Shown: positions 1 through 64,000 of the stretch, piece by piece
Numbering within the stretch: the stretch's first letter is position 1
Layout: each line of letters starts with the position of its first letter
NCBI GenBank assembly: GCA_963700285.1
Contig: CAVOXA010000001.1
Span: 992,001 to 1,056,000, forward strand
From: an uncultured Chloroflexia bacterium
GTDB taxonomy: Bacteria > Chloroflexota > Anaerolineae > JAAYZQ01
Reading direction: 5' to 3'
DNA: 64,000 bases
Position numbers and translations under genes: made by a program
Notes under the pieces: generated by a model
What the model was told of the DNA's origin: nothing
Databases searched by the model: none
Seen by the model: the letters and a program-made list of their open reading frames with translations, nothing else

Positions 1-298
1 AGAACTGTTGGGCGGCGGAGACATAGATAAGGAGCGTGACAAGACTCAGCAGGGCAATGGCAGCAGGAAAGCGTGTTAGAGCCAGGCGCCACCGGCTGGG
101 CCGCGGGCGGGCTAGCTGGGTGCTCGGCGCACCTGGCTCAGCGTGCGGCTTCACGTGGCCCGTGGGCTGCTGAGGCGCCACCGGGCGAGCCTCGGTTTTT
201 CGCCTGGTGCGGAACGTAGGCTGGGCAATCTCGGACTTGAAGGTCCGGCGCTGCCTGCGTCTCGCTTTCCCCTGCTGCTTGTTCAGCGGTATTCTCAA
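1..298 (-). CDS. ftsQ: Cell division protein FtsQ/DivIB, N-terminal part (runs off the window)
   Basis: Manual translation from TTG at 298, which overlaps the ddl stop: basic cytoplasmic tail (KARRRQRRTFK), then a hydrophobic helix (FPAAIALLSLVTLLIYV). Lies directly after ddl in a dcw cluster. Not in the ORF track. Confidence 0.7.
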   Translation of the reverse strand, partial: MRIPLNKQQGKARRRQRRTFKSEIAQPTFRTRRKTEARPVAPQQPTGHVKPHAEPGAPSTQLARPRPSRWRLALTRFPAAIALLSLVTLLIYVSAAQQF

Positions 299-1434
299 GT
301 CCCTTGCTCCCGGTCCGGCAACTGGTACGATGTGGCGGTACGGCTCTTGTCCTGAAACCGTTCCAATGCTAACTCGATGAGCTGGTGGATCAACTCAGTG
401 TAGGAGACGCCACTGGCTTCCCATAGTTTAGGATACATGCTGATGGGTGTGAAGCCTGGGAGCGTGTTCACTTCGTTGAGATACACTGTGTTTGTGCTTC
501 TCTCCAGCAAGAAATCGACGCGGGCCATTCCCGCACAATCAATGGCTTGATATGCCTCCACTGCCAGTCGGCGCACCAACTCGGCTGTCTCAGCCGGGAT
601 AGGGGCTGGGATCAGCAAGTCAGATTCCCCATCCAGATACTTTGCCTTATAGTCATAGAACTCATTGCTGGGCACAATCTCGCCAGGCACGCTGGCGACA
701 GGATTGTCATTGCCCAGGACGCTGACCTCGATCTCTCGGGCATCTACAGCCACCTCGACCAAGATTTTCCGGTCGTAGCGGGCTGCAGTGTCCAGGGCAG
801 CGCATAGTTCGGAACGATCGTGGGCCTTGGTGATCCCAACGCTGGACCCCAGGTTGGCTGGCTTGACGAAACAATCGTAGCCGATTTCTCCCTCGATCTT
901 GCCCAAAACCGCTTCTGGGTGTTCTTCCCATGCTTTTCGTTTCAGCGCCACCGCACGTACCACCGGCACTCTGTGGGCACGCATTACATCTTTGAAGAGT
1001 ATTTTGTCCATCCCCACTGCTGAGGCTACCACCCCGGCGCCGACGTAGGGAATGCCGGCCAGCTCCAATAGCCCCTGAAGGGTGCCGTCTTCGCCGAAAG
1101 GCCCGTGTAGAATAGGAAAGACCACATCGAGCTGGCGCAACTCTATTGCGGTTATGCTTTGTTGTCCGTCGCCTTTGTCCAGGCGCATAAGACCCCGCCG
1201 GCTGGGCTCGGCCAGAAGGATGGCAGGGTTGCTCTCTGCCATTTTCCCCGAGCTTAGGGCCTTGAGGGGATCGCCCGAAGCAAGCCACCGGCCCTCTTTG
1301 GTAACGCCGATGGGCACGATCTCATATCTTGCCTTGTCTATGGCGCCCATCACGCCTTGAGCGGACATGAGGGATACTTCATGTTCGCCGGAACGGCCCC
1401 CAAAGATGAGTCCTACCACAAGCCTATTTTCCAT
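295..1434 (-). CDS. ddl: D-alanine--D-alanine ligase
   Basis: GGRSGEHEVS, LHGPFGEDG, KPANLGSSVG, EVNTLPGFT motifs; ATG at 1434. Confidence 0.97.
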   Translation of the reverse strand: MENRLVVGLIFGGRSGEHEVSLMSAQGVMGAIDKARYEIVPIGVTKEGRWLASGDPLKALSSGKMAESNPAILLAEPSRRGLMRLDKGDGQQSITAIELRQLDVVFPILHGPFGEDGTLQGLLELAGIPYVGAGVVASAVGMDKILFKDVMRAHRVPVVRAVALKRKAWEEHPEAVLGKIEGEIGYDCFVKPANLGSSVGITKAHDRSELCAALDTAARYDRKILVEVAVDAREIEVSVLGNDNPVASVPGEIVPSNEFYDYKAKYLDGESDLLIPAPIPAETAELVRRLAVEAYQAIDCAGMARVDFLLERSTNTVYLNEVNTLPGFTPISMYPKLWEASGVSYTELIHQLIELALERFQDKSRTATSYQLPDREQGT

Positions 1435-1439
1435 ACTAT

Positions 1440-1510
1440 ATTCTACCAAAGCATCTGTTTTTTTGCAAACCCAACCATGCAGGTCCGAATTTCTTCCATT
1501 TTCTGTTAAT
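1440..1510 (-). promoter_or_regulatory. Sigma70-type promoter for ddl (TTGCAA-17-TAGAAT, extended -10), probably leaderless
   Basis: Minus strand reads TTGCAA aaaaacagatgctttgg TAGAAT atagt ATG. Confidence 0.75.
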
Positions 1511-1545
1511 TCTTGTCTGGATGATCAGTATCCTCTAATTCTGAA

Positions 1546-2544
1546 CTACCATTCACCGATTAGCTCAATCTCCATTTCCAGCTCCAGCCCGAACCTCTCC
1601 AGGACTGTTTGATAAGCCAGGTCGACGAGCCTTTTGATGTCGGTTGCAGAGGCATGGCCAAGATTGACGAAAAAGTTTGCGTGCAGCGGCGAGATCTGGG
1701 CTCCGCCAGAGCACCTGCCCTTTAGACCTGCCTCGTCGATGAGCCGCCCCGCATAGTCACCGCGCGGGTTTTTGAACACCGAACCACAGGTTGCCCCGGG
1801 CGGCTGGTTTGCTTTGCGCCTTGCCGTCATCATGGCCGCCCTTTCTCTCAACGCTTCCGGTTCGGCTGGCACCAGCGCGAATTGGGCGTCCAGGATGACG
1901 ATCTGCTGCCCGCCACTTTCTGTTCGTTGCTTCAGAATGCTCGTCCGGTAGCCATAGTCAAAACGCTCCACCGGCCAAACAAGGACTCTACCGGTTGGCT
2001 CCATGACAGTTGCCTGCTCCAGCGTTGCGGCGATGTCAGAACCCCATGCGCCCGCGTTTCCTATGACTGCACCGCCCACCGTACCGGGTATGCCTGTAGC
2101 CCATTCCAACCCGCCGCGCCCGCGTGCGAGGCAGCGCCGTGCCAATGTCGAGAAAGAGGTTCCACTATCAGCCTTGACCCCTCCGGGAGAAAAAACGATC
2201 GCCCGGGCACGATTGAGTATGACCAGGCCTCGTACTCCTCGGTCACTCACCAATACGTTTGACCCGCCACCCAGCACGCGGCAGGGGACGCCTTGCTGCC
2301 AAGCAAGTATCGCAGACTGGCGCAAGGCCTCAGGATTGGCGGCCGCAACGAGCAAGTCGGCCGGGCCCCCAACGCGAAGGGCAGTGTAGCGGGCCAGGGG
2401 CGCTCCCAAGTGGACCGACTCCGGACCCAATGCCTTCTCCAGGTCGGCGGCCAAGCGGTCGATGCCATGCCGATGCTCCCTCGCTGCCAAGCTCTCACCC
2501 CGGGCGCTTGCTGGCAGCGCCCATTGACCAGCCTGTTTGCTCAT
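1546..2544 (-). CDS. murB: UDP-N-acetylenolpyruvoylglucosamine reductase
   Basis: VGGPAD, LGGGSNVLV, GIPGTVGGA, GSVFKNP, HANFFVN. Confidence 0.95.
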   Translation of the reverse strand: MSKQAGQWALPASARGESLAAREHRHGIDRLAADLEKALGPESVHLGAPLARYTALRVGGPADLLVAAANPEALRQSAILAWQQGVPCRVLGGGSNVLVSDRGVRGLVILNRARAIVFSPGGVKADSGTSFSTLARRCLARGRGGLEWATGIPGTVGGAVIGNAGAWGSDIAATLEQATVMEPTGRVLVWPVERFDYGYRTSILKQRTESGGQQIVILDAQFALVPAEPEALRERAAMMTARRKANQPPGATCGSVFKNPRGDYAGRLIDEAGLKGRCSGGAQISPLHANFFVNLGHASATDIKRLVDLAYQTVLERFGLELEMEIELIGEW

Positions 2545-2619
2545 GATCCGCCGAATGCCCTTATCTTTGCCCGAGACTGCTTGCAGCAGTCTAGCTACTC
2601 CACCATGCCGGTGGCTTCT

Positions 2620-4062
2620 CTAGAGCGCCTGCTCCGAGACCTCGCGGCGCACGCTGTCTCCATTGGTGCCGCTTTCGATGTGCGCCAGAACCCTCTCACC
2701 GATCAAGTAGCCATCCCCGGCTCCTAGTGTGATGACTACATCGCCGGACTCGATCCTGGCCATCAGCATCGAGACAGCAGAGTCCATTGTCTCTGCGTAG
2801 TTGGCGTCGGGATGATTCATATGCATGACCAGATCATCACCGGAAATACCCAAAAGATTCTGTTCCCTGGCGGCATAAATGCCTGTGACGATCACGTGGT
2901 CCGCATCGCTGAAAGCGGTCGCAAAGTCGTCCAGCAAAGTTGCTGTGCGACTGTAAGTGTGGGGCTGGAACACTGCCCAGATGGGCCGGCCCGGGTACTT
3001 GAGCTGCGCCGCGGCCAGCGTCGCCCGGACCTCGGTGGGGTGGTGGGCATAGTCATCCACCACTGTAACCCCATCCGCTTGCCCCTTGAATTCGAAGCGG
3101 CGCGCTGTGCCCTGGAATCGCGTGAGCGCTGCCGCAGCGGTGTCAAAGTCTACGCCGGCCTCATTGCCGGCTGCAATCGCAGCCAGTGCATTCAACACGT
3201 TGTGGCGGCCCGGTATCTGGAGGGCGCAGGTTCCGAGCTTTTTGCCATTCTTCACACTGGCCTTGTGCCCGATCTCAAAGATGGCGTGCTTGCCGAGGTG
3301 TGAGCCTTCTGCCCACCAATCCCAGCGCTGGTCGAGCCCATAGTACTCCACCCGGCGCTCCCGGCCGCCAAAAGATTCGCCCAATTGCCGTGCTTCAACA
3401 TCGTCACCACAGAGGATGAGCAGGCCTCCGGGAGTGACGCCATCCACAAAGACCCGGAATGCGGTTCTCATCTCTTCAAATGTCGGATAACAGTCGGGAT
3501 GGTCGTGTTCCAACACGGTGACGACCGCCACATCGGGCCGTAGCCCCAGGAAGGCGCGGTCATATTCGTCGGCCTCAATCACAAAGTGTGGTCCTGTTCC
3601 GGCCCGAGCATTGGTTCCCAGGTTCTGCAGCACGCCTCCGACAATGAACGTAGGATCCAGTCCAGCCTGAACCAAGATCCAAGCGATCATGGCGCTGGTG
3701 GTGGTCTTGCCGTGGGCGCCAGCCACAGCGATTGTGATCTTTTTATCTGTCAATTCGCCCAAGATCTGCTCGCGCTTGACCATGGGTATCCCCTGCCGCA
3801 CAGCCTCAACGATCTCAGGATTATTGTTAGGTACTGCTGAGGAGACAATAACCAGGTCCGTACCGGCGACCCAATCGGCCCGGTGCCCCTCGTGTACGGC
3901 GATGCCCTCTTCAATCAACTCCTGGGTCAGGCCCGTCGGTCGTTGGTCAGAGCCCGATACCTGGAAGCCCAAGCCATGGAGTACGCGCGCAATGGCAGAT
4001 AGCCCGATGCCGCCGATGCCCACGAGGTGTATTCTGTTGCCTGGTTGCAGCAGTGGTGCCAT
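2620..4062 (-). CDS. murC: UDP-N-acetylmuramate--L-alanine ligase
   Basis: IHLVGIGGIGLS, AGAHGKTTTS, EADEYD, DDYAHHPTE, FQPHTYSR. Confidence 0.96.
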   Translation of the reverse strand: MAPLLQPGNRIHLVGIGGIGLSAIARVLHGLGFQVSGSDQRPTGLTQELIEEGIAVHEGHRADWVAGTDLVIVSSAVPNNNPEIVEAVRQGIPMVKREQILGELTDKKITIAVAGAHGKTTTSAMIAWILVQAGLDPTFIVGGVLQNLGTNARAGTGPHFVIEADEYDRAFLGLRPDVAVVTVLEHDHPDCYPTFEEMRTAFRVFVDGVTPGGLLILCGDDVEARQLGESFGGRERRVEYYGLDQRWDWWAEGSHLGKHAIFEIGHKASVKNGKKLGTCALQIPGRHNVLNALAAIAAGNEAGVDFDTAAAALTRFQGTARRFEFKGQADGVTVVDDYAHHPTEVRATLAAAQLKYPGRPIWAVFQPHTYSRTATLLDDFATAFSDADHVIVTGIYAAREQNLLGISGDDLVMHMNHPDANYAETMDSAVSMLMARIESGDVVITLGAGDGYLIGERVLAHIESGTNGDSVRREVSEQAL

Positions 4063-4069
4063 TGCCTGC

Positions 4070-4612
4070 CTACCTGAATATGATGGCCAGAAGCAGAAGC
4101 ATGCCCAGCAGCAGCATTGGAAACGGACTGAAATCATTCATGAGTGACACCGGTAGAAACGGGATGATAGCGTCGTTTAGCTTTGAGAATGGAGATGTGA
4201 CGATCTCGAGGGTGGGCCAGTAATACTCGGCAAGGTCCGTGACATTCCAGATGGTACCCACGACGAGGTATCCGTTGAGCAGCCCAATTATGTATCCGAA
4301 AATGTTGTTCAAAATGCCCTTCAACTTGAGCGGGAATCGCAGCACGATGCCCTCGTAGGCAATAAAGGCAACGATCAAGATGGCTGTAGTATAGTAGAGT
4401 GCCTCGATCTGGGCCGCCGTGAGCTCTCCAAACGGGCTTGACTGTACCAGGCTGACGAGGGCATCGCCAGCCAGATCCCAGCCGAACCAAAGTGCAAATA
4501 GTGTGAGGGCCAGGACAGCACCAGTTCCAAGCTCCTTGGCCACACCACGCACGGCGCCAATGACTCCGAATACAAAGATAAGCGTGAACCAAAAATACTC
4601 GACAGGGATCAT
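4070..4612 (-). CDS. CvpA-like multi-pass membrane protein
   Basis: About 4-5 hydrophobic segments; 'GAVRGVAKEL' and 'FGYIIGLLNGYL' resemble CvpA; ATGA overlap with the murG stop. Confidence 0.6.
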   Translation of the reverse strand: MIPVEYFWFTLIFVFGVIGAVRGVAKELGTGAVLALTLFALWFGWDLAGDALVSLVQSSPFGELTAAQIEALYYTTAILIVAFIAYEGIVLRFPLKLKGILNNIFGYIIGLLNGYLVVGTIWNVTDLAEYYWPTLEIVTSPFSKLNDAIIPFLPVSLMNDFSPFPMLLLGMLLLLAIIFR

Positions 4613-5757
4613 CGATCTGCTCCTGCCTGACCAACCGAATGACGGCGAGCCACCAACCACAGTACCTCGGCAATTGCATCTGCCGCGTCTGGCCGGGCCA
4701 TGGCTTGGGCTGATTCTCGCATATCTGCCAGGGCCTGGTGGTTGTCGATAAGCCTCAGAATTGTGGGAACCAGTTTCTGAGACAACTGGGCATCGGCAAG
4801 TACTTCCGCCGCGCCGTTGCGAGCCATGTACCTTGCATTCGGCTCCTGGTGCTGTCCCGAATAGGGATAGGGTATGAGAACAGCGGGCAAGCCGGCCGCG
4901 GGGAACTCGCCCATGGTCGCGGCACCCGAACGGGCGACGGCCAGGTCAGCAGAAACCAGTGCTTGCGGCATCTCGTGCAAGAAGTCAAAGTGATGATAGT
5001 TTGCTTTCAGCTCCTCTGGTAGACTTTGGGCTGCGTCGGCCACCCACTCGGCGTCCAACCGCCCGGTCACGTGCAGGATCTGGCATTTGGGTAGCAATTC
5101 CTGTAACCCTGCTACCAGAGCTTGATTGATACTGCGGGCCCCTCGGCTGCCACCGAACACGACGACGGTCTTTTCTTCTGGCTTTAGCTTCAGAGCTTCT
5201 CGTGCACGTGTCCTGTCTAGCGTGTAGATCTCAGACCGCACGGGGTAACCCGTCACCACAACCTTGTCCCGGCGCAGATGTTGGTAAGATTCCTCGCTGG
5301 TTACGGCGACCTTCTTCGCAAAGCGGCTCAAGAGCCGAATAGCTATTCCGGGCACGATATCTGGCAAATAGATGACGACGGGAATTCGCTGGATGCGGGC
5401 AGCCAGTGTCGTCGCGACACAGGCATAGCCCCCCGTAGCAAGGATCACGTCGGGCTTGAAGCCTGAGAGAATCGCGCCTGCTTTTCTCACGCTGGCGGCA
5501 ATCTGGGCTGAATTGTATACTGTCTCGGTGGCTTTCTTGCCGCGGATCCCCCCGGCAGCCAGCTCGACGAACTTTAGCCTGGTATGCTCTACAAGCTCCT
5601 TTTCGAGCCCGTCCTTGCTTCCCACCCACAGTATATCGGTAGGTTTCAACGTGGGCAGCGAGGTGCCCGCGGGCTTGGAGCTGAGAAATCGGTCCACGAC
5701 GGCCAGCGCCGGATAGACGTGCCCGCCGGTACCACCGGCCGATACCAGGAGTTTCAT
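4609..5757 (-). CDS. murG: Undecaprenyl-PP-MurNAc-pentapeptide GlcNAc transferase
   Basis: GGTGGHVYPALA, TGGY, FGGSRGA, RSGA, HQEPNA. Confidence 0.96.
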   Translation of the reverse strand: MKLLVSAGGTGGHVYPALAVVDRFLSSKPAGTSLPTLKPTDILWVGSKDGLEKELVEHTRLKFVELAAGGIRGKKATETVYNSAQIAASVRKAGAILSGFKPDVILATGGYACVATTLAARIQRIPVVIYLPDIVPGIAIRLLSRFAKKVAVTSEESYQHLRRDKVVVTGYPVRSEIYTLDRTRAREALKLKPEEKTVVVFGGSRGARSINQALVAGLQELLPKCQILHVTGRLDAEWVADAAQSLPEELKANYHHFDFLHEMPQALVSADLAVARSGAATMGEFPAAGLPAVLIPYPYSGQHQEPNARYMARNGAAEVLADAQLSQKLVPTILRLIDNHQALADMRESAQAMARPDAADAIAEVLWLVARRHSVGQAGADR

Positions 5758-6857
5758 GGCTTCACGTGTTCCGTGTTCACGGCTCGTGAGATGCTCAACA
5801 TGATGCCAACCCCAATCATACAGGTTACCAAAGAGGAACCGCCAACGCTAATGAATGGCAGGGCGATTCCGGTGAAGGGGATGGTCCCGGTCACTACGAG
5901 AAGGTTGATCAACGCCTGGAATGCGATCCAGCAAGTGACCCCGATGGCCAGAAGGCTCCCAAAAGAATCCGGGGCCAGGCGGGCAAGCCGAAAGCCACGG
6001 TAGGTCACCAGTGCAAAGAGGGCGACAACGGCCAGGCCGCCCAACAAACCCAACTCTTCGCCAACAATGGCAAAAACGCTGTCGGTATGGCGTGCTGGCA
6101 GCCACTGGTACTGCATCCGCCCATTCCCTGGTCCCAAACCGAAAAGACCTCCGCTGCCGAGGGCGAGCAATCCCTGACTCAATTGGTAGTTGGGGCAGGC
6201 GAAGGGATGCTTCCAGCATTCGAGAAACGGCGATAGCCGCTCCAGCGCCGTATCCAATTGGCTAACCACAAGGACAAAGGCTCCAATGCCCCCCAAGATA
6301 CCAATGACAAACTGCAGCACGCGCGCACCGGCCAGGAAGAACATGGCCAGGGCTACCAGAACGATGACCATTGCTTCAGAGATGTCGGGCTGGGCCATGA
6401 CCAAACCTGCGATCACGCCAACCATGATTGTGAAGGGCAGCAAGCCATACGGAAGCTTGCGCAAAAGTTCACCCTTGGAGGAAAGCCAGTGGCCAATATA
6501 GATCACCACAGCGAGCTTGGCCAATTCCACAGGCGATACTGACTGGCCTAGCAATTGTCGTCTATCGCCGAGAATGACGAGGATGATGAGCATGAGTACG
6601 GTGGTTGCCATGATTAGAATGGAGAGTTTGGTCCAGTGCCGATAGTCAAACCACGCGGCAAAAACCATGGCCACCGTACCGATCCCGAGCCAGATTAACT
6701 GGAGCTTGAGGTGGTGTGACTGATCCTCAAAGTTGCGGTAGCCCCAATCGGCAGTGGAACTGAATACCATCATCAGCCCCACGGTGATCAGGGCAACCAG
6801 CGCGCCAACCAGGATCCAATCGGGCGATCGCAGTAACTTGGGCTTTGCTTCTTCCAT
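5754..6857 (-). CDS. ftsW: SEDS peptidoglycan polymerase FtsW
   Basis: PVELAK, QPD, GSGGLFGLGPG, LPARHTDSVFAIVGEELG, LPFISVGGSSL. Confidence 0.93.
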   Translation of the reverse strand: MEEAKPKLLRSPDWILVGALVALITVGLMMVFSSTADWGYRNFEDQSHHLKLQLIWLGIGTVAMVFAAWFDYRHWTKLSILIMATTVLMLIILVILGDRRQLLGQSVSPVELAKLAVVIYIGHWLSSKGELLRKLPYGLLPFTIMVGVIAGLVMAQPDISEAMVIVLVALAMFFLAGARVLQFVIGILGGIGAFVLVVSQLDTALERLSPFLECWKHPFACPNYQLSQGLLALGSGGLFGLGPGNGRMQYQWLPARHTDSVFAIVGEELGLLGGLAVVALFALVTYRGFRLARLAPDSFGSLLAIGVTCWIAFQALINLLVVTGTIPFTGIALPFISVGGSSLVTCMIGVGIMLSISRAVNTEHVKP

Positions 6858-6860
6858 TGT

Positions 6861-8330
6861 TCACCTCAGTGCTTTCACCAAGCTCTGAAAATGCTTTCCT
6901 CGTGCCACAAAATCTCGGTAGACATCAAAACTGGTTCCTCCAGGAGAGAGAAGAACCACATCGCCGGGACGTGCTACCTGGCTCGCAAGCTCGACAGCAC
7001 GGTCCAACGTCCCCGCATGGTGGATCTGGCAGGATCTGATCCCCGAAGGTTCAGCATCCTTCATTGCCTCTTCGATGAGCGCGGAGGCTTCGCCAAAGAG
7101 AACCAGGTGACTGACTCTTTGCCAGGCCAACGCAGCCATCTCCTGCCAGGGCAGGTGTTTGTCTCGCCCTCCAGCTAGTAGCACGATACGATCATCGGGA
7201 AATGCCCGGAGGGCGGCCACGGTCCGCTCTGGCGTCGTGGCGATGCTGTCATCGTACCAGCGTATTCTATCTTTCTCTCTACACAATTCCAGCCGGTGAT
7301 CCACACCGCGAAAAGTCGTGACCGCCTGGCGCACGGCCTCTATGGGCGCAGCCGCTGCAGCGGCCAGTGTGCATGCCGCCAGGGCATTGGCCAAATTGTG
7401 GTGCCCCAATAGTTTCAGGTCCGCTGTCTGGCAGACTACCTGGTCGCGCCCTGCCAATCGCACTACCAGTGCGCCGTCCTGTAGAAAGGCACCCGATGTT
7501 ACTTTTTGTCTGGTACTGAACCATAGTATCCTCCTTTTAACGTTTCCGATTTCTCCCATCTGCCGCACGATAGGATCATCCAGGTTCAAGATGGTCGTGT
7601 CTTCAGGTTGTTGGTGAAGCAAGATCTGTGACTTTGCGGCGACATAGGCTTCCATTGACGAGTGACGGTCCAGGTGATTGGGCGTGATGTTGAGCACAGC
7701 GGCGATGGGAGGGCTCCAGCCCGCACGATCAAAGATCTTTTCCTGTGCTTCACCCTTTTGTCCATCCCTCCCTTTGCTGGTGCACGGTGCAAAAAACTCC
7801 AGTTGGAAACTCGAAAGTTCCATTACTACAACATCTGTTGGTGTGATTTCTCCCAGATGACCCACAAGTGGCCGCCCGATATTGCCTCCAACCCAGGTCC
7901 TTCGGCCTGCGGCTTTGAATATCTGCCCAACTAGGGCCGTCGTGGTCGTCTTGCCACTTGATCCCGTGATCCCCATCACTGGCACTGGACAAAGCTGGCT
8001 GAACAAGCGTGTTTCGCTACTCAGCGGCAGGCGTCGTTGCCGTGCCTCGCACAGAAGCGGGATCCCCAAAGGTACACCAGGACTGACAAAGAGAATATTC
8101 ACCTCATCCAGCAGTGCCAGTGGGTGCGCGCCCAGTACAAAGGTCACCGGTAGGCCAGACAGAAATGCCATGTTTTCGGCCACTGCAGCTGCTGGCTGCA
8201 TGTCCGTGACGGTCACGCGAGCGCCGTGCTCCACCAAGAAACGGGTCAGGGCAGTTCCCTCGCGCGCCAGCCCCACAACCAGGGCCTGTACGCCAGTAAA
8301 ATCTGGCCCCTTGCCTCTAGCGCTGTTCAT
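6861..8330 (-). CDS. murD: UDP-MurNAc-L-Ala--D-glutamate ligase
   Basis: VSPGVP, GITGSSGKTTT, ELSSFQLE, NITPNHLDRH, DDSIATT, LLSPGGTSFD. Confidence 0.95.
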   Translation of the reverse strand: MNSARGKGPDFTGVQALVVGLAREGTALTRFLVEHGARVTVTDMQPAAAVAENMAFLSGLPVTFVLGAHPLALLDEVNILFVSPGVPLGIPLLCEARQRRLPLSSETRLFSQLCPVPVMGITGSSGKTTTTALVGQIFKAAGRRTWVGGNIGRPLVGHLGEITPTDVVVMELSSFQLEFFAPCTSKGRDGQKGEAQEKIFDRAGWSPPIAAVLNITPNHLDRHSSMEAYVAAKSQILLHQQPEDTTILNLDDPIVRQMGEIGNVKRRILWFSTRQKVTSGAFLQDGALVVRLAGRDQVVCQTADLKLLGHHNLANALAACTLAAAAAAPIEAVRQAVTTFRGVDHRLELCREKDRIRWYDDSIATTPERTVAALRAFPDDRIVLLAGGRDKHLPWQEMAALAWQRVSHLVLFGEASALIEEAMKDAEPSGIRSCQIHHAGTLDRAVELASQVARPGDVVLLSPGGTSFDVYRDFVARGKHFQSLVKALR

Positions 8331-8444
8331 GTTTTCTGAAATCCATCCACAGACCAACGGCTAACCTGCGACGGGCCAGGGCAGAGACTCTCCATCCGGT
8401 CCGCGAATACGCGGCGAATCCACAGACAAGCAGTGTAGGAGCAA

Positions 8445-9516
8445 TCACAGCAGCGCCAGTGCGATGCCGAGCATGGCGGCCAGTACGCCAATGATCCAGA
8501 ATCGTTGTGTGACCTGTGTTTCGCTCCACCCTGATAGCTCAAAGTGCAGGTGAAGTGGTGTCATTTTGAATACGCGGCGACCAACTCCGTTCAGCCATCG
8601 AGTCAGCTTAAAGCAGGTCACCTGAATCGTCACTGATCCGATCTCAGCCACAAAGATCAGGCCAACGATGGGCAGGAGCAACCATTGAAACGACATCAAC
8701 GCGACGACCGCCAGGGTTGCTCCCAATGCCAGGGAGCCAAGCCCGCCCATGAAAAGATCGGCCGGGTGGGTATTGAACCAGAGAAAGGCGAACAATGCGC
8801 CCACCATGGCGAAAGAGAAAGAAAGCAAAGGGAACTGCCCCTGCAAAAAAGCAATGATCCCGTAGGCGACAAAGGCCACGATTGCGATTGAGCCTGCCAG
8901 ACCGTCCAGCCCGTCGGTCAGATTGACCGCGTTGGCCATGCCAACGATGATCATCGTCGCGATGGGCACGTACCAGATGCCAACGTCGACTACTTCCTCC
9001 ACTGTCGGGATGCCTACTTCGTGGAGGGCCAGGAACTGGGGATGATACAGCCCGATGGCAGCCACCAACGCCAGCAAAAACTGAAGAGGGAACATGATCC
9101 GCGCTCGAAGACCCTTGCCACCAAACCAGCCACGTACCTCAGCAAGATCGTCAATGGCGCCCAATATCCCAAAACCAACCATGACCAGGAGTGGCAGTAG
9201 GATGCTCTTGCCAATCAGCGCGCTGCCTTCCTCAAAGTCAAAGAACGCCAGGATCGCCTTGCCAGCTTCAAAGCCGCTCAAAAAGTTGGCAAAGTTCATA
9301 ACGACTGTGATGAGCGATGACCGGAATCAGAAACATCAAACCACCCATGGTTGGCGTGCCCATCTTGGTCTGGTGGCTTGTTGGGAGTTCGACCCGGATC
9401 TCTTTGCCTATACGCCACCGGCGAAGAAGCCGGATAAGCGGTGGCCCCCAGATGACGGCGAGAAAAAACGCTACAGTACCCAGCGCCAGGGCAAAGGGCA
9501 TTGGTTGAGATGTCAT
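8445..9516 (-). CDS. mraY: Phospho-MurNAc-pentapeptide transferase; one frameshift near 9317, probably a sequencing error
   Basis: N-terminal part (KMGTPTMGG) in ORF 9268-9516; remainder ([24 protein letters not shown]) in ORF 8445-9299. Removing one base gives the continuous [13 protein letters not shown]. Confidence 0.9.
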
Positions 9517-11009
9517 AGCCGGCGCTCCTTGAATTGTGGAGCAGTCACCCTCTGTGATTGGGTCAAGCTGGCTACAATCTCCTCCATCGCCACTCCGCGC
9601 GACCCCTTGATCAAAACCCGGTCATCTCCCGTTCCAGCTTCTATGAGGGCCTTGAGCAATGCAGTGGCCTGGGCGTTGGTTTCGACCGAGTGTACAGCAT
9701 CCGGGTCCATACCCATCATCAGGGCTTCCTGGCCAATGGTTCTGGCCAGCGGACCGACGGTGATCAGCAGGTCGGCAACGCCACGTACCCGGCGGCCTAC
9801 AAGCTTGTGACCCTCCTCTTCGTACTGCCCCAACTCGAACATGTCGCCCAGAACAGCGATCTTGCGCCCCCGGATGTCGTCCAGCAGATTCAGCGCGGCG
9901 ATGCACGAGGCGGGACTGGCGTTGTAGGTGTCGTCCAGGATGATAGATCCGGCTGGACCTGGCACAACCACCAGTCGCAACTGGGCCGATTGGTCGTGCA
10001 GTCCAGCCATGATCTCTTCCCAGGATAGTCCTTCTGTAAGTCCAACTGCTGCTGCGCGTAGGGCGGTGTGGACACTGTGCCGACCCAGCATGGGGACCCG
10101 GGCATAGACAAGCTCCTGGCCGTAGTGGAACCGGAAATGGATGCCTTCCAGTCCCTCACTCTCGATGTCGTCGGCCCACAGGTCCGAGCTGGGATCCAGG
10201 CCATAGGTGAATACCCGGGCCCTTGTCTGGTCTGCCATGGCTCGTACCCACTCGTCGTCAGCGTTTAGGATGGCGATGCCCCCTTCCTCCGAGGATGGGA
10301 GGGCCTGGGGCAACTCGGCCTTTGCCTGGGCTATGCGCTCAAGGGTGCCGAGCCGCTCCAGGTGGCTAGGTCCGACATTAGTGACCACGCCTGTTTGAGG
10401 TTTGGCGATCTCGGCCAGTTCTGCGATCTCACCAGTGTCATACATGCCCATCTCTAGCACCACGCGTTCGTGGTCTGCAGTCAGATGCAACAGGGTCAGG
10501 GGCAGGCCGATCTCGTTGTTGTAGTTGCCCTCACTTTTTAAGGTACGATACCGCTGGCGGACGACGGCGGCGATGACTTCTTTGCTGGTCGTTTTTCCGA
10601 TGCTGCCGGTAATGCCAATGACCTTCACGCTGTGCTGCTGCCGCCAATAAGCGGCCGCACGTTGGAGCGCTGCCAAGCTGTCCGGAACAACCAGGCAAAC
10701 CGCGTCCAGGTATCTGCAAACCCGCACATCGCTTCCTTCGACGTTATAGCAATTGGCAATGTCTGGAACGTTTTCAGCGATGATGGCCACCGCGCCCCTG
10801 CGAATGGCCTCCGGGATGTAGTCATGGCCATCGTGCCGCTCGCCCCGCAGAGCGATGAACAGGCAGCCGGGGCCAGCCAGGCGCGAATCGATGACCGTGT
10901 TCTTGAGCCGGATCGTGTCCGGTTTGGGTACAACCTCAGTTTCCGGTGATCTGTCTGCAAGCCCGGCTATCAGGTCGGCCAGCGTCAAGGTGCCAGATCT
11001 CTTTGCCAT
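9513..11009 (-). CDS. murF: UDP-MurNAc-tripeptide--D-Ala-D-Ala ligase
   Basis: [53 protein letters not shown]. Confidence 0.95.
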
Positions 11010-11017
11010 GGCTCACG

Positions 11018-12745
11018 CTATCGCTGTGCCTGACGGATCTCGTCGGGCGGGATCTGCCGGTATACCAGCAGTCTCTGAGCAATGGCCCGAAAAGCGGGCG
11101 CGGCTGTGTAGGCTGCCCACCGGGATGCTTTGGGTCTGTCGAGCTTGACCAAGACGATAAAGTCGGGGTCGTCGGCTGGTGCGTATCCCACAAAAGAGAC
11201 AATAGTGTCGGTAGGGTGGTAGCCAACGGCTGTCGGGATCTCTGCCGTTCCCGTTTTGCCGGCGATGCGATAGCCATGTATGCGCGCCTCAGTTGCCTTG
11301 CTCTCCACCACCTCTACGAGCATATCGGTCAGTGTTGTCGCTGCCTCCGCAGAGATTGCCGCTCGGACCACTTCAGGGTCGACGGTCGTCACCTTTACCC
11401 GCCCACTCGCCTCATCTTGGATGATGTGTTGTTGTACGATGTGCGGCCTCATCAGCAACCCTTGATTGGCCACCGCTGCCACGGCGGTGATCATCTGCAT
11501 GGGCGTAACAGCTATGCCTTGGCCAAAGGAGTTGGTTCCCAACTCTGAGGGGAACCAATCCGAGTCGCCAGGCAGCTTCATCCTCCCTGGTCCTTCGCTG
11601 CCGAGATCCACGGTGGTTAGGTTGCCAAAGCCAAAACGCCTGAGGTAGGTGTAGAATTGGTCTTTCCCCATGGTCGTGCTCACATAGGCTGCCACTGTGT
11701 TAAGCGAGAGGGCCAATGCTTCGGTCATTGAGACCTCACCATGTGCTTTGCGGTCCGAGTTCTCAATTGTCCGGCCACCTACTTCCATCTGCCCCTTGTC
11801 AAAGACTTTCATCTCGGGAGTGATGGTGCCCGAATCAAGGCCAGCGCTCCAGGTCATGATCTTGAAGATTGAGCCCGGCTCCCACATGCTGCTAACCGAT
11901 GGATCTGCGAGAAGGGTAGGCTCCGCGCTGGCAAACTCGTTTGGGTCGAAGGTTGGTAGACTGACGACGGCCAGCAACGCCCCCGTTTTGGGGTCCATGA
12001 CAATCACCGTCCCGCTTTCGGCTCTAAACTGATCTATCGCCTTTCGCAGTTCCTGCTCGGCGATATGCTGGATATTGAGATCCAGCGTCAGAACCAAATT
12101 GGTACCGTCCTCAGGCGGGCGGTAATCCTTTGGAGGGCGCGGGATAGGAACTCCGTAGGGATCTACTTCGATCTGCTGTGTCCCAAAGAGTCCTTTCAGT
12201 ACGGGGTTATAGTAGCCTTCTACCCCATAGAAGCCGTCACCTGTACTGTTGACGATACCAAGGGCGTGAGAAACCAGATCGGCCATTGGATAGACGCGTA
12301 TGGGCCGATGCTCGCAGATGAGGCCATCGATCTCCAGTCCTGCGATGGCTTCTCCAAGTTCGTGGGGAACATCCCGAACCAGAGGCCGCCAAGGCTCGTC
12401 GGACTCGAGTTGGACCTTTAGCCATGCTTCATCCAGAGCCAGGGCACCCCCCAAAACACTGACCAGATAGTCTGGCTCCGTAACCAGGCTTGGTGAGACA
12501 GAGATGTCCCATAGGTTCTTATTCATGGCCAGGATGTGACCGTTTGTGTCGGCGATATAGCCCCTGGGTGCCGGCAACTCAACCGTTCGCTGGCGCTGTC
12601 TCTCGACCAAGCCCGTGAGATCGGCGTGCACCAGCACTTGATAGCGAACGAGTTGTGCGACGACGATAGCCAGGCCAAAAGTCAGGAACAAGCCTAGCAC
12701 CGTCAGTCTGCGAAAATCCAAGTTGGCCTTCTTTTCAGTGTTCAT
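11018..12745 (-). CDS. ftsI: Class B penicillin-binding protein (FtsI/PBP2b-like)
   Basis: N-terminal TM, RGYIAD, EPGSIFK (SxxK), SLN, GKTGTA. Confidence 0.9.
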   Translation of the reverse strand: MNTEKKANLDFRRLTVLGLFLTFGLAIVVAQLVRYQVLVHADLTGLVERQRQRTVELPAPRGYIADTNGHILAMNKNLWDISVSPSLVTEPDYLVSVLGGALALDEAWLKVQLESDEPWRPLVRDVPHELGEAIAGLEIDGLICEHRPIRVYPMADLVSHALGIVNSTGDGFYGVEGYYNPVLKGLFGTQQIEVDPYGVPIPRPPKDYRPPEDGTNLVLTLDLNIQHIAEQELRKAIDQFRAESGTVIVMDPKTGALLAVVSLPTFDPNEFASAEPTLLADPSVSSMWEPGSIFKIMTWSAGLDSGTITPEMKVFDKGQMEVGGRTIENSDRKAHGEVSMTEALALSLNTVAAYVSTTMGKDQFYTYLRRFGFGNLTTVDLGSEGPGRMKLPGDSDWFPSELGTNSFGQGIAVTPMQMITAVAAVANQGLLMRPHIVQQHIIQDEASGRVKVTTVDPEVVRAAISAEAATTLTDMLVEVVESKATEARIHGYRIAGKTGTAEIPTAVGYHPTDTIVSFVGYAPADDPDFIVLVKLDRPKASRWAAYTAAPAFRAIAQRLLVYRQIPPDEIRQAQR

Positions 12746-12774
12746 AGTCCCAGTGGGAGACTAGATCCTCAAGA

Positions 12775-13248
12775 TTATTTCTCAGGCCCTGGCTGCAGGT
12801 TGCCAAAGACAGATTCCAACAAAGAGGATGGTTGAGATACGGTTATCTCTTCAGCAACAGCGCTCAGCGCGAATGGCGCCTGATCAATCTGGCTGTCTGT
12901 GTGTGGTGCAATCGGCTGCGACAACTCCAAGTATAGCGGCTCTTGCAGTACATACCCTCCTGTTTCTACACGCGGCGCCATGGCGCGCGGTGACTCGCCT
13001 TCCGCAATCTTGAGCAGGAGTGCTTGCGTTTCACGTTCCAGTCGGTCAAGCTGCGCTTCTCCCTCCAGGATTAGGCGACCTGTCGCCGCGGTCTGCATGG
13101 ACACCAGCAAGTGCAGCCAGCCGAACAGAATGAGCAGAGCTGCAAATACGGCAATGGCGACTCTCAGGGACGGGAGGCGACTTGTCACGTGTACTTGTGA
13201 GCGTTCTCGAGCCTGAGGTACAGGAACAGGTAGTGAATGGCTGGCCAT
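12775..13248 (-). CDS. ftsL: FtsL-like bitopic cell division protein
   Basis: TM helix followed by a coiled coil (AQLDRLERETQALLLKI); lies between rsmH and ftsI; RBS GGAAGGAG. Confidence 0.6.
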   Translation of the reverse strand: MASHSLPVPVPQARERSQVHVTSRLPSLRVAIAVFAALLILFGWLHLLVSMQTAATGRLILEGEAQLDRLERETQALLLKIAEGESPRAMAPRVETGGYVLQEPLYLELSQPIAPHTDSQIDQAPFALSAVAEEITVSQPSSLLESVFGNLQPGPEK

Positions 13249-13266
13249 GATCCGCTCCTTCCCTGA

Positions 13267-13313
13267 CCACTATATCTAGTGGCTCACGGACTCGAGCACA
13301 CAAGATAGCGGTC
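13267..13313. promoter_or_regulatory. Tandem NrdR-box-like sites in the ftsL leader
   Basis: Palindrome CCACTATATCTAGTGG (13267-13282) and a weaker ACACAAGATAGCGGTC 31 bp away (13298-13313). Confidence 0.65.
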
Positions 13314-13321
13314 TATACTAT

Positions 13322-13390
13322 ATTCTACCATAAACTGCTGATTTTTGCAAATTCAGTTCGATTCTACGCAAATTTCTTCTGATTGTTAAT
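13322..13390 (-). promoter_or_regulatory. Internal dcw promoter upstream of ftsL (TTGCAA-17-TAGAAT)
   Basis: Minus strand reads TTGCAA aaatcagcagtttatgg TAGAAT; near copy of the ddl promoter. Confidence 0.75.
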
Positions 13391-13504
13391 CTCTTTGTAC
13401 TCAATCAAGGCGCTCAGGCACCGATCTGAGAGTAAATGGCAGTTTTCTCTTATTGCCTCCCTGATTCCGTAACCAATCGTGTGTAATGCAATAATGGAGA
13501 GGAT

Positions 13505-14443
13505 TTATCTGACTCTGTCTGAGAGACGTTCCGCAATCCTCAGCTTGGCGCTGCGACTTCTGGGATTTACGGTGACCTCTTTGTCACTGGGCCGGATTGG
13601 TCTGCGGTTAATGATCTGCAACGTCGCCCGATGTTGGCAGACACAGACCGGAATTTCTGGTGGGCAGATGCAGTCTCGTGCTTCTTGCTGGCAGAAGCGC
13701 TTGACTACCCTGTCCTCCAGGGAATGGAATGAGATAACGGCCAACCGCCCTCCTGGCCGGAGCACGTTCCGGGCGTGGTGCAGGGCTTGCGACAGGTTCT
13801 CAATCTCGTTGTTCACGGCAATGCGCAACGCCTGAAATGTCCGTGTTGCTGGGTGGATCTTTTCGCGCGTGCGCGTGGTCCGTGCTACCAGCTCTGCCAG
13901 TTGTCTGGTGCTGGAGATCGGGCGCGCGCTGACAATGGCTCTCGCGATCCGGCGAGAATGGCGCTCATCGCCATACCTCCACAAAAGTCCAGCCAGTTCG
14001 GCTTCTGGCAACTGGTTGACCAGATTCTCAGCAGTCAGTCCCTGACTAGGGTCCATTCGCATGTCTAGAGGGCCATCCTGCATGAAGGAGAAGCCTCGCT
14101 GGGCGTCCGCCAACTGGCGGGATGAGAACCCCAAGTCGAGAAGCACTCCATCCACGAGACCAAACTCCACAGTGGCAATCACGGCCTCCAGGTCTCGAAA
14201 GTTGGCAACCTTCGCGATCACCCGGCCGCCAAATGGACGAAGAACCTGGCGGGCAAAGGCGACTGCCTCCGGATCGGCATCGAGTCCAAGTACTTGCCCA
14301 TCGGGGGCAGAGGCGTGGAGGATACTGGCTGTATGCCCTCCGGCGCCCAGCGTGGCGTCAAGATACCTACCCCCGGGCCGAACCTGAAGTCCGGCGACAA
14401 TCTCGTCAGTTAGGACTGGAACGTGTTCGCTCGCCCCGTCCAT
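13505..14443 (-). CDS. rsmH: 16S rRNA m4C1402 methyltransferase
   Basis: HVPVL, DATLGAGGH, DLGFSS, PLDMRM, HPATRTFQALRIAVN, ISFHSLEDR, NPRSRSAKLR. Confidence 0.97.
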   Translation of the reverse strand: MDGASEHVPVLTDEIVAGLQVRPGGRYLDATLGAGGHTASILHASAPDGQVLGLDADPEAVAFARQVLRPFGGRVIAKVANFRDLEAVIATVEFGLVDGVLLDLGFSSRQLADAQRGFSFMQDGPLDMRMDPSQGLTAENLVNQLPEAELAGLLWRYGDERHSRRIARAIVSARPISSTRQLAELVARTTRTREKIHPATRTFQALRIAVNNEIENLSQALHHARNVLRPGGRLAVISFHSLEDRVVKRFCQQEARDCICPPEIPVCVCQHRATLQIINRRPIRPSDKEVTVNPRSRSAKLRIAERLSDRVR

Positions 14444-14453
14444 GCGCGCTGCT

Positions 14454-14885
14454 CTAGATGCCCAAGCTGGAGAACTGTTCGGCGCGTGCTTCGGGATCCT
14501 TGTAGCTTTCTAACTGACGCTCTCGCCACTGCTCCGGGTTCCAGATCTCGCAATAGTCGTGCAGACCAACAACAATTGCTTGATTGTCAATGTTCGCATA
14601 TTCGCGAAGGTATGGGGGCAGGTTTACACGTCCCTGTTTATCCGCTGCTGCGTCCGAGGCGCCGCCAAAGACCTGACGGCGAAACTCGCGGGCCTTTGGG
14701 TCTGTTCGTGGCAGGGCGCTGATCTTCTCCGCAAGCCCTTCCCATCCATCCGTGGGGAAGAGCCACAGGCAAGGGTCAATTCCTTTTGTTACAACCAGAC
14801 CCGCGTCCAGTTGTTTCCGGAATCTGGCCGGGATCGTGAGCCGCCCCTTGTCATCGACTGTATGCTCGAATTCCCCTAGGAACAT
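14454..14885 (-). CDS. mraZ: Transcriptional regulator MraZ
   Basis: MFLGEFEHTVDDKGRL...DKQGRV...EIW. Confidence 0.97.
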   Translation of the reverse strand: MFLGEFEHTVDDKGRLTIPARFRKQLDAGLVVTKGIDPCLWLFPTDGWEGLAEKISALPRTDPKAREFRRQVFGGASDAAADKQGRVNLPPYLREYANIDNQAIVVGLHDYCEIWNPEQWRERQLESYKDPEARAEQFSSLGI

Positions 14886-14894
14886 CTATGCCCC

Positions 14895-14906
14895 GAACAT
14901 CTGTTC
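14895..14906. promoter_or_regulatory. LexA (GAAC-N4-GTTC) box next to the mraZ ribosome-binding region
   Basis: cGAACatctGTTCt, 10-21 nt upstream of the mraZ ATG. Confidence 0.6.
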
Positions 14907-14910
14907 TGTT

Positions 14911-14976
14911 CACCCACCTTCCACCACATACCACCACTTTCACCCACATTATACTATGTGGGCCCCATTTTGGCAA
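14911..14976 (-). promoter_or_regulatory. mraZ promoter (TTGCCA-17-TATAAT) with four 10-bp-periodic MraZ binding repeats
   Basis: Minus strand AATGTGGGTG AAAGTGGTGG TATGTGGTGG AAGGTGGGTG, starting within the -10 element. Confidence 0.85.
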
Positions 14977-15134
14977 GTCTTGAGTTTCTATGACCGGGAC
15001 AAGCATTAGATGTTAATCTTGAGGGAGTGAGGCAATGATTCTGTCCTTGCCGAATCCTCCATTGGGGTTCTGCAGATTTGGAGGGGGGGGACAGGGATGG
15101 TATAATCCATGCGGTAGGTAGGGGTTTTATCTCT

Positions 15135-15224
15135 GGAGAGGTAGCATAGTCCGGCCGAATGCGCACGATTGGAAATCGTGTGAGGGTAACACCTCCGCGG
15201 GTTCGAATCCCGCCCTCTCCGCCA
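15135..15224 (+). tRNA. tRNA-Ser(GGA)
   Basis: GGAGAGG/CCTCTCC acceptor stem, CACGA-TTGGAAA-TCGTG anticodon arm, long variable arm, GGTTCGAATCC, encoded CCA; TGGTATAAT upstream. Confidence 0.97.
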
Positions 15225-15290
15225 GTACTGTCGAGACGCCGCAGGCATTGGCTGACCTGCGGCGTCGTTTAGGTTGCAGACCATCTGCGT

Positions 15291-15926
15291 TCAGATCGCC
15301 TTGGCCAGGCGCCCGGCCAGGATGCCGCCCAGGACTGCCAGATCTTCAGTCGGCAGGTAGTGGCTGGCTGCTCCATCAAACAGCACGTTGGCATCTGCCG
15401 GGAATTCTTCGTCGGCCAGGTGGAGCACCGCGGCGAGCCAGACGCGAGGCAGTGCTCGAAAGAGGAATGAGGCATCGCCAAAGGTAAGGCGTTCGCCTGC
15501 CATTGTCTTGGCTGCGGCCTCAAATGCGGCCTGGTCATGGCCAAAGGTGTGTGCAATGCGCAGACTGGCCCGCCCCTGGAAAGCGGCGAAATAGCCCATG
15601 CCTCCAGGTAGGTTGCGAAAGGCGATCCACTGGCCGGTCAGCGGTGTGCCGTCAGCTGTCAACAGGTAGTGCAGAAGCAGGATGTGGGTGGCAATGTCCA
15701 CCGGCTCTGTACCTTTGGTTCGGGTCACCACGCCCTCGGGCCAGCTAACATGGTAGGTCGCATTCAGAAAGGGTACCTGAAAATGGCCGCTCCGGGTGTC
15801 CTTGCCCTGGTAAGATACTGCCGCATGTTCGGCGGTCACATGAGGTTCCAGCGCGGGAAAGGCCGACCTGGCCTTGTTCAAGGCTGGCCCATAGGTCTCT
15901 TCGGGTGTTCGTCGTTTGGTTTGCAT
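15291..15926 (-). CDS. DUF3786-like protein
   Basis: ILLLHYLL, WIAFRNLPGG..Y..AF, GDASF.F..LPR, DEEFPA.ANVLFD, LPTEDL pattern. Confidence 0.75.
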   Translation of the reverse strand: MQTKRRTPEETYGPALNKARSAFPALEPHVTAEHAAVSYQGKDTRSGHFQVPFLNATYHVSWPEGVVTRTKGTEPVDIATHILLLHYLLTADGTPLTGQWIAFRNLPGGMGYFAAFQGRASLRIAHTFGHDQAAFEAAAKTMAGERLTFGDASFLFRALPRVWLAAVLHLADEEFPADANVLFDGAASHYLPTEDLAVLGGILAGRLAKAI

Positions 15927-16044
15927 GTCTCTCTCTCGCTCTACTGGTCTAAGGCCATTGTACCATCTTCTGGGATGGGTGTCCAGTCAACATCGGCTGA
16001 ACCTTGGAAAGGCTGCATTCCAGAGGTGAGGCTGTGCAGCAGAT

Positions 16045-16124
16045 TTGCCAAGGGCCATGCTCTGTGCTATAATGCCGACGCTATATTTGTGGGTTCTTGG
16101 AAAAGTGGGGCCGCCCCACTTTTC
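16045..16124 (+). promoter_or_regulatory. nusA operon promoter plus rimP/nusA-leader-type hairpin
   Basis: TTGCCA-17-TATAAT (16045-16073); hairpin GAAAAGTGGGG-CCG-CCCCACTTTTC (16100-16124). Confidence 0.75.
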
Positions 16125-16191
16125 TTGCTATCAGGGGACCTCCGGTACCCGGGGTAGTGTGGGACAGCAATAGGGGATAAGGCGGAATGAG

Positions 16192-17916
16192 ATGAAAAGC
16201 GATTTTATGCTAGCGATCAATCAATTGTGCTCTGAGCGCAAGCTTTCGCATGAGGTGGTCCTGGAGGCAGTAGAAGCTGCGCTGGTTTCTGCATACAAGC
16301 GCAACTTTGGATCGGCTACCAACATCGAGGCGCGTGTCGAACCAAGTACAGGCGACGTCAGGGTGTTTGCCATCAAAGAGGTCGTCAAGAACGTGCAGGA
16401 CCCAAAAACAGAGATCTCGTTGGACGATGTGCGAGAGATCGATCCCGACGCGGAACTCGGGGGTACGGTCATGATTGAGAGTACCCCTCGTGACTTTGGG
16501 CGGATTGCTGCCCAGACGGCCAAGCAGGTGATCCTGCAGCGTATCCGCGAAGCCGAGCGCGATGCCCAGTATTCGGCTTTTGCCGATAGCGCGGGTGAGG
16601 TAGCGCTTGGAACAATCCAGAGCGTAGATTTTCATTCTGGTGATGTGGTCGTCAGCCTTGATGGAGCGGAGGCAATCCTGCCAGCTCGGGAACAGGTCTC
16701 CAACGAGCGCTACAGACGCGGTGCACGCTTGCGCGCCTATGTCGCGGACGTCCGCCGTGGCAGTCGGGGGCCGCGGATCACACTCTCCCGGCGCAGCCCA
16801 GCACTGTTGCGTCGCCTACTGGAGTTGGAGGTACCCGAAATTTTCAATGGTACCGTGGAGATCAAGGCGATGGCTCGCGAGGCGGGGTCGCGCTCAAAGG
16901 TAGCCGTACATGCTACCCAGGACGGTGTAGACCCAGTAGGTTCGTGCGTTGGTGTTCGCGGTGGGCGCATTCAGACGGTCGTCAACGAGTTGGGCGGTGA
17001 AAAGATAGACGTAGTGCAGTGGCACGACGATATTGGTAGTTTTATTGCCAACGCCTTGAGCCCTGCAAAGGTGATGAACGTGCTCCTGACTGATGATCCG
17101 CAGTCGGGAAAAACAGCCACCGTGATCGTCCCTGATCGGCAATTGTCCTTGGCGATCGGCAAGGAAGGACAGAATGCGCGATTGGCGGCCAAACTCACTG
17201 GCTGGCGCATCGATATCAAAAGTGCAACAGAGACCGCAGAAGAGACGCTTGGTCGCCTGGATGAGGTGGCCATACCTCTTGAGGATATGGATCTTCTCAC
17301 TCTGGCAGAGACACTGCTGCGGAAACGTGCAGCGGGGGATCTCAGCGAGGCAGAGCGTGCCTTGATCGATGCTGGGTTAGGGCGTGAAAGCGCGCTCGAC
17401 GTGGAATGGTCTGCCTCTGAGCAAGAGTCTGCGATCCAGGGTAGATCTGTTGGGGCCGAAGGCAGTGAAGAGGCGGGAACCATGCCTGTAGAAGCCATGT
17501 CGGGCGTGGAGAAGGCATCTGCGCCGAGTGATTTGCCTGACACGGATGCCATAGCCCTAGAAGATGTTGATCGGTCGGCGGAAGGGCTGGCTACGGCTGA
17601 CCGAATGGCTGTTGGCAAGGAATCCGCGATGATTGAGGGCGCGGTCGAGGATGAATCTGAGCTCAAGCCAACCTTTGAGGGGGAGCCCGTTGAGGATTCG
17701 TTGGGTTGGGTGGTCACAGAGCCTCCCAAGGAATACCAATACGATTGGGACGAGCCTTCGTGGGTGGAAGAGAAACCTGACTGGGAGATCGACTGGGAGA
17801 GCCAGGAGATTGAAGAGAAACCAGATCTGCCCATGCCCCAGAAGAAGAGGGGCCGGAAGAAAAAGGGTAGGCAGGCGTTCGACAGTAAGGATGGCCTAGG
17901 CTCTGACCGCTGGTGA
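16192..17916 (+). CDS. nusA: Transcription termination factor NusA with a long acidic C-terminal extension
   Basis: [59 protein letters not shown]. Confidence 0.97.
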
Positions 17917-17981
17917 GCATGATCTGTAGCGCCTTGCGGGGGTCTTCTTTTTGACCCACGGAAACTGCAGTCGCGGTGCTC

Positions 17982-18353
17982 ATGGGCGATTCAACGGAGG
18001 GGCAATTGCCGGTAAGGCAGCGGAAGCATGTGCCTCTGCGGACCTGTATCATCTGCAAGCAGAAGCGCCAAAAGCGGGATCTGATCCGGATCGTTCGCAC
18101 CCCTGAGGGGGGCATAGAACTTGACTCCCGGGGGAAGCTTTCTGGACGCGGCGCCTACTGCTGTCCCAATCGTACGTGCTGGGAGGCGGCTCTGGAGCCA
18201 GGCAGGTTGGGAAAAGTTCTCAAGAGTCGGTTATCTGCCGACGATTTGGCCCGCCTGTACGATAGTGTGAGTATAGCAGCCAGGCAGCTGCAGAAACGGG
18301 AAACGGAGGCCGGGCGCGATGCGTCGAACCGTGCCCCGGGGGGAGGTAGATAG
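17982..18353 (+). CDS. ylxR: YlxR/RnpM (DUF448) RNA-binding protein
   Basis: [21 protein letters not shown]. Confidence 0.9.
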
Positions 18354-20312
18354 ATGGGACGAGGATCTAAAGATGGGGGGCGGGGGCCGAATCGGAGCAC
18401 TGACTCGCAGTCGCGCGGTTCGGCTCGCAAACCTGGGACAGGAACGACAGCAGCGCCGTCTCAGACGGGGGCGCCTGGGAATCCCAAGGGAGGTACTGCT
18501 CCGGCAACATTGCCCGGTCCGCAGGTGCCCAGAGTGATCGAGCTGCCAGAGAGCCTTACGGTTCGGGATCTGGCGCGTGCGTTGCGCATGAGTCCCATTG
18601 ATGTGATCAAGGAGTTGATGACCAACGGCATTGTGGCTGGCATCAACCAGGAGATCGACTATGACACGGCCGAGATCGTGGCCAGCGAGCTGGGATTTGA
18701 GACCAGACCACTCCGGCTTGCAGAGATAGAGCAGGAAAAAGAAGAACAGGAGGAATTCAAGACTCTTTGGCACAGTCTGTTGGAGTCCGAATCGCCCGAG
18801 GCCTTGAAGCCCCGTCCTCCAGTGGTGACGGTGCTTGGTCATGTGGACCATGGCAAGACGACGCTGTTGGATGCGATCCGCGAAACAGACGTCGTGGCCA
18901 GCGAGTCCGGTGGGATCACCCAGCACATCGGTGCATACCAGGTAGAGAAGGATGGTCGCAAGATCACCTTTATCGATACGCCTGGTCACGAGGCATTTAC
19001 GGCTATGCGTGCCCGAGGGGCCCAGGTGACAGACTTGGCTGTGTTGGTCGTCGCTGCTGACGATGGCGTGATGCCCCAGACCAAGGAAGCGATCGACCAT
19101 GCCCGAGCCGCCGATGTGCCTATCATGGTGGCCCTCAACAAGATGGACAAGCCCTCGGCCCAACCAGAGCGGGTCAAGCAGCAGCTATCGGAAGTGGATC
19201 TGACCGTTGAGGATTGGGGTGGGGACGTCATCTGCATTCCGGTGTCGGCCACACACGGGCAAGGTGTCGACGAGTTGCTTGAGAACATCCTCCTGGTGAC
19301 TGAAGTCGCCGATCTGCGCAGCAATCCTGATCGTCCTGCTGTGGGCACGGTGATTGAGTCTGAGATGGACCGGCAGCGGGGACCCGTCGCCACCTTGCTG
19401 GTACAGGCTGGCACGCTGAGGGTGGGTGACGCGCTCACCATCGGTGTGATATCAGGCCGGGTACGGGCGATGATGGACTACCGGGGCAAAGATGTGCGTG
19501 AGGCGTTGCCTTCCACGCCGGTGCAGGTCATGGGCTTGGCGGATGTCCCTAGGGCTGGTGACATCTTTGAAGTGGTGGCGAGCGGCCGCGAAGCGCGGGC
19601 AATCGCAGCAGAACGTGCCGAGGACAAGCGCTTGGCTGGGCCAAAGGCAGCCAGACCCAAGATCCTGAGCCTGGACGAGATCTTTGGCCAGTTCTTGGCG
19701 GGCCAGACCGTTGAGTTGAACCTGATCCTCAAGGCCGACGTACAGGGCTCGTTGGAGCCGATAGTCAACTCCCTTGAGAGGCTGGGCGGCGACGGACCGC
19801 AGGTCAATATCCTGCATTCGGGCATCGGTGATGTCTCCGAGTCGGACGTTATGCTGGCATCTGCTTCCCAGGCCATTGTGCTTGGCTTCCATGTTGGCGT
19901 GGATGAGGCTGCACGCCGCATGGCTGGGCAGGATGGGGTGGATATCCGGCAGTATACAATCATCTACAATCTGATTGATGACGTGGACAAGGCTCTGCGG
20001 GGCATGCTGGAGCCCGAGTACGCGAAGGTTGTCATGGGCCATGCCGATGTGCGAGCGGTGTTTAGCATTCGGCGCCGTGGAACCGTGGCTGGTTGCTACG
20101 TGACCGATGGGGTGGTGACGCGCAAAGCGTGGGCTCGTGTCCAGCGCAATGGAGAAGAGGTCTTTGATGGTCCGCTCGATTCCCTGAAACGATTTCAGGA
20201 AGATGTGTCCGAAGTGAGGACCGGTTTCGAGTGCGGTGTGGGAGTCGCTGGTTTTGAAGACTTCCGAGAGGGAGACGTGCTCGAGTTCTACCGGGAAGAG
20301 CGAGTCAGCTAG
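18354..20312 (+). CDS. infB: Translation initiation factor IF-2
   Basis: RPPVVTVLGHVDHGKTTLLD, GGITQHIGAYQV, DTPGHEAF, KADVQGS. Confidence 0.98.
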   Translation: MGRGSKDGGRGPNRSTDSQSRGSARKPGTGTTAAPSQTGAPGNPKGGTAPATLPGPQVPRVIELPESLTVRDLARALRMSPIDVIKELMTNGIVAGINQEIDYDTAEIVASELGFETRPLRLAEIEQEKEEQEEFKTLWHSLLESESPEALKPRPPVVTVLGHVDHGKTTLLDAIRETDVVASESGGITQHIGAYQVEKDGRKITFIDTPGHEAFTAMRARGAQVTDLAVLVVAADDGVMPQTKEAIDHARAADVPIMVALNKMDKPSAQPERVKQQLSEVDLTVEDWGGDVICIPVSATHGQGVDELLENILLVTEVADLRSNPDRPAVGTVIESEMDRQRGPVATLLVQAGTLRVGDALTIGVISGRVRAMMDYRGKDVREALPSTPVQVMGLADVPRAGDIFEVVASGREARAIAAERAEDKRLAGPKAARPKILSLDEIFGQFLAGQTVELNLILKADVQGSLEPIVNSLERLGGDGPQVNILHSGIGDVSESDVMLASASQAIVLGFHVGVDEAARRMAGQDGVDIRQYTIIYNLIDDVDKALRGMLEPEYAKVVMGHADVRAVFSIRRRGTVAGCYVTDGVVTRKAWARVQRNGEEVFDGPLDSLKRFQEDVSEVRTGFECGVGVAGFEDFREGDVLEFYREERVS

Positions 20313-20407
20313 TCCAGCCCTTCTGCTCGATGGCCAGCCGTTGCGTCTGGCCCAACCAGGCTGGTTTTCTGCCAGTTTGGGGCGATTTTCGACAGGATGT
20401 ATACCCA

Positions 20408-20818
20408 ATGTCCACTCGTCGCCAGCGCCGTGTTTCAGAACTGATCCACCGTGAGCTTGGCTTGCTGCTATTGCGCCAAGTGCGCGATCCACGCCTGAGC
20501 GGTGTGACGATCACCAGCGTAGAAGTCACTCCCGACCTTTTGCTGGCTCGCGTCCGCTTTTCTGTTCTGGGAGAGCCGGAGGAAGAAGAGGAAGCAATGG
20601 CCGCTTTCCAGCATGCTGGCGGGTTCCTACGTACCCAGTTGGCGGCCAGGGTTCAGTTGCGTTCTGCACCAGAGCTGGTTTTTAGTGTGGACAAGAGCAC
20701 GGCCTATGCGCGGCGCATCGACGAGCTTTTGGAGCAGGTCAGACAGAGCAATGGGCTCGAAGCAAGTGCTGTAGAGCCCATTGAGGGGGATGCCGATGCA
20801 GGGCGAGATCCTGACTAA
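20408..20818 (+). CDS. rbfA: Ribosome-binding factor A
   Basis: RRQRRVSELI, VRDPRL, PELVF; follows infB. Confidence 0.93.
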   Translation: MSTRRQRRVSELIHRELGLLLLRQVRDPRLSGVTITSVEVTPDLLLARVRFSVLGEPEEEEEAMAAFQHAGGFLRTQLAARVQLRSAPELVFSVDKSTAYARRIDELLEQVRQSNGLEASAVEPIEGDADAGRDPD

Positions 20819-21788
20819 CGGGAGTCCAAGCCAGGGTCAGTCGGAGTCCATTGACCGCTTGTTGCAGCAAGCCAGCTGTCCGCTGTTGGTGACGCATGTA
20901 GCTCCTGATGGCGATGCCATTGGCTCACTGCTCGGTCTTGGGTGGTTCTTGCGGGCTCAGGGCAAAGACATCATCATGGCCTGTCAGGATCCTGTGCCTG
21001 AGGTCTATACCTGGTTGCCCGGGAGCAGCCAGATCGTCCAGCAAGGCGACGGCTCCCACGATTTGGTGATCAGCCTTGACTGCAGCGACCGGCGCCGCAT
21101 GGGGGATGTAGGCACGGGAAATGACAGCCTTGTACCCTTGCTCAATATTGACCATCACATAACCAATACCCATTTTGGCTCGCTCAACTGGGTGGACCCT
21201 TCCAGCGTGGCCACGGCTCAGATGGTCCTGACTCTGACGGACGCTTTAGGCTGGGAACTGACTGAGCACGCCGGCGTTTGCCTACTGACTGGGATTGTGA
21301 CTGATACTCGGTGTTTTCGTACGTCGAATGTTGATGTGGCCGCGCTCAGCGCCGTATTGAGGCTGATGGAGTCAGGGGCTTCACTCAGCGAGGTTACCCA
21401 ACGGGTCTTGGAACAACGCCCTCTTGCTTCTGTACGCCTCTGGGGGCAGGCGATAGACCGGCTTCAGTTGCAAGATGGTATTCTTTGGACGGAAATCACT
21501 CAGTCCATGCGTCAGCAGTGGTCGCTGGGCGAGGATGGGGATTCGGGACTGACCAACTTTTTATCCGGAGTACGGGAGTCCGGGATTGTCGTCGTGTTTA
21601 CCGAACGGGATGATGGGACGGTTGATGTGGGAATGCGAGCCAATCCCGGCCAAGATGTGGCGCAAGTCGCCCTCAGACTGGGCGGCGGTGGGCATCCCCA
21701 GGCAGCTGGTTGCACAATCAAAGGGACCCTGCCAGTGGCAAGAGAACAGGTCTTTGCCGAGCTGCGACGCACTCTGCCCATAGACTAG
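20796..21788 (+). CDS. nrnA: DHH/DHHA1 phosphoesterase (NrnA-like nanoRNase/pAp phosphatase)
   Basis: HVAPDGDAIGS, IDHH, GIVTDT, GGGGHPQAAG. Confidence 0.88.
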   Translation: MQGEILTNGSPSQGQSESIDRLLQQASCPLLVTHVAPDGDAIGSLLGLGWFLRAQGKDIIMACQDPVPEVYTWLPGSSQIVQQGDGSHDLVISLDCSDRRRMGDVGTGNDSLVPLLNIDHHITNTHFGSLNWVDPSSVATAQMVLTLTDALGWELTEHAGVCLLTGIVTDTRCFRTSNVDVAALSAVLRLMESGASLSEVTQRVLEQRPLASVRLWGQAIDRLQLQDGILWTEITQSMRQQWSLGEDGDSGLTNFLSGVRESGIVVVFTERDDGTVDVGMRANPGQDVAQVALRLGGGGHPQAAGCTIKGTLPVAREQVFAELRRTLPID

Positions 21789-22157
21789 GCGCAGGCCCTC
21801 AGCGTATCGCATCCTATGCCCAGGGTCTGGAGCCCCACCCTGGACGATACGCTTTCCAACCAAGTCACTTGGAGCTAGCCCATTGTCGACGCTCCTCAAC
21901 ATGATGGCGGGCTACCTGGGGGCTTCACGGCCCAGCTACCGAGGAATAGAATCCAGGAGCGGGCCAGTCGCTATCTGGATCCACAAGAGGGTCCCGTGTT
22001 CCGCTCCGACCTAGGGATCGGGGCGGTTTGTCGTTGGGGTTCTCTTGTGCCTATGCCTGGATGCGAACCAGGTGATTGTCTTGAAGCCAGGCGGCGCCGT
22101 TCGTCGTCCGCATGTGGTGACCCCCGGCAGGTATGGTTACCGGGACCAGGAGGTCAG

Positions 22158-23132
22158 ATGTCTGCAAGAGATTGCGCCAACTGCCCCAAGGCGCAGGTTG
22201 AGCCCATAGCCCGTTGGACGGCGCCCCGGCGCAGAGAACCTCTTTCCGGTATTCTGAATGTAGACAAACCGGCGGGCATGACATCTCATGACGTGGTTGA
22301 TGTTGTGCGACGGATCTCTGGCCAGCGCAAGGTCGGTCATGCGGGTACTCTGGATCCCATGGCAACGGGAGTATTGCTTCTATGCCTGGGCCAGGCCACC
22401 CGTGTGGCAGAGTACCTCGTGGCAGGTCGCAAACGCTACCGTGCGACTATCGTCTTGGGAATGACAACAGATACCTATGACGTGGATGGCGAGATGGCCA
22501 GCAGTGGTGGGCGGACTGACTTTTCTCGAGAGGAAGTTGATGCCGGTTTGGCGGCTTTTTCCGGGCACATCGAGCAAGTACCGCCCATGTATTCGGCCCT
22601 GAAGCGAGACGGACAGCCCCTGTACAAGCTGGCCAGGCGGGGTAAGACGGTTGAACGCGAGCCGCGGCCTGTCGTGATCTATGAGACGACGCTTCTGGAT
22701 TGGGAGGAGCCATCCTTGATCGTGGAAGTCGTCTGCTCGTCTGGGACCTATATCCGGTCCCTGGCTCATGACCTGGGGCAGCGCCTTGGTGGAGGGGCCT
22801 ATTTGGCCTCGCTGGTTCGCCTCAGCAGCGGGAGTTTTGAGCTTGAGGATGCCGTAAGCCTTGCGCGCTTGGAGGAGGCTTTTCAACATGGCCAGGAGAG
22901 CGCATACCTGATACCCAGCGATGAAGCGCTTCTCGATTGGCCCGCTATGGTAGTGGGTGTGGACGAGGTTCGTCGTATCGTGCATGGGCAACCGCTGCCA
23001 GGGGAACAGCCTGCCGCGGCAGAGATGCGACTTTGTCGCGCCTACTCTGTTCACGGCGATTTCCTGGCCATCATGGCCTATGAACCGGAGCGGGGCTGGT
23101 GGCAGCCCAAGAAGGTTTTTGCCTCGGGCTAG
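22158..23132 (+). CDS. truB: tRNA pseudouridine-55 synthase
   Basis: DKPAGMTSHDVV, KVGHAGTLDPMATG, QVPPMYSA, CSSGTYIRSL; AGGAGG RBS before ATG 22158. Confidence 0.96.
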   Translation: MSARDCANCPKAQVEPIARWTAPRRREPLSGILNVDKPAGMTSHDVVDVVRRISGQRKVGHAGTLDPMATGVLLLCLGQATRVAEYLVAGRKRYRATIVLGMTTDTYDVDGEMASSGGRTDFSREEVDAGLAAFSGHIEQVPPMYSALKRDGQPLYKLARRGKTVEREPRPVVIYETTLLDWEEPSLIVEVVCSSGTYIRSLAHDLGQRLGGGAYLASLVRLSSGSFELEDAVSLARLEEAFQHGQESAYLIPSDEALLDWPAMVVGVDEVRRIVHGQPLPGEQPAAAEMRLCRAYSVHGDFLAIMAYEPERGWWQPKKVFASG

Positions 23133-23209
23133 TTCCGGTCTCAAGCCTCTGTGGCCCGTGTGGAAGCGATGGGCTGAACCGAAAACATGGAGCGTAACTC
23201 AACAATCCT

Positions 23210-24646
23210 ATGGACGTGATAGATGATCTGGCCGTACTCGAGCTGCGGCAGGACACTGTCCTGACCATCGGCGTCTTTGATGGGGTGCATCTCGGACACC
23301 AGGCGCTGATTGGTGATATCGTAGGCCGGGCGCGGGCCACCGACCGGCTTGCAGCTCTGGTTACTTTTCACCCACATCCGGCGGCTGTGCTGGCGCCCGA
23401 TCGCGCGCCTCAGTACCTGACAACGCCCGGAGAAAAGGTCGCATTACTGGAAGGTCTGGGTCTGGATCTGATGGTGCTACTGCCCTTTGACCGCTGTGTG
23501 GCTGCCATGCCTGCCTTCGACTTTATGGAAGCGCTTTCCCGGCACCTACGGGTTCGGGAGTTGTGGGTAGGGGCCGGTTTTGCGCTGGGGCGTAACCGTG
23601 AAGGCGATACCATGCGGTTGCGGCAATTGGGCCAGGAGCTAGGATACAATATCCATGTGGTCGAACCCCTGCTCGATGGGGGCGAGACGATTTCGAGCAG
23701 CCGCATCCGTGCTCTTTTGCGCGGAGGCAGTGTGGAGGAAGCTGCACGCTTGTTGGGTCGCTACCCCAGCCTGTCGGGTGAGGTGGTGAGCGGCGCGCAG
23801 CGAGGTCGCGGACTAGGTTTTCCTACGGCCAACCTGCAGATCCGTCCTGAACGGGCGGTACCAGCGGATGGCGTTTATGCTGTTTTTGCGCTCCTGGGCT
23901 CAGAAAGGTACCAGGCGGTGGTGAACGTGGGTATGCGGCCTAGTTTTGACAATGGACAGCGGACTGTGGAGACGCATCTCTTTGACTTTGATCATGACAT
24001 CTATGGCTGTGACCTGGTCATCGAGTTTGTCACCCGGCTTCGTCCCGAGCGAAAGTTTGCCGATATTGCTGACCTAGTAACCCAGATCCAGCTGGATAGT
24101 GCAGAGGCGCGCCGGATCCTGGACAGCGAGCGGCACTCTGGCCGTCTTGCGGTCTCGACGGGAACCTTGGCAAGCTCACGACTGGACCCGAGGAAGGGCT
24201 CAGATCACGCAGCAGATGGTGGCCGACATTCCCTGGCCTGTCGCTACCGGTTTGAGGAGCTGGAACACACCGCTGACCGGGCGATCCGAGTCTGGGGCCA
24301 GGGGCTTTCCGATCTGTTCGTCGGTGCGACGCGCGGGATGTACAGTTTGATGGCAGATCTGGAGACGCTGGTAGCGGCTTCCTGGCGCCAGGTCGAATTG
24401 GAGGGATTGGACCGAGAATCGCTTCTGGTGAGTTGGCTCAACGAGCTTCTCTTTCTCACCGAGAGGGAGGGGCTCTTGTTCGTCGAGGCCCAGATCGAGA
24501 TGCTGACGCAGACAAAGCTGGTAGGGCGGGCCGGTGGGATCCATGGCCCGGTTGCGAAGGCCAGCATCAAAGCAGCAACCTTTCATGATCTTGTGGTGTC
24601 AAGAGATGGTGAAGGTTGGTCAACAGTCATTACCTTTGACGTGTGA
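23210..24646 (+). CDS. ribF: Riboflavin kinase/FAD synthetase fused to a C-terminal archease domain
   Basis: aa ~1-305 RibF (GVFDGVHLGHQ, ISSSRIR, GFPTANL, ETHLFDF); linker of ~35-40 aa; then archease (YRFEELEHTAD, LLVSWLNELLF, IKAATFHDL, C-terminal TFDV). Confidence 0.9.
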   Translation: MDVIDDLAVLELRQDTVLTIGVFDGVHLGHQALIGDIVGRARATDRLAALVTFHPHPAAVLAPDRAPQYLTTPGEKVALLEGLGLDLMVLLPFDRCVAAMPAFDFMEALSRHLRVRELWVGAGFALGRNREGDTMRLRQLGQELGYNIHVVEPLLDGGETISSSRIRALLRGGSVEEAARLLGRYPSLSGEVVSGAQRGRGLGFPTANLQIRPERAVPADGVYAVFALLGSERYQAVVNVGMRPSFDNGQRTVETHLFDFDHDIYGCDLVIEFVTRLRPERKFADIADLVTQIQLDSAEARRILDSERHSGRLAVSTGTLASSRLDPRKGSDHAADGGRHSLACRYRFEELEHTADRAIRVWGQGLSDLFVGATRGMYSLMADLETLVAASWRQVELEGLDRESLLVSWLNELLFLTEREGLLFVEAQIEMLTQTKLVGRAGGIHGPVAKASIKAATFHDLVVSRDGEGWSTVITFDV

Positions 24647-24730
24647 GCTTCAAGGCCCGAGAGCAGGGGGTTAATGCCGCTCTTTTGCCAGCGACAGGCG
24701 CTGGGCTCCGAGCCTGGAAAGGATTGGACG

Positions 24731-26185
24731 ATGGTCGGGAAATCAGACCTGGTGCGGATCAGTGAGTATGTCTGGGAGATTCCGACGAGTTACCGCTCAG
24801 ACATGAGGGTGCCGGCCCGTATCTATGCCAGCGAAAAGCTGCTGGAGCTTGCCTTCCGCGACCACTCCATGGAGCAGTTGGTTAACACGGCGGCCATGCC
24901 CGGCGTGGTCAAGCGGGTGCTGGTCATGCCCGATGCCCACCAGGGTTACGGTCCGCCCATCGGCGGTGTGGTAGCGACCCGCTATCCGGACGGCGTCATT
25001 TCGCCGGGGGCGGTGGGCTATGACATCAACTGCGGCGTCCGGCTCATGGCCTCGGATCTGCTCGCCGAAAAAGTGCGGGATGAGATGGGCGAGCTGATCT
25101 CGGCCCTGTTTCGTAACATTCCCAGCGGTGTGGGCAAAGGCGGTGGCGCGCGCCAGGTAGCAGGTCGGGAGATGGATCAGGTGCTGATCAAGGGTGCGGC
25201 CTGGGCGGTGAAGGCCGGCTATGGCCGGCCCGGAGACCTGGAGCGCCTGGAAGAGGGCGGCGCCATGGCCGGGGCTGATCCCTCGGTCGTGAGTCCGCGC
25301 GCCAAGCAGCGGGGAGGTCCGCAATTGGGTACCCTGGGCTCTGGCAATCACTTTATCGAGATCCAGGAGGTGGTTGAGATCTTTGATGACAGCGCAGCCC
25401 GTGCTTTTGGCCTGTTCGAGGGCCAGCTTGCTGTGGCCATCCATTCTGGCTCGCGTGGGTTGGGGCACCAGGTCTGCAGCGACTATGTCAAGGCCCTGCA
25501 GGGCGCAGTGCAAAAGTACAACATCCAGTTGCCGGACCGCCAGTTGGTGTGTGCACCCCTCGACTCGCCCGAGGGTCAGAGCTACTTCGGGGCGATGGCC
25601 GGGGCGGCCAACTATGCCTGGGCCAACCGGCAGTGCATGGCCCATCTGGCTCGTCAGAGCTTCGAAGAGGTACTGGCCGGCAAGGTCAGAGACTTTGACC
25701 TGCACACGGTGTATGACGTGGCCCACAACATTGCCAAGATCGAGGAACATGTGGTGGACGGCAATGTGATGAAGCTTTGCGTCCACCGCAAAGGGGCCAC
25801 CCGGGCCTTTGGTCCGGGCCACCCGGCAGTGGCCCGTGTCTACCGCGATGTCGGCCAGCCGGTCCTGGTGCCTGGCGACATGGGCACCGCTTCCTATGTG
25901 CTGGTGGGCACCGCCGACGCCATGGAGGAGAGCTTTGGTACCAGTTGTCATGGGGCTGGACGGGTGATGAGTCGCACAGCTGCCAAGAACAAGATCCATG
26001 GCGGGACGCTGCGCCAGGAGCTGGAGGCGCGGGGCATCCACGTTCGGGCGGGCAGCATGGCTGGTCTGGCCGAAGAGGCGCCCGATGCCTACAAGGACAT
26101 CGACGCGGTCATCGAAGTGGTGCACGGCGCCGGGCTGGCACGCAAAGTGGCCAAGCTGCGCCCTCTGGCAGTGATGAAGGGTTAG
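24731..26185 (+). CDS. rtcB: RtcB RNA 3'-phosphate ligase (archaeal/eukaryote-like type)
   Basis: [56 protein letters not shown]. Confidence 0.97.
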
Positions 26186-26277
26186 AGCCTAGCGCACCAG
26201 GGCACTGGCGCTGACGGATTCGGGAGACTGGAAGGAGTGCCTCTGCAGGGGAGGCTTTCACTCGTTGGAGTCTGGGC

Positions 26278-26997
26278 ATGGAGATTGATGGCCAGTTGGT
26301 TGAAGGGCGTTTCTTGTCCCGTGACAACCGGTTTCGGGTGACGGTAGAGGTGGATGGACAGGGTGTGTGGGCCCACCTGGCCAACTCGGGACGGTTGGGG
26401 GAACTGTTGGTGCCCGGTCGCCGGGTTGTCTTGGTCGAGCGTGCCGGCGCCCAGCGCAAGACCGGCTATGACTTGAGCGCTGTTTGGATGGATGATGCCT
26501 GGGTCTCGGTCGATGCCCGGCTGCCCAACGACCTGGTCGCCGATGCCCTGGATGCGGGCAAGCTTGGCCCTCTGGCTGGCTACCCGACAGTACGGCGCGA
26601 GGTGACCTTTGGCCGCAGCCGGCTGGATTTCCTGCTGGGGGCCGAGGATAGGCAGCCCTGCTTGGTCGAGGTCAAGTCGGTCACGTTGGTCGTGGATGGC
26701 TGGGCTTGTTTCCCGGATGCGGTGACCTTGCGGGGGCGGCGGCACCTGCAGGAGCTTGTTTCGGCCGTCGAGATGGGATATCGGGCGGTGGTGCTCTTTG
26801 TCGTCCAGCGCGACGATGCCCGGGGGCTGCGGCCCCACGACGAGTCGGACCCTGGTTTTGGCCAGACCTTGCGGTCCGTGGCCCAGCGCGGCGTGGAGGT
26901 CTATGCTTATGCCTGCCGTATTGAACCGGGACGGGCGATGATTGCCCGGCCCCTACCGGTCAATCTGGAATCTCTATCTGCAGTGCGGGAGAACTGA
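26278..26997 (+). CDS. sfsA: SfsA family DNA/RNA-binding nuclease-fold protein
   Basis: RDNRF, HLANSGRL, SRLDF, EVKSVT, FPDAVTLRGRRHL. Confidence 0.93.
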   Translation: MEIDGQLVEGRFLSRDNRFRVTVEVDGQGVWAHLANSGRLGELLVPGRRVVLVERAGAQRKTGYDLSAVWMDDAWVSVDARLPNDLVADALDAGKLGPLAGYPTVRREVTFGRSRLDFLLGAEDRQPCLVEVKSVTLVVDGWACFPDAVTLRGRRHLQELVSAVEMGYRAVVLFVVQRDDARGLRPHDESDPGFGQTLRSVAQRGVEVYAYACRIEPGRAMIARPLPVNLESLSAVREN

Positions 26998-27000
26998 CGG

Positions 27001-27885
27001 ATGCTCCATCGACTCATGGCCTTGCGGTTCGTACTCCTTTTTTGCATATTGCTGGTTGTTCTCTCCGCCTGCGGTGCTGGAGAGCCTACACTGACGCCTG
27101 AGGTCCGGGTTGTTGACTCTGAGCTGACCATTACGTCCACCCCCCGCCCTTCGCCGGCTTTCACTCCCACCCAATCCCTGACGCCTACTGCGACTCCGCC
27201 GCCCAGCGACACCCCGACGGCGGTGCCTACGGCGACCGCCACGCCTACGGCGACCGCCACGCCTACGGCGACCGCCACCTACACGCTGGAACCCACCGCT
27301 ACCCCGACGGTGGTACCTCCGACCGTCACCCCTGTGCCCTCGACGGCAACGGCCACGATCCCACCCGCCAGCCCGACGGCCACTGCGCTGGCGCCGACGG
27401 CGGAACCCCCGAAACCTGCCCCCACCTCCAGCGTGGAAGATGGCTACCGCTTTGACATCACGCTGCAGCGGATGCTACACATTGACGAGAACGGTGGCGA
27501 TGTGGGCAACCACAACATTTATGTGCATGTCTTTGATGCCCAAGGCAATCCACTGAACGGGGTGGTCGTTTGTCGTGTCTACGCCCTGCAGCTCCAGCCC
27601 CCGGATCCTCATGCCTGTCGCATCACGGGAGAAACCGGGCCGGGGCGCTTGCACTTTGACGTCTATGCAGGCGACATTGTTTTCGTGGCGACCAAAGACC
27701 CGGAGCACCGCCCTCTGAGTCCCCATACTCGCGGTCTAGAGCAGGAGCCGGCTGCGATGACCGACCTCCAGGAGCTGGTGGACAATGGCTACTGTGCGGA
27801 CGTTGAGGACTGCAAACGGCGTATTCCCATCAACAACCTCGTACGTTTTCACTACTCATATGAGGTCCATTTCAACCAGCGCTAG
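27001..27885 (+). CDS. Lipoprotein with a Pro/Thr-rich linker and an unknown C-terminal domain
   Basis: Lipobox LSAC; about 100 aa of TPTAT repeats; globular C-terminus. Confidence 0.8.
   Translation: MLHRLMALRFVLLFCILLVVLSACGAGEPTLTPEVRVVDSELTITSTPRPSPAFTPTQSLTPTATPPPSDTPTAVPTATATPTATATPTATATYTLEPTATPTVVPPTVTPVPSTATATIPPASPTATALAPTAEPPKPAPTSSVEDGYRFDITLQRMLHIDENGGDVGNHNIYVHVFDAQGNPLNGVVVCRVYALQLQPPDPHACRITGETGPGRLHFDVYAGDIVFVATKDPEHRPLSPHTRGLEQEPAAMTDLQELVDNGYCADVEDCKRRIPINNLVRFHYSYEVHFNQR
27224..27279 (+). repeat. 18-bp coding tandem repeat (about 3 copies) encoding TPTATA
   Basis: GCCTACGGCGACCGCCAC x3. Confidence 0.85.
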
Positions 27886-27989
27886 TGCGAGAGGGCTGGA
27901 AATCGCATACCGTTCGCAGTGCAGATGCCAGCCCCTGTCCCTCTGCAAAATACCAGCCGCCTGCCCAAAATACCTCAACGAGTCCGCCT

Positions 27990-28500
27990 TCAGCGCAACA
28001 TTTGGTCGAGTTCAGCAAATGCCGTCCGAGCCATCAGGCCGAGACTGAGGGGCGTCACGGACTCTGAATGGTTGTAATGGTATTTTTAGTCGGTCTCCAG
28101 GCTGCAGGGCTGGCACGCCACCGTCGGCGGCTTCCAGCGCTTCGCTTACCGTGCCGGATGTGGTGATTCCCGAGCCGACGTTTTCGCCAAAATTGATGCC
28201 CGAAATACAGAGCGCTGGCCGTCGGGGAACCAGTTCCAGCAAGGCGTACAGGACCGCCTGGGCAGGCGAGCCGTGAATGGCATAGGCCGGCACGCGCCGG
28301 TGGTCGACAGTGTAGGCTATGACGTGGATGGCACCGTCGTTGAAGGTGGGCAGGCTGCGCCCAGCGCCCGATTGCTGCTCGCAGGGCGCCGAAACAATGA
28401 CCTCGCCCAAGTTGAGGGCTGCGTGCACTGCCGCGCGCAGCCCAGGGGATTCGATACCGTCGTCACAAGTTGCCAGGATCAGGGGCCGTTCCCTTGACAC
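27990..28500 (-). pseudogene. surE: Truncated 5'/3'-nucleotidase SurE
   Basis: TCDDGIESPG, EQQSGAG, ISGINFGEN, SGTV; frame lost after GGVPAL; the shifted frame reads SLETD*KYHYNHS with an internal TAA; C-terminal part absent. Confidence 0.8.
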
Positions 28501-28530
28501 GATGAGTCTTTTCTCCTTGTGTAGGAAAGG

Positions 28531-28971
28531 CTACCTGCTTTCCAGCCAATTGCCGATGATGATATACCGAAAGCTATGGCCACCCAGGCAGCGTGCCGCC
28601 CCCCACAGCCCATAGAGGATGGTCACAGCCCAGATACCCAGGGGCACGACCATCAGTAACATGCCGCCCCATAAACCGGCCAGCATGGCCTCTTCGGAAG
28701 CCGGATTGGCAAAGAGGGGGACAAAGATCATTGCCATCCACAGAGCTCCCCAGCAGCACCAGGCGGCCATCGTTATCGCGAGAACAATGGTTTGGTAGAC
28801 CAGCGCCTGGAGCGCCTGACCTGTCGCGTAGGTTGATTTCTCTTTCTGGGTCAGCCAGATCACCAGTGCTGCGAGAATCCCACCGATGCCATTGGTGAAC
28901 AGTCCCAGGACAATACTGCCATGGGCCAGCCCTGCCACCGTCCTCTCATCCCGACTAACGGTCTCTTCCAT
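28531..28971 (-). CDS. DUF4870 membrane protein
   Basis: DERTVAGLAH, LVIWL..KEKS, QALQAL.YQ, FRYIIIG. Confidence 0.8.
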   Translation of the reverse strand: MEETVSRDERTVAGLAHGSIVLGLFTNGIGGILAALVIWLTQKEKSTYATGQALQALVYQTIVLAITMAAWCCWGALWMAMIFVPLFANPASEEAMLAGLWGGMLLMVVPLGIWAVTILYGLWGAARCLGGHSFRYIIIGNWLESR

Positions 28972-29054
28972 GCTTTTGCTGTCCTCCTCGTTCTTCAATA
29001 CCGAATGTGAACCAGCCTGCGACTGTTGCGCCTCCCAACCAGAACCATCGATAT

Positions 29055-29567
29055 CTAGTTCGCGGAAGCTGCGGATGTGGCTGCGACGGTGGCAGCCTCT
29101 TCCTGACCGCGGGTGTGGACCAGGTAGTACGCAAAGACTACCAAGTTTTCATCCAAGGGACTGGTGACGGTCAGATAGGCCCCTTCCCGGAAGATGCCGC
29201 GCGGCCTGATCTCAAGCAACCTGGCGCCTGTAGCGTCCGTCAGGTACCAGCCATCCTTCAGGATGCCTTCGGGCCGCAACCGGTACTGCTGTCCCTCAAA
29301 GTCGATGATCAGGTCACGGCCAAAGACTCCCGGGCGATCAGCGGAGCCGCGTACGGTACCTCCATCCAGCATCTCATGGGCGGTCCCAAGCCAGTGTACC
29401 TTGTGCATCACCAACTCGTGGCCATCCTTTCGGCGAAAGGTACCCTGATCGCTGAAGGCAGGAAAGACGAGTTCGCCCCGGTTTCCGGAAGGTGTGTCAA
29501 AATAGTGGTGGGTCGTGAAAAATCCGGTGGTGTTTACCTCGATCTCATGGAGCAGGGACTTTGCCAT
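29055..29567 (-). CDS. Hypothetical protein (weak LURP-one/tubby-like pattern)
   Basis: GGAGG RBS; beta-rich repeats followed by a terminal hydrophobic helix; in an operon with its neighbours. Confidence 0.55.
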   Translation of the reverse strand: MAKSLLHEIEVNTTGFFTTHHYFDTPSGNRGELVFPAFSDQGTFRRKDGHELVMHKVHWLGTAHEMLDGGTVRGSADRPGVFGRDLIIDFEGQQYRLRPEGILKDGWYLTDATGARLLEIRPRGIFREGAYLTVTSPLDENLVVFAYYLVHTRGQEEAATVAATSAASAN

Positions 29568-29612
29568 TCTGTCCTCCATTACCACAACTGGCCACCTTCA
29601 GCGCGGCTATCA

Positions 29613-30758
29613 TCATGCCTCGGAAAGTAGCGCTGCTGGACCGGCATTCTCCTCGTCCAGTTCAGGCTTATCGGGCGCGGACCAGATCTTGCGCCCAAGG
29701 ATGAGGATCGCGGCAACGACCAGCGCCCAGACCAGCAGACCATAGATCCCGACGCCAAAGCTACGTACAGGGTCATCCGCTCGAACCACCATCAGGGTCA
29801 GGAAAGACAAGACCTGGTTGTTCAGCGCGTGGAGCCAAGCCGCGAGCCAGATGCTCCCTGACACGAGCACGGCAAAGCCAAAGAAGAAAGCCAGGGCGAT
29901 GGTATACAGCGTCATCAACAGTATCCCAAGTACTGGATAGCCAGGGTAGTTGTGGCCCATGGCGATTATGGGGGCATGCCACAGGCCCCAGATCACGCCT
30001 ACAAGCAGGATGCCGCGCACTTTGCCCAGCTTGACCAGCTCACCCTGCAGGTAGCCCCGCCATCCGTATTCCTCGCCAAAGGCAATGAGTAGGGCCAGGA
30101 AAGGGGCAAGCAAAACAGACTGCACGCCGGTCACCAACAAGAGTGCTGCGTTCGAGATGCCCTCCATACCTGTGGCCTGGCCGCCGGCCAGTTCCTTCAG
30201 CATGATCTGAGCGTCGACGGTCTGGCCCAAGCCAAACAGGAGGTTCAGCCCCGCCATGGCTACATAGATAAGGGCGAGCACAGTGCCGAAAAGGACCCAG
30301 TATTTCACCTTTCCACCGCTCAGCCCCACCCGGCCGAAAGCCTCCTTCCCCGAGAAGATGCGCAGGACGACCAGAAAGACGAGTCCTCCAATGCTTAGCG
30401 CCTGGACGATCACACTGGCGATGGTCTGGTAGGTCTTGTCCGGGACAAAGAGAACGCTCAGGGCCAGGGCGGCGTACACCGCGGCGTAGACCAGGTATAA
30501 GTAAAAGAACCAGTGGGGCCGCTCCCGGAGATGGTAGATGCGACTGCTTCTAAACAGGAATAGCTGGAGGGCGATGGCGACCGTAGCCGGGATCAGCATC
30601 TGTACCTGAAGAATCAGGCCCGTCCCCGCGTTCTGACCGTAGCTCTGGGTTTGATACAGCAATAGGTTCAAAGCATAAGTGAGGCCGAAGGTAAGGCCCA
30701 CAAAGAGCGTCACCTGCCGCCAGTTGACTCGTGATGTCTGCGTCTGATTTGCTTGCAT
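29613..30758 (-). CDS. CPBP (Abi/CAAX) intramembrane glutamic metalloprotease
   Basis: GEEYGWRGYL, WGLWHAP, HALNN; many TM helices. Confidence 0.9.
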   Translation of the reverse strand: MQANQTQTSRVNWRQVTLFVGLTFGLTYALNLLLYQTQSYGQNAGTGLILQVQMLIPATVAIALQLFLFRSSRIYHLRERPHWFFYLYLVYAAVYAALALSVLFVPDKTYQTIASVIVQALSIGGLVFLVVLRIFSGKEAFGRVGLSGGKVKYWVLFGTVLALIYVAMAGLNLLFGLGQTVDAQIMLKELAGGQATGMEGISNAALLLVTGVQSVLLAPFLALLIAFGEEYGWRGYLQGELVKLGKVRGILLVGVIWGLWHAPIIAMGHNYPGYPVLGILLMTLYTIALAFFFGFAVLVSGSIWLAAWLHALNNQVLSFLTLMVVRADDPVRSFGVGIYGLLVWALVVAAILILGRKIWSAPDKPELDEENAGPAALLSEA

Positions 30759-31063
30759 TAAACACCTTTCTTTGCTGAAACGTTTTCATTTGCTTGCTGG
30801 ACCGAAGCGCAGCGCCGAGCGCAGTGTGGGTGGCTAGCAGTAGACCCGGGACATACATGATGGCCTAGCCCGGAACTGTGCTTCCTCAGCGCTAATCCGC
30901 CTGAATTGTACCACGGCTTGCATGGCCTTTGCTGACATTGGGCTGACAACAGGAAACTAGAACCGGGGCAGATCCTGGCATAGCAAGGCTCCTACCTTCC
31001 GGTTAGGGCCTGTACGTTCGGGTAACGTGTCCCTGGCTGCGTGCGGGCTTGAGCTTGGTTCGC

Positions 31064-32233
31064 CTATTGTTTCTTGCCCCACCCCTCTCGCAGCACCCTG
31101 AGCACGTTTTGGCCCCAGATCTTGCCGATTTCCTCAACGTCATAGCCTTCGGCTATCATTCGCTGGGTGAGATTGGGAAAGAGCGAAGCGTCGCTCAAGT
31201 CATCGGGGGGATCGGTAAATCCGTCAAAGTCACTGCCGATGGCGACGTGGTCGATGCCCGCCACGCGGACGAAATGGTTGAGGGTACGGGCGATAAAGTT
31301 CAGGCCACGTTTCGTCTCATGGGGCATCAGCCAGTAGTTCATAAAGATCACGCCGGCCACGCCGCCACTGTCTGCTATCTTTTTTATCTCCCAGTCTTTT
31401 AGATTGTAGGGGCTGGGGTTGACCTCGTAGGCGCCGACATGCGAGGCGATGATGGGCAGGCGGTTGCCAACGATTTCATAGATTCGTCTGCGGGCAGGCG
31501 GTGTGCAGTGGACGATATCCAGGATCATGCCCAACTCGATCATCTCTTCAATGACTTCTTCCCCAAAGGGCTTCAGCCCCAGTGCCACGTTGCGGCCCCC
31601 CTTGAAACAGCCCAGGTTCTGCACGCTCTCGGGAAAGGGAAAACAGGGATGTACAGCGTCGTTCTCGTAGAAATGGCCCAAGGTCAAGTAGGCAGCACCC
31701 CGGTCGAACAGGCGTTTCACGTTGCCAATGTCGCCGTCCAGGCTGTGGGCGCCCTCGATATTGTGAACCACGGCGATGGGCCTGTCGTCGCCCATCGCCA
31801 GGATTTCGTCCAATTCCTGGACCGTCCGAGCTACCCTGGCCAACGGCTTCCCGGTCTCGGGGTCTGCAGCCTCCCCTATCTGTCTCTCCATCGTGTCCAT
31901 CATGTCGGCAGTGACATCAAAGTAGGTTCGCGAGAAGACCCGTTTCCAGGCGGAGGGCAGAACGTAGCGCAGCATTCTTAGGTACCGGCATTCTTCCAGT
32001 ATGCCCTTTTCGGGCGCATAGATGGTGGAGAGGAGGACGTCGAGGCCGCCTTCGCGAAGCTTGGGAAAGTCGGTGCGGACGCCAAAGGGATCAAAGGAGC
32101 GGCTGGCCCGGAACCGCGACGTGAGTGTCCGGTTGAAGAGCGATGCCTTCAACGACGGGTGCGCATGCAGATCGACGATGGTAGAATCTACGAAATGTGT
32201 CTTTCTCCAAGCGGGAGTGCTGTCCGTGACCAT
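31064..32233 (-). CDS. Membrane/renal dipeptidase family (peptidase M19)
   Basis: VDLHAH, IEGAH, DIVH, IASH, IGSDFDG, GQNVLRVL; TTGACC-17-TATGAT promoter upstream. Confidence 0.88.
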   Translation of the reverse strand: MVTDSTPAWRKTHFVDSTIVDLHAHPSLKASLFNRTLTSRFRASRSFDPFGVRTDFPKLREGGLDVLLSTIYAPEKGILEECRYLRMLRYVLPSAWKRVFSRTYFDVTADMMDTMERQIGEAADPETGKPLARVARTVQELDEILAMGDDRPIAVVHNIEGAHSLDGDIGNVKRLFDRGAAYLTLGHFYENDAVHPCFPFPESVQNLGCFKGGRNVALGLKPFGEEVIEEMIELGMILDIVHCTPPARRRIYEIVGNRLPIIASHVGAYEVNPSPYNLKDWEIKKIADSGGVAGVIFMNYWLMPHETKRGLNFIARTLNHFVRVAGIDHVAIGSDFDGFTDPPDDLSDASLFPNLTQRMIAEGYDVEEIGKIWGQNVLRVLREGWGKKQ

Positions 32234-32518
32234 GGCTGTCTCCCTCCCTAGGTCTTTAGCCCTATCATACCACACTTGGGGTGCCAGGTCAACTAATCGA
32301 TAAATAAATGTTTCTACTATATTTTAGCTGATTACAATGCTTTTTCCGCAGTAGTTCTGTCGTTCTCCCTTACTTGAGATGCTCATCTCGGACTTGTAGC
32401 CGTGACCTACCGGTCTGCGATGCCGTTTCCGTCGGTGGAGATCCAAAGTCATGGGCAGTACGTACGGTCGGGGGTCTCCCGTTTCTGTCTTTGGCCTGAC
32501 TGTGCTATAATTCTCACA

Positions 32519-33664
32519 ATGATACGAATGAATGCTTTTCTTTGTGCAACATGCGGACAGACCTATCCTCTTGACACACGCAATTGGCGATGTGCCTGCG
32601 GCGGGCTTTTCGACCTGCAAAGCTGGCCGAATTTTGACATAGAGTCCGTTGATGTGACCCAAAGCGGTCTGTGGCGCTACCGGAAGCTGCTGCCCCTGGA
32701 CCCGGCCTGGGCGCCCGTCACGCTGGGTGAGGGGAACACACCCCTGGTTTCGGTGGACTGGGACGGGCTACCGCTCCTGTTCAAGCTAGAGTCCGTGGCG
32801 CCCACTGGGTCCTTCAAAGATCGTGGTGCGGCCGTTTTGGTCACGGCCCTGCGGGGACTGGGCGTCGAAAGGGTAGTGGAGGATTCTTCGGGCAACGCTG
32901 GCGCCAGCCTGGCCGCGTACGCGGCGCGCGCGTCCATTGGCTGTGAGGTCTGCGTCCCCCACCCCGCCGCCAGACCCAAGGTGGCGCAGATGACAACCTG
33001 TGGCACGGAGGTGATCCAGATCAAGGGCAAGCGGGAATATGCGGCCCTTGCTGCCTGGGCTGCGGCCGCCCACGGGGCCTACTATGCCAGCCACGTCTAC
33101 AGCCCCTACTTTCTGGCTGGCACGGAGACCCTGGCCTACGAGCTGTGGGAGCAGTTGGACCGGCACTCACCATCCGCTGTCCTCCTGCCGTTGGGCAACG
33201 GGACCCTGCTCTTGGGCATCTATCACGGGTTCCAGCGGCTCTGTGACGCAGGCTTGATCGCGCGCCTGCCGCGCCTTTTCGGCGTCCAGGCGGAGGCCTG
33301 CGCGCCCATCTACCGGGCCTTTGTGGAAGGGCGTGACAGCATCGAGTCCCGTGAATCGGCGCCGACCATCGCCCGGAGCATCGCTATCCTGTACCCGGCC
33401 CGGGGTGCCCAGGTCCTGGCCGCGGTGCGGGCTACGGGTGGGGCCATCTTCTGCGCGGGCGAAGAGGAGATCCTGGCTGCCCGCAACCAACTGGCCCGGA
33501 GAGGGTTTTATGTGGAAGAGACTGCGGCAGCTGCGCTGGCAGTACTGCCTGATCTGGGCGAATTGCTGAGCGGCTCGGCTGGGGAACCTATTGTCGTACC
33601 TCTGACGGGGCACGGTCTCAAAACTAGTGCCGGACCCGGTACAAGCATGGGACTTGATACCTGA
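32519..33664 (+). CDS. Threonine synthase-like PLP-dependent enzyme with an N-terminal Zn ribbon
   Basis: CATC..CACG, TLGEGNTP, PTGSFKDRG, EDSSGNAG, LTGHGLK; TATAAT 7 nt before the ATG. Confidence 0.82.
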   Translation: MIRMNAFLCATCGQTYPLDTRNWRCACGGLFDLQSWPNFDIESVDVTQSGLWRYRKLLPLDPAWAPVTLGEGNTPLVSVDWDGLPLLFKLESVAPTGSFKDRGAAVLVTALRGLGVERVVEDSSGNAGASLAAYAARASIGCEVCVPHPAARPKVAQMTTCGTEVIQIKGKREYAALAAWAAAAHGAYYASHVYSPYFLAGTETLAYELWEQLDRHSPSAVLLPLGNGTLLLGIYHGFQRLCDAGLIARLPRLFGVQAEACAPIYRAFVEGRDSIESRESAPTIARSIAILYPARGAQVLAAVRATGGAIFCAGEEEILAARNQLARRGFYVEETAAAALAVLPDLGELLSGSAGEPIVVPLTGHGLKTSAGPGTSMGLDT

Positions 33665-33684
33665 CAAGGAGAAGATCGAGATCG

Positions 33685-34926
33685 ATGGAGAGTAAACGTG
33701 TTGTCATAACCGGAATGGGCGTCATTTCGCCCCTGGGCCTGGACGTGCCTACCATGTGGCAGAATGCGGTAGCAGGCCGTTCGGGTATTGGACCCATCAC
33801 GCTCTTTGACGCCAGTGAATTCGAGGTACGCTTTGCCGGAGAGGCCCACGGCTTTGATGCGACCGACTATATGCCGGCCAAGGAGGCCCGCCGGGCGGAC
33901 CGCTTTACTCATTTTTCCGTCGCTGCGCTGGAGCAAGCGCTGGCTCAATCGCGTCTGGTTATCGACGAGCACAATGCCCACGACGTGGGCGTGATCATGG
34001 GCTCGGGGATCGGCGGTGTCGAAAGCTACACGAGGGAGCTTGAGGTACTGCAGACTGAAGGCCCGCGGCGGGTGAGTCCGATCTTGGTGCCGATGATTTC
34101 CATTGACATTCCCGCCGTGCAGACCTCGCTGCGTACCGGCGCCCGAGGGCCCAATATGGGGATCTCCTCAGCCTGTGCGACCAGTGCCAATGCCATCGGC
34201 CAGGCCTACGAGACCATTCGCCGCGGCCATGCGCGGGCCATGTTCACTGGCGGTTTCGAGGCGGCCATCGTGCCCATTGCTTTGGCCACCTTTACGCGCA
34301 TGCGCGCCTTGTCCCGCCGCAACGACGACCCGGCTGGCGCCAGCCGGCCCTTTGACGCCAACCGCGACGGATTTGTGATGGCCGAGGGTGGAGCGCTGTT
34401 CGTCCTGGAGGATCTAGACTTTGCCCTGGCGCGGGGCGCGGAGCCGCTGGCGGAATTGGCTGGCTATGCCTCGACCTCAGACGCCATGTACGTTACCGCT
34501 CCCGATCCCGAGGGCGTCGGCGTGGCTCGCTGCATGACGCTGGCCATGGAAAGAGCCGGGGTCGGTCCAGGCGACGTGTCCTACATCAACACCCACGGCA
34601 CCAGTACCCTGCTGGGCGATCCGGCCGAGACCCAGGCCATCAAGCGCGCCTTCGGCGAGTTTGCCTATCACGTGCCGGCCAGCGCCACCAAGTCGATGCA
34701 CGGCCACCTCATCGGGGGCACCGGGGCCCTGGAGGCCGCTATCAGCGTGCAGGCCATACGCGAGGGCATCATCCCGCCGACCATCAACCTGGAGACCCCT
34801 GATCCGGATTGTGACCTGGACTATGTGCCCAACCAGGCGCGCCAGGCCGATCTGGATGTTGTGCTCTCCAATTCTATTGGCTTTGGTGGACATAATGCAA
34901 CGCTGGTGCTGAAGGCGTACCGGTAG
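33685..34926 (+). CDS. fabF: 3-oxoacyl-ACP synthase II
   Basis: RVVITGMG, SACATS, SRPFD, NTHGTST, KSMHGHLIG, GFGGHN. Confidence 0.95.
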   Translation: MESKRVVITGMGVISPLGLDVPTMWQNAVAGRSGIGPITLFDASEFEVRFAGEAHGFDATDYMPAKEARRADRFTHFSVAALEQALAQSRLVIDEHNAHDVGVIMGSGIGGVESYTRELEVLQTEGPRRVSPILVPMISIDIPAVQTSLRTGARGPNMGISSACATSANAIGQAYETIRRGHARAMFTGGFEAAIVPIALATFTRMRALSRRNDDPAGASRPFDANRDGFVMAEGGALFVLEDLDFALARGAEPLAELAGYASTSDAMYVTAPDPEGVGVARCMTLAMERAGVGPGDVSYINTHGTSTLLGDPAETQAIKRAFGEFAYHVPASATKSMHGHLIGGTGALEAAISVQAIREGIIPPTINLETPDPDCDLDYVPNQARQADLDVVLSNSIGFGGHNATLVLKAYR

Positions 34927-34987
34927 CACAAACATGTCTCTTGATCGTTCAATATCATCGAAGAAAGGAGTCCTGGACGGAATCCGG

Positions 34988-35038
34988 GGAACTAGAGGAA
35001 CCAAGGTATCTTGGTTCCTGCAGTGCCTTTGGTTCCCA
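34988..35038. repeat. Imperfect intergenic palindrome (REP-like)
   Basis: GGAACTAGAGGAACCAAG...CTTGGTTCCT...TTGGTTCCC. Confidence 0.45.
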
Positions 35039-35046
35039 ATCCCACA

Positions 35047-35829
35047 ATGAGCAAGCTACCTGAACTCGAGCGCGATCTGGGTTTTTCCTTCGCTGACAAG
35101 AGCCTGCTTCAGCGGGCGCTGACCCACCGCTCGTATCTCAATGAACACCCCGAGTTCTCCCTGGAGGACAACGAGCGCTTGGAATTCCTGGGCGACGCGG
35201 TGTTGGACTTTGTGACGGGTGAGTACCTGTACCATCGTTTCCCCGAGATGGCCGAGGGATCCCTGACCAATCTGCGATCAGCCCTGGTCCGGCGCGAGAC
35301 GCTGGCCAGGTTCGCCCAGGCCTATGGCTTGGGCAGCTACCTGCAGATGGGGCACGGTGAGGTGGAGAGCGGCGGGCGCCAGCGCCCGGCCACGCTGTGC
35401 GCGGTCTTTGAGGCGCTGGTGGGTGCCCTGTACCTCGACCAGGGGCTGGATCCTGTCGTAGCTTTTATTGAACCGCTCATTGGACCCGAGGTCGGGCGTA
35501 CGCTGGCGGGCAACCTGGACAAGGATGCCAAGAGTCTGCTGCAGGAGCTGGCCCAGGGCCGGATGCACCGCACCCCCCGCTACGTGACCGTGGCCGAAAA
35601 CGGGCCCGATCATGCCAAAGAGTTCGTCGTCCAGGTGACCATCGATGGTGTGGCCTACGGTAAGGGCAGAGGCCCCAGCAAACAGCGCGGAGCGCAAGCT
35701 GCCGCCAGCGATGCCCTCGATCGTCTGGCAGCGGGTGGCGGCGAGCTGTTGCCCCCCCCTTCGCCGCAGCCGGTGCCGCTCGCAGAAGATGCCGATGAGA
35801 TGGACGAGGAGGGAAGTGAGGGCGTCTAG
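35047..35829 (+). CDS. rnc: Ribonuclease III
   Basis: ALTHRS, NERLEFLGDAVL, FEALVGALYLD, dsRBD (KSLLQE, GPDHAKEF). Confidence 0.97.
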   Translation: MSKLPELERDLGFSFADKSLLQRALTHRSYLNEHPEFSLEDNERLEFLGDAVLDFVTGEYLYHRFPEMAEGSLTNLRSALVRRETLARFAQAYGLGSYLQMGHGEVESGGRQRPATLCAVFEALVGALYLDQGLDPVVAFIEPLIGPEVGRTLAGNLDKDAKSLLQELAQGRMHRTPRYVTVAENGPDHAKEFVVQVTIDGVAYGKGRGPSKQRGAQAAASDALDRLAAGGGELLPPPSPQPVPLAEDADEMDEEGSEGV

Positions 35830-35832
35830 CCT

Positions 35833-36708
35833 ATGGACCGCACGCTGCTGATCACCGGCGGCAGCGGCTACCTGGGCTCTTGCCTGGTCAGGCAGGCTCG
35901 GGAGGCTTGGGACGTCGTGGCCACCTATTTCTCCCACCCCATAGTGATACCCGGCAGCCGCTGGCTGCCCCTAGACATCCGCAACGGCGCCGCTGTGGCC
36001 GGCCTGCTGGCTGAAATCCGTCCCGAGGTTGTCATCCATACCGCCTTTGACATGAGCGCGCCCCCGGCCATGCAGTCTGTCATCGTCGACGGCACGCGCC
36101 ATGTGGCCTCGGCCGCGGCCCGCACCGGCGCTCGCCTGGTCCACCTGTCCACCGATGTGCTCTTTGACGGCGAGGCTGGCCCCTACGCCGAGGGCGATCC
36201 GCCCAACCCGGTCACGCCCTACGGCCAGGCCAAGGCCGCCGCTGAGCAGATCGTAGCCGAACACTGCCCGCAAGCATCCATCGTGCGCACCTCCCTCATC
36301 TACGGCTTTGAGCCACTCGATCCCCGAACCCTGTGGGTGGTGGACAGCGTCCGTCAGCGTCAGCCCATCACCCTTTTTGCCGATGAATTACGCTGCCCGG
36401 TTTGGGTTGAGCAATTGGCTGTTGCCCTCTTGGAGCTGACGTCCGGAGAGCACAGTGGCATCTGGCACCTAGCCGGCCCCCAGTCCCTCAGCCGCTACGA
36501 TTTCGGCCAGCGCCTGGCCCGTTTTTGTGGTCTTGACCCGGCAGGCATCACCTCCGGTCTCAGCCGCGACAGCGGCTTCCACCGCCCCCGCGATTGCCGC
36601 CTGGACACGAGCAAGGCTCAAGCAGAGCTGGCTTTGCCGCTGTGGGGAGTAGATGAGGTGTTGGCGCATGTGAGCGGTCGGCGCTCTGTACCTAGTAGTC
36701 TGGGCTAG
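35833..36708 (+). CDS. RmlD-like SDR (dTDP-4-dehydrorhamnose reductase family)
   Basis: TGGSGYLG, HLSTDVLFDG, YGQAK, RPRD. Confidence 0.8.
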   Translation: MDRTLLITGGSGYLGSCLVRQAREAWDVVATYFSHPIVIPGSRWLPLDIRNGAAVAGLLAEIRPEVVIHTAFDMSAPPAMQSVIVDGTRHVASAAARTGARLVHLSTDVLFDGEAGPYAEGDPPNPVTPYGQAKAAAEQIVAEHCPQASIVRTSLIYGFEPLDPRTLWVVDSVRQRQPITLFADELRCPVWVEQLAVALLELTSGEHSGIWHLAGPQSLSRYDFGQRLARFCGLDPAGITSGLSRDSGFHRPRDCRLDTSKAQAELALPLWGVDEVLAHVSGRRSVPSSLG

Positions 36709-36710
36709 AT

Positions 36711-36741
36711 CTCACCGCAGAGGCGCAGAGGACACTGAGAA
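36711..36741. repeat. Short intergenic repeat element (CACCGCAGAGGCGCAGAGGACACTGAG)
   Basis: Internal GCAGAG repetition; resembles REP-like elements I recall from Chloroflexota, Planctomycetota and cyanobacteria. Confidence 0.45.
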
Positions 36742-36907
36742 GACAACAACGAATTGGGAATAGAACGAATGGCCCCCCGGTCGGTAGTTCGTTCCATTCT
36801 CAATTCGTTGTAGTGATCTCCGGACCTCCCGCAAAATACGGGAACGGGCGCCTGTGCTGGTGAGACCTGGCAGGTTGCGGAAAACCTGCCAGGTCCACGG
36901 TGGGAAT

Positions 36908-36978
36908 CATGACGTGAACCGGCATAAATAAACCGGTTCATGACGTGCCATGTCGCCAAACTGTGGTATAATGGGCTC
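36908..36978 (+). promoter_or_regulatory. Leaderless promoter of the WYL gene with TGTCGC-N10-TATAAT and an operator-like palindrome
   Basis: TGACgtgccaTGTCGC caaactgtgg TATAAT gggctc ATG. Confidence 0.65.
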
Positions 36979-37977
36979 ATGGCAAACGTAGCGACGCGGC
37001 TTTTCTCCATCATTTTTCTCTTGCAATCGCGGGGCACCCTGAAGGCTACCGAGCTTGCGGAGGAGCTGGGTGTCTCGGAGCGTACGGTACACCGTTACAT
37101 GGGCATGCTGGACGAGATGGGCATCCCCATTTACTCCGAGCGCGGACCCTACGGCGGCTTTTCCCTCGTGCGCGGTTACAAGCTGCCGCCCCTGGTCTTT
37201 ACCCCTGAGGAGGCCACGGTCCTCTACCTGGGTGCGGAACTGGTCCAGGACATCTGGGGCCTGTCCTACCACGATGCTGCGGTGGCGGCCCGGGCCAAGC
37301 TGGACAATGTCCTGCCCGACGCGCTGCTCCAAGAGGTGCGCCAGGCCCAGCGAGGGTTGCTGGTCACCCCTTGGTTCCGGCGGGACTATGGGCCTTGGGC
37401 GCCCATGCTGGACGATCTGCGCCGTTGTGTGGCTCGGAGGCGGCAGGTGTGCCTGGTCTACCGCTCCTTTCGCCAACAGATCACGGAGCGGATCGTCGAT
37501 CCCTATGCCCTGGCCCTGCAGTGGGGATACTGGTACCTGGCTGGCTACTGCCATCTGCGGGGCGAGCTGCGTACCTTCCGGGTGGACCGCGTGCAGGCGA
37601 TCGAGCCCACAGGCGAGATCTTTGAGATCCCGCCCGATTTTGCGGCGCGCGAGTACCTGCAGCGCATGGCTGGCGAGCGTCCAGCGGTCTATTACCGGGT
37701 GGTGGTCCGCTTTGATCCCGCGGTGGCCCACGTCGTCCGCGAGCGGCGGGACGAGTGGCAGACGCTCACAGAGAACAGCGACGGTTCGGTGACGCTGGCC
37801 TTTGACGCCTCAGACCTGGCCTGGCCTTGTCGCTGGGTCCTGACCTACCAGGACAGCGCGACCGTCGTCGGTCCGCCCGAACTGGTCTTGATGGTGCGAG
37901 ATGCGGCCCTGGCCACCGCCGCCCGCTACAGGGAGCATGGGGAGCAGCCGGCTGGCTGGACGAACCCTCCGGGGTGA
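36979..37977 (+). CDS. YafY/PafBC-family HTH-WYL-WCX transcriptional regulator
   Basis: LAEELGVSERTVHRY HTH, RGPYGGF, FTPEEA, WYLAGYC, RTFRVDR. Confidence 0.93.
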   Translation: MANVATRLFSIIFLLQSRGTLKATELAEELGVSERTVHRYMGMLDEMGIPIYSERGPYGGFSLVRGYKLPPLVFTPEEATVLYLGAELVQDIWGLSYHDAAVAARAKLDNVLPDALLQEVRQAQRGLLVTPWFRRDYGPWAPMLDDLRRCVARRRQVCLVYRSFRQQITERIVDPYALALQWGYWYLAGYCHLRGELRTFRVDRVQAIEPTGEIFEIPPDFAAREYLQRMAGERPAVYYRVVVRFDPAVAHVVRERRDEWQTLTENSDGSVTLAFDASDLAWPCRWVLTYQDSATVVGPPELVLMVRDAALATAARYREHGEQPAGWTNPPG

Positions 37978-38017
37978 GTTTGCCTTTCCGGCTGCGGCGT
38001 GGTATCATTTGGCCGGC

Positions 38018-39514
38018 ATGGAACAGAAACAGAAAGATATCGCAACGTCGACGCACAGCAAACGGGCCACCGGCTGGATCCTGCTCATCTGCGCACTGGC
38101 CGCGGTGGCCACGGCTGCCATCTCCTATTTCGCTTTCGAGCGGCTGGCCCACCTGGAGGATGAGGTGGCCTACCTCTTCCAGGCCAGGACGATGGCTATG
38201 GGTCGATTGACAGTGCCCTCGCCCTCGCAACCCGATGCTTTCTGGACGCCCTTTGTACTGGATCACAGGGGCCAGCGCTTTGGCAAGTACCCGCCAGGCT
38301 GGCCGGCGGTCTTGGGCCTGGGCGAATTGGCCGGGCTGGCCTGGTTGGTCAACCCCCTGCTGTCGGCGCTGGCACTTTACCTGGTCTACCGCCTGGGGCG
38401 GACTCTCTACGACGAGCGAGTGGGCCTTGTGGCGGCCACCCTGGGCTTGCTGTCTCCCCTCTTTTTGGTATTGGGAGCCTCCTACCTGTCGCACATGGTC
38501 GCGCTGGTGTGGCTCTTGCTCTTTAGCCTGTGGTTCGTGTGGACGGCGCAGGGCCGTAGCGGATCGTACGCCATTGGCGCTGGGCTGGCGCTGGGCCTGG
38601 TCTTTCTGACCCGCTCCTTGACTGCCGTGGCCTTTGCCGCGCCCTTTGCCCTGTATGCCCTGGTTCAGGTTGTCCGGCGCGAGCAGGAGTACTGGCCGCG
38701 CTACCTGCTGGTCGCCCTGGGCGGGGGAGCCGTGGCGCTCTTGCTGCCGGTCTACCAGTGGGCGATCACGGGTGATCCGTGGCTGAATCCTTACCTGCTG
38801 TGGTGGCCCTATGACCGCATCGGCTTTGGCACGGGAATCGGCGCCATGCCGGGTGGCCACTCGCTCCGCTACGCCTGGATCAACCTCAAGCAGGACCTGT
38901 CGCGTTCGGCGACTGACCTTCTGGGCTGGCCGGCATTGAGCTGGCTGCCCCTGGTACTGGGTTTGTTTCTGCGCCCCCGCCGGCGGCGAGACTGGCTCCT
39001 GCTGGCGCCCTTTCTCTGCCTGGTCATTGCCTACATCTTTTACTGGATCGGTTCCCCAGAGCGTCTGTGGGGACCGCGTTACTATTTTGAGGGCTTTGGT
39101 GTATTGTGGCTGCTGGGCGCCGTCGGACTGCTGAAGACGTGGGATTGGGCCAAGGAACGGCCGCGGTGGGTACGTCCGGCTTTGGCCGGAGCGCTGGCGG
39201 TCATGGTAGCTGCCAACCTGGCGACCAATCTGCCTTTCCGGCTGCAGGAGGCTCATGGCTTCTATGGCATCAGCCGCGCCCAGATGGCGCCCATCGAAGC
39301 GGCGGACCTGCACAACGCCCTGGTCATTGTCTACGCCGAGCGCTGGCTAGAGTACGGGGCCATGCTGGGCCAGATGAGTCCCACCCTGGACGATGATGTT
39401 GTCTTTGCCCGGGGTGATGGCGCCCTCACAGCAGACATCATCGCCGCCTTCCCGGGCCGGACAGTCTACTATCTGACCGGCGGCCAACTCTCGCCAGCCA
39501 CAGAGCAACCCTGA
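38018..39514 (+). CDS. ArnT/PMT-like (GT-C fold) membrane glycosyltransferase
   Basis: EDEVAYLFQA, KYPPGWP, many TM helices, GPRYY. Confidence 0.75.
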   Translation: MEQKQKDIATSTHSKRATGWILLICALAAVATAAISYFAFERLAHLEDEVAYLFQARTMAMGRLTVPSPSQPDAFWTPFVLDHRGQRFGKYPPGWPAVLGLGELAGLAWLVNPLLSALALYLVYRLGRTLYDERVGLVAATLGLLSPLFLVLGASYLSHMVALVWLLLFSLWFVWTAQGRSGSYAIGAGLALGLVFLTRSLTAVAFAAPFALYALVQVVRREQEYWPRYLLVALGGGAVALLLPVYQWAITGDPWLNPYLLWWPYDRIGFGTGIGAMPGGHSLRYAWINLKQDLSRSATDLLGWPALSWLPLVLGLFLRPRRRRDWLLLAPFLCLVIAYIFYWIGSPERLWGPRYYFEGFGVLWLLGAVGLLKTWDWAKERPRWVRPALAGALAVMVAANLATNLPFRLQEAHGFYGISRAQMAPIEAADLHNALVIVYAERWLEYGAMLGQMSPTLDDDVVFARGDGALTADIIAAFPGRTVYYLTGGQLSPATEQP

Positions 39515-39540
39515 GTCCCAAGTCCTAAGGGGAGGTGGAG

Positions 39541-40551
39541 ATGCTACAAGCAACGGAGTGGCTCCTGGAGCAGGATGAGGAGAATCCAGGGGTACGGTAC
39601 TTTGCACTGAGGGATTTGCTGGGGCGGGCAGTGGATGCCCCCGAGGTGATCGAGGCGCGGCAGGCATTGATGTGCAGGGGACCGGTGCCGGCGATCCTGG
39701 CGGCGCAGGATTCGGCCGGATACTGGGAGAAACCGGGAACCGGTTACTATCCCAAGTATCGCGGCACCGTCTGGTCGATCACTTATCTGGCCCAGTTGGG
39801 CGCCGATCCTGAGGATCCGCGCGTCCGGGCGGGCGGCGAGTACCTGCTGGCCAATTCGCTGGCCTCCATGGGAGCCTTTAGCATGACGGGCACGCCAGCG
39901 GGCAATATCGCCTGTCTGAGTGGCAACCTGGGCGCGGCGCTGTTGGATCTGGGCTTTTGGGGCGACGAACGACTCATGAGGGCGCTGGAGGTCATGGCCC
40001 GTTTCTCCACTGGAGAGGGAGTCGCGCCTCCTGACGATAAGCAGGTGCCCCTGCACTACCTCAAGTCGGCGTCCTGTGGGCCGGGCTTCCGCTGCTCGGC
40101 CAACGACAGACAGCCCTGCGCCTGGGGGGCGGTCAAGGTACTCAGGGCGCTGGCCCGGGTGCCGAGGGCCAGCCGCACGGAGGCCATGCAGGCTGCTCTG
40201 GATGCAGCCGTGGATTTCCTGTTCAGCGTGGACCCGGCGACGGCCAGTTACCCGGCCGGATACAGCGACAAGCCCAGCCAAAGCTGGTTCCGGTTTGGCT
40301 TCCCGCTGTTCTATGTCACCGATGTCCTGCAGATCGCCGAAGCGCTCACGGACGCTGGCTATGGCGGCGACGCGCGCCTGGCCAATACGCACGAGTTCAT
40401 TCTGGGCAAGCGGGACTCTGCCGATCGTTGGCGTATGGAGTACTCCTACAACGGCAAGACGTGGGCCGATGCCGAGGTCAGGGGCAAACCCAGCAAGTGG
40501 GTGACCCTGCGGGCCATGCGCGTGCTCCACAGAGCGGGAATAGAGCCGTGA
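39541..40551 (+). CDS. Prenyltransferase/squalene-cyclase-repeat-like alpha-barrel protein, paralog 1
   Basis: WLLE..NP.VR, QDSAGYW, PKY..T.W, PCAWGA.K, FGFPL.Y..D, KWVTLRA. Confidence 0.7.
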   Translation: MLQATEWLLEQDEENPGVRYFALRDLLGRAVDAPEVIEARQALMCRGPVPAILAAQDSAGYWEKPGTGYYPKYRGTVWSITYLAQLGADPEDPRVRAGGEYLLANSLASMGAFSMTGTPAGNIACLSGNLGAALLDLGFWGDERLMRALEVMARFSTGEGVAPPDDKQVPLHYLKSASCGPGFRCSANDRQPCAWGAVKVLRALARVPRASRTEAMQAALDAAVDFLFSVDPATASYPAGYSDKPSQSWFRFGFPLFYVTDVLQIAEALTDAGYGGDARLANTHEFILGKRDSADRWRMEYSYNGKTWADAEVRGKPSKWVTLRAMRVLHRAGIEP

Positions 40552-41504
40552 TTGGAGCCCAGGCGCTCCCCTGGCTGCTGGAAGGGGACAACCCTTCGGC
40601 GCGAGCCCTGGCACTGACCGGACTGCTAGATCGCCCGGCTACTGATCCGGAAGTGGTGGAGGCCCGTGCAGAGATCCCTGGCTGGGGGCCGGCGCGGGCC
40701 ATCCTGGATGCCCAGTGGCCTGCTGGCTACTGGATGCGGTCCGGTACCGGCTACAGCCCCAAATACAAGGCGACGGTGTGGCAGGTGATCTTTTTGGCTG
40801 CCCTGGGCGCGCCTCACACCGAGGCCATCGATCGCGCCTGCTGCCAGGTGTTGGACCGCAGCCGCCTACCCGATGGGCGCTTCTCGGCACGCAGGACGGG
40901 GGCAGGGGCCATTGCCTGTCTCAACGGGAATCTGCTGCGGGCGCTGTTCCAACTGGGCTGCGAGGACGCCCGGCTAGAGATGAGCCGGCAGTCCCTCGCC
41001 GGCATGGTGGCCCGTGATGGCTTCCGCTGCCGGTACAACGCTACCCGTCCCTTTCCGGAGCGTATGGCTGATGGTCTTCCCTGCGCCTGGGGGGCCATCA
41101 AGGCCCTGGGGGCATTTGCCCAGGTGCCAGAGGACCGGCGCACCCCGGCCGAACGTGAGGCGGTCGAGTCAGGTGTTTCGTTCCTGCTGGAGAGTACCCT
41201 GGCCAGCGGCGACTTTCCAACGGCGACCGCCCCCAGCCCCATCTGGCGGCGCTTTGGTTTCCCTTTGGGCTATACCTCGGACCTCGTCGAGGCGCTGGAT
41301 GTGCTGGGGCGAGTGGGGGTCACAGCGCATCCCCGGTTGGCACCCGCAATCGAACTTGTGCTTGGCAAAAGGGATGAGACCGAGTGCTGGGCACTAGAGT
41401 ATACGCCCGAAAATACCTGGGCCAGTTTTGGCGCGGTGGGGCAGCCCAACAAGTGGGTCACGCTGCGGGCGCTCTCAGCATTGAAGCGCTTGACCACAGG
41501 CTAA
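40548..41504 (+). CDS. Alpha-barrel protein, paralog 2
   Basis: Same motif series as the upstream gene; GTGA start/stop overlap. Confidence 0.7.
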   Translation: MIGAQALPWLLEGDNPSARALALTGLLDRPATDPEVVEARAEIPGWGPARAILDAQWPAGYWMRSGTGYSPKYKATVWQVIFLAALGAPHTEAIDRACCQVLDRSRLPDGRFSARRTGAGAIACLNGNLLRALFQLGCEDARLEMSRQSLAGMVARDGFRCRYNATRPFPERMADGLPCAWGAIKALGAFAQVPEDRRTPAEREAVESGVSFLLESTLASGDFPTATAPSPIWRRFGFPLGYTSDLVEALDVLGRVGVTAHPRLAPAIELVLGKRDETECWALEYTPENTWASFGAVGQPNKWVTLRALSALKRLTTG

Positions 41505-41561
41505 CAGATAGATCCAGATAGTTCTTGTCGGACTGGGATCCCACCACAGAGAGGTAGCGTC

Positions 41562-42053
41562 GTGAAGATTGCGATTCTGTCGGACGTTCATGACAACATT
41601 TGGAAGCTGGAAACGATGTTGGCCGGCCTTGAAGCCCAAGCTCTCATCTTTTGCGGAGATTTTTGCGCGCCCTTTACCCTGGCCCAGATAGCCGACGGCT
41701 TTGCTGGACCGATCCACGCGGTCTTTGGCAACAACGATGGCGACCAGTTCCTGCTGGCGCGGGTGGCGGCCAAGTACCCTCACGTCACCTTGCACGGCGA
41801 TTTCGCCGAGTTGACGCTGGATGGACGCCAGGTAGCCGTGACCCACTACCCGGAGATCGGACGAGCGCTGGCGCAGGGGGGCGTCTATGACCTCGTCTGC
41901 CACGGACACAGCCACGAGCGCCTGGTTGAGTCGACCGGTGGGACGCTGCGGGTGAACCCGGGTGAGGTGATGGGCCGCTTTGGGCTCTCAACCTACGCGT
42001 TGTACGATACGGGCACAGGTAAAGCCGAGATCGTGGCCGTCCCCAGCATCTGA
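41562..42053 (+). CDS. YfcE/MJ0936-family metallophosphoesterase
   Basis: SDVHDN, CGD, GNND, HGHSH, NPGE. Confidence 0.88.
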   Translation: MKIAILSDVHDNIWKLETMLAGLEAQALIFCGDFCAPFTLAQIADGFAGPIHAVFGNNDGDQFLLARVAAKYPHVTLHGDFAELTLDGRQVAVTHYPEIGRALAQGGVYDLVCHGHSHERLVESTGGTLRVNPGEVMGRFGLSTYALYDTGTGKAEIVAVPSI

Positions 42054-42239
42054 GATTGCCCGGAATCGACCTCTGACAGGCCACAAAGAAACTCGATCAA
42101 GTCATCCTTCGACTGCTCCCAGGACATGCCCTGAAGGCACGAAACAAGTCTCGGCTGAGCACAGAAGAGATCCCCTTTGATTTTGCTTCGGGCATACGTT
42201 GCTTTGCGCAGTATGGTGTTACGTCTGGATCCGCCGTAC

Positions 42240-44843
42240 CTATCCGCCCCAGAGGACTAGCCCCATCTCAAAAGCATTGCCCAGGTCGTCGTGGTGGGGA
42301 AGAATCCGCAGGGCATAGCCGTGCCGCCCGCTGGTCCGGCAGGTGATGGCACCGGCAAAGACATACTTGCCTTTACCCTTGGATTGGGCGATGAGCATGG
42401 GGGAGGCCTGGCCCTCGACGATTAGGCCCTCGGCGTTCAGCCGGCCATGGTACAGTTCTACCGACACATCGGTGGGGTTTAGCTTCCCCAGGTGCACGAG
42501 GGCCTGTACCTGCAACTGGTCGCCCACTTTGAGTCCGTAGACTTTGGTTCCCTCTTCCCAGATCTGTTCGATGCGGATCTGCGGCCATTGCCGGCCGAGT
42601 TCGGCCTTCCAGGCGGCCAGAGCCTTGGCTTTGGCCAGATCGTTCTCCACGAGCCGCTTGCTTCGCTCCGCCGAGGGTGAGTAGCAGCGTTCATAATACT
42701 CGCGTACCATACGATTGGTGTTGAACACGCCGGCATGGTCGCGCATCGCTGCCTTCATCTTGGCGATCCAGTCCCTGGGCAGTCCATCTCCATCCCGTCC
42801 TCGCTCGAAAAAGAGCGGAACGATCTCCTTTTCCAAAAGATCATAGATGGCATTAGCTTCAATCTGATCCTGGTAATCGGACTGATCTTCAGCATACTCT
42901 TCGCCGAGGCCAATGGCCCATCCGGTCTCGGGGCTGTATCCTTCATCCCACCAGCCGTCAAGGACGCTTATGTTCGGGGCGCCGTTGGCTGTGGCCTTCA
43001 TGCCGCTGGTGCCACTGGCCTCGTGGGGGCGCCGGGGTGTGTTCAGCCAGACATCTACGCCCTGTACCAGGTAGCGAGCCACGGTCATGTCATAGTCCTC
43101 GATAAACACGATCCGGTTTCGAAACTCGGGCCGCCGAGCGTGGTGGATGATGTCGCGGACCAATTCCTTGCCTGGATTGTCCTTTGGATGGGCCTTGCCG
43201 GCAAAGATGACCTGTACCGGGCGGCTCCTGTCACCCACGATGGCTGCCAGTCGCTCCAGATCATGGAACAAGAGTGCGGCCCGTTTGTAAGTGGCAAAGC
43301 GCCGGGCAAAGCCGATGGTCAAGGCATCGGGATTCAGGACCTCTTCGGCGTGACTGATCTCCGCGGGCCTGCTGCCTCGCTGCAAGAGTTGGCTGCGCAA
43401 TCGACTCCGGGCAAAGGCCACGAGCCGTTCGCGGCGGCGTTCGTGCGTCCGCCACAGCTCTTCATCGGGGATCCGGGCAACGCGTCGCCAAATCGATTGG
43501 TCCGCCGGGCGCTCGATCCAGCGCGGCCCCAGGTAGCGGTCATAAAGATCGGCCATGTCGTGGGAGATCCAAGAGCGCGGGTGGATGCCATTGGTGATGC
43601 CCAGGATGGGTACTTCATCGGCCGGCACCTGGGGCCAGACTTCTTGCCACATCCTGCGCGAGACGCGAGCATGGAGCTGGCTCACGCCATTGGTCTTGTT
43701 GGCCAGTCGCATAGCCAGGATGGCCATGCAAAAGTAGCCATGCGTATCGGCCGGGTTCTTTCTCCCCAATCCCAGAAATTCGTCCTGTGATAGTCCCAGT
43801 TTGGGATAGTAGTGGCTGAAATAGCGATCCACCAAGGCGGGAGAAAACCAGTCAATGCCCGCCGGTACTGGAGTATGGGTGGTGAATACGTGCCCGCCAG
43901 TGGCTGCTTCGCGAGCCTCGGCGAAGGAAATCTGGTACTCCTCCATGAGCAACCGGATGCGCTCCAAGGCCAAAAAAGCAGAGTGACCTTCGTTCATGTG
44001 GAAGACGGTGGCCTGCAGCCCCAAGGCTTTCAGCGCGCGGATGCCGCCGATGCCCAGCAATACCTCCTGCCGGATGCGCAGGTCATCGTCCCCCCCATAT
44101 AGCTGGTTGGTGATGTCCCGATCCGAAGGCTGGTTGTCCTCGATGTTTGTGTCGAGCAGGTACAGGGGCACGCGGCCTACTTGAGCTCGCCACACCTGGG
44201 CCTTCACCGCGCGCCCGGGATACTCGACCTCGATCAGGAGGGGCTCGCCGCTGGACTGTCTTTCCAGTGTGACCGGCAGGTTGTAAAAGTCGTTTTTGGG
44301 ATAGAGTTCTTGCTGCCAGCCGTCGGGGTTCAAGTATTGATGGAAATAGCCCTCTTGATACAGCAATCCCACACCCAGGAAGGGCAGACCCAGATCACTC
44401 GCTGACTTTAGGTGATCCCCGGCCAGGATACCCAAACCCCCGGCATAGATACTCAGACTCTCGGTCAGACCGAACTCTGCCGAGAAATAGGCAATGCGCA
44501 GCACCGGATCAGCAGGTGGGCCTTGAGCCTCGCCGCTGCCATGGGTCTTGGTGTACCACGTGGACTCGCCCTCCATATAGCGGTCGAACTCCCGGCAGAC
44601 CCGCCCAAGGTGCGCCATGAATCCATCGTCTTCGGCGACTTGCTGTAGCCGCTCCTGTCGAATGGTTCCCAGGACCAGGACAGGGTTGTGACCGGTGCTC
44701 TCCCACAGATCCCGGTCTAGCCTGCGAAACAGCTCGATGGCATCGTGGTTCCAACTCCACCACAGGTTGTGGGCCAGGTCGCGTAGCCGCTCCAGGCTGT
44801 CGGGCAACAACGGGATAACGCGAAATGTATAGCTTGGTCGCAT
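42240..44843 (-). CDS. glgP: Alpha-glucan (glycogen) phosphorylase
   Basis: AYFSAEFG, GGLGILAGDH, HMNEGH, GFARRFATYKR, EASGTSGMK. Confidence 0.96.
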   Translation of the reverse strand: MRPSYTFRVIPLLPDSLERLRDLAHNLWWSWNHDAIELFRRLDRDLWESTGHNPVLVLGTIRQERLQQVAEDDGFMAHLGRVCREFDRYMEGESTWYTKTHGSGEAQGPPADPVLRIAYFSAEFGLTESLSIYAGGLGILAGDHLKSASDLGLPFLGVGLLYQEGYFHQYLNPDGWQQELYPKNDFYNLPVTLERQSSGEPLLIEVEYPGRAVKAQVWRAQVGRVPLYLLDTNIEDNQPSDRDITNQLYGGDDDLRIRQEVLLGIGGIRALKALGLQATVFHMNEGHSAFLALERIRLLMEEYQISFAEAREAATGGHVFTTHTPVPAGIDWFSPALVDRYFSHYYPKLGLSQDEFLGLGRKNPADTHGYFCMAILAMRLANKTNGVSQLHARVSRRMWQEVWPQVPADEVPILGITNGIHPRSWISHDMADLYDRYLGPRWIERPADQSIWRRVARIPDEELWRTHERRRERLVAFARSRLRSQLLQRGSRPAEISHAEEVLNPDALTIGFARRFATYKRAALLFHDLERLAAIVGDRSRPVQVIFAGKAHPKDNPGKELVRDIIHHARRPEFRNRIVFIEDYDMTVARYLVQGVDVWLNTPRRPHEASGTSGMKATANGAPNISVLDGWWDEGYSPETGWAIGLGEEYAEDQSDYQDQIEANAIYDLLEKEIVPLFFERGRDGDGLPRDWIAKMKAAMRDHAGVFNTNRMVREYYERCYSPSAERSKRLVENDLAKAKALAAWKAELGRQWPQIRIEQIWEEGTKVYGLKVGDQLQVQALVHLGKLNPTDVSVELYHGRLNAEGLIVEGQASPMLIAQSKGKGKYVFAGAITCRTSGRHGYALRILPHHDDLGNAFEMGLVLWGG

Positions 44844-44989
44844 GTCCTCTTCCCCATCGAATTTGAACTGACATTCTACCTCATAAGCTGAAAAAGGCAA
44901 ATTCCCGGGTCTCCCTACAGGCAGCAAGTGGTCGGGCTTTGGTTGGTTTTGGTCCTGTTCTATGGGACGCCATCCTGCAGAGAATCGCC

Positions 44990-45082
44990 TGTGGGATGCT
45001 ATGGGGAAAGTCGCGATGGTACAGTGTGTTGTGGGATAGCGACGCTGCTATGTGGGATAACTGTGGGATAAATGTGGGAAAC
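44990..45082 (+). repeat. Helically phased TGTGGGA(T/A) direct repeats
   Basis: Copies at 44990, 45030, 45051, 45062 and 45073. Confidence 0.8.
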
Positions 45083-45087
45083 TGCGG

Positions 45088-46461
45088 CTACTTGAAGATA
45101 TAGTAGGTCGCGCGCTTTTCACCGATTTTGAGGAGCAGATCCTTGCGTACCAGACCAGCTAGGTCGCGCCTGATCGTCTCGGCTGTGACCTCCGGGCACA
45201 GTTCCTGGTACTCGCGGTTGGTGATGCGACCCTTGCCCGCCAGATAGGCCAGGGCTTGCTCCTGCCGCTCGTTCAAATCGAGATGGCGCCACTGCCGGGT
45301 GCTGTCTGACTCGCCGATCAGGCTTTCGCCATAGCCCGTGAGCGTCACCTGGAAACCAGCGGCCGTTTCTTGAAACCGGGGGGGTGGGAGGCCCGCATTG
45401 GCCATGAGCCGGATCATGCGGTCGACGCCGTAGCCCAGGCGCTCGATGAAGCCCATGTCTGACAGTACCTGGACGATGGTTTCGTTTCGGCTAAATCGCT
45501 CATCGACAAGGTTGTTGATGGTGACGTGGCCCGGCAGGCGGCCGGGGCTATAGAAAGTGACGCGGTCTGCGAAAAACATGACGCGGATCTCGTCACCCCG
45601 GATCCGATAGTCGCGATGGGCCACGGCGTTGACGAGGGCCTCGCGCACCGCTTCAACAGGATACTCGGTCTCCTCGATTCGCTCCAGGCCCTCGAGCCGC
45701 ACGCCACGCCGCATGTTGCTCACGATGAAAGCCTCAGCTTGCCGGATCTGCTCCGGCAGCGGACCACGGAGCTCCTCTCTGATAAAGCTGTCGTCCATGT
45801 CCCGGCCAGCGTAGCGGACCACCAAGATCTCGCTGGATGGGACCCAGCGCTGTGCGTCGCGGCCAAAGAGGAGAAGGCCGGCGAAGGTAGGCGATAGACG
45901 GTCATCCTTCCTGACCAGGCAGCCGCGCAGCAGCAGTATCTCCTCGGGGCCGGCTCCGGGCCGGCCACTCAACCCCGACAAATACGACTCGACCTTGTCC
46001 CAATCGATATCCTCCAGGCGGGCGCTTTCGGGTACGAGGCTCTCAAAACTGACTGCCCCCCGTTCCATCATCAGAATCCGGAGCTGTCGCGGGTCCAGTG
46101 GGCGATCATGGGCGCCGGCCCGAACTAGGAATTTGCCTTTGTAGCTGTAAACGTGGGGCATCCCAGGCGGTACGGTGATGACCAGTACCTGCTTGCCCTC
46201 AGTCTCGGCAATCTTGGGTACGGGGATGATGAGGGGAGGATCGGTGGTAAGCGCGGTCTCCAGAGCGCGGTCCAGTGCCGCACCGGGGTCGGCCAGCCCG
46301 TGGGGTTCACCGCTGCGGGGCTCTATGCCGACGTACAGTGTGCCACCGCCGGCGTTGGCAAAGGCCACCAATGTCTCAGCCAATTTGGCAGGCGTGGTGG
46401 CCTCTGATTTGAATGCTATCTGTTCTCCCTGGTCAGGGATGCTGAAAGATGCCGAAGACAT
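45088..46461 (-). CDS. AlbA_2 (Schlafen-like) + HATPase_c_4 + C-terminal HTH protein
   Basis: LVAFANAGGGTLYVGI, REALVNAVAHRDY, SPGRLP, RNETI, ERLGYG, ITNREYQ...ETIRRDL. Confidence 0.85.
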   Translation of the reverse strand: MSSASFSIPDQGEQIAFKSEATTPAKLAETLVAFANAGGGTLYVGIEPRSGEPHGLADPGAALDRALETALTTDPPLIIPVPKIAETEGKQVLVITVPPGMPHVYSYKGKFLVRAGAHDRPLDPRQLRILMMERGAVSFESLVPESARLEDIDWDKVESYLSGLSGRPGAGPEEILLLRGCLVRKDDRLSPTFAGLLLFGRDAQRWVPSSEILVVRYAGRDMDDSFIREELRGPLPEQIRQAEAFIVSNMRRGVRLEGLERIEETEYPVEAVREALVNAVAHRDYRIRGDEIRVMFFADRVTFYSPGRLPGHVTINNLVDERFSRNETIVQVLSDMGFIERLGYGVDRMIRLMANAGLPPPRFQETAAGFQVTLTGYGESLIGESDSTRQWRHLDLNERQEQALAYLAGKGRITNREYQELCPEVTAETIRRDLAGLVRKDLLLKIGEKRATYYIFK

Positions 46462-46518
46462 GATCAACCAGCCGCGCTTCTGCTGAGGGGGCACTGCCTG
46501 GCCATCTGCCTGCCTCCG

Positions 46519-47841
46519 TCACTTCCCAACGGGTATGCAGGTTGTCCAGTATGATTCCAACCGCCACTCGCAGCCGTAGGGTAGTGCCTGGGGGTTTTCG
46601 ATACCGACCACGGTCCAGGTTACCAGACAGGGATGATCGTAGTCGATCTGGCCGTTCTTGTCTATCCCCACCACCGTGGCGGTGATGTCTCGATCCTCGC
46701 GCAGTTGTTCGGCCGTGATATCCGGCTGATAGCGAATCTCCAACACCAATGCTCCGAACAGGTCATCCCGCGCTTGGGCGATGCTGGATGATTCCGTGGA
46801 AAGGCCAAATGGGTCGTCCTTGATGTCATAGATCTGCTGGGCGTAGGGACTCAGGAAGGACTCGGCCACCTGAAGGTTTTCCTTGTCCTTGCCAAGCTTT
46901 GAATAGAAAGCCAGTACTGCTTTCTCGGGGTAATAGGCGGTGGGTATGCTGTCCGGCTCTCCCGGACCAAAGTCAATGCTGGAGGCAACCGGATCCAGCA
47001 GTACCTTGCCTCCAGGCCGAAAATAGGATCCATTCTGTGGCTTGTATATCTTTTTGACGGTCAGCTGGCTGCGCTCGAACCCGCCGCTGTCCCAGACGCT
47101 GACAGTGTTGCCATCGAGCTTCACCTTGTAGGTGCCGCGGAAGGATCCGATGTTGTCATAATTTAGACGCTCGGCATAGGGCACGGCTAGATTCGGGTTT
47201 TCATGCCGCAGGCTCTGGATCTCAAAGCAGTCTGGATAGGTCCCAACCTTGCGAAAGACGTTGAGATCCGTCGTAACACCGCGCGTCTGGCCAAAGACAA
47301 TCACCTCGGGACGGTCTGCCCCGTCTGACTGAGGGTCATCGTAGGTGATGATGTTGTCGACCTCTACGTCGGCAGAGTCCTGGCCGAGGTAGTCATAGTG
47401 CACCGGTACCAGTTCGTACGACAGGATAGCCGGAGGGCGGCAGAGATCGGGGACATAGATGGCGGCGCCGAAAGGGCCTGTGGGTTTTTCCTTGCTGGCG
47501 CCCACCACGTCATAGCGGTAGAAGGTGAACCACTCGTCGGGGTCCTCGTCTTCGTATGTCTCGTCGGTATCAACCCGGACGATATAGTCGGGATGGAGGA
47601 CTCCCGGTGCGATCTCGGTCAGGTCGATGATCTTGTTGTCGGTCAACCGGTGGGCAATCGTCCATTTGGTTGGAACGGGGTCCCAGTCCAGTACTCGGAC
47701 GGCGACCACGAGGCCCAAGCTCACTGAAAGCGCAAACCATACCAGGAAGAACAGCAGCCGGCTGATCTGTGGGGATCCGGGCGAGCGAAAGGTCAGGATC
47801 AAGAACACGAACCACAAGACGCCGAGAAGGATGATCGCCAC
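46519..47841 (-). CDS. Hypothetical membrane-anchored exported protein
   Basis: 440-aa ORF with two N-terminal TM helices and a large acidic soluble domain; in an operon with lon. Confidence 0.7.
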   Translation of the reverse strand: MAIILLGVLWFVFLILTFRSPGSPQISRLLFFLVWFALSVSLGLVVAVRVLDWDPVPTKWTIAHRLTDNKIIDLTEIAPGVLHPDYIVRVDTDETYEDEDPDEWFTFYRYDVVGASKEKPTGPFGAAIYVPDLCRPPAILSYELVPVHYDYLGQDSADVEVDNIITYDDPQSDGADRPEVIVFGQTRGVTTDLNVFRKVGTYPDCFEIQSLRHENPNLAVPYAERLNYDNIGSFRGTYKVKLDGNTVSVWDSGGFERSQLTVKKIYKPQNGSYFRPGGKVLLDPVASSIDFGPGEPDSIPTAYYPEKAVLAFYSKLGKDKENLQVAESFLSPYAQQIYDIKDDPFGLSTESSSIAQARDDLFGALVLEIRYQPDITAEQLREDRDITATVVGIDKNGQIDYDHPCLVTWTVVGIENPQALPYGCEWRLESYWTTCIPVGK

Positions 47842-47857
47842 AGCCGTCTCCCACCAC

Positions 47858-50305
47858 TCAGTTTGGCCGGGACGAAGCCGGCCTCATGCCTGCTCCTTCC
47901 AGCACAGGTTCAAGCTGTCCTTCGGGCAACAGCGCCACGGGCAGCACCTCTTCCATCCTCTCCACGAATACGAAGGTCAGGTCGCGCTTGACTCGCTTGG
48001 GGATCTCTACCATATCCTTCCGGTTCTGTTTGGGCAGAAGCACGATCTTGAGCCCTGCTCGGTGGGCGGCCAGTACCTTTTCTCGTAACCCGCCGATGGG
48101 CAACACCCGGCCTCGAAGTGTGATCTCGCCGGTCATTGCCACGTCATGGTGGACGGGCCGCTCGACGAGGGCTGAGATCAGTGCCGTGGCCATTGTGATC
48201 CCGGCCGAAGGCCCATCCTTGGGAATGGCACCCTCGGGCACGTGGATGTGGATATCCAGCTTGTCGAAATCTATCTCGTCGATGTTCAGCTCGTGGGCAT
48301 GGGAGCGGGTGTAGGAGAGCGCCGCTTGGCCTGATTCCTGCATTACGTCACCCAGCTGGCCGGTGAGCATCAACCCTCCCTTGCCATCCATTAACGTTAC
48401 CTCAATCGGCATCAGATCGCCACCTGCCTCAGTCCAGGCGATACCCAGGGCCAGGCCAATCTCGTCGACCCGGTCTTCTTCGTCGCGCAGAAAGCGAGGG
48501 GGCCCCAGGTACTTGCCCAGCGATTGTATCTTGACCTGACGCGGCGCTGGTTTGTCCTCGGCCACGCGGCGGGCTACCTTGCGGCATACATTCGCGATCT
48601 CTCGCTCCAGATTCCGTACTCCCGCCTCGTAGGTGTAATCGCGGATCATTGTGCGCAGCGCCTTGTCGGAGAAGAGCAAATGGCGTTCCGTCGCGCCCAA
48701 TCCATTTTCGCTCAATTGCCTGGGAATGAGGAACTTGCGGGCAATGGCCAGCTTTTCCTCCTCAATATAGCCTGGGAACTCGATCACTTCCATCCGATCG
48801 GCCAGCGCGGGCGGGATGGGATCCAGGATGTTGGCGGTGGTGATGAACATCACCTTCGAGAGGTCGTAGGGCAGATCCAGGTAATGGTCCGAGAATTCAA
48901 AGTTCTGCTCTGGGTCCAGCACCTCTAACAGCGCGGCCGAGGGATCGCCGCGGAAATCGGCGCCCACTTTGTCGATCTCGTCGAGCATGAAGAGCGGGTT
49001 GATGGTACCTGCCGTGCGCATGGTCTGGATGATTCGCCCGGGCATCGCGCCGATATAGGTGCGGCGGTGACCCCGGATCTCGGCCTCGTCGCGGATGCCG
49101 CCCAGCGACACGCGCACAAATTCGCGCCCGAGCGCCTTGGCGATGGAGCGGCCTAGCGAGGTTTTGCCCGTACCTGGTGGCCCGGCAAAGCAAAGGATGG
49201 GACTGCGCGTGATAGGCTTTTCGCCGGCCAGCTTGCGCACGGCCATGTACTCCAGGATACGCTCTTTTGCCTTGGGCAGGCCATAGTGGTTTGCATCAAG
49301 CGCCTTGGCCACCTCGCCAATGGCCAGATTGTCTGTCGTGGCCTTGGTCCAGGGTAGCTCCACCAGCCAATCAAGGTAAGTGCGAATAATACCCACCTCT
49401 GGGGCAGCAGGGGGCATAGCCTTCAAGCGGGCCATCTCTTTCTGGGCTTTGGCCAGCACTTTCTCGGGCATATCGACGGAGGCAAGCTTGTCCTCCATCT
49501 CCTGGACCTCGGCGGTCTGGATATCTATCTCGCCCAGTTCCGATTGGATGGCGCGCATCTGCTCGCGCAAAAAGTACTCGCGCTGCGAGCGATCCACTTC
49601 TTGCTGTACCTTGTTATGGATGCTGCTCTCTAGTTCCAGCACGTCCAGCTCGTTGGCCAGGAGGATGCTGAGCCTCTGCAGCCGGGCGGTGGGGTCTAGG
49701 ATCTCTAGCAACTCCTGGCGTTTCTGGAAATCCAGGTCAAGGAGTGAGGCAAGCAGGTCGGCCAATTGTCCCGGTTCGGAGAGATTCATGGCGGCAACGT
49801 AGGCATCCTCGGGCAGCGTGCGCGACAAATGTACCACCTTTTCAAAGAGAGACAAGACGGCCCGCATCAAGGCTTCCGTGCCCAGTGTGATCTTTTTGGA
49901 TTCCTGGAGCGGCTGGATCTGGGCGCGAATGAAGGGCTGTGTCTGCTTGAGTCCCAGGATCTTGACTCGCCGCCGGCCTTGCCCAAGGATGTTCGTACTG
50001 CCGTCCGGCAAACGCAGGATACGCCCCACAACCATCTCCACGCCGATGTCGTACAGGTCCTCCAATTCTGGTTCTTGGACCTCGGGATCGCGCTGGCCAA
50101 CAACCACGATGAGGTTATCGCTGTTTGTTGCAGCCTCGACGGCTTTTAGGGAACGGTCGCGGCCTACAGATAGAGGAGCCATCATGTGCGGAAAGACAAC
50201 CATGTCCCTCAAAGGCAGCAGTGGATAGTCGCCCAAATGGTTGTCGTCACCTTCATCCAGGAAATCGTCAATATTAAAAAGACCAAACTCGAAATCATAA
50301 CTCAA
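47858..50305 (-). CDS. lon: ATP-dependent protease La
   Basis: LPLRDMVVFP, GPPGTGKTS, RGHRRTYIG, LDEIDK, PKDGPSAG, MTGEITLRG. Confidence 0.97.
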   Translation of the reverse strand: MSYDFEFGLFNIDDFLDEGDDNHLGDYPLLPLRDMVVFPHMMAPLSVGRDRSLKAVEAATNSDNLIVVVGQRDPEVQEPELEDLYDIGVEMVVGRILRLPDGSTNILGQGRRRVKILGLKQTQPFIRAQIQPLQESKKITLGTEALMRAVLSLFEKVVHLSRTLPEDAYVAAMNLSEPGQLADLLASLLDLDFQKRQELLEILDPTARLQRLSILLANELDVLELESSIHNKVQQEVDRSQREYFLREQMRAIQSELGEIDIQTAEVQEMEDKLASVDMPEKVLAKAQKEMARLKAMPPAAPEVGIIRTYLDWLVELPWTKATTDNLAIGEVAKALDANHYGLPKAKERILEYMAVRKLAGEKPITRSPILCFAGPPGTGKTSLGRSIAKALGREFVRVSLGGIRDEAEIRGHRRTYIGAMPGRIIQTMRTAGTINPLFMLDEIDKVGADFRGDPSAALLEVLDPEQNFEFSDHYLDLPYDLSKVMFITTANILDPIPPALADRMEVIEFPGYIEEEKLAIARKFLIPRQLSENGLGATERHLLFSDKALRTMIRDYTYEAGVRNLEREIANVCRKVARRVAEDKPAPRQVKIQSLGKYLGPPRFLRDEEDRVDEIGLALGIAWTEAGGDLMPIEVTLMDGKGGLMLTGQLGDVMQESGQAALSYTRSHAHELNIDEIDFDKLDIHIHVPEGAIPKDGPSAGITMATALISALVERPVHHDVAMTGEITLRGRVLPIGGLREKVLAAHRAGLKIVLLPKQNRKDMVEIPKRVKRDLTFVFVERMEEVLPVALLPEGQLEPVLEGAGMRPASSRPN

Positions 50306-50394
50306 TGTGAGACTCTCCTCTGTTTCCGACAGAAACTCATTGACACGTTCCCTAACTTACTATAACACAGGACGCACGAAAAGACAACTTGTAG

Positions 50395-51744
50395 CTAGTT
50401 TGGATCTGACGGTGGTAGAGCCATACCTTGACGGGCGAACCAGGCGGTCCGCGCTTCGGCGGCCACAAATACCGAGCCGGTGCAGCAGACGAGATCCTTA
50501 GGACCTGCGTCTGCCAGTGCCAGGTCAAGTGCTTGGGGAACGGTCGGGCATATTTCGGTCTTGAGGCCCAATTGCGCAGCCTGAGCTTGGATCCAGGCAG
50601 GCGTAGCAGCCTTGGGATGCTGCGTCGCTGTAATGATGGCGCGGCTAGCACCGGCAAGCAGCGCCCGGAGTAAGTCGGGTGTGACATGATCCGCCGAAGC
50701 GCCGAGCACGACGACCAAACGGTCATAGTCCAAGATCTCCTGCATGGCGGCCATCGACTTGCGCGCTGAATCTGCATTGTGCGCACAATCGACCACGACC
50801 AGCGGCTCGCGACTCAGGATCTCCAGGCGCCCCGGCCATCTTACGGCCGCCAAACCCCTCTGTGTGGCCTCCGCGGGCAGCGCAAGGCCCTGCTCTTCTA
50901 GCAGCGACAGGGCCGCTACTGCCGTCGTCGCATTCACTGCTTGATACGCGCCCAGCAGCGGGATACGAAACTCACCGATGGGATCAAGTCTGCGATAGAT
51001 GGTCAAGGTTTGTCCGTCGAGATCGGCATGGCCTGTCTCACAATTCCAATCGCGCCCCACCAGCGTCAATGGCGCATTATTCAGGAGGCTGGTGGCTTCG
51101 ATCACGGCCAGTGCGTCCTCGCTTTGAGGGGCGCTGACCACCGGAATTCCAGGCTTGATGATGCCTGCCTTCTCTGCGGCGATCTCGGCACAAGTCTCGC
51201 CCAGAATGCCTGTGTGATCGAGGCTGATGGAGGTGATGACCGCCACTGCGGGGGTAAGCACATTGGTGGCATCTAATCGCCCCCCCAACCCTACTTCTAC
51301 CGAAGCCCACGCGACGCCCTGTTCTGCAAACCAAGCAAAGGCCAGGCAGGTCATGACCTCAAAGGTGGTAATCTCGGGCACCTGGTCCAGCAGCGGCCGC
51401 ATCTGCTGGACCAGGCGGACCATGTCCTCTTCGGTGATCAGCTCGCCATTCACCTGGATCCGCTCGCGAAAAGAGTGAAGGTGAGGAGAGGTGTACAATC
51501 CGGTGCGATAGCCCGCTGCCTGAAGCACAGATGCGATCATCGCTGCCGTCGACCCCTTGCCCTTGGTTCCGGCGATGTGTACGGCCTGGAAGCTCTGTTG
51601 GGGATCGCCCAGCAGAGATAGAAGGTGCCGCACGCGGTCCAGACTGTAGAACTCGGAGGAGTAGGCGGCCAGACCCATCCGCTCATAGTCGGTGAAGCCA
51701 TATACGTACCACAGAATGTCTCGATAGGTTGCCATTGGTTTCAT
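50395..51744 (-). CDS. folC: Folylpolyglutamate/dihydrofolate synthase
   Basis: HIAGTKGKGST, YTSPHL, EVGLGGRLDATN, WPGRLE, DCAHN; TTTACA-17-TAGAAT 6 nt before the ATG. Confidence 0.95.
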   Translation of the reverse strand: MKPMATYRDILWYVYGFTDYERMGLAAYSSEFYSLDRVRHLLSLLGDPQQSFQAVHIAGTKGKGSTAAMIASVLQAAGYRTGLYTSPHLHSFRERIQVNGELITEEDMVRLVQQMRPLLDQVPEITTFEVMTCLAFAWFAEQGVAWASVEVGLGGRLDATNVLTPAVAVITSISLDHTGILGETCAEIAAEKAGIIKPGIPVVSAPQSEDALAVIEATSLLNNAPLTLVGRDWNCETGHADLDGQTLTIYRRLDPIGEFRIPLLGAYQAVNATTAVAALSLLEEQGLALPAEATQRGLAAVRWPGRLEILSREPLVVVDCAHNADSARKSMAAMQEILDYDRLVVVLGASADHVTPDLLRALLAGASRAIITATQHPKAATPAWIQAQAAQLGLKTEICPTVPQALDLALADAGPKDLVCCTGSVFVAAEARTAWFARQGMALPPSDPN

Positions 51745-51830
51745 GGCGGTATTCTATCTCATATGCCTAGAAATGTAAAGTTGCCAAAACAATAAGTGGG
51801 TGGTATCATGGGCGTGGAGGGAACTAGGGC

Positions 51831-54623
51831 TTGCGCTCATCCGAGAAACCTTGGCGAACCCACGTCTTGATCCTGGGCGCCTATTTGCTGCTGGCCTTGC
51901 TGCTGACCTGGCCGCTTGCGCTGAACCTGAGAACGCACGTGCCAGGCAACGGCGTGGACGACCCGCCCTTGACCTGGAACCTTTGGTGGGTTCGGCACGC
52001 CCTCGTCGATCTGGGGACCAATCCCTTCGATTCTGACTACCTGTTCTACCCGCTGGGTATCAACTTGAGCTTTTATACTCTGACAGTGCTCAATGGATTG
52101 CTCTCCATCCCCCTGCAGTTGTTTTTGGGCCTGGTCCCAGCGAGCAATCTGCTGCTCCTGTCCTCGTTTGTCCTCGGTGGCTATGGAGCTTTTCTCCTGG
52201 CGTTCTTGATATTGTGTCCGCGTCAACATGAACGCGATGGCGCAGACCAAAGACACCCGCCGCTCGTTCCTGCCCAGTATGTTGCCGCTTTTGTCGCTGG
52301 ACTGCTGTATGCTTTTTCCTCGAGCAAGCTCGCTTATGCGGCTCTGGGCCAGTGGAACATTGCCAGCTCCCAGTGGATCCCCTTCTACGTACTCTATCTC
52401 TTCAAAGTGACCCAGCATCCCCGGCGATGGCGCTTTGTGTTCTTGGCCTGCCTGTTTCTGTTGCTTCAGGCCTATGCCGAGCTAACCTACGCGACGTTCC
52501 TCGTGTTGTTCACCGGCCTGTGGTTGCTGTGGCAAGTCCTTGTCCACCGACGGAATCTGAGGTCAGCACAAGCAGGGCGCCTGGTGGCCAACCTTGTCTT
52601 GATCGGACTGCTCATGGTTGTGGGCCTGGCTCCGATGCTGGCCACAATGATCCCTGATATGCTCGTCGAGGGCGACGTCTTTGCCGAGGGAGGTGGTTTC
52701 TCTGACGTATTTTCGGCGGATCTTTTGGGCTTTCTGGTACCGACCAGGTACCACCCTATGCTGGGTACGATGGTTGAGCGTTTCCGCTTTGATCATACCG
52801 TGGGCCAGCACATCTATGTAGGAGTCGCTACGCTGGTTCTGGCAGTGGTGGGGCTTGTCTACTGGGCGCGAGGGACCGGGCAAGCACTGGCCGGTTCTGG
52901 GTCGGATTCGGCCCAGTGGCCTGACGGTGCGGGTAAAGTCTCTCTTTGGGCCCGCTATGGCCTCTGGGTCAAGTTTTGGTCCCTGTCGGCGCTGGTATTC
53001 TGGTTGTTGGCCCTGGGACCCACGCTGCGACTGGACGGGCAGGCAACGAACCTGCCCCTGCCCTTTTCCCTGGTGGCTCAACTGCCCTTTCTCAAAGGCA
53101 ATCGGTACCCCAGTCGCTACAGCGTGCTCCTGGTCCTGAGCCTGGCCATGCTGGTTGCTTTTGGGCTATTGGCCATCCTGCGGGTCCTCAGAAAGTGGCC
53201 CTCCGCGATCCTGCAGGCTGCGACGCTGCTCCTGGTGGGGTTCCTGCTCTTTGAGCAGCTATCTATCCCTCTCCCTCTCTCCGACATGCGCGTTCCAGAG
53301 GTGTACGACATCGTCGCCAGCGAGATGCCTGGGGAGTATACCCTGCTAGATCTGCCCGTGGCCTGGCGTAATGGATCCCGTGTCATGGGTACCCAACACC
53401 CCCTCATCATGTTTGAGCAATACTACCAATCGGCCCACGGCCAGCGGATCTTGGCGGGCAATACCTCGCGCAACCCGCCCCTCAAGTTCCAGTATTTTGT
53501 CAATGCACCCGTGATCAACAGCATCATCGCCCTGGAGACTGGGCACGAGATAGGCCAGGACATCGTTGAGCGGGATCGCAACCTCGCGCCTGAGGTACTG
53601 CGGTTCCTGGATATCCAGGCCATCGTCGTTCACCCGGAACAGACAGGACCTGGCATGATCCCCTATATCGAGGAGGTCGTACCCGTCCGGCGCCTCTACG
53701 AGGATGCCGGCGTCGTTGCCTATGGCGTCGACCTGCCCCCCTGGCCCGAGACTTGGAGCATCGTGCCAGGCGACGATCTGGGCAAGCTGAGTTTTGCCGA
53801 AGGCTGGGGGATACCTGCGCACGACACGATCTGGGCGCAACGCCGCGCGGCCCGACTGCTCGTGCCCTTGAACGGTGCAGCTCAGAAGATGGCCTTCCGG
53901 GCCTACTCCCCGGAAGGGGGCCAGCAGCTGACGCTCGAGGTCAACGGGCAGCCGGTACAGCACATCGGCATGGCTGCTGGCTGGATGGAGTACGAGTTCA
54001 CCGTGCCCGCCAAAGCCCTGCAGCCAGGCCTGAATGAGATCTGGCTGCGCTTTGAAGAACTGGCTCCTGCGAGCCAGGTGCGGCTGTCGCTCCGGGAAAT
54101 CGGGCACACGGGCGTGGAATCGCCGGTCAACTTGGTGGTGGAGAGCGCTGGATTAGAGGTTGGCGACTTTGGCTACATTCACGTCGACGGCGAGAACGTG
54201 TCACTCAACCAGCGTGGCTACAATGTAGCTGTCCTGGATCCCCAGAGTGGGGCTGTAGAGCAAGTCTCAGCATTTGACACGCACTTGGACGAGGGCGCGA
54301 GCCGGGCACTGGCAGGCTTTCTTTCCAGCGTGCCCTCTGGGCATATCGTGGCTGTCGCTGCTGCCGACGAAGCCTCTCAGTATCTGGGTGAGGATGCGAT
54401 AGCTGCGCTACAAGGCATCGGTGCGGTGGGAGACTTGCGGGGCAAGACACGCTGGGGCCACAGCATCATTGGCGTCCAAGGGGCGCCTCCAGGTACGGCT
54501 CTGGAGGCGCTGGGCTGGATGCGACCGGTTAACGTGGTTGCAGGCGAGGGGGCAACAGAACCCACCCTGGCCGCTGCCTTCTCCAGTTTTGACTTTTGGC
54601 CTATCGAGGAGTCGCAAGACTGA
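51831..54623 (+). CDS. Large YfhO/GT-C-like membrane protein with a C-terminal ILEI/PANDER-like domain
   Basis: About 12 TM segments (WNLWW, RYPSRY); C-terminal RGYNVAVLD...AFDTH...VAVAAADEAS; TTGCCA-17-TATCAT upstream. Confidence 0.65.
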   Translation: MRSSEKPWRTHVLILGAYLLLALLLTWPLALNLRTHVPGNGVDDPPLTWNLWWVRHALVDLGTNPFDSDYLFYPLGINLSFYTLTVLNGLLSIPLQLFLGLVPASNLLLLSSFVLGGYGAFLLAFLILCPRQHERDGADQRHPPLVPAQYVAAFVAGLLYAFSSSKLAYAALGQWNIASSQWIPFYVLYLFKVTQHPRRWRFVFLACLFLLLQAYAELTYATFLVLFTGLWLLWQVLVHRRNLRSAQAGRLVANLVLIGLLMVVGLAPMLATMIPDMLVEGDVFAEGGGFSDVFSADLLGFLVPTRYHPMLGTMVERFRFDHTVGQHIYVGVATLVLAVVGLVYWARGTGQALAGSGSDSAQWPDGAGKVSLWARYGLWVKFWSLSALVFWLLALGPTLRLDGQATNLPLPFSLVAQLPFLKGNRYPSRYSVLLVLSLAMLVAFGLLAILRVLRKWPSAILQAATLLLVGFLLFEQLSIPLPLSDMRVPEVYDIVASEMPGEYTLLDLPVAWRNGSRVMGTQHPLIMFEQYYQSAHGQRILAGNTSRNPPLKFQYFVNAPVINSIIALETGHEIGQDIVERDRNLAPEVLRFLDIQAIVVHPEQTGPGMIPYIEEVVPVRRLYEDAGVVAYGVDLPPWPETWSIVPGDDLGKLSFAEGWGIPAHDTIWAQRRAARLLVPLNGAAQKMAFRAYSPEGGQQLTLEVNGQPVQHIGMAAGWMEYEFTVPAKALQPGLNEIWLRFEELAPASQVRLSLREIGHTGVESPVNLVVESAGLEVGDFGYIHVDGENVSLNQRGYNVAVLDPQSGAVEQVSAFDTHLDEGASRALAGFLSSVPSGHIVAVAAADEASQYLGEDAIAALQGIGAVGDLRGKTRWGHSIIGVQGAPPGTALEALGWMRPVNVVAGEGATEPTLAAAFSSFDFWPIEESQD

Positions 54624-54649
54624 GCCTGATCCGTTCTGTTGTTTCCGAT

Positions 54650-54678
54650 TTGACAGGTATTGGGCAAAGATCTATAAT
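54650..54678 (+). promoter_or_regulatory. Consensus sigma70 promoter of efp
   Basis: TTGACA ggtattgggcaaagatc TATAAT. Confidence 0.85.
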
Positions 54679-54828
54679 CAGCGGATCGTAGTGCGCCTGC
54701 CTGTGCTCAGGCCGCGTCCGTGGTCCGGTGGAGTTCCCATGGGAGACACCGGTGAGGGGCTGGTTGGGTGCGACGTGCTGCGGTCTACAGAGAATCGCCG
54801 TATCGGCAAGAGCACAAGGAGTTGCCAT

Positions 54829-55387
54829 AATGATTGACGTGAACGCACTGCGCAAGGGTGTGACCTTTACTATGGACGACGGGTTGTGGAAGGTCATTGA
54901 CTACCAGCACCACAAGCCTGGCCGGGGCAAGGCCGTCATCCGCACCAAACTGCGCAACCTGCGCACTGGGGCCACCATCGACAAGAACTTTACCTCCGGC
55001 GACCGTGTCCAGGACATTCGCCTGGACCATCAGACCGTCCAGTATCTGTACAGTGATGGAGATTTTCTTTACTTTATGGATACTGAGACCTACGAGCAGT
55101 TCCCGTTGGCCGGCGCCATCCTCGAGGATGCCAAGCCTTACCTCGTGGAAACCATGGAGATTGAACTCTCCAGCTACGAGGGCGAGCCACTGGATATAGA
55201 ACTACCCATCACCGTCGATCTTCGAGTGGTGGAAGCCCCGCCAGGTTTTGCCGGGGACACGGCAAGCGGGGCGACCAAGGAGGTGACGCTGGAGACCGGT
55301 TTCAAGCTCCAGGTTCCGCTGTTCATCGCCGAAGATGATGTACTGCGCATTGACACCCGTGATGGCCGGTACGTGACGCGCGTGTAG
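54829..55387 (+). CDS. efp: Elongation factor P (Arg in the modification loop)
   Basis: HHKPGRG, FMDTETYEQ, GDTASGATK, LETG, VPLFI, IDTR; AAGGAG RBS; start approximate to within 1 nt. Confidence 0.96.
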
Positions 55388-55409
55388 CTCTTTCTGCGCT
55401 TGAAGAGTG

Positions 55410-55444
55410 GAAAAGGGCCTTCCCCTTTTGGGGGAGGCCTTTGC
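55410..55444. terminator. Probable bidirectional intrinsic terminator between efp and the macrodomain gene
   Basis: AAAAGGGCCTTCCCC-TTTT-GGGGGAGGCCTTT. Confidence 0.7.
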
Positions 55445-55470
55445 TGTGTGCCTCCGACCAACCTCCAGGG

Positions 55471-56031
55471 CTACCCGTCGACAGCTGTGCTTTCCATCAG
55501 TTGGCTCAGGCTGCGTTGGTATACCTGGTAAGCTTGCCAGCCATAGAGCACAAAACGAACGGACCCGATGCCAACCTGGTCCTGACCGGTCAAGTAGTCG
55601 ATCACAGTCTGAAGTGCAATCGGCGCCGCTTCATCCAGAGGGTAGCCGTAGGCGCCAGTGCTGATGGAAGGGAAAGCCACGCTCTTTATGCCGTGTTCAG
55701 CGGCTACCTCCAGGCTACGGCGGTAGGCGCTGGACAGCAACTTGGCGGCGCCCACAGCATTCTCTTGCCAGTAGATTGGTCCCACCGTGTGGATCACGTA
55801 CCGCGCCTGGAGCCGGCCTCCCGTCGTGAGCTTGGCGTCGCCTGTCTCGCAGCCCCCAAGTTTGCGGCATTCGGCCAGGATCTGGGGTCCTCCTGCGCGA
55901 TGGATTGCACCGTCCACGCCTCCACCGCCCAGTAGTGAGCTGTTGGCGGCATTGACAATGGCCTCGGTATCCTGCTTTGTAATGTCGCCTTCTGCCAGTT
56001 CCAGCACCGCCTGCTTGATTTGAACTCTCAC
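55471..56031 (-). CDS. Macrodomain O-acetyl-ADP-ribose deacetylase (YmdB-like)
   Basis: [36 protein letters not shown]. Confidence 0.92.
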
Positions 56032-56178
56032 TGGAAACCTCCTTTCGTGCCGCGGTTGCAGGCAGGGGCCGCGGCCGTGTTGGGCGCCATGTTCTGACCA
56101 TCAAGATCACACCTCCCTGACGCCGTGTCCCTGCCCTGATTTGCCCCCCAGTTTGTTCCACGGTATAGTAGCAGCACC

Positions 56179-57303
56179 ATGACCCTGCCACACGGCGTTC
56201 ACGGCATTAGCGAATCCATTGACGTGCCGGCCATGTCCCGCTGTCTATTGGACTGGTATGAACGTCATCGCCGCGACCTGCCCTGGCGGCGCGTCCGCGA
56301 GCCCTATGCCATCTGGGTGGCCGAGATCATGCTCCAGCAGACGCGGGTCGATACCGTCATCGTCTATTATGAACGGTTCCTGCTCAGGTTCCCCACCCTG
56401 GACGCGCTGGCAGCGGCCCCCTTGGACGATGTTCTCAAGGCGTGGGAGGGTCTCGGCTACTATGCTCGTGCCCGGAACCTGCACGCCGCGGCGCGCAAGA
56501 TCCGTGAAACGCTCGATGGCTGCCTGCCCCACTCGCCAGAAGACCTACGACGTCTGCCGGGCGTGGGCCGCTATACGGCCGCGGCCATCGCCAGCATTGC
56601 CTTTGGACAGGATGCCGTAGCCCTGGACAGCAATCTGCGCCGGGTGCTGTGTCGCATCTTTGCCATTGACGACGATCCCGGCCGGCCCAGTACCCAGCAC
56701 CGGCTGGAGGCCTTGGGCTTGGTCCTGCTGCCCCCTGGCCGAGCCAGCGACTTTAACCAGGCCCTCATGGACCTAGGCGCTCTTGTCTGCACCCCCAGCA
56801 GCCCTCGTTGCCTGATCTGTCCCCTGATGAATCTCTGCCTGGCCCAGAAAGAGGGCATTCAGGAAGCGCTGCCCATCCGCGCCACGCGTACCTTCCGTCC
56901 CCATCGCGATGTCACGGCGGGCGTGATCTATGACCAGCGAGGTCGCTTTCTGATTACGCGGCGCCCCCTGGATGGGCTCCTGGGTGGTCTCTGGGAATTC
57001 CCTGGGGGCAAACGACGTCCTGGCGAGAAGCTAGCGCCCTGTCTCAGGCGGGAGATCATTGAGGAACTGGCCATCGAGATCGAAATCGGTGAGCTGCTGT
57101 GCAAGATAGAGCACTCGTTCACGCATTTTTATATGACACTGTACGCTTTCCACTGCCAATGGCTGGGTGGCGAACCCCAGTGTCTGGGCTGTGACGACCT
57201 GCGCTGGGTCACCCTCGACCAGCTTGATGCCTTTGCTTTCCCCGTGGCTGACCAAAAGATCATTGCCACCCTACGGGATCGAGCCTTAGCCGGCAGTCAC
57301 TAA
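56179..57303 (+). CDS. mutY: A/G-specific adenine glycosylase with a C-terminal Nudix domain
   Basis: LPWR, EIMLQQT, WEGLGYY, LPGVGRYTA, NQALMDLG, Fe-S Cys motif, WEFPGG. Confidence 0.95.
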   Translation: MTLPHGVHGISESIDVPAMSRCLLDWYERHRRDLPWRRVREPYAIWVAEIMLQQTRVDTVIVYYERFLLRFPTLDALAAAPLDDVLKAWEGLGYYARARNLHAAARKIRETLDGCLPHSPEDLRRLPGVGRYTAAAIASIAFGQDAVALDSNLRRVLCRIFAIDDDPGRPSTQHRLEALGLVLLPPGRASDFNQALMDLGALVCTPSSPRCLICPLMNLCLAQKEGIQEALPIRATRTFRPHRDVTAGVIYDQRGRFLITRRPLDGLLGGLWEFPGGKRRPGEKLAPCLRREIIEELAIEIEIGELLCKIEHSFTHFYMTLYAFHCQWLGGEPQCLGCDDLRWVTLDQLDAFAFPVADQKIIATLRDRALAGSH

Positions 57304-57311
57304 CCCTCCCA

Positions 57312-58757
57312 TCAGTCAAACTGCATGAATCGTCGTACCGTTTGCACAAACTCGATCGGCGAAGGACGGTAGGGGTGGATGCGGTTCTTGACCGCGTAGC
57401 CCTTCCATAGCTTGTAGGCCAGGCGAAAGATAGAGTTGGGTGGCAGTTTGATGAGCCGGCGGATCGTGCCCATCAGCCACGGCCATTCGACGGCCAGTGC
57501 GAAGAGCTTGTTAAAGTTCTCGATCTGGCGTTTCTCCTCAGGCGTCGAAAAGGCGAGGACCGACCGCTCCCAGGCCGATGGATCAATGTCCTCCAGGGAT
57601 CCCTCGACGTAGCCGTTTTCTCGGGCATACTCGCCCAGCTCGGTACGCGGGTAGGGCTGGTAGAGAAAGGCATTGGCGTAGGCTGGCTTGCAAGCATGGT
57701 TCAGAGCCAGCGTCTCAAAATCATCCTCCAGCGTGCCGCCCGGCAGGCCCACCATATTGGTCGTGAGCAGCCGGATGCCTGCCCCACGGATAAGAGCGCT
57801 GGCCTCGACGATCTGCTCGTCCGAGAGGTTGCGTTTGAGGATCTCGTTGCGCAGCGTAGGGTTGCCGGTCTCCAGTCCCATGCCTACGCTGGCGCAGCCC
57901 GCCCGCTTGAGCATCTCGATCTTTTGTGGGGTCACAAGATTGGCCCTCACGTTGCAAAAGAAGGGCAGCCCTACTTCGCGGGGCAGTTTTTCAGCCAGCT
58001 CCTCCAGCCAGTTGGCATAAACGATAAAGAGGTCGTCCAGAAAGACGACGAATTGCAGCGGGTATCGCTCCTGGACCCATCGGATTTCCTCAATGACCTT
58101 GTCGACGCTCATCTGGCGCAGTCGCTTGCCCTTGCCCTGGTATACTTGGGCCAGGGCGTGGTTGAAGCAGTAGGTGCAATCGTAGGGACAGCCCCGGCTG
58201 GTGATGAAATGCTTGATGCCGCTCTGCCGGGAAAAGTCATCCTTTTCGAAAAGCAGCTCGCGGTCAGGGAAAGCGATGCGGTCCATGTCGTCTTCGAGGG
58301 AGCGAACCGAGTTGCGCTCAACCCTTCCATCGCGCTTGAACCACCAATTGTCGATGCCGGTGAGGGGGCGCCCCGCCTGAACGTTCTCCACCAGATCCAG
58401 GATGGCGCCTTCCGCTTCACCGATGCAGACCGCGTCCACCCCCGGCTCCTCCACATACTCGGGAAAATAGGTGGGGTGCGGGCCGCCAAAGACAGAGACG
58501 ACCTCTGCCGCTTCCTTGATGCGCAGGTTCAGATCGCGATAGTAGCCCTGCGAGCCGGTGTACACGCTATAGCCCACGACCCCGGGCTGCCACTCGCGGG
58601 CCACCGCCACCGGATCCTCGTCAGATGCTACCGCCAGGCGCACATCGTGCCCTGCCTGTCGCAGCACGCTCGACAGGTAGAGCAGCCCCAACGGCTCATA
58701 GTCGATCTGTTTTTCGACAAAGAGAATTCGCATAGTTGATGGGGCCTTCGTCCTCAC
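57312..58757 (-). CDS. B12-binding-domain radical SAM protein
   Basis: PLGLLYL, GGPHPT, GEAE, SRGCPYDCTYC; start is either 58757 (GTG) or 58733 (ATG). Confidence 0.9.
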   Translation of the reverse strand: MRTKAPSTMRILFVEKQIDYEPLGLLYLSSVLRQAGHDVRLAVASDEDPVAVAREWQPGVVGYSVYTGSQGYYRDLNLRIKEAAEVVSVFGGPHPTYFPEYVEEPGVDAVCIGEAEGAILDLVENVQAGRPLTGIDNWWFKRDGRVERNSVRSLEDDMDRIAFPDRELLFEKDDFSRQSGIKHFITSRGCPYDCTYCFNHALAQVYQGKGKRLRQMSVDKVIEEIRWVQERYPLQFVVFLDDLFIVYANWLEELAEKLPREVGLPFFCNVRANLVTPQKIEMLKRAGCASVGMGLETGNPTLRNEILKRNLSDEQIVEASALIRGAGIRLLTTNMVGLPGGTLEDDFETLALNHACKPAYANAFLYQPYPRTELGEYARENGYVEGSLEDIDPSAWERSVLAFSTPEEKRQIENFNKLFALAVEWPWLMGTIRRLIKLPPNSIFRLAYKLWKGYAVKNRIHPYRPSPIEFVQTVRRFMQFD

Positions 58758-59794
58758 CTACATTCGCACGCCGTCGACAACGGTTCCGCAGTGGATGCAC
58801 TTGCCATCCCTGATCTGTCGCCTTCTGACCTGGAAGCCCCATCTCTCGATGACGGCCTGGTTGCAGTTGGGGCAGAAAGTATTCTCCAGGTGGGCGTCGG
58901 GCAAGTTGCCGACGTAGACGTAGCGCAGCCCAGACTGTCTGCCCAGCTCGTAGGCCCGGCGCAGGGTGGCCTGGGGCGTTGTGCCCCGGTCGTGCATCTT
59001 GTAGTCGGGATGGAAACGGCTGACGTGCCAGGGGGTCTCCACGCCCAGCTCAGTAGCGATGAAATGAGCAATGTCTCCCAGTTCGCCGGCGGAATCGTTC
59101 ATCTCGGGCACCACCAGAGTGGTCACTTCGACCCAGATTCCCAACTCTTTCATGTTTTTGAGGGAGTCCAGAACTGGCTGGAGCCGGGCTCCACAGACCC
59201 TTCTGTAGGTCGTCATCGCGGAAGGCCTTCAAGTCCACGTTGGCCGCGTTGAGCCACGGTTCGTGGCCGTTTCCCAGGCCCTGGAAGAGTTCCAGCATCT
59301 CGCGCGTCATGTAGCCATTGGTGACATAGACGCTGGCGATGTCTACTTGGCTGGGCCAGGCGGGCGATGTCGTAGCTGTATTCGAAAAAGATGGTCGGTT
59401 CGGTGTAGGTGTAGGCGATGGAATGGCGAGCCGAGCTCTCTGCGCTGCACGGACTACCTCTTCTGGTGTCGCTTGGCGGCCCAGGATCTGGCCCCGTTCA
59501 CGGGGCATCTGCGAGATGTCGGCATTCTGGCAGAAGGCGCAGCGGAAAGTTGCAGCCGGCAGTGGCAATGGAGAAGGCGGTGCTGCCCGGGTAAAAGTGA
59601 AACAGAGGTTTCTTTTCGATGGGGTCGACGGCCTGTGACAGCGGAATGCCGTAGACCAGCGTGTAGAGCGTCCCATCCCGGTTCTCGCGGACCAGGCAGA
59701 CCCCTTTGCGCCCCGGCTTGATGACACAGCGGTGTGCGCACAGGTCACACCGCACTTTCTGGTCCTCAAGCCTCTCGTAGAGCAGGGCCTCCAC
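58758..59794 (-). CDS. amrS: AmmeMemoRadiSam system radical SAM enzyme (multiple frameshifts, likely errors)
   Basis: CDLCAHRC, DPIEKKPLFHFYPG, GCNF/RCAFCQN, VTNGY, NVDLKAF, EVTTLVVP, PWHVSRFHP, YVYVGN, CPNC, spread over several frames. Confidence 0.85.
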
Positions 59795-59945
59795 CGTTGC
59801 TTGCCTCCTACGTGGCCGGTGTCCCAATCACCTACCTGCCAACCACCTTGGGTACAGGTACTCAAGTCGTCCTGCGGAACACTCGGGATGATTCCAGGCC
59901 AAGGGCGAGGGATGTACTCAGCCATTGACAAAGGTAGTCTTCTGG

Positions 59946-60716
59946 TTAAAGTCCCCCGTTCAGCGAGGCCAGGATCGCCTCCAGCGACCTCCGGCTGGGC
60001 GCGTCCGCTGGCAGCTTGACGATGGGTTCGCCCAGGGCATCCAGCTCGTTCACTGCCGGGTCGGCGGGAATGAGCCCCGCCAGCTCGAGTTTGTGCTCTT
60101 CGATGGCATCCATCAGGGGCTCCGGCAGCTTGTCGCCGTTGACTCGGTTGACGATGAGATAGACCGCGCCCACCTCGGTCTTGAGTTCGTCGACCAGCTC
60201 TGCCACCCGCCCGGCGGCGACGATGCCCCGCAGCGATGGGTCGCAGACGATGAGCAGCAGGTCCACGTCGCGGGTAGTGCGCCGGCTAAGGTGCTCCAGT
60301 CCCGCCTCGTTGTCGATGACTACGTACTCATAGGCGTCCGAGAGGCGGTCCACGGAGGTGCGCAGGATGTTGTTGGCTGCACAGTAGCAACCCGGGCCCT
60401 CCGGCCGGCCCATGGCCAGCAGGTCGAAAGATGCCTCCTCAGTGAGCGCGTCGTTGATTCGAAAGTCGAGATAGTCCCACTTGCTCATGCCGCCCAAGGC
60501 CTGGCTGCCGCCGACGGCCGTGGCCGTCTCTTCGCGCACGTCGCCCACGGTATCATGGAGCGGCACGCCCAAGGCCAGATTGAGATTGGTACTGGGATCA
60601 GCATCAATGGCCAGGATAGCACCCTTGTTTTTCTTTGCGAGATAGTCGATGACCAGCGCCGAGATGGTGGTCTTGCCAGTTCCGCCTTTGCCGGCGACCG
60701 CGATGGTCTTGGTCAC
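59946..60716 (-). CDS. CooC/AcsF-like nickel-insertion ATPase
   Basis: GKGGTGKT, DADP, MGRPEGPGCYC, DNEAGLEHLSR; TTGACA-17-TACCAT promoter upstream. Confidence 0.88.
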   Translation of the reverse strand: MTKTIAVAGKGGTGKTTISALVIDYLAKKNKGAILAIDADPSTNLNLALGVPLHDTVGDVREETATAVGGSQALGGMSKWDYLDFRINDALTEEASFDLLAMGRPEGPGCYCAANNILRTSVDRLSDAYEYVVIDNEAGLEHLSRRTTRDVDLLLIVCDPSLRGIVAAGRVAELVDELKTEVGAVYLIVNRVNGDKLPEPLMDAIEEHKLELAGLIPADPAVNELDALGEPIVKLPADAPSRRSLEAILASLNGGL

Positions 60717-61154
60717 TTCCAACCCCCTAACTTGGACTGAGTTGCTTTGACTGGATGGTAGCATAGAGGATCCTAGCTGTCAAGGACAGGCGCTGACAAA
60801 AACCGGCAACTGGCTCTATTCAGAACCGACCCTTGTTCTTTCAGAGACGGGTTCCTGCCACCACCGCCCACGGTGCCGCCCCACTGGTGATTTGGTACGC
60901 GCTGCCTTGCGTGGTATAATGCGGGCGAGCGAGCTGGGCCTGTTCTGACCGCCTCAGTGTCTCCAAGCGTACGTGCGTGGCTGAACCAACGACCAAGATG
61001 CCGTCCTATGCCAACGCGAACGCAGTGCCGTCAGCACATTGGCGCCGCGGGCCAAAAGCCTTTCACGGAAACGCAGCAAGAGGGCGGTTGTGTGACAAGG
61101 TTTCTGGGCTACGGGGCGGCTGGGACCATGGCCGACAAGGGGAGGCAGCGTGTG

Positions 61155-62274
61155 ATGCAGCAGGGGCATATGCAGGAGATCAGCGAGCGGAGGGACCGCG
61201 GGGAACAGTACGGCCTCTACGGCCCGCTGGCGATCTTCAGCGGCACCGCCAACCCAGAACTGGCCCAGGAGATTGCCGACCGGCTGGAGCAAGCCCCTGG
61301 GCCAGGTGACCATTTGCCAGTTTGCCAACCAGAACATCTTTGCCAAACTGGATGAGAGCGTGCGCAGCAAAGACGTCTTTCTCATCCAGCCCACCTGCCC
61401 CGGGGTGAGGAATCGCAAGCACAAGACTGGCGAATGTGTAGTGGTCCCGGATCTGGTCGCTCGACTCCAACCGGACGAGTTCGAAGAAGTGCCCTCTTCG
61501 GTCAACGACAACATCCTCGAGCTGCTGGTACTGATCGACACGCTGCGACGTGATTCGGCGGGGCGCATTACGGCCGTGATCCCCTACTTTGCCTACGGCC
61601 GCACCGACAAAAAGGACCAGCCCCGTGTGCCCATCACGGCCCGTCTCATGGCCGACGTCATCGAGCGTGGCGGGGGCCAACCGGTTTCTGGTTATCGACC
61701 TTCACGCCGGGCAGATCCAGGGCTTCTTTGACATTCCCGGCGATGAACTGACCGCCCGGCACATCCTGGTGGACTATTTCCGAGACAAGGGGCATGCGCA
61801 ACGCCGTCGTCGTCGCCCCGGACATCGGCGCCAGCCGCCGGGCGCGCAACTTTGCCGAGAGACCTGGATCTGCCCCTGGCCATCATCGAGAAGCGGCGCA
61901 GCCAGGATGGCAGCGAGCACGCGCCAGCTCAATCTCATTGGTAACGTACAGGGCCAGCAATGCCATCATCTTTGACGACGAGATCGACACCGGGGGCACC
62001 ATCGCACAGGCGGCAGAGTTTGTGCGCCAGCGGGGGGCCCTGGATGTCTATGCCTGTGCCACTCACGCGCTTCTGTCACCGCCCGAGGGGGTGGAGAACA
62101 TGAAGGCGGCCAAACTGAAAGAATTGGTGGTCACCAACACCGTTTATCATCTCGCCCGAAAAGTGCCAGGCCCTGCAACCCTTCTTGCAAGTGCTGTCAG
62201 TGGCCGACCTGCTGGCCGAGGTGATCCGGCGCATCCACCTGGGCATTTCGGTTGGGGAGATGTTCAACGAGTAG
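61155..62274 (+). CDS. prs: Ribose-phosphate pyrophosphokinase (multiple frameshifts, likely errors)
   Basis: [57 protein letters not shown] across several frames. Confidence 0.88.
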
Positions 62275-62337
62275 CCGGGCTCAGCGAAGGACAATCGTCC
62301 GAGCCAAGGCATAGTGCTAGAGGATATGATATCGTAA

Positions 62338-64000
62338 ATGCTAAAGGGATTGTTGAGTAAGGTCGTTGGCGACTCCAACGAACGGGAGGTACAGAAACTC
62401 CAGCCACTGGTGGCTGCCATCAACGGGCTGGAGCCCGAAATGGAACGGCGCACGGAGGCCGAACTCCGCGCACTTACGGACCAATTCCGGGACCGGCTGG
62501 CCGCTGGCGAGTCGCTGGACGACCTGCTGGTCGGAGGCCTTTGCCGTCGTGCGCGAGGTCGCCAAGCGCACGGTGGACATGCGCCCCTTTGACGTGCAGC
62601 TGATCGGCGGCATCGTCCTGCACCAGGGCAAGGTGGCCGAGATGAGGACCGGCGAGGGCAAGACGCTGGTGGCCACGATGCCCGTCTACCTGAACGCGCT
62701 GCTGGGCCGCGGCGTCCACCTGGTCACGGTCAACGATTACCTGGCCCGCCGCGATACCCTGTGGATGGCGCCCATCTATCACCTGCTGGGCCTCAGCGTC
62801 GGCCTGCTCCAGTCGGGCGCCGAGCAGCCGGCCTACCTCTACGATCCGGACTACCAGCGCGAGCCCTACCCCGGCCTGCGTCCCGTGCCGCGCAGGGAAG
62901 CCTACGCCGCCGACATCACCTATGGCACCAACAACGAGTTCGGTTTGACTACCTGCGCGACAACCTGGCCCTCACCCTGGAGCGGCCGCGTCCAGCGCCC
63001 CCTCTACTATGCCATCGTCGACGAGGTGGACAACATCTTTATCGACGAGGCGCGTACGCCGCTTTGATCATCTCCGGACCCTCGGGCGAACCGGTGGAGG
63101 AGTACGGCCGGTTCGCGGCCATCGCCCGCAAGCTGGAGCCAGAGGTCCACTACGAGCTGGACGAGAAAGAGCGTTCCGTCTATCCTCACCGACGAGGGCC
63201 TGGCCGTCGTCGAGCAAGAGACCGGCATCGAGAACATCTATGACGAGGCCAACTACCGCTACGTGCACTATATGCAGCAGGCGCTCAAGGCCCAGGTGCT
63301 CTTTTTCGAGGGCCGCGACTATATTCGGCAGCGCAAGCAGCATCATCCTCATCGACCAGCATACCGGCCGGCTCATGCCCAACCGCCGCCTGAGCGAGGG
63401 CCTGCACCAGGCCATCGAGGCCAAGGAAGGGCGTGCCCGTCCGCCCCGCGACGTGACCTCGGCCACCATCACCATCCAGAACTACTTTCGCATGTACGAA
63501 AAGCTGGCCGGCATGAGCGGTACGGCGGTCACCGAGGCCGAAGAGTTCTTCAAGATCTACAAGCTGGACGTGCTGTCCATTCCCACCAACAAGCCGGTCA
63601 TCCGCCAGGATCACTCGCGACGTTGTCTATCGCAGCGAGGAGGCCAAGCTGCGTGCCGTGGCCCGCGAGATCCTGACCTGCCACAGCCGGGGCCAGCCGG
63701 TGCTGGTGGGCACCACCTCGGTGGAAATGTCGGAGCGACTGAGCAACCGCCTCACCGGCGGAGCGGCTGCAGATGGCCGCCCTGGCCCCACGCATGGCCT
63801 ATGCCCTGCAGGATGCGGACCTGGACCGCGAAGAGCGCGACGCGCTGCGCGAGACGATGAACGCCAGCCTGGAGACCATGAACCCGGCTGCCTGGCGCAA
63901 GCTGGTGCGCGCCCTGGACCTGAATCCCAATGCACTGATCCGCGACAACCTGCGCTGGATCGCCGACTACCTGGAGCTGCCCGGACGAGCCGGCCGTCCA
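62338..64000 (+). CDS. secA: Preprotein translocase SecA, 5' part (frameshifted, runs off the window)
   Basis: [68 protein letters not shown]. Confidence 0.9.

Follow-up and report, generated by a model that had tools for sequence, protein, structure and literature searches.

A pair of NrdR-type boxes, one strong and one weak at a period of 31 bp, was found behind a promoter predicted inside the dcw cluster, directly in front of an ftsL-like gene, in the genome of an uncultured Chloroflexia bacterium (G000, the genome under study). The pair lies within the 64,000-nucleotide stretch of DNA that was analyzed (the window). NrdR proteins of family members carry Anaerolineae labels, and G000 is likely to belong to that class of Chloroflexota. 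It probably represents an NrdR operator, at which dATP/ATP-loaded NrdR would bind and damp the transcription of ftsL-ftsI-mur through to ftsQAZ. As the ftsL pair is conserved and matching pairs occur at division and replication genes across the family, it is likely that G000 and its relatives tie the expression of division genes to the supply of DNA precursors, and the sequence data are best read as an enlarged NrdR regulon to which division genes belong.

All elements of the site are ordered along the minus strand. The predicted sigma-70 promoter (13322..13350, minus strand) consists of the -35 hexamer TTGCAA (13350-13345), 17 bp, and the extended -10 element TG-n-TAGAAT (13330-13322). The weak box (13298..13313) sits 8 bp behind this predicted and conserved -10, in the promoter-proximal position, where it covers the inferred transcription start. 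It is separated from the promoter-distal strong box (13267..13282) by a 15-bp spacer (13283..13297), which sets the box-to-box offset of 31 bp and whose length is kept in the sister species genome G001 and in the metagenome relative L068; boxes and spacer were annotated without strand. The strong box is an imperfect palindrome with seven of its eight pairs complementary, and it carries all six conserved positions. Six bp further on lies the Shine-Dalgarno AAGGAG (13255..13260, minus strand; assigned from sequence), followed by the ATG of the ftsL-like gene at 13248.

This gene (12775..13248, minus strand), the first behind the candidate operator, was identified by synteny between rsmH and ftsI and by profile matches below the cut-off: FtsL_Actino was found in 14 of 15 family orthologues (best E 1.8e-10), and a Pfam scan left the window's FtsL unrecognised. 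It is followed by an ftsI-type penicillin-binding protein gene with the Pfam domains Transpeptidase and PBP_dimer (11018..12745, minus strand) and by open reading frames from a Mur ligase, assigned by Pfam, to ddl (295..11009, minus strand). The order within this last segment is presumably Mur ligase (murF-like), mraY, murD, ftsW, murG, cvpA-like, murC, murB, ddl, where the names murD, ftsW, murG, murC, murB, mraY, and ddl were assigned from translations and gene order. The cvpA-like gene and ftsQ were named by search, as were ftsA, ftsZ, nrdR, and nrdJ of the G000 cluster. The cluster is headed by rsmH and mraZ (13505..14885, minus strand; open reading frames and Pfam), and since these genes lie upstream, the ftsL promoter is internal to the dcw cluster. 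A sequence-only reading of the window had proposed two 16-mers offset by 31 bp upstream of the ftsL Shine-Dalgarno, both downstream of a predicted -10, and both were present as described. Its placement of them in the leader of an ftsL-ftsI-mur operon holds insofar as the first gene is ftsL-like, but has to be amended for a promoter that has mraZ and rsmH upstream.

The promoter, both boxes, and the Shine-Dalgarno are all contained in the 256-bp gap between rsmH and the ftsL-like gene, and no terminator was found between rsmH and the ftsL promoter. Three promoter-like sites were found, compared with 0.3 +/- 0.5 in shuffles, and the predicted ftsL promoter core is kept in G001, L068, G002, G013, and L070. 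The site is covered, with zero and one differences, by contigs from two public runs that belong to separate studies (X11, 13154-13304; X7, 13243-13410), and it is therefore not an assembly artefact. A further public run, X1, matches the spacer of G001 and was not considered independent. Two other sequence features were noted in the neighborhood. GTGG-type direct repeats occupy window positions 14890-14950, between the predicted mraZ promoter and the mraZ start codon, which would be expected for MraZ autorepression. In addition, another motif that recurs, approximately AACCTTAAAATT or the reverse of it, was seen at window positions 13389-13398 and at the nrdR, dnaA, and mraZ promoters of relatives, 40-90 bp upstream of those promoters across the class; few exact copies occur in G000 (0-3), and the motif is possibly the site of another regulator.

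The boxes were compared with the known biochemistry of NrdR. According to the accessible part of PMC9110341, the dATP/ATP-bound NrdR tetramer occupies two boxes separated by three turns and obstructs RNA polymerase, its span equals the 31-bp period, and DNA is read by D15, R17, and RRRR; the accessible part of PMC12051234 confirms a spacer class of 14-17 bp. The ftsL pair agrees with this period, being composed of two 16-bp partial palindromes and a 15-bp spacer. In the available sections of PMC13584703, both boxes are required, with no binding to one box by itself. C4 and G13 are described there as critical and A6 and T11 as important, together with a central A8-T9 or an A+T content from C4 to G13 that has 63% as its lower limit. 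The strong box has C4, A6, A8-T9, T11, and G13, with an A+T content of 7/8. The weak box, read on the minus strand, has C4, A8, T9, T11, and G13, while its position 6 is C (G in L068), so that A6 and T11 are not present in both boxes, and its A+T content of 5/8 is at the stated lower limit. C4 and G13 are present in both boxes in G000, G001, and L068. The same sections report that A6C strongly lowers affinity for the E. coli and S. coelicolor NrdR proteins and, when placed in both boxes, cut affinity more than 20-fold, that E. coli nrdAB box 0, which carries C6, bound at 6.9 uM, and that NrdRs bind foreign operators. Among the relatives, the natural nrdR operators of G005, G018, and G019 have A6G. 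The A6C change of the weak box counts most strongly against function, and it predicts that the operator is likely to be of low affinity at best. The pair also departs from reductase operators in its target, as ftsL-ftsI-mur follow it directly.

A palindromic NrdR matrix was trained on nrdR promoters from relatives outside the genus of G000 (27 of 29). Scored with this matrix, the strong box was the top single site in the 7.05 Mb genome (22.4 bits), and its closest genome-wide match was the nrdR promoter itself, with which the ftsL promoter shares a layout of a box 7-8 bp behind the -10. The weak box alone scored -2.8 bits and on its own would go uncalled. Seven pairs of at least 19.5 bits were found in G000, compared with zero or one in each of 20 column-shuffled matrices; of pairs of at least 17 bits, six had the 31-bp spacing, compared with zero to three at any one of the other spacings between 18 and 69. 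Only three of 407 promoter-like sites in G000 carried a pair of at least 12 bits, two of them being the nrdR and ftsL promoters and the third preceding an aminotransferase locus. No pair was found at the recA and rplM promoters of G000 (three promoters), and, as a negative control, none of the family genomes had a pair before mraZ, murC, ftsQ, ftsA, or ftsZ. Across the class, a strict pattern had matches in 74 of 201 genomes, with no control match among those listed, and 50 loci inspected by translation were mostly nrdR or nrdJ promoters.

Several sites outside these comparisons were also observed. Strong single boxes without a 31-bp partner occur at L152:2253 (G000:C4:72252), behind the -10 of a pyruvate phosphate dikinase gene, and at L153:2649 (G000:C15:168148), before an AllG-family gene, with 21.8 and 22.2 bits, respectively. 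Copies of an NrdR-type pair are repeated within single genomes, at C15:29815 and C1:236154 of G000, as four identical copies in G040, and as six near-identical copies in G194, which suggests an operator carried by a mobile element.

Between G000 and G001, the footprint changed at one of 32 box positions (none of 16 in the strong box and one of 16 in the weak box), compared with five of 15 spacer positions and 38 of 157 positions upstream of the -35. In L068, whose FtsL is 69% identical, the pair is in place with 7.2 and 15.8 bits. A pair of 15.6 and 17.1 bits was also found at the same promoter in G013, shifted over the -35, the -10, and their spacer. G013 falls on a different branch from G000 (FastTree supports of 0.994 and 0.995; deep nodes were weak), and the shifted register together with the different branch suggests a separate gain or turnover. 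Overall, the ftsL pair was present in three of the 19 family genomes scored (20 were found, one of them without upstream DNA) and in one of three metagenome loci recovered through an FtsL search, L068. It was absent from the other 16 genomes, including G002, and from L069 and L070. G002 and L070 are the closest relatives outside the G000-G001-L068 group; they keep the promoter and have no pair, and their related promoters show decayed boxes. An FtsI search of named genomes returned nine loci, which were left out of the counts, as eight were distant and L071 repeated a counted site; the alignment of FtsL varied too much to serve for a scan of loci. A strict regular-expression scan of 30 regions downstream of rsmH recovered only G000 and G001, and it was dropped because it missed G013, which the matrix had found.

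The occurrence of pairs at other promoters of the division cluster varied among relatives. At the ddl-ftsQ-ftsA-ftsZ promoter, located at the murB-ddl junction, a pair of 20.8-32.4 bits was present in 10 of the 16 family genomes that have the junction. G000 and G001 keep this promoter, which in the window is predicted at 1440..1468 (minus strand), and its box has decayed in their genus (-3.4 bits). The ddl-ftsQAZ promoter looks to be the ancestral target in the family, with the genus of G000 having lost that box and having the ftsL pair. The ddl (window 1440-1500) and ftsL (13313-13400) internal promoters of G000 are alike beyond their core hexamers, with an alignment score of 85 compared with 49.5 +/- 5.3 in shuffles and reached in none of 1000, and one could be a copy of the other. 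A distance of 5 bp separates the end of the ddl promoter from the ATG, which would make the ddl message nearly leaderless. Among ten complete family clusters, six had a pair upstream of ftsZ and four (G006, G011, G015, and G021) had none.

In other families, a pair at mraZ, ftsA, or murC was found in nine of 74 clusters, always intergenic, and was absent from the remaining 65. These comprised three of 14 clusters in one set (before cvpA-murC, ftsA, and mraZ) and six of 60 in another (before mraZ, and in one cluster also before ftsA); the 60 had been picked for long contigs out of 130 matches, and the matrix may lose sensitivity in distant families. Counting clusters of the larger set with a pair of at least 17 bits, six had it at 31 bp, two at 32 bp, and at most two at any other spacing. 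A G132 match located 2.2 kb upstream of mraZ was excluded. In G043, pairs were found at both mraZ and ftsA, nrdR-nrdJ lies on another contig, and a different gene follows ftsZ.

Just beyond the window, the G000 cluster continues on the same strand as ftsQ-ftsA-ftsZ-nrdR-nrdJ, a feature that had escaped the sequence-only reading. Two computational checks named by that reading gave results in line with its proposal: the pair upstream of ftsL was kept in G001 and L068, and nrdR was found in the genome and is intact in the sister G001. The nrdJ gene, 17 kb beyond the ftsL pair, encodes the only ribonucleotide reductase found in G000, and a class III enzyme was not found in this 89% complete genome. 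The nrdR product of G000 matches TIGR00244 above the cut-off, and its promoter carries a pair of strong boxes at a distance of 32 bp, located 7 bp behind the -10. At the ftsZ-nrdR junction of G000, a terminator-like hairpin is accompanied by a separate operator of 39.6 bits; hairpins of -24 kcal/mol or lower occur at this junction in 17 of 19 clusters, with T-rich tails only in some. One nrdR copy per genome was found in 39 of 41 relatives, and the G001 NrdR, 163 amino acids long, keeps D15, R17, and RRRR.

The nrdR frame of G000 is broken near codon 21 in the assembly, probably by an assembly error, as ftsA, ftsZ, and nrdJ are broken too. Single-base frameshifts were seen in nrdR, nrdJ, ftsA, and ftsZ (L003:9500-15350) and also in mraY (window 8445-9516), all of which are probably assembly or sequencing indels; nrdJ is also split in G001. 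G000 encodes a second ATP-cone protein, for which no NrdR match was found. Its gene encodes a P-loop kinase motif that looks uridine-kinase-like and follows an apparent tmRNA gene (L004:7760-8365 and about 8515-8870).

A genome-wide search with the 31-bp pattern in 23 family genomes yielded 139 matches, compared with 67 for a reversed control. The neighbors of 40 sites included dnaA, dnaN, an XerC/D-type recombinase, a PrsA/SurA-type foldase, LysM-PA14 proteins, a gyrase-B-type gene, and purL. Pairs of at least 12 bits at 31 bp were present in 15 of 27 dnaA loci (30 fetched, three too short; at most three at other spacings), in 10 of 17 xerD-like loci (at most two at any other spacing), and in 10 of 30 prsA-like loci (at most three at any other spacing), although these counts are not independent events, because kin share sites by descent. 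Like the ftsL site, these pairs mostly consist of one strong and one weak box. For dnaN, the 12-bit cut-off gave four of 21 loci at 31 bp and four at 21 bp, so that the 31-bp spacing did not stand out at this cut-off, and a weaker pair at -62 to -67 was found in 18 of 21. The dnaA, xerD-like, and dnaN sites are present in G000, and the prsA site is absent.

The positions of these sites differed from gene to gene. The dnaA pair lies about 240-630 bp upstream of the gene and is conserved across the family (G000:C1:626825-626871, L140:2326; loci L180-L209). No DnaA box within one mismatch of the consensus was found in the 1.3 kb around it in G000, where it is thus not evidently oriC. The other G000 pairs map to G000:C9:132588 (L142:2589) for the xerD-like recombinase and to G000:C10:1463639 (L141:2140) for dnaN. 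At the prsA/surA-like foldase (L210-L239), the pair sits just behind the -10 in 10 of 30 loci and was not found in G000 or G001. Pairs seen in single genomes (L167:2012 and L169:775 in G010, L175:2055 in G017, and L178:2038 in G009) precede two LysM-PA14 genes, a gyrase-B/ParE-type gene, and purL.

We infer as likely that the predicted ftsL promoter fires, that NrdR binds there, that the effect is repression, and that the physiological purpose is as follows. When replication is idle, dATP would rise, and an NrdR tetramer would bind the pair and bend the DNA. The bound NrdR would hinder initiation at the ftsL promoter and perhaps also passage from the mraZ promoter. When forks drain the dNTPs, the expression of ftsL-ftsI-mur-ftsQAZ would increase along with that of nrdJ and dnaA. 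From the weak proximal box, a lower affinity is expected than at the nrdR-nrdJ operator, and hence a partial repression that would lift first. The coupling of septal peptidoglycan genes to dNTP status suggested by the sequence-only reading gains from the recurrence of NrdR-type pairs at the cluster, dnaA, xerD-like, and prsA-like promoters, but it is weakened by the A6C of the weak box and by the patchy placement at ftsL (3/19).

Other explanations of the site were considered. One that we regard as unlikely is a degenerate or relic site, whose weak partner is too poor for a tetramer, leaving ftsL unregulated in this genus or controlled only in a single-box mode as proposed for Pseudomonas topA. 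The score of -2.8 bits with A6C would fit such a decay, given that two boxes are needed in vitro (accessible part of PMC13584703), and so would the resemblance of the ftsL promoter to the ddl promoter, of which it could be a copy, and the decayed boxes at the related promoters of G002 and L070. However, the weak box and the spacing were conserved while the spacer drifted, L068 has a different and better weak box at the same place, and the dnaA, xerD-like, prsA-like, and ddl sites of the family as a rule combine a strong and a weak box at 31 bp. The location of nrdR-nrdJ at the end of the same cluster raises another alternative, a rather improbable one, in which NrdR only limits the transcription that reaches nrdR-nrdJ past ftsZ and the division genes are bystanders. 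In G000 and most relatives, nrdR-nrdJ indeed follow ftsZ on the same strand, and nrdJ is the only reductase found in G000 (89% complete). Against this stand the hairpin and the 39.6-bit operator that separate ftsZ from nrdR, the lack of linkage between any reductase and the dnaA, xerD-like, and prsA-like sites, the nearer ddl promoter left unguarded in G000, and the two cluster pairs of G043 with nrdR-nrdJ unlinked; as this unlinked case rests on one genome, the alternative is weakened only.

A different Anaerolineae transcription factor that reads the same or an overlapping palindrome at cell-cycle promoters has a still smaller chance of being the explanation. The non-reductase sites do tolerate changes that model NrdRs dislike, and the dnaA pair of the family, far upstream of the gene, is not in the classic position for a repressor. 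Yet the matrix that detected these sites was derived solely from nrdR promoters, the 31-bp period is the span of the NrdR tetramer (PMC9110341, in its accessible part), most relatives (39/41) have a single nrdR, and the second ATP-cone protein of G000 has a kinase motif and no NrdR match. A chance match, or a by-product of the TGTGG extended -10 motif of this lineage, is hardly credible. Half a box resembles that motif, and the strong box of the ddl promoter directly adjoins its -10, but at ftsL both boxes are downstream of the -10, and the shuffled matrices, the three of 407 promoter-like sites, and the specificity for 31 bp all argue against coincidence.

NrdR is otherwise described as acting almost solely on reductase genes, and in the literature consulted paired boxes are reported at reductase operons alone. 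If the NrdR operator reading holds, it would bear on how division is coordinated with DNA replication in bacteria that grow without stress, as the dATP pool would be a direct transcriptional input to division, with a paired operator at septal and peptidoglycan genes, at several cluster promoters, and at dnaA. A broader proposal, for which we see about even chances, is that NrdR acts as a cell-cycle regulator in part of the Anaerolineae. As a single dATP sensor, it would act on nrdJ, dnaA, dnaN, the genes of an XerD-like recombinase and a PrsA-like foldase, and the division cluster by means of strong-plus-weak operators of graded strength, cluster control would have been gained or moved repeatedly (mraZ, ftsL, murC, ddl, ftsA), and replication and division would be linked without the SOS response or nucleoid occlusion. 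Sites of the ftsL type also offer natural variants for asking how degenerate a second box may be. No publication describing division genes under NrdR control was found in a search of the open-access literature; outside that search lie the RegPrecise Chloroflexi regulogs and the comparative study of 2005, which might list some targets. In the accessible parts of PMC4898720, PMC3223726, and PMC3781837, no NrdR site at division genes was found.

The ftsL pair resembles the NrdR operators of reductase genes (S. coelicolor nrdRJ and nrdAB; E. coli nrdAB, nrdHIEF, and nrdDG) in having two 16-bp partial palindromes with a 15-bp spacer, C4 and G13 in both boxes, a position over or just behind the transcription start (predicted at ftsL), and an NrdR with D15 and R17 encoded nearby. 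It differs from them in its division and peptidoglycan targets, in one degenerate box (A6C), in its internal promoter, and in a place within the cluster that varies between lineages. Rodionov and Gelfand reportedly described, in 2005, single NrdR boxes at topA in Pseudomonas and dnaA in Shewanella. These are likewise non-reductase, replication-linked genes, and the family of G000 also has a dnaA site, but the topA and dnaA boxes of Pseudomonas and Shewanella are single, whereas the sites of this family are 31-bp pairs and include division genes. The accessible part of PMC4409342 describes activation of topA through one NrdR box. In the portion available of bioRxiv 10.1101/2025.03.28.645925, topA was unchanged in RNA-seq, the box is single at non-reductase genes such as Shewanella dnaA and Pseudomonas topA, and pairs are confined to reductase operons in E. 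coli and P. aeruginosa, where these are also the only operons that respond via boxes to the loss of nrdR. Control of the dcw cluster by a transcription factor is also known from MraZ autorepression, as far as the accessible sources describe it, and mraZ heads the cluster in G000. In those sources MraZ reads direct repeats at the first promoter, whereas the pair of palindromes at ftsL belongs to an internal promoter, and dATP would be its signal.

What the first reader, a model, noticed from the sequence alone, without database searches (positions are those of the whole stretch)
23210..26185. FAD synthetase (RibF) fused to archease, directly upstream of RtcB: a candidate flavin-linked RNA-repair module
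Seen in sequence: one 478-codon ORF holds a complete RibF, a ~35-40 aa linker, and a complete archease ending in ...TFDV-stop. There is no internal stop and no in-frame ATG with an RBS before the archease part. rtcB follows with all catalytic motifs. Established: archease activates archaeal/eukaryote-type RtcB by promoting its guanylylation, and uses an N-terminal HTAD Asp plus the terminal Asp and C-terminal carboxylate to bind metal. The C-terminal position of archease here keeps that free end. Human RTCB is oxidation-sensitive and is protected by the flavoprotein PYROXD1. Inference: the fusion could tether flavin or nucleotide metabolism to RNA ligation, or could simply ensure constitutive archease supply through an essential gene. 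I do not know of this fusion being characterised.
Basis: partly seen in the sequence, partly recalled or inferred. Interest (0 to 1): 0.85.

Follow-up and report, generated by a model that had tools for sequence, protein, structure and literature searches.

The report
Flavin enzyme repeatedly fused to archease
In this bacterium the only enzyme that makes the flavin cofactors FMN and FAD carries, as its tail, the only copy of archease (the helper of the RNA-repair ligase RtcB); the join is real and has been made or undone several times in this class, likely because the two genes overlap in one operon, and a working link between flavin and RNA repair remains untested.

Summary
Observation confirmed. 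Window 23210-24646 encodes an intact RibF (aa 1-310), a 35-aa linker and an intact archease ending in a free ...TFDV. It is the genome's only ribF and only archease. The only rtcB follows, closing a nusA-infB-rbfA-truB operon. An independent contig spans the join without gaps. All 23 genomes of this Anaerolineae family are fused. Across 100 loci holding both genes, 60 (13 families) are fused and 40 separate, usually overlapping. A TruB+RibF tree needs at least 5-6 gains or losses and rejects a single fused clade. Best reading: overlapping operon neighbours merged repeatedly and each half keeps its own job. The flavin/PYROXD1 idea is unsupported: no redox domain, no tree-corrected link to oxygen respiration, and rtcB has moved away in 8 of 13 fused families. 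Two results keep a physical link open. No other junction of the operon is fused in these loci. Two AlphaFold models score pTM 0.83-0.84, more than a dangling domain should give; this has no control, and covariation was inconclusive. No paper found; this scan noted the same fusion at least five times before on other DNA.

The parts
16045..16073 (+). Extended sigma-70-like promoter (TTGCCA-17-TG-TATAAT) ahead of nusA; likely start of the operon
   Evidence: 11 of 12 consensus matches; consensus match only
16192..21788 (+). nusA (16192-17916), rnpM/ylxR (17976-18353), infB (18354-20312), rbfA (20330-20818), DHH/NrnA-like (20781-21788): housekeeping operon upstream
21996..23132 (+). truB, tRNA pseudouridine-55 synthase (true start uncertain; the match begins near aa 84 of this frame)
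23210..24646 (+). RibF-archease fusion gene, 478 aa (P0001); only ribF and only archease in the genome
23246..23704 (+). FMN adenylyltransferase (FAD_syn) domain, aa 13-165; D24, H27 and H30 each in 296 of 296 fused sequences
23753..24121 (+). Riboflavin kinase domain, aa 182-304; PTAN T206 in 294, N208 in 292 and E254 in 293 of 296
24140..24244 (+). Linker, about aa 311-345, variable in length and sequence, low pLDDT at 317-342; ends in Cys344 (24239-24241), kept in 111 of the 120 closest homologues
24251..24646 (+). Archease domain, aa 348-478 plus stop; D356 (296 of 296), K454 (295), D477 (295) and a free C-terminus
24731..26185 (+). rtcB, 484 aa, the only RtcB in the genome; motifs PDAHQG, DINCG, SGNHF, IHSGSRG, DVAHN and SCHGAGR present
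26278..26997 (+). sfsA nuclease; also follows rtcB in 4 of the 6 related loci L001-L006

Best explanation
This is a real RibF-archease fusion protein that likely arose, here and several more times in the class Anaerolineae, by small frame-joining mutations between two overlapping neighbour genes, and each half likely keeps its own job. Shown: in many Anaerolineae archease and rtcB sit behind truB-ribF at the end of the nusA-infB operon; unfused archease genes usually overlap or abut the ribF stop; the catalytic residues of all three domains are conserved. Inferred: the RibF half makes FMN and FAD. The archease half inserts its two aspartates and terminal carboxylate into the RtcB active site to place the metal that drives GTP guanylylation. 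Archease needs a free C-terminus but tolerates N-terminal cargo, so it can fuse only to the gene upstream. Once its own ribosome-binding site and start are lost, it is locked to an essential gene that supplies it constitutively. No flavin signal needs to pass to RtcB.
For: 33 of 40 separate ribF/archease pairs start within 10 nt after the ribF stop or overlap it, and 10 of 40 are ATGA/GTGA overlaps (my count from its table). G040 has the two genes in frame with a single TAG between them. A TruB+RibF tree needs 10 changes of state, 5-6 of them forced by strongly supported branches, and one fused clade is rejected (AU p=1.7e-5). Linkers differ among families, 40-77 aa between the two anchor motifs. 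The seven f12 fusions still carry a Met 17 codons before HTAD, while the window has no candidate start. Archease is also fused behind an unrelated AAA_33 P-loop domain, ahead of rtcB, in G270 of another class. No fusion to rtcB in 65 loci, as the free C-terminus predicts (PMC3973293 section 15 and bioRxiv 2023.03.30.534986 section 8). Archease (179 of 221 genomes) and close RtcB homologues (174 of 221) have almost the same family tallies in the class. 33 of the 34 fused genomes whose rtcB is not adjacent have one elsewhere. Where archease is away from ribF, its upstream genes are miscellaneous. No RibF or archease column separates fused from unfused forms cleanly.
Against: The junction is a specific hotspot. 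It is fused in 60 of 100 loci (13 of 30 families). truB-ribF is fused in 0 of 119 loci (45 families, 25 of them with gaps of 15 nt or less) and DHH-truB in 0 of 89. Pure chance among neighbours does not predict this, although ribF-archease gaps are the tightest (median 8 nt against 21). No loss within the window's family: 23 of 23 genomes (one cut by a contig end, one frameshifted elsewhere). Both AlphaFold models score pTM 0.83 and 0.84, where my arithmetic gives 0.62-0.69 if archease were unplaced. That points to a packed interface, but there is no control and the coordinates were not visible. Counts of changes cannot tell gains from losses.
Confidence: 0.62

Rival explanations
1. RibF and archease are true binding partners in Anaerolineae. 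Archease would dock on RibF (perhaps at the N-terminal adenylyltransferase strand, residues about 4-9, against archease residues 345-349), which would stabilise or sequester it and could make RtcB activation depend on RibF's ligand state. Repeated fusion would then be selected for.
For: pTM 0.83 and 0.84 in models from two families with very different linkers. Only this junction fuses. Repeated changes of state. Archease stays attached to the adenylyltransferase domain after the kinase domain decays in family f39. The top inter-domain covariation patch is 6/347.
Against: Covariation was underpowered (296 sequences, about 143 effective). Top inter-domain scores fell within the range of tight within-cluster shuffles, and the best patch was reached by 12 of 40 shuffles. 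Many families keep archease far from ribF, and three well-known control genomes with archease lie outside Chloroflexota altogether. No fusion-specific surface column. pTM has no control here.
Confidence: 0.22
2. One reading: the fusion ties flavin to RNA repair and protects the oxidation-sensitive RtcB cysteine, as PYROXD1 does in animals, possibly through Cys267 and Cys344.
For: Cys267 is in 120 of 120 and Cys344 in 111 of 120 close homologues, although the linker is otherwise variable. In raw counts, strong heme-copper oxidase hits are more common in fused genomes (19 of 46) than in adjacent-separate genomes (5 of 40).
Against: No redox domain. RibF makes flavins and is not known to reduce them (established knowledge). 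Both cysteines are missing from most other fused families, and Cys267 also occurs in unfused RibF. The oxidase excess comes mostly from one clade and disappears in independent pairs (5 pairs, median p 1, underpowered). Six fused families have oxidase hits in at most one genome each. Guanylylated RTCB is already protected, and PYROXD1 and archease exclude each other (PMC12263435).
Confidence: 0.06
3. Archease has been co-opted to serve RibF itself, for example by placing a metal or removing pyrophosphate at the adenylyltransferase site, with RtcB activation secondary.
For: Archease positions a metal on an NTP gamma-phosphate in the RTCB complex. Archease stays with ribF after rtcB moves away in 8 fused and at least 3 unfused families, and stays with the adenylyltransferase domain in f39.
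Against: Archease and RtcB are present and absent together by family, while ribF is nearly universal (218 of 221 genomes match P0001; families f4 and f29 have RibF but no archease or close RtcB). Ordinary RibF works without archease (established).
Confidence: 0.07
4. An assembly or frameshift artefact joining two genes.
For: The genome is a draft assembly with 6.5% estimated contamination.
Against: An independent contig crosses the join without gaps. 120 of 120 best homologues and 23 of 23 family genomes are fused.
Confidence: 0.01

Closest known systems
Archease-RtcB tRNA-splicing / RNA-repair operon (P. horikoshii, T. thermophilus; PMC3973293, PMC4604427) and the human RTCB-Archease complex (8ODO/8ODP)
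   Same: Archease gene directly upstream of rtcB; same fold (rmsd 1.6-1.7 A to 8BTX, 8ODO and 8ODP); HTAD Asp, terminal Asp and free C-terminus kept; RtcB motifs intact.
   Different: Archease is not a free ~16 kDa protein but the tail of a 52 kDa flavin enzyme, inside the nusA-infB-truB operon, with no start codon of its own.
Bifunctional prokaryotic FAD synthetase RibF (TIGR00083; C. ammoniagenes 2X0K, T. maritima 1S4M)
   Same: FAD_syn plus Flavokinase domains; target TM-score 0.85-0.90; catalytic motifs kept; the usual place after truB.
   Different: Carries a C-terminal archease. No such form was found in the papers searched, and no solved structure matched both parts.
PYROXD1-RTCB redox protection (PMC12263435)
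   Same: A flavin-associated protein linked to an RtcB ligase.
   Different: PYROXD1 is an NAD(P)H oxidoreductase that plugs the active site and excludes archease. RibF is a kinase/adenylyltransferase with no redox domain and is joined to archease itself.

Membership tests
Bifunctional RibF | FMN adenylyltransferase domain with the GxFDGxHxGH motif | tested here: met
   PF06574 at aa 13-165; D24, H27 and H30 in 296 of 296
Bifunctional RibF | Riboflavin kinase domain with PTAN and a catalytic Glu | tested here: met
   PF01687 at aa 182-304; T206, N208 and E254 conserved; E254 as the catalytic base is from recall
Bifunctional RibF | Score over the curated family cut-off | tested here: met
   TIGR00083 239 bits against a cut-off of 184
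Bifunctional RibF | Makes FMN and FAD | not testable with these tools
   Inferred from motifs and from being the only copy
Archease | Full PF01951 domain and archease fold | tested here: met
Archease | Two conserved aspartates plus a free C-terminal carboxylate forming the metal site | tested here: met
   D356 in 296 of 296, D477 in 295 of 296, stop directly after V478; feature defined in PMC3973293 section 15; residue mapping by motif alignment
Archease | Small stand-alone protein | tested here: not met
   Fused; no in-frame start within 29 codons before HTAD
Archease | Activates RtcB guanylylation | not testable with these tools
   Only co-occurrence and adjacency
Archease-RtcB operon | archease next to an rtcB with intact metal and guanylylation motifs | tested here: met
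   adjacency in 24 of 60 fused loci
PYROXD1-type RtcB protector | Pyridine-nucleotide/FAD oxidoreductase domain | tested here: not met
   Pfam finds only FAD_syn, Flavokinase and Archease
PYROXD1-type RtcB protector | Goes with aerobic life | tested here: inconclusive
   Raw excess of strong oxidase hits in fused genomes, none after tree correction, only 5 pairs
Physically coupled RibF-archease module | Defined interface between the halves | tested here: inconclusive

The most novel reading that the evidence does not exclude
Archease in Anaerolineae has a second, undescribed partner. It docks on the adenylyltransferase end of FAD synthetase, and this contact has driven the same fusion at least five separate times. 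RibF would hold or release the metal-bearing tip, so that RtcB activation, and with it RNA repair, follows flavin or ATP status. This would be a bacterial link between cofactor metabolism and RNA ligation, independent of the animal PYROXD1 route.
Probability: 0.15. Interest if true: 0.8.

Novelty: new variant of a known kind. Interest (0 to 1): 0.42.

Why it matters
At the least, databases name these proteins only as riboflavin kinase/FAD synthetase, so archease is hidden in many Anaerolineae and their RtcB would be misread as archease-independent. The class also offers a natural series of separate, overlapping, in-frame-with-one-stop and fused forms, for studying how fusions arise and why only one junction of an operon fuses. 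If the predicted packing is real and regulatory, it would be a new route from flavin or nucleotide metabolism to RNA repair, testable with three purified proteins.

Tried and rejected
Inverse-covariance coupling on 296 fused sequences: only about the top ten pairs looked like real intra-domain contacts, and inter-domain pairs were scattered. The top-10 mean (6.9) was within tight shuffles (6.6 +/- 0.3, maximum 7.0) though above looser ones (maximum 6.5), and the best patch was reached by 12 of 40 shuffles; inconclusive. Archease-only tree: 10 changes but only 1 forced by supported branches, too poorly resolved to use. A Cys267-Cys344 redox pair as the reason for fusion: absent from most fused families, so rejected as a general explanation. 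Aerobic lifestyle as the driver: not supported after tree correction. Fusion outside the class: in a 301-genome phylum sample only G000 had an archease frame of 430 aa or more among the 102 matches listed. Twelve other long frames were fetched; apart from G270 and G060 they read by eye as chance open frames. The 'longer' archease search listed only RibF fusions in its top 120 of 229, so it could not show other partners. Among 50%-identity representatives, 9 of the best 150 were confirmed with all three domains over the Pfam cut-offs, plus one with partial archease and one N-terminal fragment. Sequencing runs held only small shares of the stretch (0.14 or less), so no habitat or expression claim is made. 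A 15-bp stem-loop at 24443-24475 inside the archease coding region was not followed up. Papers: 0 hits for archease + riboflavin kinase and for FAD synthetase + fused + RtcB. Listings for searches showed no paper on this fusion, judged from titles and abstract starts. Most subscription papers and bioRxiv supplements were not searchable, and no supplements were read.

Full report
Observation. The frame 23210-24646 translates without a stop into 478 aa. Pfam finds FAD_syn (13-165), Flavokinase (182-304) and a full-length Archease (348-478), and NCBIfam scores RibF over its cut-off. The AlphaFold model has mean pLDDT 89, with only 317-342 below 50. Foldseek matches it to C. ammoniagenes and T. 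maritima FAD synthetases and to human, P. horikoshii and M. thermautotrophicus archease. No ATG, GTG or TTG lies in frame in the 5-29 codons before HTAD. It is the only ribF and only archease of the genome, and the rtcB behind it (24731-26185) is the only RtcB. The genes close a nusA-rnpM-infB-rbfA-DHH-truB run with a strong sigma-70-like site at 16045 and no terminator-like site between 24646 and 24731 (consensus matches only).

Not an artefact. All 120 of the best 120 homologues have the same three domains. A contig of an independent run crosses the join with two substitutions and no gap. All 23 genomes of the family have their archease in a long frame with RibF; one is cut by a contig end and one is frameshifted elsewhere. 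Named relatives are Anaerolineae, Caldilineae or Chloroflexota.

Both halves look active. Among 296 fused sequences the adenylyltransferase D24, H27 and H30 are invariant and the kinase T206, N208 and E254 nearly so. Archease E350, D356, K454 and D477 are kept in 294-296. The archease metal site is two aspartates plus the C-terminal carboxylate (PMC3973293, section 15 read). In the human complex this tip enters the RTCB active site, and one complex was crystallised with an N-terminally tagged archease (bioRxiv 2023.03.30.534986, section 8 and passages read). So a fusion at the N-terminus is compatible with function, while one at the C-terminus would not be. T. thermophilus RtcB needs archease for multiple turnover (PMC4604427, first quarter and passages read).

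Distribution. In 221 genomes of the class, 179 have archease and 174 a close RtcB homologue, with nearly the same families. I fetched 150 loci chosen from the best-scoring rows, so this is not a random sample. Sixty are fused (13 families), 40 have ribF and archease adjacent but separate (18 families), and the rest show only one of the two genes. Of the 40 separate pairs, 33 overlap or start within 10 nt of the ribF stop, and G040 is in frame with one TAG. rtcB follows in 24 of 60 fused loci. Two are cut short. In the other 34 (8 families) it is not adjacent, and 33 of these genomes have it elsewhere. In a 301-genome phylum sample no other archease frame reached fusion length, but G270 carries archease fused behind an AAA_33 P-loop domain ahead of rtcB.

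History. On concatenated TruB+RibF trees (111 and 56 rows; loci lacking a long TruB match, and one long branch in the smaller tree, were left out) the fused state needs 10 changes, of which 5 and 6 are forced by strongly supported branches. One fused clade is rejected (p-AU 1.7e-5). The root is unknown, so gains and losses cannot be told apart. Unrelated linkers, kept internal Mets in some families, and fused proteins whose nearest RibF belongs to unfused families (5 of 252) favour several gains. The archease-only tree is unresolved.

Mechanism. The simplest account is repeated merging of overlapping, translationally coupled neighbours (inferred). Archease accepts N-terminal cargo and cannot fuse to rtcB, and loss of its own start locks it to an essential gene. 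Each half then works as usual, RibF on riboflavin and FMN and archease on RtcB. Confidence about 0.6.

What counts against this. First, only this junction fuses: 0 of 119 truB-ribF and 0 of 89 DHH-truB pairs share a frame, although 52 of the 119 truB-ribF gaps are 15 nt or less. Second, the window's model has pTM 0.83 and a model from family f37, with a linker of about five residues, has 0.84. Simple arithmetic gives 0.62-0.69 if archease were unplaced. Covariation neither confirmed nor excluded an interface. Third, in family f39 archease stays joined to the adenylyltransferase domain after the kinase domain decays, which an internal deletion would also give. A real contact therefore keeps about 0.2.

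The flavin-protection idea. PYROXD1 acts as an NAD(P)H-controlled plug that excludes archease, and guanylylated RTCB is already protected (PMC12263435, abstract and Discussion read). RibF has no redox domain. Cys267 and Cys344 are conserved in this family only. Strong heme-copper oxidase hits are commoner in fused (19 of 46) than in adjacent-separate genomes (5 of 40), but mostly in one clade, and five independent pairs show no trend. The idea is not supported.

Novelty. No paper was found: 0 hits, and nothing relevant in the listings. Passages of PMC13247085, PMC9600594 and PMC6777427 showed no mention. No supplements were read. The scan's own notes report this fusion five times on other DNA with the same operon reading. 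I had written that reading down before looking, and the counts above are my own. It is a new variant of two known kinds of protein; the repeated, junction-specific fusion and the predicted packing are what make it worth a bench test. Interest 0.42.

Noticed in passing
G101 (L146:2199-3167), G060 (L193:2376-3566), G137, G148 (L151); P0231, P0299: In family f39, G101 and G060 have RibF with a lost or decayed kinase domain, fused to archease. Neither PF01687 nor the CTP-dependent kinase PF01982 was found in three f39 genomes (95-97% complete) or in G148. How they obtain FMN is unexplained.
   Followed up: partly
G270, L189:1801-2871 (+): An AAA_33 P-loop (kinase-like) domain in frame with archease, directly upstream of rtcB, in another class of the phylum. 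It could be an RNA end-processing partner or another neighbour fusion.
   Followed up: partly
G023, G026, G070, G087, G102, G111, G117, G124, G145, G154, G155, G173, G191, G204, G228: RtcB matches begin near residue 91-100 inside frames of about 880-1040 aa, which suggests an intein-sized insertion near the catalytic Cys motif in many Anaerolineae. The window's RtcB has none.
   Followed up: no
G000:C1:658710-659777: An RtcA-family RNA 3'-phosphate cyclase lies far from rtcB; present in 5 of 5 family genomes tested.
   Followed up: no
window 24008-24010 and 24239-24241: Cys267 (120 of 120) and Cys344 (111 of 120) are conserved in this family despite a hypervariable linker. Three of five separate archeases of family f2 also have an N-terminal Cys, and their RibF has Cys267.
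   Followed up: partly
window 27001-27885: A predicted lipoprotein-like ORF (LSAC motif, recalled) with Pro/Thr repeats and a C-terminal domain without a Pfam match follows sfsA; a weak paralogue lies on contig C9.
   Followed up: no
L187, L188 (G325, G384): An NADPH-dependent FMN reductase-like gene lies just upstream of archease-rtcB in both genomes checked of family f92: the only other flavin-related neighbour seen.
   Followed up: no
L144 (G037): A bacterial archaeo-eukaryotic release factor family 10 gene lies upstream of archease-rtcB, a ribosome-rescue-like pairing.
   Followed up: no
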